Both the position numbers and the translations under genes were made by a program. From positions 263,454 to 283,474 of the forward strand of contig CAXIUT010000057.1 of assembly GCA_964035545.1 (NCBI GenBank): a stretch of 20,021 nt of DNA. Reading direction: 5' to 3'. This stretch comes from Bugula neritina. Its lineage: Eukaryota > Animalia > Bryozoa. Of the stretch, positions 1 to 20,021 are shown in pieces (position 1 is the stretch's first letter; the number at the start of each line of letters is the position of its first letter). The notes beneath the pieces were generated by a model. The model was not told the origin of the DNA. It searched no databases and worked only from the letters and a program-made list of their open reading frames with translations.

Positions 1-2544
1 TAGTAAACTCTAAGGAAGTTGCCTCAACTATAAAAGTAACTGAATGATTTGAAATTAATACTGGATTAGGAAAGATAGGACAAAAAGAAGCGAGTGTAGT
101 AATTTCAGATAGTTAGAGATAAATTGTATAATTGCTAGATGCATTTATAGGCGGCATAGAAATAAATTAATCATAGGACTAACTACTTTTAGCAGTAGTC
201 GCAGCAAATGAATAATAATATAGAGGAATTGAAAAGAAAATTAAATAATAGCTAGAAGATGTGTAACTAGTTGGGAAGAATGATGGGGTAGGAGAGAAAG
301 AAGTTGGCTGATAGCTAAAAAAATATTATCTAGTTGGAGAAGTTGCTGGGAGAAGAGAGACTGAAAATAGGAGAACAGGTTGTGTCTCTATAGAAGAGTG
401 GAAATTAACAATTGAGAAATAAAAATTAAACTATTGGTAAATTGGTTAAAGATATCTAAGATATAAGAGTCAAACTTAGAGATAGTATGCTTGAGGTCAG
501 TAATTTAAAGAAAGAAAATGCCTAGTTTAAAAACAGTTTGACTAAAAAGAAATAAGAAGTGGATAGTTATAGTAGTCAGTTGAACATGAAGAGCCAAGAG
601 TATGAGAGTAGGGCTAAATCAAATAACTAGTAGAAATCTAATTTGATAAAAATAATTCGACGTTTATAAGATGATAAAAAGAATTTATAGCAGTTCAATA
701 TGGCAGCAAAGGGTGATATTTCTGAAAAACAAAAGTACAACTCAGACTTATTGAACAAGAATATGAATTTATCAAAAGAAGTAGCATAGATATCCAAAGA
801 GTTGACTGAAACAAAGTAATAATTATAAAACACTTTCCAACTAAACTAATCTTATTTAAAAAGAATTGACAACTTGTCTAGTAATCTGGATCACATGTAA
901 ACTTAAAGAAAACAGCTGCTAAATAAAAATTATCAATTATAGCAAGAATATAACAAGTTAAATAATGAATATCTTAATAGTAAATCAGTATTATAGGGAA
1001 GAATTAGACATAATTAGGAGATAATTGCTTTATTGAATAAAAATGTAAGCGATTTGAAGGATTAGATCAAGAAGTTGAGAGAAGGACAGAGTACTAGTTC
1101 TAATTAATATTAATAGAAAATATAAAAATATAAATAAGAGATAGATAAACTTAAATTATAATTACATGCTACCCATGATCATTTGAATAGTTTAGCTGCA
1201 GACCATCAAACTTTCAAAAGACAAAAATAAATATAAATCTAAGGATTGACTAAAACTATTGATGATTTGATGGCTAGTCAGATTCTTTTGAAAGAAAAGG
1301 GAGAAAACTTAACTAAAGATTATTTTTAGTATAGAAAGGAGAAAGAAAGTCAGTTGATTATATTGAACGGAAAGGTTAAAGATATGGATAAAGATTAAAA
1401 TTCATTAAGAGAAAGTTTTGATAAAATAAGACAGGAATATGGACACTATCAGAAACGAAAGGAGAGTGAAGTTGATGATTTGAATGACCGTTTAAGGGAC
1501 TTACAAAAAGAACATACAGCTATCAAAGATACTCATGATAGTGTTACTCGATAGTACTATACTTTCCAGAAAAAGAAAGAGACTGATATATAGAGTTTGA
1601 ATGAGAGGTTGAAGGAGTTCATAAAAAAGGTCTAAAAGAAAGACAAAAAGATCTAGGAGTTGCAAGAGTAGATCAGACAAATATAGAAGGTTAGCGAAAC
1701 ACGTAATAAGAATATGAGTTCTAGTCAGAAAGAAGAGATGTAGCGATTACGGAACAACTATATGAAAGAAATGTCAGAAGTAAAGGGCGAATTATACTAA
1801 GCTAACCACTAGAATGAATTGCTTAATGCTGATAAAGAAGAATTGGCTGTAAAGATGAATTAATTATAATTGCAAATCAAGAATTTAAAGGAAGATTTAC
1901 GTGCTAAGGAGAAGAGCAATGCTTAGACAGTTAGAAATGCAGATCGGGAGAGGGAAAAGTTACTGGGTGAGATAAAAAGTTTAAATTTGTCGTCTTTGAT
2001 GGAGAATCAATCTAAAGGAAGCAAAGATCAATAAATACAATCTCTTAGAAAGAGTATTAGTAGTTTATAGGGGTATATCAATGAACAGAAGAAAAATTCT
2101 TAAAATTTGTCGAAGTTATTGGCCAGCAAACAAGATTAGATATAAGCCCTTTAAAGTAGCAATGCTATGTTGAGGAAGCAGTTGATAACTAGTATGAGTC
2201 AGGAGTAGAGTTCTCGAAGGGAGGCCTTTAACATAAGAAGCAAAGCTGGATCTGTCGTTATTAATCAGAGAAGAAATAATTTATCAGGTCATTACAACAA
2301 GAGTTATATTCCATCGAATATGCCTCCTCATTTGAGTCTATCTCAGGGCAATTATTTGAAATAGTCCCTTTAACTGGAGGAAGTCGGAAAGAAATCAGCG
2401 AGGTCGAAGAGATCAAGAGATAAAAAGAATTTTAGGACAGAAGGCAGATAGAGCATTATCGATTAGATATCTGATTTACAAAAAGAAGAGGAAGTGAAGG
2501 TCGCTGAGAAGGAGGCGACTTCTCAACTTGTCATAGACCTTTGA
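1..2544 (+). CDS. Long coiled-coil protein, 5' truncated by the window (>=847 aa), with a ~39-aa internal repeat
   Basis: With TAR=Glu, frame 1 appears open from base 1 to TGA 2542-2544 (ends and much of the middle checked). K/E/L-rich heptad-like sequence. Four repeat units start at 1201, 1318, 1435 and 1552 (117-nt period). Confidence 0.85.
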
Positions 2545-2600
2545 TTATTTTCTGATAAATGTTTGATATCTAATGGCTGTATTAATTAAGTTATAGATAA

Positions 2601-3434
2601 ATGACTGACTTGGACCATCATACTCTTAACAAGTCAACATCGAAACAGAAGTTCTCATTTCCTAAAACTCAACGTTTCCAGTCCCAGAAGTTGAAGTATC
2701 TTGTTGATAATTTAGCCAGGACAACTACTATGATATGCCAAGTACTCGGACCAGTCGGGTGACTTCATTGGGCTATGGTAAAAAAGATATGGGAATCAGA
2801 TTGGATAAAAATATGCCATCTGTTGGGGCATACTAGTTGGGATCGCAGTTCAAGAAGAACTAGCATATTGGATTTGGATTTGGTAGTAGTCGACAGGTAT
2901 AGATAGTTTTATTGAGTAAATGGAGTTAAGTGGACCGTTCAAAGATGCAAAAACATTGAAGTATATTCCTGGACCTGGTAACTACTCAAATCAATCTCAA
3001 CTAGAACAGCGACCGATATCTCTTAGACAAAAACTACCTGACAATTCGACTAAACATCTTTTAAAGGTATTGTTAAGATAAACTAAGAATCCTGGGCCGG
3101 GTACTTATGGATGTGAGTAAATTGGTAAAAGCAATTACTATGTGAGTTCTAAATTTAGAAACGATACTAATCATAAAATAGGAGCAGGCAATAGATAGTC
3201 TTCGTTTGGAAGAAATTCTAAAATTGATGTTGGGCCTGGTAGTTATACTATCAATGTGGAAGACTTGAATCCTAAGGGAAGATATGTGCTTTCTAACCAT
3301 TAGAGTAGTAAAACTAGAGCTTTTGGAAGATCTGTCAGACGAGGACTAGTCTATGATCATATGCTGAGAACTCCTGCACCTGGACAATAGTATTTTTTGT
3401 GGTATTTAGTCAATCCTTTTCCTCTTTTGGATGA
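2601..3434 (+). CDS. SHIPPO-repeat (ODF3/STPG-like, PGPGxY) axonemal protein, ~250 aa; introns 2696-2715, 2897-2916, 3067-3087 (likely) and 3390-3409
   Basis: Spliced translation MTDLDHHTLNKSTSKQKFSFPKTQRF...IPGPGNY...NPGPGTY...VGPGSY...TPAPGQYQSFSSFG*. Repeated PGPGxY motifs. Removing the 20-nt introns keeps the frame. Confidence 0.85.
2696..2715 (+). other. 20-nt spliceosomal intron
   Basis: gtatcttgttgataatttag; removal joins the ATG frame to the downstream YYDMPSTR...GYGKK frame. Confidence 0.85.
2897..2916 (+). other. 20-nt intron with a GAG acceptor
   Basis: gtatagatagttttattgag; the unspliced frame hits TGA, and removal restores IPGPGNY. Confidence 0.8.
3067..3087 (+). other. Probable 21-nt intron (3n, no stop)
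   Basis: gtattgttaagataaactaag; AT-rich, AAG|GTA donor, A at +15. It is not forced by the frame. Confidence 0.6.
3390..3409 (+). other. 20-nt intron
   Basis: gtattttttgtggtatttag; removal gives PAPGQYQSFSSFG*. Confidence 0.8.
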
Positions 3435-3543
3435 TTTTTGCAAACATTCATAATAATTTACACTTATATTGACTATCATTATTATACTAAATAACATATT
3501 TGTAGGTGATAAGTAATAAAAAAGATCATATTAACTTTTGAAT

Positions 3544-4041
3544 TCATCTTTGAAGTTTGAGGACAGTAAATCCCATTTAGTCTTGATGGTTGGACATCCT
3601 GCTAATATGGCTAAGATTGGCATATTTTTGTTTTAGTATATAGTTGCTTTATTTTCTAATTCCCAATCTTTCCTTTAGCGATATCCCAGAAGAAGGTCCA
3701 ACTCGATTTTATTTGCCCATCAACATAAAATGTTTTATTTTTAGTTGTTTTAGTGCCCATCCTTTGCGAGGTTGATTTGATTTCTGAGGCAAAGTTCCAT
3801 ATCTGCTGTTTTATTTGTTGTTTGTGTGAGTTGATAGTGATTTTAAAGTCGGTTGTTTCCTTAAAAGAGAATGATGACTTCTTTGGCTTTGGGTTTATAT
3901 TGAAGATGTGTATTTGTGCGGATTGGCCACTGATAGGTTTCTTCTGTGATGAGAATCGATTGTGTTTTGGTCGGTTGTCTACCAAGGTGTTAGAGTTTAG
4001 AGCCATTGGTCTTGGTAGAGGTATAGTTTTCGGTTTTTCAT
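3544..4041 (-). CDS. Hypothetical basic low-complexity protein, 165 aa (MKNRKLYLYQDQWLETLTPWETTDQ...)
   Basis: ATG at 4041 in an AT-rich context; open under table 30 to TGA at 3546-3544. It fills the gap between neighbours. The supplied 3656-4006 ORF is a different frame, so the frame choice is uncertain. Confidence 0.55.
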
Positions 4042-4084
4042 TGTTTTAATATTAAAATAATAGCTTATTTATAATATACACATA

Positions 4085-4687
4085 ATGCTTAAGGGATCTT
4101 CATAGTATAATCATCAAATAAACCAGTCAACTAAAATTTTATCTCAAAAGATTGTCAAAAAATTTCTATAAATACCTAAACTACCTCAATAGTTACGAGA
4201 AGAGGTGTTAATTAAAGAATAAGACGTTGATCAACTATTTTACAGAATCACTGAAAAGGTTTCTGATAAGTTGGTTGTTCGAAAATTGGGATGGCGAGTA
4301 GTTATTTTATCTTTGTAGCAAATAGATTTGGCTCTTTATTGTTTATCTTTGCTAGGTGCAGTCAGAGAAGTTCCTTTTAAGTTTTATCCAAAAAATAATT
4401 AAAAAGAGAAGGGAAATTAATTATACAAAGATATGTGGATGTAATGGGCAATCAGATAAGATATAACTACATCGAAAGGATATGAATTTGCTGTGTTCAA
4501 GTTGACCACTGAAAAGATCATACCAACTATAAAGACATTTATTGATAAATATCTCAGCTGGAGTTATATGTCAAGTGAAGAGTACTAAGATATCAAAGTA
4601 ATAAACAAATTTGAGAGAGAAGTGATTGGACCAATCAAGAGCAGTTTGTAGGAGTTGAGAGCAATAAAAAATTATAGAGAGAAATGA
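4085..4687 (+). CDS. Hypothetical helical protein, 200 aa
   Basis: ATG 4085 to TGA 4685-4687, open under table 30 (MLKGSSEYNHQINQSTKILSQKIVKKFLEIPKLPQELREEVL...). No family recognised. Confidence 0.7.
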
Positions 4688-4705
4688 TAAAATACTCATT
4701 ATAGA

Positions 4706-6998
4706 TCATATTGATTCAAATTTATGTCCAAATATGACAGCTAGCATTCCTATCAACTTGGTTGAAGCATTTACTGAAAATCCAGCATTTTTATTAATAA
4801 ATGCACCTAGAGATTTACCTATTTGTGATGCTTTGTGGGTATTAGAGCCAATTCCCTGAACAGCTCCTTCACTATTAGTCACTCCACCATTTTCAATATG
4901 TTTGTTCGCAGATGACCAGGCTTCAGCACTTGTAATAGAAGAAGAAGCAAATTGGTGGCCACTGATAGTTATTCCCAGAAGAAGTCCTCCGATTATTTTA
5001 GGACTTATTGAGAAACCAAGAATCAATGGAATTGATATTACTAGGAGTGATGGGATGATCAGGTGTTTGATAGTTGTCAAACAGGCTGGTTGTACACTTT
5101 ATGAGTAGTCTAGTTATGATTATTATCTTGATATTGATGCGTCTTCGTGAAGTTGTGCTTTGATTTGCTGAGATAAGGAATCGACTGACTTTCTTGCTCC
5201 TCTAGAAGTGAGACCTGAAACTAGGAACGGAAAACTGCCTCCGATAAGTAATCCAAGGAAAATAAGGGGATCAGTGAGCGATATCATAGTTTGAGGATCA
5301 TTTATTTTAGCATTAGAGAGGAATGCTCCAAAAAGAATCAAAGCATTTAAAGTAGAAGTACCCATGCTAAGACCTCGACTTACTACGAGAGTAGATTATC
5401 CTCCTTATATAAGTATTTAGGTGGTTTATATTTAATTTTATGAAAGGGAGGCTATCCGTGATGATATATGGGCATTGGAAGATAATGGAGATAAAGTTTG
5501 TAGTGAAAGTTGTAAAGGAAAGGTCGAGATGAATCCTAGGAGAGCTAAAGCAACACCATAGAATCCAAGGAACTAGAATCCATAGAAGATGACTAGAGAA
5601 ATGATGATTGTTGGGGCAATAGAGCTGAAATATCCAAAGGCAAGTCCGAGAGTGACAGATGCAGCTGCTCCTTTTTGGCATTTATCTGCTAGTTTACGAA
5701 CAAAGGGCATTTTTTAGGATGTAACTATTTCTGAATAGAATGATAGAGTTAAATACACAGCAACTCCAACCAAAGTTGAAAGATATGCTTACCAAGGTGC
5801 ATGAATTACATTGATCGTGTTACTAACACTCAACAACTTAAAAGAGTCTGGCAGACAAAGATCAATACTGAGATAAAGAAGTCCTGCCATCAGGAGTGAT
5901 GATATAAGTCTTTGCATGCGGATAGTCTTGATGATTTGTTGGACTGATTCTACCCAAATGATAACTACGCCAATTGCACTTGTAATTATAGATGCTAGTA
6001 GGCCAAAAGAAATGATAAGGAGAGGTAAAACCATGGGAGCAAGATTGATTTAGCATTATGATTAATTATCTCTCCAGCCGAGTATTGAGGTACTCGTGAG
6101 TAGGAAAGTTGCACAGGTGAGTTATGAGTAAGAGCCAAGAAGATCACTACTCGCAGCTATTCCTGATTAGCTAATAATGCCTGAGTGTTTAGCGACTGTT
6201 GCTGCATTTCTTGAGTGAGTGACAGGCAGAGCATTTTATGCTTTTACGATTAATTCTGAACCATGTTCTGTTGCTGATTGGAAGATACCTCCTCCGAGAC
6301 GAGTAACAAAGGCAATAAGAGAGCACCCTAGTCCATATCCAGATATTGCTTAAAAGAGTTATTTAAAGTAGTTGTGGTTGTTACTAGAGTTATTAAGTCC
6401 CAAAGATTCTTTGTAAACTTCAATTATCACTGTCAAAGCTAATTATTAAAAGTTTTACCTAGAAGGTTAAGAGAGGCGATTCCGAATCCTAGTACACAGG
6501 CGGCTTGATATGCGGTTCTGAAGCATGGACCAGTTCCAAATTTAGATGAGTATGATATTTTAGAAGAAGATCGAGTGATTAAAAGCAATGCTGATATTCC
6601 TGTGATAATAGATACAACAGCTCCGATCAGAAAGGAGATGGCTGCTGATAGTGCTAGATCTGTGAATAGGAGTATGAGAATGAAGAGGATGGCGATGAGA
6701 GGTAGTGAAAAAAGATACTATAATTTGAGAAATTGAAGCGCGGCCTATTTGATAAAAGGTGTACATCATAGGTTTTATATCCGAATTAAAGGAGTAACTT
6801 TTTTTGGGATTAAGGCATATCTTCAATCAATCCTTCTTATCCTTCTGTCATAGTTTATTATTAGAGGTCGATGCGTCTCAACATGAGAAGGTTGTAGGCG
6901 GTCCAAAGTACACCGAGAACTGATGCTGTGATGGCTATGATGATGGTGGTGTCGTAGGAGAGAGTGGGCAAACAGAGATCTGTTTCTTTAAGATTCAT
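4706..6998 (-). CDS. Membrane-integral (V-type) H+-pyrophosphatase homolog, 750 aa, with a degenerate catalytic site; introns 6745-6764 and 6439-6458
   Basis: Colinear with plant AVP1-type mPPases: FLKLEY, LFEAISGYGLG, TRLGGGIF, SDLLGSYSE, GAAASVTLGLAFGY, FYGVALALLGFIST, LILFGAF, GLLIGGSFPFLVSGLT, AWSSANKHIE, HKASQIG. The frame is intact once two 20-nt GT-AG introns are removed (2253 nt, 751 codons). Confidence 0.92.
6439..6458 (-). other. 20-nt intron
   Basis: gtaaaacttttaataattag on the minus strand; needed to keep the mPPase frame. Confidence 0.88.
6745..6764 (-). other. 20-nt intron
   Basis: gtacaccttttatcaaatag on the minus strand; needed to keep the mPPase frame. Confidence 0.88.
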
Positions 6999-7184
6999 AA
7001 TATAAATGTAGATAATTGACTGTTTTAATGTTGTATGAAAACGGACAGAGTGTAAAATGATAAGTTATTTTGTAAATGAAAAAAAGACGGCAATTCTTGT
7101 GACAATTTATGTAGTATATAAATAGTCAACCAAAAAATAGACTTATAGACTTAAGAGTGAAGTCATATTATTATTATACCAACT

Positions 7185-7907
7185 ATGAAAAAAAAGAAAA
7201 TAGTTCCTTAAAGTGATCAGTATGACTTCCAATTGAAACCTATAATGATGAGAGCTTACTTTAATTACACTACTTTGATGAGTTTCAAACCTGTGAAAGT
7301 TCAATCAAAATCGAAAGAAAACAAAAAAGGATAAAAAAAAGAAGTATTCTCAGAAGTATCAGTTATTCCTAAATTTACTGGAGATCGTAAACACTATACA
7401 TCTACTTTTGCCAATGCCTATTTTTAAAAAGAAAACGATTCTTATTTGTTGACTTCTCATGAGAGTAAAGTTAAAGAAAGTCTTGAAGAGATACCATGTG
7501 AGTAGATATTGGTGCCCAGACCTCGAAAGAGTGGAAGCAATTATTGTTTTGTCTGTCGCATTCGATATGAAGACTATTTGTAGCATATTGAAAGTTCTCT
7601 TCATAAGAGAAAGATTAAATAGGCAAAATTTTCAAAAGAAGTAGGAGAGTTGATTTCGAGAGTGGGAAGAAGCAGCCAGAAAGAAGATGAAGGGATGATA
7701 ACTCGATCTGCAAGACGCAGGATGAATCCATTTGCTTTTCTATAATCATAGTAGTAGTAGGAAATGCCTCCTCCTCTCAAGAAGAAGATGATAGTATGCA
7801 GTGAATTATCGATGTCAATGCAGGTGAGTGAGAAGACAATGAATAAGACCTCGAGTCGTTCATTCGAATGTTCTAAGCGTCAGTCATCGACTAAACTGTA
7901 AAAATGA
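7185..7907 (+). CDS. Protein with a DBF4-type zinc finger, 240 aa
   Basis: GSNYCFVCRIRYEDYLEHIESSLHK (~7532-7605) fits the zf-DBF pattern YCxxCxxxYxxxxxHxxxxxH. An in-frame TGA at 7158 lies upstream of ATG 7185. Stop is TGA 7905-7907. Confidence 0.75.
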
Positions 7908-7950
7908 TTTTTAATAATTATTCTTTAATAATCGGTTTGAATAATAGAGG

Positions 7951-9844
7951 ATGGAGTCGGAGTTAAACTGTGCTGTTTGTGGAAACGAGTATCGAAGTGA
8001 TAATTTACCAAGGTTATTGACTGCTTGTGGTCATACTTATTGTGAAAGTTGTCTTGATACTATGATGACAGAGTAATAAGATAACAGACATCAAGTTGTT
8101 TGTCCTGAAGATGCGACTGTTACCTATCTTGATAGTTGCGATGTAACTCAGTTTCCTAAAAATATAGCTTTGCTCAAAGTTATTTAGGGAAAACTAAACA
8201 ACTTGGAAACCTTTAATGGAAACAGTAACCATTAAGCTTTCAAAGACGAGGATTTCGATATCACTAAAATACATAGAAAATAAGATTCCAGGTAAAATGA
8301 GACAGAATTCGATATACTGAATCAGATTGAGGGCAAGGATCACAGTTCCAGTAAGGAGTAGACTTGCAGTAAAGAGGAGACATCTGGAGCGATTGATGGA
8401 AAGAAGTAGGAGTACTAGATGTGTCTTCCTCATCAGAAGCCGATGTAGATTGTGTGTTTGTAGGATATGATGAAGATATGCACAAAATGTGCTATATTTG
8501 GTGAGCATAAAGGTCATGATTTTAAGAGCATAGAGCAGATATAGTAGGAATGGGACATATTCAGATAGGATATAATGAATATCTATGCTCGAAAGGAGGT
8601 ATTTTGATTACTAGCTTTAGACTCTTTAAAAAAGAATTTATAACTAGGAAAATGCTAATAACATTTGGGGCATATTCTAGCAAAGCAAACGCAAATATCA
8701 CAAAGATTTGCAAGATAAATTCAAACATTTAAGAGAGGTGGTCAAAAAAATATAGGAGACGGCTACACGAAAACTAGATTAAATGTTGAATATAGCTGAA
8801 TAGAGAATCGGAGAGGTGTTGAAGTTGGATATGACTATTGGTGGTGAGTACAAGACATGGGAGGATAAATCTTTCGGACTGATTATACAGACTGAAGAGT
8901 GCCATTTATAGTAAAAGTTGAAGAATCTTTATGATTACAATAATACGAGAATGATACCACAGGGAGAGGCAATTTTAGTTAAAATCAAAGAACTTTAATA
9001 AAATATACCAAGTCGAGTTGAAAGCATCATTAAAGGAATATCCATTGAGAGTAACTAGGAAGTTGTAATACAACTTGAAGGTTATGTGAAGGTGAGCGAG
9101 AAATAAAAATCTTTAGAGAAGTAGGTCGTAGAATCATCGAAGATAAATATGAAGTCTTTACACAGTTATGAAGAGAGTTTGCTGGAAGGCGAAATGGTTG
9201 AAAATAAAGTAGAACAGTAGCCTGAATACAAGCCTTTTGAATAGCAAATAGATTATGCTCCAGTTTCGCAAAGAATGATGAAATCGAATGATCTCCCGAT
9301 GTCAGGTCGAAAAAGTAATGTAGTTCATTATAATGCCTATGAGCTGACACCTCCTGTAAAGAATCGGGATACTTTTTTTTCTGAAGAGTCATCTGCTGAA
9401 GGAGTATTGGTTGAGAAGGTATAGAAACCGTCTAAGAAGAAGTTGAAGATGATAAAGGTGCCGTAGAAGGTGTAGAAGATGTTGGATTTGCTTTATAATG
9501 ACCAGCTGGATCTTTTGGATTTGACTAACGCTTAATTGGGTGATAGTACTATCCTTCAGATATGTTAGTTTTTACGAGGGAGTAAGGTACGTTCAGTTAA
9601 ATTTATTCGGAATAAATTGACTGATGATTCTATTTCTCGGATGATATTTGCTTTGGGAAACGTGATAACATTAAATTTATCTCAGAATATGCTAACAGAG
9701 AGGACTTTGGACCAACTGGTTGCCTACCGGAGTGGGCTGACTAGTTTGAAGAGTGTGATACTGAGTCAGAACAAGATTATATAGAGGAAGCATAAAGTTC
9801 ATATATAGAGGTTGAGGAAGTTGGACTTGACTGTTTCTGTTTGA
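7951..9844 (+). CDS. RING / B-box / coiled-coil (TRIM-like) putative E3 ligase with C-terminal leucine-rich repeats, ~623 aa; intron 8599-8620
   Basis: RING: CAVC...LLTACGHTYCESC...VCPED. B-box: CLPH...VCLED...ICTKCAIFGEHKGH. LRRs: LDLTNAELGD, VKFIRNKLTD, LNLSQNMLTE, VILSQNKI. The intron contains an in-frame TGA and must be removed. Confidence 0.88.
8599..8620 (+). other. 22-nt intron
   Basis: gtattttgattactagctttag; contains an in-frame TGA. An alternative acceptor at 8614 (16 nt) gives the same frame. Confidence 0.8.
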
Positions 9845-9906
9845 ATGTTCTCTTATAATCATTTATATTGTCATAAGAATACTAATTTTTATTGTCATAA
9901 ATATTA

Positions 9907-11036
9907 TCATTTCATTATGCTGTTTAAAGTTTACAAACAGATCTTATCCAAGGGTTATCGACTATTATTATGGTTGATGTGGTTGTGGAATAGATTTAGT
10001 TGGTTATTATCAAGGAGCTATAGGTAATAGAGGAGTTGCTAGGTTGATTTTGTGAAGATAGGAGTGTTGTTTTGGAATATAAGGGGTTTTTGATTCTATT
10101 TGAGATTGATGGGTAAATGATGGTCGAAAGATAGAGAATATTATAGTATTTTTATGAGTTATTATTTGAATGTATTAGGAAAGATAGTTTTGAGTTGATT
10201 TAGAGTGATGTTGGGAAAGATCTATCCGAATTTGATTAACTCTTGTTGTTAGTTATAAAACTGTTGATATTTTTAAGTAAATTAGATGGTTTTATGCCTA
10301 TAACATCCACTAATCCACTACTTTGTTTCCTATTTTTGAATTCTATCTATAAATTTGATATTTTTATAGTTAATTCTCTCTTTTATTTGATTTTTATTTG
10401 ATACTATTTCTACAGGCGATAGTTATAAATTGATTAATCCAGTTGATAAAAGTAGCTATATTTATTCTTATTTAAGTTGGCTGATATCTATTATTTTTAC
10501 AATATCTTAAGGCTGTATTTATTTGACAAAAATGCTTTTTTTATGGATCAATTATAAATGATAGACTATCCTTAGTGTTGACATTGATAGATCATTTACA
10601 CTTAAAAGAAGGCATCTGCTTTTATTCTTACGGATTTCCAAAGAATTGATTTTTATGGGGTAGTGTTTTAGTGATTTATTTTTTATTATTATCTATTTCA
10701 TCTACAATAAATATTTATCTGTTGGAGTGACTGCTATTGACCCGAATGAGTCGATATTTAGAGTCAGATGTTGACTTTGATGTGTAAAGCTGGCTATTTA
10801 TTATGCCAATAGGCGAGGTGATACTCCTTTTTCACTGTATTTAAAGTTATCTTCTTTGTATTTGTTGTAGAGTTGATGTGCGATGTCTATCTGATTTTTA
10901 TATTTAAGTGTACTTTGAAGGTAAGGTCATGATTAACGATGGGTTGGATATTACAGGGAAGTGATATTCCTGTGCATTTGTAGGCTGCTTGTGAGTATAT
11001 GTTTTGTAGTTGTTTGCTGAAGCATCGGGTGATCAT
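9907..11036 (-). CDS. Divergent arginyl-tRNA-synthetase-related protein, 368 aa, possibly mitochondrial; intron 10891-10913
   Basis: Starts MITRCFSK (presequence-like). FKIDIAHQLY...SPRLLAEEIA...IDSFGSIAVTPTDKYL resembles the ArgRS N-terminal domain. LSMSTLR sits where HxGHLR would be. Open to TGA 9909-9907 after removing a 23-nt intron. The gene model is solid; the family call is tentative. Confidence 0.55.
10891..10913 (-). other. 23-nt intron
   Basis: gtacacttaaatataaaaatcag on the minus strand; joins the ATG frame to the long open frame. Confidence 0.75.
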
Positions 11037-11116
11037 GTTTAGTGAATGTTTTATCAATCTATATTTAAAAGTATTTGATATAATGAGGTGATGATTTGAT
11101 TGAAGTTATTTAATAA

Positions 11117-14100
11117 ATGCTGAATTAACTTATAAAAAGGAAACGTACCGCATACCTACTTCTCTTGATATTAATAGTTTCAATCAAAAGTACAACCGCG
11201 CCTATCCAGGTTAGCTTGATATATCATCAATCACTGTGGCAGATTCCACATTAGGAAGCACAACCAGCTATACTTTGAGAATGTTCAGATTTCCAGTCAC
11301 TGCTATCCCTCTCGACTCTTCATTGGTACTATCATTTGACAATGCATACAATGGCAAAATAAACAATCCTTCTTGCACATCTGTATTTAAACTATGATTT
11401 AGGATAGTTTTGGAAATACCAAATTGAGTTGCAGCTATCTTGGTACCAAACTAACTATAAACAATCTGTTCAGTAATAGTAGCTATTTATCATTGAGTAG
11501 TTTTAATATAGTTATCAGTGGAATTTAAAATCCCTCACCAGCAACCACTTATGTCCCTGTTTCACTCATATAAATATACAGTCAGGCTATTACTCTTTTT
11601 GAGAATGGTACTAGTACTACAACAATAACCATATCTCCTTTGACTGCTAGTTGCAATGTATCTATTCTCAATTCGATTGTTTTTGTTCGAGGTTAAGTCT
11701 CAATAACCTATATTTCTTCTCTTATTTCTGGAACATCTAACTCCAATTACTTCTTAAATGTGCAGATGGGATCATACTATCCTGACGATGGTACTGAGAC
11801 TCCGATAAATCCGATTTTTTCTCAAACATTAACCAATTTTCAAAGTTTAGGGAATCAGAATATCTATTCATTTAGATATGTTAGTTAGTTAACTATAACT
11901 ATGTTAATGCCTCCCTCTGATAAACCTCAAGACAACTTTATCACTATTTTTACATCATAATCGATCAACGGAGGCACCTTAGATACCTGTTCTATTAGTC
12001 TAGCTGGCATACAACCTGGAACATTTACTACTAAAAGCATTTCATCATAACTAGTTCAATCTACAAATCCGATTCACTTTAATCTTGAACTGTCGTCTCC
12101 ATTGATAACAACTGATGTCATTTAGATATAATTCGATTCTTCTTTTAATCTTGCTGGAGTAGCAGCTACTTCAATTAATGTATCAGGATTCGATGGGGTA
12201 TTTCCTTTGAATAATTTTGGTAATATTCTTAAATTAAGTGTTAATCATTCTCAATCTGTACTATATGCATCGCTTCCTTTTACTATTAATAACATAGGAC
12301 TACCTTTTACTACAGCTGCTGCTTCCATTAATCTAAGAGTCCTTACTTTTGATAACTACTATCGACTGAACTAAACTGTATTATATAATTCTAAAGCTGG
12401 GACTCTTAATGTGAGTGTAACATGTTTGAACGTATAAGTAGGGGTTACGACAAGTTGCTAGTTTACTATAACAACTGTGAGTACTTTGAAATCAGATGCT
12501 TCAATAGAGGTAGATTTACCTAGTACTTTTTTGGTTGGCACTGGGTCTAATTCTTGTTAATTAATAGGTCTTAATTTGAAATCATTAGTTAATTGTACAT
12601 ATTTTGCAGTTAATAAAACCATCCAGGCAATTGACTTCAATCAATCTACTTCGAATATCCAACCTATGACCATTGTTCTTACAATCCCAATGGATATGAG
12701 TCAATAGGTGGGATAGTTTAATTTAACAGTAAATACTCTTTCATCAGGTGCTGTTGTTGATAGTGGAATAGTCTCTCTAGTGGTTGGTGTTAAAAAATTG
12801 AACAATAACTAACTAAGTTTCACTTCTAGTTCAACAACTACTTTTTCTCCAACTGTTTACACTGTTAATATTGCCTTACCCTTTAATAACGGAGGATTGT
12901 ATACTATTTAGTTGTTTCTACCTGTTAGCTAACGAGAAGGATTGAGTCTTAGTGTATAGGGCGCAGATATTTCAGTTCCTTGGAATCAAAGCAGCAATTT
13001 GGTAACTTTGATGGGACCTTTACTATCAAATGCAAATCTAGCCGTAAATAACTTAATGACACCAGTATCGACATAGCCAACTAACTTCACAATTAAAATA
13101 TATTCACAAGGAAATTTGTTATTCACAGGCAGTTAAATTATAACAATGACTTCTCTGAGAGCAATCTCGTCGCTATCAGTTGTTCAATCTAACAAAATCG
13201 TATATAAATCGTTCAAAGCGAGTATAACTGCAAGCGATTTGGCTGTTGGTGATGTTTTGAGGATATCAACATCCTATGGCAGTTATTTTTATGATACTGA
13301 TCAAACGAATTGCTCTGTTTCTGTTGTGAGTTGCGGATTGGCTGGTGTCTTGACTGTTGTCAGTGTTGGTAATGCTAATAACAACTACACTACATTCGAT
13401 GTGCAACTGATCAACCAGGCCTATCAAGGTAGTGGATAATTGTATGTGGATATTTACGATTCTTTGAACATATATGGCAAACAGCGAGGAACAGCATCGT
13501 TGAGTACTACAATTTTTAATACGATCAGCTATACTGTGACTCAAAGCAATCCCTATTTGAAAGAACAATCTACTTATAAATTCCGTTTGGATTTTACTAC
13601 ACCCAATGTCACTGGCGTCCAGATATCTGCCAGTTCTAGTTTTGGTCAGTAGCTTCCTATTTGTATTCTAAACTGTTTGCCCCCTTCTGTGCTTGGTAGT
13701 AGTTATATTATGCATGTTTCGAATCTTTCTGTATGGACTGAGTTCAGCTGGCAGGTAACCAACCCATCATAATTCAATTCTTTCAGTCGAATGAGTTTTC
13801 TTAGCTTTAGTAACAATGGTAGCAAAGATACAGCCTAGTATCAACCATAACTAACTTGTGCTTTACCGTGTAGGTAGTGTCTATCTTCCGATAATGCTAG
13901 TTGTGTTAATTGTTATTCTTGGAAAAATTAGGCCTATCTTCACCAAAATAGTTGTGTCGATAGCTGTCCAGCAGGATTCTACAATACAACCAGCAACTCA
14001 TATCTAATCTGTGCTGCATGCCCATCTTCATGTTTAAATTGTGTCAGTTCGACTAATTGCACTAGTTGTCTAAGTGGTTTTCTTCTGCATTTGTAAAATT

Positions 14101-17100
14101 GCTTATCGAGTTGTCCAAATACTTTCTATACTAGTAATAATGTAACCTGTGATAGTTGCAATAGTCCATGTGCCAATTGTCAATCTAATGCTAACAATTG
14201 CACCTCCTGTCTTGCTTCTGTTAATTCAATCAACTACTATTATCTCAATAACATTTGTCATCAAAATGCGTGTCCTGATGGCTACTACTCATCATTGACC
14301 AATAATACCTGTTTTCAATGCAATTCAACTTGTCTTACTTGCAATGCTCAAGGATGTTTGACTTGTCTATCTCCATCATTGCTATTTTTAGATACTTGCC
14401 AAGGAACATGTCCATTGGGTTCATACTAACTGAATACAACCAACTGTGCAGCTTGTCCCAGTGGTTGTTCTACATGTAATACTTCAACTAACTGCTAGAG
14501 TTGTTAATCTGGTTTCTTGAGGTTAACTTCATCTACTGGGTCTGACTGCCTATCAGCTTGTCCGAGCCAATACTACTAAGACAATTCTGTTTGTTAGTCA
14601 TGTCCTAATTTGTGTTTGACGTGTTCTTTGATCAATCTCCAACCTTCATGTTCTAGTTGTGTAGATAACAGTCCAATATACTCCTACACTTGTGTTGCTA
14701 GTTGTACTAATGGAACAACGCATGTAGGTGCATACTGTGTCTCTAACGATTGTGGTGCTATATCTAACTGTGTTGTTTGTACTGGTTTTAGATGTTTGCA
14801 ATGTGCTAGTTTGTATACTTTGAGTAGCTAGTTTACTTGTGATGAAGTCAAGTCAACTTCTTAGGTGCTATAGGCCATATCATAAATCCCTGTACCTTTT
14901 CCTTTCTTGATAGCTATTATTATGCTTATTATTGTTTCTTTCTTCTTGAAACATAATTTCAGCAAAATGTTCTCACCACTCTTTATATATGCTCTTGCTG
15001 GTACTCTAGAATAACTCAGTTTGGTTATGTGGACGGTGTTGTCGTTAATATGGAATGCCAATATTGCTTTTCCTTTGCCGATGGTTAGTGTTGCTTATGC
15101 TCCTATTCTCATCCTGATAGGATATGGACTACTAAACTTGGTTCAATTTATATGTTGGAATTGTTGGATATCATCTGATCGTAGGTATCAACTGTGGTCG
15201 AAACAGGACAACCGTTGTGCTTCTCTAACTATTGTAGCATTTAGTTTGTTTTTCTCTTATAGATTGGATGCTTTTAGATTTTCTAAAACTGGTCATTCTC
15301 AGAAACTGTCAACTCCTTTATAAAATACTAATAAATTCAAACATTATAGTGTTTTGGCTGTAATAGGAATGGTAGTTAGTGGATGTAGTATTCTAGTATC
15401 TGTATATATATCATATTTGCAAAATTAATTGAATTATCTATTCTTTTCGTGTTTGGAAGTTACTATTATTTCGGTTATTATGATTGTTCTAAGTATCGTG
15501 ATGTTGTGTGTGCCTAGAGAACAGCTATTAGAAGATAAGGGGGAATATACATATGGACATGGGTCAGATCAACTAGAAGGACCATCTTTGCAGGAAGTAC
15601 TTTCAGGTTTGTCGGTAGTTGAGGAACATCATTCTCATAGAGAGGTCTGTTCATAGAGTGGAAGTGCTGTTTTGAGGCAAAATTAATAAAGTGATGACAG
15701 GACTTCTCAAGATATCACTCGGGTTCAAGGGTAGGGAAAGGGAGCATTTGGTTCGTAAATAGGATTTGGAGAGTAAGAAGGAGATGGAGCGATGTTGGGA
15801 AAAGCTGCAAAGGGAGAGATAGATGAGATGTTTGCGGTGAGTGAGTAGCCGGATAGTAGTAGTCATATTTTGATAGATTAGTTTTAGACAAATAAAAAAA
15901 ATGCTTTTTAGATGAGTGAGCAATATCTTTCTAAAGAAAATAAAGGAGAGCCATTGATGGGAAGACAGGCTGGTTTAATAACTAAACAAAAGTTACAGGA
16001 ATTACCTTAGTAGTTGTCATCATAGTCTAATTTTGGATAATTTGAAGAATATACACTTGATATTCATGCCAAATAATGGAAAAAGAAATCTTAAAAAAAT
16101 CAAACTGCCAGAAAGAATAATTTAGATCATGGAATTGGTTTGCCTTTGGAAGAAGGAGTTGCCGATGCAGCTATTATCGCTCTGAGAGAAAAAGTCGAGA
16201 TGTAACTGAGAAGATAATAAGCTCTTGCAGAGTAGTAAAGAGAAAGGGAGAGAAGATAAAAGGCTAGAAAATAGAAGGAGGAGAGGGAAATAGCGGTTAG
16301 AGAGCAGATAAGCAAGATAGCTCAACTGAATGCATCTTTGCATGCTATGAACATGTAAAGAGCACAGTTAAATACTGTTGCTTAGTAGTTGGAGAAAGAG
16401 TAAAATTAGTTATAATTATATTAAGAGGAGAAGAAGAACTAGGCAAGATAAAGAGTTCAAATGTAGATAGAAGACAAGTTATCAAGGATGACTCTTATTT
16501 TCAATTAATTTCATAATTTTAGGAAGCAGAAGCAAAGGTCAAGAGGAGCTAAGAGGGTTCCATAGTAATAAAAAGGACAAAAAGAGGTCGATAGTAAAGG
16601 AAAGTAGTTGAATTATCGAAATGATGAAAGATAGAATTTGAAGAAATAGGTTTCTCCAACTAAGATAAAAGTGAGACCAAAACCAGAATAGAGTCAAGTT
16701 ACCAGACAACATATATTTGTTGAATAGGGAGGTTAAATCCTATCGAATTCATCTTAAGATCTTGATATAGAATAAGAAGAAATGTAGCTTGTGTTTTAAG
16801 AGTCAGGAAATCAGATAGTGGAAAGCTAGGCAGTATAAAAGCCTAAAAGCATCCTCAAAAAGAATCCTATCAAAGCTATAGGATCGAAAAGTATAAAAAA
16901 AGAACAAAGGAAAAACTCTGGATCTTTCAGAAGTAAAGAAATAAAGTCATTTAATAATAATAATAAAGATAGTAAAAGTATAAAAAGTAAATAGAAAAGG
17001 CCTGTACTGGTTGAACAACTATAAAAGGCATTGGCTCCAGTTCATTTTTAGAGTTACAAGAAGGAATTTTAGTAAAATAGTTAAAATAGCGAGGGAATAT

Positions 17101-17543
17101 AGAAAGAGGATTCGGCTAAAAAGGATGTAATAATATAAACCAGAAACATTCAAATAGACTAGAACGGATAGGAGTAGTTTAATCATATATATCTTTCTAA
17201 CTAGGAATTGATTCAAATATAGGAATCAGATAAGAGCATTCGATCAGATTAATCAGGAAACAAGATATCTCAGCAGTTGAGAGATAGGATAAAAGAGGTT
17301 GAAGAAAGAGCAAACTCCTATATCAGTCAACCGGGCAATAAGAAATCGAAAGAAGGGTATATTTACGAATCGAAGGAATAGATCTATGAAGAGGAGGAAG
17401 AAGATGACAAGACAGTCAACTAGATAGTATTTTAAGAATCTGAAAAAGAGTCGGTGCAGGAACTGATGAGGAGTGAGACGAAGAAGAGGTTTCGAGGGGG
17501 AAGGGTTAACAGGAGAGTAATCGATTTGGCTCCTGGTCATTGA
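11117..17543 (+). CDS. Large surface/receptor-like membrane protein, ~2128 aa: signal peptide, S/T/N-rich beta ectodomain, furin-like Cys-rich repeats, ~6 TM helices, long E/K-rich cytoplasmic tail; introns 11190-11209 and 11383-11402
   Basis: Signal peptide MLNELIKRKRTAYLLLLILIVSIKS. CxxCxxxCxxC...CxxxCPxGxY repeats at ~13855-14845. Hydrophobic segments at ~14890-15510 starting PFPFLIAIIML. One frame runs from 11403 to TGA 17541-17543 and contains five of the supplied + ORF fragments. Confidence 0.85.
11190..11209 (+). other. 20-nt intron, unusually GC-rich
   Basis: gtacaaccgcgcctatccag; joins the signal peptide to the ectodomain frame. The unspliced frame stops at about 11278. Confidence 0.72.
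11383..11402 (+). other. 20-nt intron
   Basis: gtatttaaactatgatttag; contains an in-frame TGA. Confidence 0.88.
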
Positions 17544-17563
17544 TAAATAATTTATAATAAATA

Positions 17564-18953
17564 ATGAATCTTGGGTTGATGAGACGCAGATCTTCTGCAA
17601 AGGATCATTCGGGAATAAGGAAGACATCTAGCGAGGTGATATGTGAGAACGTAGGTTTGCAGAATCAGACTATATTCCAGGACTACCGATGCACCTACAA
17701 AAGCAATATATCATATTTCGGTCGACTTTACATAGGTTAGTAGCATGTCATTTTTGTGTCGAATATGTTCGGAGTGGCCAAAAAGATAGCCATTTCGATA
17801 GATAGTATTACTGAGATAAGTCAGCCTGATCCTCGAAGTATTTTTATCAATAGCTCAAAATAAGATAAACAGGAAGAATTTATGTTTAGTGGATTGGTTG
17901 ACTCACATCCTTTCAAAATAGTTAATGCTCTTTGGAAAAGATAAAAACTTTAACCTGAATTGATGACCAATGTCGAGTAGGATAATAAAGATGATAAAGA
18001 TGAGAAAGAGGCATCGGATTTGGCTAATTGTTTTGACGAATCTTAGATGGAGGTTAGTATATTCAAGGAAAAGGGACTAGATAGGTAGCCAATCAAAATG
18101 TTGGAGATAGTTTTTCCTTGTTCAGTTGAACAGTTTTATTAGTTTTTTTATGCAGATAGTGCTGAATTGTATCCTCGTCAAAAGCATCTTGAAATGAGAA
18201 AGGCTCACTCCATATCTGTTGGTCCTTGGAGGAAAAGCTAAGAACTGAAGGCTGATACTCGAGAAGTCTGTGCTTTTTTGAAAGTGAATGGAGTGCCTTT
18301 GTTGAGTGAGGCCAAGATGAACCAGGTTTGGCTTTTGACTAAAAACTAGAAGTACTATTATTATAACTAGGGAATGAGTTGAATTTGAAGGTGGTGACCA
18401 ATATGGAACATGTTCCTTACTATTCTTATTTCAATTGTTAGTAGCATATCAAGGTGACTAGATAGGGAGATAACAAATGCAGGTATGTGACTACTACTGT
18501 GGTGATGTTTAATAAGAAGACAATGATGAAGGGCACTATCATTGCTAGGACTTTTGCTGATTTTAATGAAGATTATCAGGTATATATTCTATGAGGTAGG
18601 CTTGGTGTGCCAATGTGAAGTAGGTTCTCTAGAAGAAAAGGAAGTAGCTCCATGTTTTATCTAGGTTGCAATAAAGAAAGAAACAGGGAAACAGTTCCAG
18701 TAGTAGTATTACATCTGTTGAATTTTAATCTCAAGAAGATGATAATGATCGTGTTGAAAAGTGCAAGAAAGAATCAAAGGAGGAAGAATCGAATAAAAGA
18801 GTGATGTTGGAGTTGGAAATTTTAAAAAACTAAGTAAAATAATTAAAAAGAACACTGAAGATAGTACTATACTTAGTAATAGGTTTAGTTATTCTGATAG
18901 TTCTACCCCATTTATCAGTTTGCAGCAAATGGAAGGACCTATTTTAGGAATGA
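17564..18953 (+). CDS. GRAM + VASt (StART-like) domain lipid/sterol transfer protein of the Aster/GRAMD1/Lam family with a C-terminal TM helix, ~449 aa; introns ~18352-18371 (anomalous) and 18580-18599
   Basis: GRAM: DYRCTY...FGRLYIGEEHVIFVSNMFG. VASt: FPCSVEQFYEFFYAD...VGPW...HVPYYSYF...FNKKTMMKGTI. TM: IVLYLVIGLVILIVL. Removing 40 nt gives 450 codons. Confidence 0.85.
18352..18371 (+). other. Intron with an anomalous 3' end (20-nt GT..GG, or 19-nt GT..AG plus a 1-nt sequence error)
   Basis: gtactattattataactagg; the VASt domain changes frame here and needs a removal of length 2 mod 3. Confidence 0.6.
18580..18599 (+). other. 20-nt intron
   Basis: gtatatattctatgaggtag; contains an in-frame TGA, and removal restores the frame to the TM tail. 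Confidence 0.85.
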
Positions 18954-19030
18954 CCTTTAATCTCTTGATATATTCTCTAAAAATATCTAAATATCATCAT
19001 ATCATATTAATTAACAGGTTGAGAGTCATT

Positions 19031-19882
19031 ATGTCATAGCATAAATCTACCAGACAAAAGTTATTGTAGACAGTGGCTGCAGATTCAAGCAGATCAACCA
19101 ACATTCTCTCATAGATAAGAGGTAATCAGCTGCATATAACCTTCAACAGACCTACAAGATACAATGCATTTACAAATGATATGTATAATAGCTTTATGCA
19201 CTTGATCAAATTTGGCAATCAGAGTGAGGAGGTCAAATTTATAATTGTTTCAGGAAAGGGAGGAAATTATTCTTCTGGAAATGACCTTGCCAATTTCTCT
19301 AATCCTAAGTATGCGCTTGGTTCTGTTGAAGAGATGGCTGCTTGTTCTGCTGAAGGCTTGATGGAAATGACAGCTACTATCATCAACTCAGAAAAACCCA
19401 TATTTGCCTTGGTTTAAGGCAAAGTCATTGGATTCGCTTTTACTCAGTTGGCTCTCTATGATAGAGTATTTGCGGTTGATGGGGCGCAGTTTCACGCTCC
19501 TTTAGTTCAGCTAGCCCAAGGACCATAGATGTGTGCATCATACACCTTTCCTAAGATATTTGGTCGTAATTTAGGTGAGGATTTGATTGTGAAGGCAACT
19601 AAGGTGGATTCTTCTTTTCTAGCCAAATATGATTTTGTTAAGAGTTATGGTACTCGGGCTAAGGCTGAGTAGGCATTGAATGGGCATCTTAGTGAGTTGT
19701 AGGAGTTATAGTGGAAAAGCTATTTGACTGCTCGGAAGTTATTTAGAGATATTGATCGATAGATCTTACTGAAGGTGAATCGAAATGAGTGTGACAATTT
19801 GGTGCAAAGATGGATTAATCCTTAATTGCCTGCTCATCTTGCAGATTATATGATAAAAGTTAAACAGAAATCTAGATTGTGA
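19031..19882 (+). CDS. Peroxisomal delta3,delta2-enoyl-CoA isomerase (ECI2-like, crotonase fold), 283 aa, PTS1 -SRL
   Basis: Motifs ITFNRPTRYNAF, YSSGNDL, KPIFALVEG and FHAPLVQLAQGPEMCASYTFPKIFG. Ends KQKSRL-TGA. No introns. Confidence 0.9.
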
Positions 19883-19923
19883 TTCTCTTCATTGATCAAA
19901 TTAAATATCAATTTATTTTGTTA

Positions 19924-20021
19924 GGGGTTGGGGTTGGGGTTGGGGTTGGGGTTGGGGTTGGGGTTGGGGTTGGGGTTGGGGTTGGGGTTGGGGTTGGGGT
20001 TGGGGTTGGGGTTGGGTTGGG
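19924..20021 (+). repeat. Telomeric (GGGGTT)n tract, ~16 units; macronuclear chromosome end
   Basis: Near-perfect G4T2 tandem repeat to the end of the window, with the G-rich strand running 5'->3' outward. This is the Tetrahymena-type repeat. One G3T2 variant occurs near the end. Confidence 0.97.

Follow-up and report, generated by a model that had tools for sequence, protein, structure and literature searches.

The gene considered here raises the question of what a full-length membrane pyrophosphatase (mPPase) homolog might do once its hydrolytic centre has been erased and its ion gate kept. Research has treated mPPases as simple primary ion pumps and as targets both for crop improvement and for drugs against protozoan parasites. 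To our knowledge, their subfamilies are defined solely by ion specificity and K+ dependence, with all members taken as enzymes. For this locus, in a window of 20,021 nucleotides (the whole stretch of DNA analysed), the original prediction proposed a candidate pseudo-enzyme, channel or regulatory subunit.

Located on the minus strand at 6998-4706, together with all its features given below, the gene comprises three exons and two introns encoding a product of 750 amino acids, with correct splice sites and an unbroken frame of 750 codons. Exon 1 (6765..6998) opens with ATG at 6998-6996 and encodes residues 1-78, covering TM1 and the beginning of cytoplasmic loop 1-2, with an N-terminus alignable with those of orthologs L008 and L012. 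Exon 2 (6459..6744) encodes residues 79-173 and the first base of codon 174, spanning TM2-TM4, and exon 3 (4706..6438) carries the remainder of codon 174 through residue 750, spanning TM5-TM16 and ending in TGA at 4708-4706. Intron 1 (6745..6764, GTACACCTTTTATCAAATAG) and intron 2 (6439..6458, GTAAAACTTTTAATAATTAG) are each 20 nt long with GTA..TAG ends, both at positions common to C54, a canonical paralog in the same genome, and to all orthologs. Exon 3 is without the third intron, between PGLLV and ILSP, that C54, the second canonical paralog C253, and the orthologs L016 and L019 have. The frame includes 28 in-frame TAA or TAG codons (26 TAA and 2 TAG), read as Glu according to table 30; in the two canonical paralogs and the orthologs, these codons stand at columns where Glu, and not Gln, is conserved, and they interchange with GAA/GAG at the invariant positions E301 and E257. 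The same Glu columns and alternation rule out table 6 (TAA/TAG as Gln) for this genome and all divergent-clade contigs, table 6 being valid for the other ciliate contigs that served as canonical references. Both the intact 750-residue reading frame with two spliceable introns and the choice of table 30, as originally predicted, are thereby borne out. Elsewhere in the window, a long coiled-coil ORF occupies 1-2541 and a frame open over 2067 codons occupies 11340-17540, both on the plus strand; in a eukaryote, such neighbours would not normally be informative about function.

In a six-frame search, the product matched PF03030 with 281.3 bits (profile 137-645) plus 40.9 bits (profile 30-137), against a cut-off of 29.7 bits, with its stop-free pieces scoring 62, 39.5 and 23 bits. 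The sequence alignment places it collinear end to end with canonical mPPases, free of large indels, and pieces of it are alignable to residues 546-612 and 638-754 of PDB 4A01. Residues are given in mung-bean (Vr) numbering, taken for the C-terminal half from the HMMER alignment to 4A01 and elsewhere from the anchor table of PMC6882861.

The hydrolytic centre comprises 16 residues, twelve acidic (D253, D257, E268, D269, D279, D283, D287, D507, D691, D723, D727 and D731), the PPi-contacting lysines K250, K694 and K730, and N534, with D287 and D731 said to activate the nucleophilic water (PMC6882861). None of the 16 is identical in the gene product, D253E and D257E being the only conservative substitutions among them. 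Twelve ciliate sequences served as the canonical set; eleven of them carry the full 16 without change, and the other (L058) is itself partly degenerate. The TM5/loop 5-6/TM6 segment (6122..6301; residues 220-279, Vr 242-301) carries K250S, D253E, D257E, E268V, D269T, D270H, D279K, N280H, D283I and D287S, yet retains R242, D294 and E301. The TM11-12 motifs (5375..5500; residues 487-528, Vr 500-541) show D500Q, D507S, D527E, D530I, N534E and A537L, with a conservative K541R. WSSANK replaces WDNAKK at 4901..4918 (D691S, K694N), and GKSLGAFINKNAG replaces GDTxGDPLKDTSG at 4781..4819 (D723K, D727A, K730N, D731K). Across the 186 columns near-invariant in canonical mPPases, the product keeps 45%, and its retention of 0/16 hydrolytic-centre residues departs from the non-catalytic background with p ~2e-5. 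Net charge at these positions shifts from -9 to about 0. The helix 5-6 segment quoted in the original prediction corresponds exactly to residues 220-279 (6301-6122), and every catalytic substitution listed there recurs in a proper alignment, the catalytic Asp and Lys residues being absent. We infer that the product has lost the ability both to bind and to split Mg-PPi, and it would therefore not be a primary pump.

A still energy-coupled pump would require a rebuilt site, involving E253, E257, H270, H280, K279, K731 and R541, that either binds PPi in the absence of the usual Mg cluster or accepts a metal or a different phospho-compound. In favour of this, the replacements show partial conservation instead of a random pattern, two of the acidic changes are conservative, and L016, a basal member of the clade of orthologs, retains D500, D723, D727, D731 and K694. 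Set against this, the gene product lacks all three PPi-contacting lysines, both residues said to activate the water, and 10 of the 12 acidic ligands (roles as in PMC6882861), and the site varies among orthologs far beyond what a working catalytic site would show, making continued pumping very unlikely. What the alignment does show is a Mg-PPi site rebuilt in part with conserved residues of its own, E257, H280, Q500, R541 and K731. Nineteen conserved 'switch' columns include D257E, N280H, D500Q, K541R and D731K, with D731K common to all crown-clade orthologs and L019.

The ion path presents a different picture from the hydrolytic centre. The residues for gating and coupling, S235, R242, D294, S298, E301 and K742 (S5.43, R5.50, D6.50, S6.54, E6.57 and K16.50), are kept, with D294 and E301 corresponding to residues 272 and 279 of the product, and the hydrophobic-gate positions L232, A305, L555 and 746/749 are also conserved. 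Retention at ion-gate positions is 7/7 (p ~0.004, or 0.02 counting just the five polar or charged ones). In the seven clade members, the six gate and funnel-base residues are all present, D294E in L019 being the sole exception. The gate lysine, K734 in the product and K742 (16.50) in the reference, is encoded at 4757..4759 and is Lys in all orthologs with reliable alignment there; N738 (16.46) varies inside the crown clade among N, C and G. The four gate residues R242, D294, E301 and K742, claimed from the outset to be retained, are thus all present, and among orthologs the gate is conserved above background. The buried charged residues R242, D294, K742 and E301 could be kept solely for folding of the inner helix ring, so gate retention is no proof of ion passage.

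This consideration leads to a scaffold or membrane organiser unrelated to ions, in which the 16-helix fold would be reused, for example to hold a cytosolic partner via loop 1-2, with the gate kept for the fold. The constraint profile is consistent with such a role in that residues 31-90 (6709..6908, the end of TM1 and loop 1-2, across intron 1), rather than the inner-ring helices, show the highest conservation within the divergent clade (pairwise identity 0.70-0.76) and the lowest within canonical ciliate mPPases (0.26-0.42); in addition, 116 of the 186 canonical near-invariant columns have turned variable in the crown clade. However, all polar gate residues are kept across lineages differing at about half of their positions, and the hydrophobic gate is kept with them, a specificity of retention unexpected from general fold stability alone. 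A purely structural role is accordingly improbable.

Compared with the K+-dependent H+-PPase of Vigna radiata (type I; PDB 4A01/5GPJ; PF03030), the gene product shares full-length sequence collinearity and the same gate, coupling and hydrophobic-gate residues. It differs in having 0/16 hydrolytic-centre residues, Leu for A12.46, Arg for K12.50 and Gln for D11.50, a site charge near 0 instead of -9, and its strongest constraint shifted to loop 1-2. The K+-dependence signature A12.46 (A537)/K12.50 (K541) is gone, with 537 Leu and 541 Arg, and the clade is nested by descent among ciliate enzymes all carrying A537/K541. By this nesting, the clade is derived from K+-dependent type I H+-PPases, with the subfamily signature lost.

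Orthologs, full-length or partial, with the same losses and intron positions were found on contigs of at least six other lineages that read TAA/TAG as Glu, at 33-56% identity. Intact orthologs with the three-exon layout comprise L008-L011, L012/L023, L025, L022, L013/14, L015, L064, L016-18 and L019; L016 and L019 represent intermediates in a stepwise loss. The divergent clade is supported at 100/100, is nested in the canonical clade that shares the Glu code (100/100), and has C54 as its sister (94/89). The two catalytically intact paralogs in the same genome, C54:2070-4122 and C253:5273-7419 of G000, both on the minus strand, score 750 and 752 summed bits against PF03030, versus 322 for this gene. 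They share its genetic code and 20-nt introns, C54 having both intron positions in common with it, and differ in keeping every catalytic motif and in the presence of the third intron. The tree places the origin of the gene in a duplication within the peritrich lineage, as sister to the C54 paralog, and to judge from its orthologs the gene is not a one-off but a member of a peritrich-wide family.

Several features of this copy could seem compatible with a pseudogene or with a gene in the course of being lost: the gene is known from DNA-like contigs alone, its terminal branch is 0.54 versus 0.31 in the nearest ortholog, and K694N is found in this copy alone. Selection estimates speak to the contrary. 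Maximum-likelihood estimates of omega are 0.161 (clade) and 0.145 (crown), versus 0.079 for canonical ciliate enzymes, values read with the caveat that synonymous sites are saturated (pS 0.76-0.92) and that GC content differs widely among the sequences. Nei-Gojobori dN/dS for ortholog pairs was dropped, as saturated pS leaves such ratios not quotable, and reliance is placed on the maximum-likelihood estimate and on close pairs. L008 and L011, a close pair from the sister lineage, differ by 43 synonymous and 7 non-synonymous changes (pN/pS 0.05), and this gene differs from a near relative (run X8) by 5 synonymous changes and 1 non-synonymous change; ortholog pairs have pN of 0.21-0.42 while their synonymous sites are saturated. 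On these codon comparisons, selection on the gene is purifying. Together with the intact frame and splice sites and the intact orthologs in at least six lineages, omega of 0.15-0.16 opposes a decaying pseudogene, leaving this explanation extremely unlikely. The earlier inference that the pattern is not random decay agrees with the orthologs, the low dN/dS and the contrast of 0/16 with 7/7 retention. The expectations raised with it hold likewise: the loss pattern recurs in orthologs from at least six other lineages, the genome also carries two intact paralogs, and dN/dS is far below 1.

The gene and its orthologs are all known from DNA-like contigs, which retain the introns and show no splice joints. 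A word-index search for spliced fragments with the stop-free part of exon 2 matched a single relative (P0153/L064), and this fragment continues into the intron and is therefore genomic. Literature searches for publications on an inactive or pseudo-mPPase found none, in keeping with the prior statement that no example was described. Judged from catalytic loss, phylogeny and purifying selection, which support the proposed pseudo-enzyme reading, the gene very probably encodes a conserved, selected, catalytically dead mPPase paralog.

Regarding the function of such a protein, the retained ion path may be the working part of an autonomous protein, a reading that we favour tentatively and rate at a little under even likelihood. 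A non-hydrolytic H+-PPase descendant would act alone via its kept transmembrane path, either as a PPi-independent, otherwise-gated conduit for H+ or cations or as an ion- or voltage-sensing module, probably in the vacuolar-type membranes that house H+-PPases in ciliates, with the rebuilt funnel and loop 1-2 forming a new regulatory or ligand side.

The dead subunit might instead pair with one of the cell's two active mPPases, tuning or locking its activity, substrate inhibition or coupling, a role that dead paralogs play for some soluble enzymes. Two intact paralogs are available in the same genome, mPPases are obligate dimers with cross-talk between their two sites, subunit asymmetry and negative cooperativity have been described for them (PMC6882861), and interface residues S15.45 and Q15.48, along with hydrophobic TM13 positions, are kept. 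The AdoMetDC prozyme of Trypanosoma brucei, described as a dead paralog kept in a protist that activates its live enzyme partner (PMC5201418), offers a precedent and a model; that system is a soluble enzyme with its partnership shown, whereas for the present product the partnership is a candidate. On the other side, identity to C54 at the listed interface positions is 6/16, which does not exceed the value for the entire protein (0.34), and the inter-subunit pair E13.59/R13.62 is lost (Q/K here, T/Q in L008). Because the dimer interface is variable even among canonical enzymes, this comparison has little power and is uninformative. A heterodimer stands as a possible but doubtful explanation.

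In its most explicit form, the favoured reading of an autonomous protein with a working ion path would have peritrichs converting a PPi-driven proton pump into a PPi-independent gated channel, carrier or sensor, in which the gate R242-D294-K742-E301 would conduct or bind H+ or cations and some other ligand or partner would exert control through the neutral funnel (E257, H280, K731, R541) and loop 1-2. Stated in such detail, the proposal is speculative and, on balance, rather unlikely to hold as a whole.

Membrane pseudoenzymes, or pumps turned into channels or regulators, include iRhoms and Derlins, which derive from rhomboid proteases, and CFTR and SUR, which derive from ABC transporters. The concept is shared, namely a polytopic fold still selected after its catalytic or energy-using chemistry is lost, although the folds are unrelated; as far as literature searches reach, no mPPase derivative of this kind has been described. 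Partial counterparts occur in L058 and L021p, from ciliates reading TAA/TAG as Gln, and in Hepatocystis sp. VWU51424.1 (P0024), which have lost several invariant hydrolytic-centre Asp and Lys residues and kept R242, D294, E301 and K742. Their losses extend to only 6-11 of the 16 residues and, unlike the peritrich crown clade, none shows either the complete loss or the conserved switch residues; because they lie elsewhere in the tree, their origins are independent.

These partial degenerations in other ciliates and a haemosporidian suggest that the phenomenon is recurrent in alveolates, and the reading of 'H+-PPase' gene counts in such genomes may therefore be affected. A conserved clade with its whole hydrolytic centre erased and its gate kept shows that selection can maintain the mPPase fold for a purpose other than pumping driven by PPi. 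It also provides a natural dissection of the disputed coupling among hydrolytic centre, funnel and gate, addressing the gate's job without substrate binding, and it supplies residues (D731K, K541R, D500Q, N280H and D257E) for transplant into model mPPases. If the proposed conversion is true, the mPPase family would have its first natural case of a pump turned into a channel or a sensor, and with it a natural experiment on the coupling of hydrolysis to gating.

Read with the bacterial code, the region of the gene yields only short ORFs in series; on the minus strand, with TAA and TAG as sense codons, it forms a single long frame in three pieces. The divergent membrane pyrophosphatase (mPPase) gene starts with the ATG at 6998, ends with the TGA at 4708-4706 and has 750 codons after joining across intron 1 (6764-6745) and intron 2 (6458-6439), both on the minus strand, 20 nt long and bounded by GTA..TAG. 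The frame contains 26 TAA and 2 TAG codons, and the peritrich code assumed in the original prediction (TAA/TAG as Glu) is correct, the codon columns matching Glu and not Gln. Across the window's gene, its orthologs and two canonical paralogs, Glu accounts for 0.14-0.39 of other sequences' residues in TAA/TAG columns versus 0.02-0.04 for Gln, with conserved Glu columns also hit. For E301, an invariant residue of the gate, the codon is TAA in the window's gene, orthologs L008 and L025, and the intact paralog on contig C253; TAG in ortholog L016; and GAA/GAG in orthologs L012 and L019 and the intact paralog on contig C54. TAA/TAG make up 28 of 43 Glu codons in the divergent gene versus 12 of 29 and 8 of 32 in canonical C253 and C54, a heavier use that possibly hints at a different expression level or codon selection. 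One flank (1-2541, plus strand) carries a long Glu/Lys-rich coiled-coil-like ORF running past the window start, and the other flank (11340-17540, plus strand) a reading frame open over 2067 codons. All public sequences that carry the gene are DNA contigs that retain the introns.

The encoded protein is recognizably an mPPase homolog: six-frame searching scores 281 + 41 bits against PF03030, stop-free pieces match too, and pieces align to residues 546-612 and 638-754 of the mung-bean enzyme (4A01). Forty positions were tabulated across 27 sequences, using residue lists and numbering anchors for the hydrolytic centre and gate from a review (PMC6882861). Of the 12 ciliate sequences initially treated as canonical, 11 have every one of the 16 hydrolytic-centre residues unchanged, and so do two of the intact paralogs found in other organisms. 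The window's protein keeps none of the 16, carrying K250S, D253E, D257E, E268V, D269T, D279K, D283I, D287S, D507S, N534E, D691S, K694N, D723K, D727A, K730N and D731K, along with D500Q and K541R outside the 16. All substitutions originally listed are confirmed, each where it had been placed. The gate and funnel-base residues S235, R242, D294, G297, S298, E301, N738 and K742 are all kept, and hydrophobic-gate positions remain hydrophobic. Against a background of 45% retention over 186 columns near-invariant in canonical enzymes, the loss of all 16 catalytic residues (p ~2e-5) and the retention of 7/7 gate positions (p ~0.004) are not a chance split.

This pattern is that of a PPi/Mg site dismantled and partly rebuilt, with ion-path residues retained. 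Three PPi-contacting Lys, both water-activating Asp and 10 of 12 acidic ligands are lost, the two acidic ligand positions left being Glu; the protein would be expected neither to bind nor to hydrolyze Mg-PPi. A pump operating with a rebuilt site is accordingly rated improbable.

When the C-terminal 124 residues were searched exhaustively with HMMER, the top matches were short fragments at 48-57% identity that share the gene's degenerate motifs, for example AWSSAKK and IGNLMGIMIKKNAS. Contigs of these matches, together with a metagenome scan and gene stitching, provided full-length intact orthologs (L008, from four samples; L012/L023; L016-18; L019), one truncated at the 5' end (L025) and partial ones (L022, L013/14, L015, L064). 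TAA/TAG encode Glu and the two intron positions are identical in every ortholog. Stitched introns of the Glu-code family, tallied over the window's gene, L001, L002, L008, L012, L016, L019 and L025 and including metagenomic orthologs of other species, are exactly 20 nt (GTA...AG), the sole exception being 21 nt in L016. In a comparison of L012, L022, L013 and L015 with L008, L016, L019, L025 and the window, GC splits into two classes, ~0.60 and 0.37-0.41, indicating that the family is present in peritrich lineages whose base composition differs widely.

In the ML tree, seven usable divergent sequences form a single clade (100/100), nested within the canonical enzymes of the Glu-code group (100/100) and sister to intact C54 (94/89), which has both intron positions in common with the divergent gene. 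Nesting, sister relationship and common introns indicate, on this phylogeny, that the family originated within peritrichs when a K+-dependent H+-PPase gene was duplicated. Hydrolytic-centre loss evidently proceeded stepwise: L016 retains D500, D723, D727, D731 and K694, and net charge over the 16 positions is -9 in canonical enzymes, -4/-5 in the intermediates L016 and L019, and 0/+1 in the crown clade, to which neither of these two belongs.

Partial degeneration also occurs elsewhere. Ciliate sequences with TAA/TAG as Gln, L058 (whole locus) and L021 42-1832 (also L020), pair at 98/98 within canonical Gln-code enzymes; 6-11 of the 16 residues are gone (in L021, for example, D253E, D269R, D283N, D500Q, D507K, D691G, D723Q and D727S), with R242, D294, E301 and K742 retained. 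Both contigs look transcript-like, being single ORFs without introns. The haemosporidian Hepatocystis sp. protein VWU51424.1 (L063 436-2592), annotated 'V-type H(+)-translocating pyrophosphatase, putative', carries D253N, D287N, D500E, D507V, D691E, D723N and D727S, so it may also be non-hydrolytic; its branch is long (1.12) and falls outside the ciliate clade. These degenerations are independent of the peritrich clade and only partial.

Maximum-likelihood omega (GY+F3X4+G4, TAA/TAG recoded to GAA/GAG) was 0.161 for the divergent clade, 0.145 for the crown and 0.079 for canonical ciliate enzymes, values that are rough because synonymous sites are saturated between orthologs, the spread of GC classes adding uncertainty. 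Unsaturated pairs agree with these low values: L008 versus L011 shows 43 synonymous and 7 non-synonymous differences (pN/pS 0.05), and contigs of a near relative (run X8) show 5 synonymous differences from the window's gene, all at third positions, and 1 non-synonymous one. A pseudogene is thus very improbable; orthologs with matching degeneracy and purifying selection bear out the original view that this is not random decay, and the proposed pseudo-enzyme stands, with its catalytic residues gone, omega well below 1 and orthologs kept. Constraint has been redistributed along the crown-clade protein. Among the near-invariant canonical columns (185 in this tally), 50 are unchanged, 19 fixed for another residue (including D257E, N280H, D500Q, K541R, G604R and D731K) and 116 variable. 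Conservation peaks at residues 31-90 (TM1 end and cytoplasmic loop 1-2; pairwise identity 0.70-0.76), the lowest region in canonical ciliate enzymes (0.26-0.42), while catalytic blocks fall from 0.84-0.92 to 0.38-0.66.

The reading given most weight, though tentatively, is autonomous action through the retained ion path, the protein serving as an H+/cation conduit or sensor that is independent of PPi and gated in some other way. Somewhat less favored is a non-catalytic heterodimer partner of the active paralogs; a comparison of dimer-interface positions favored neither of these two readings over the other. A role unrelated to ions, with gate residues retained for fold stability, is unlikely. 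Full-text literature searches found no inactive or pseudo-mPPase, and the accessible portions of the ciliate H+-PPase literature describe only active isoenzymes. Although the gene is a member of the mPPase superfamily, it lacks the catalytic feature by which the enzyme family is defined; it is very probably a selected, catalytically dead H+-PPase paralog conserved over peritrich lineages.
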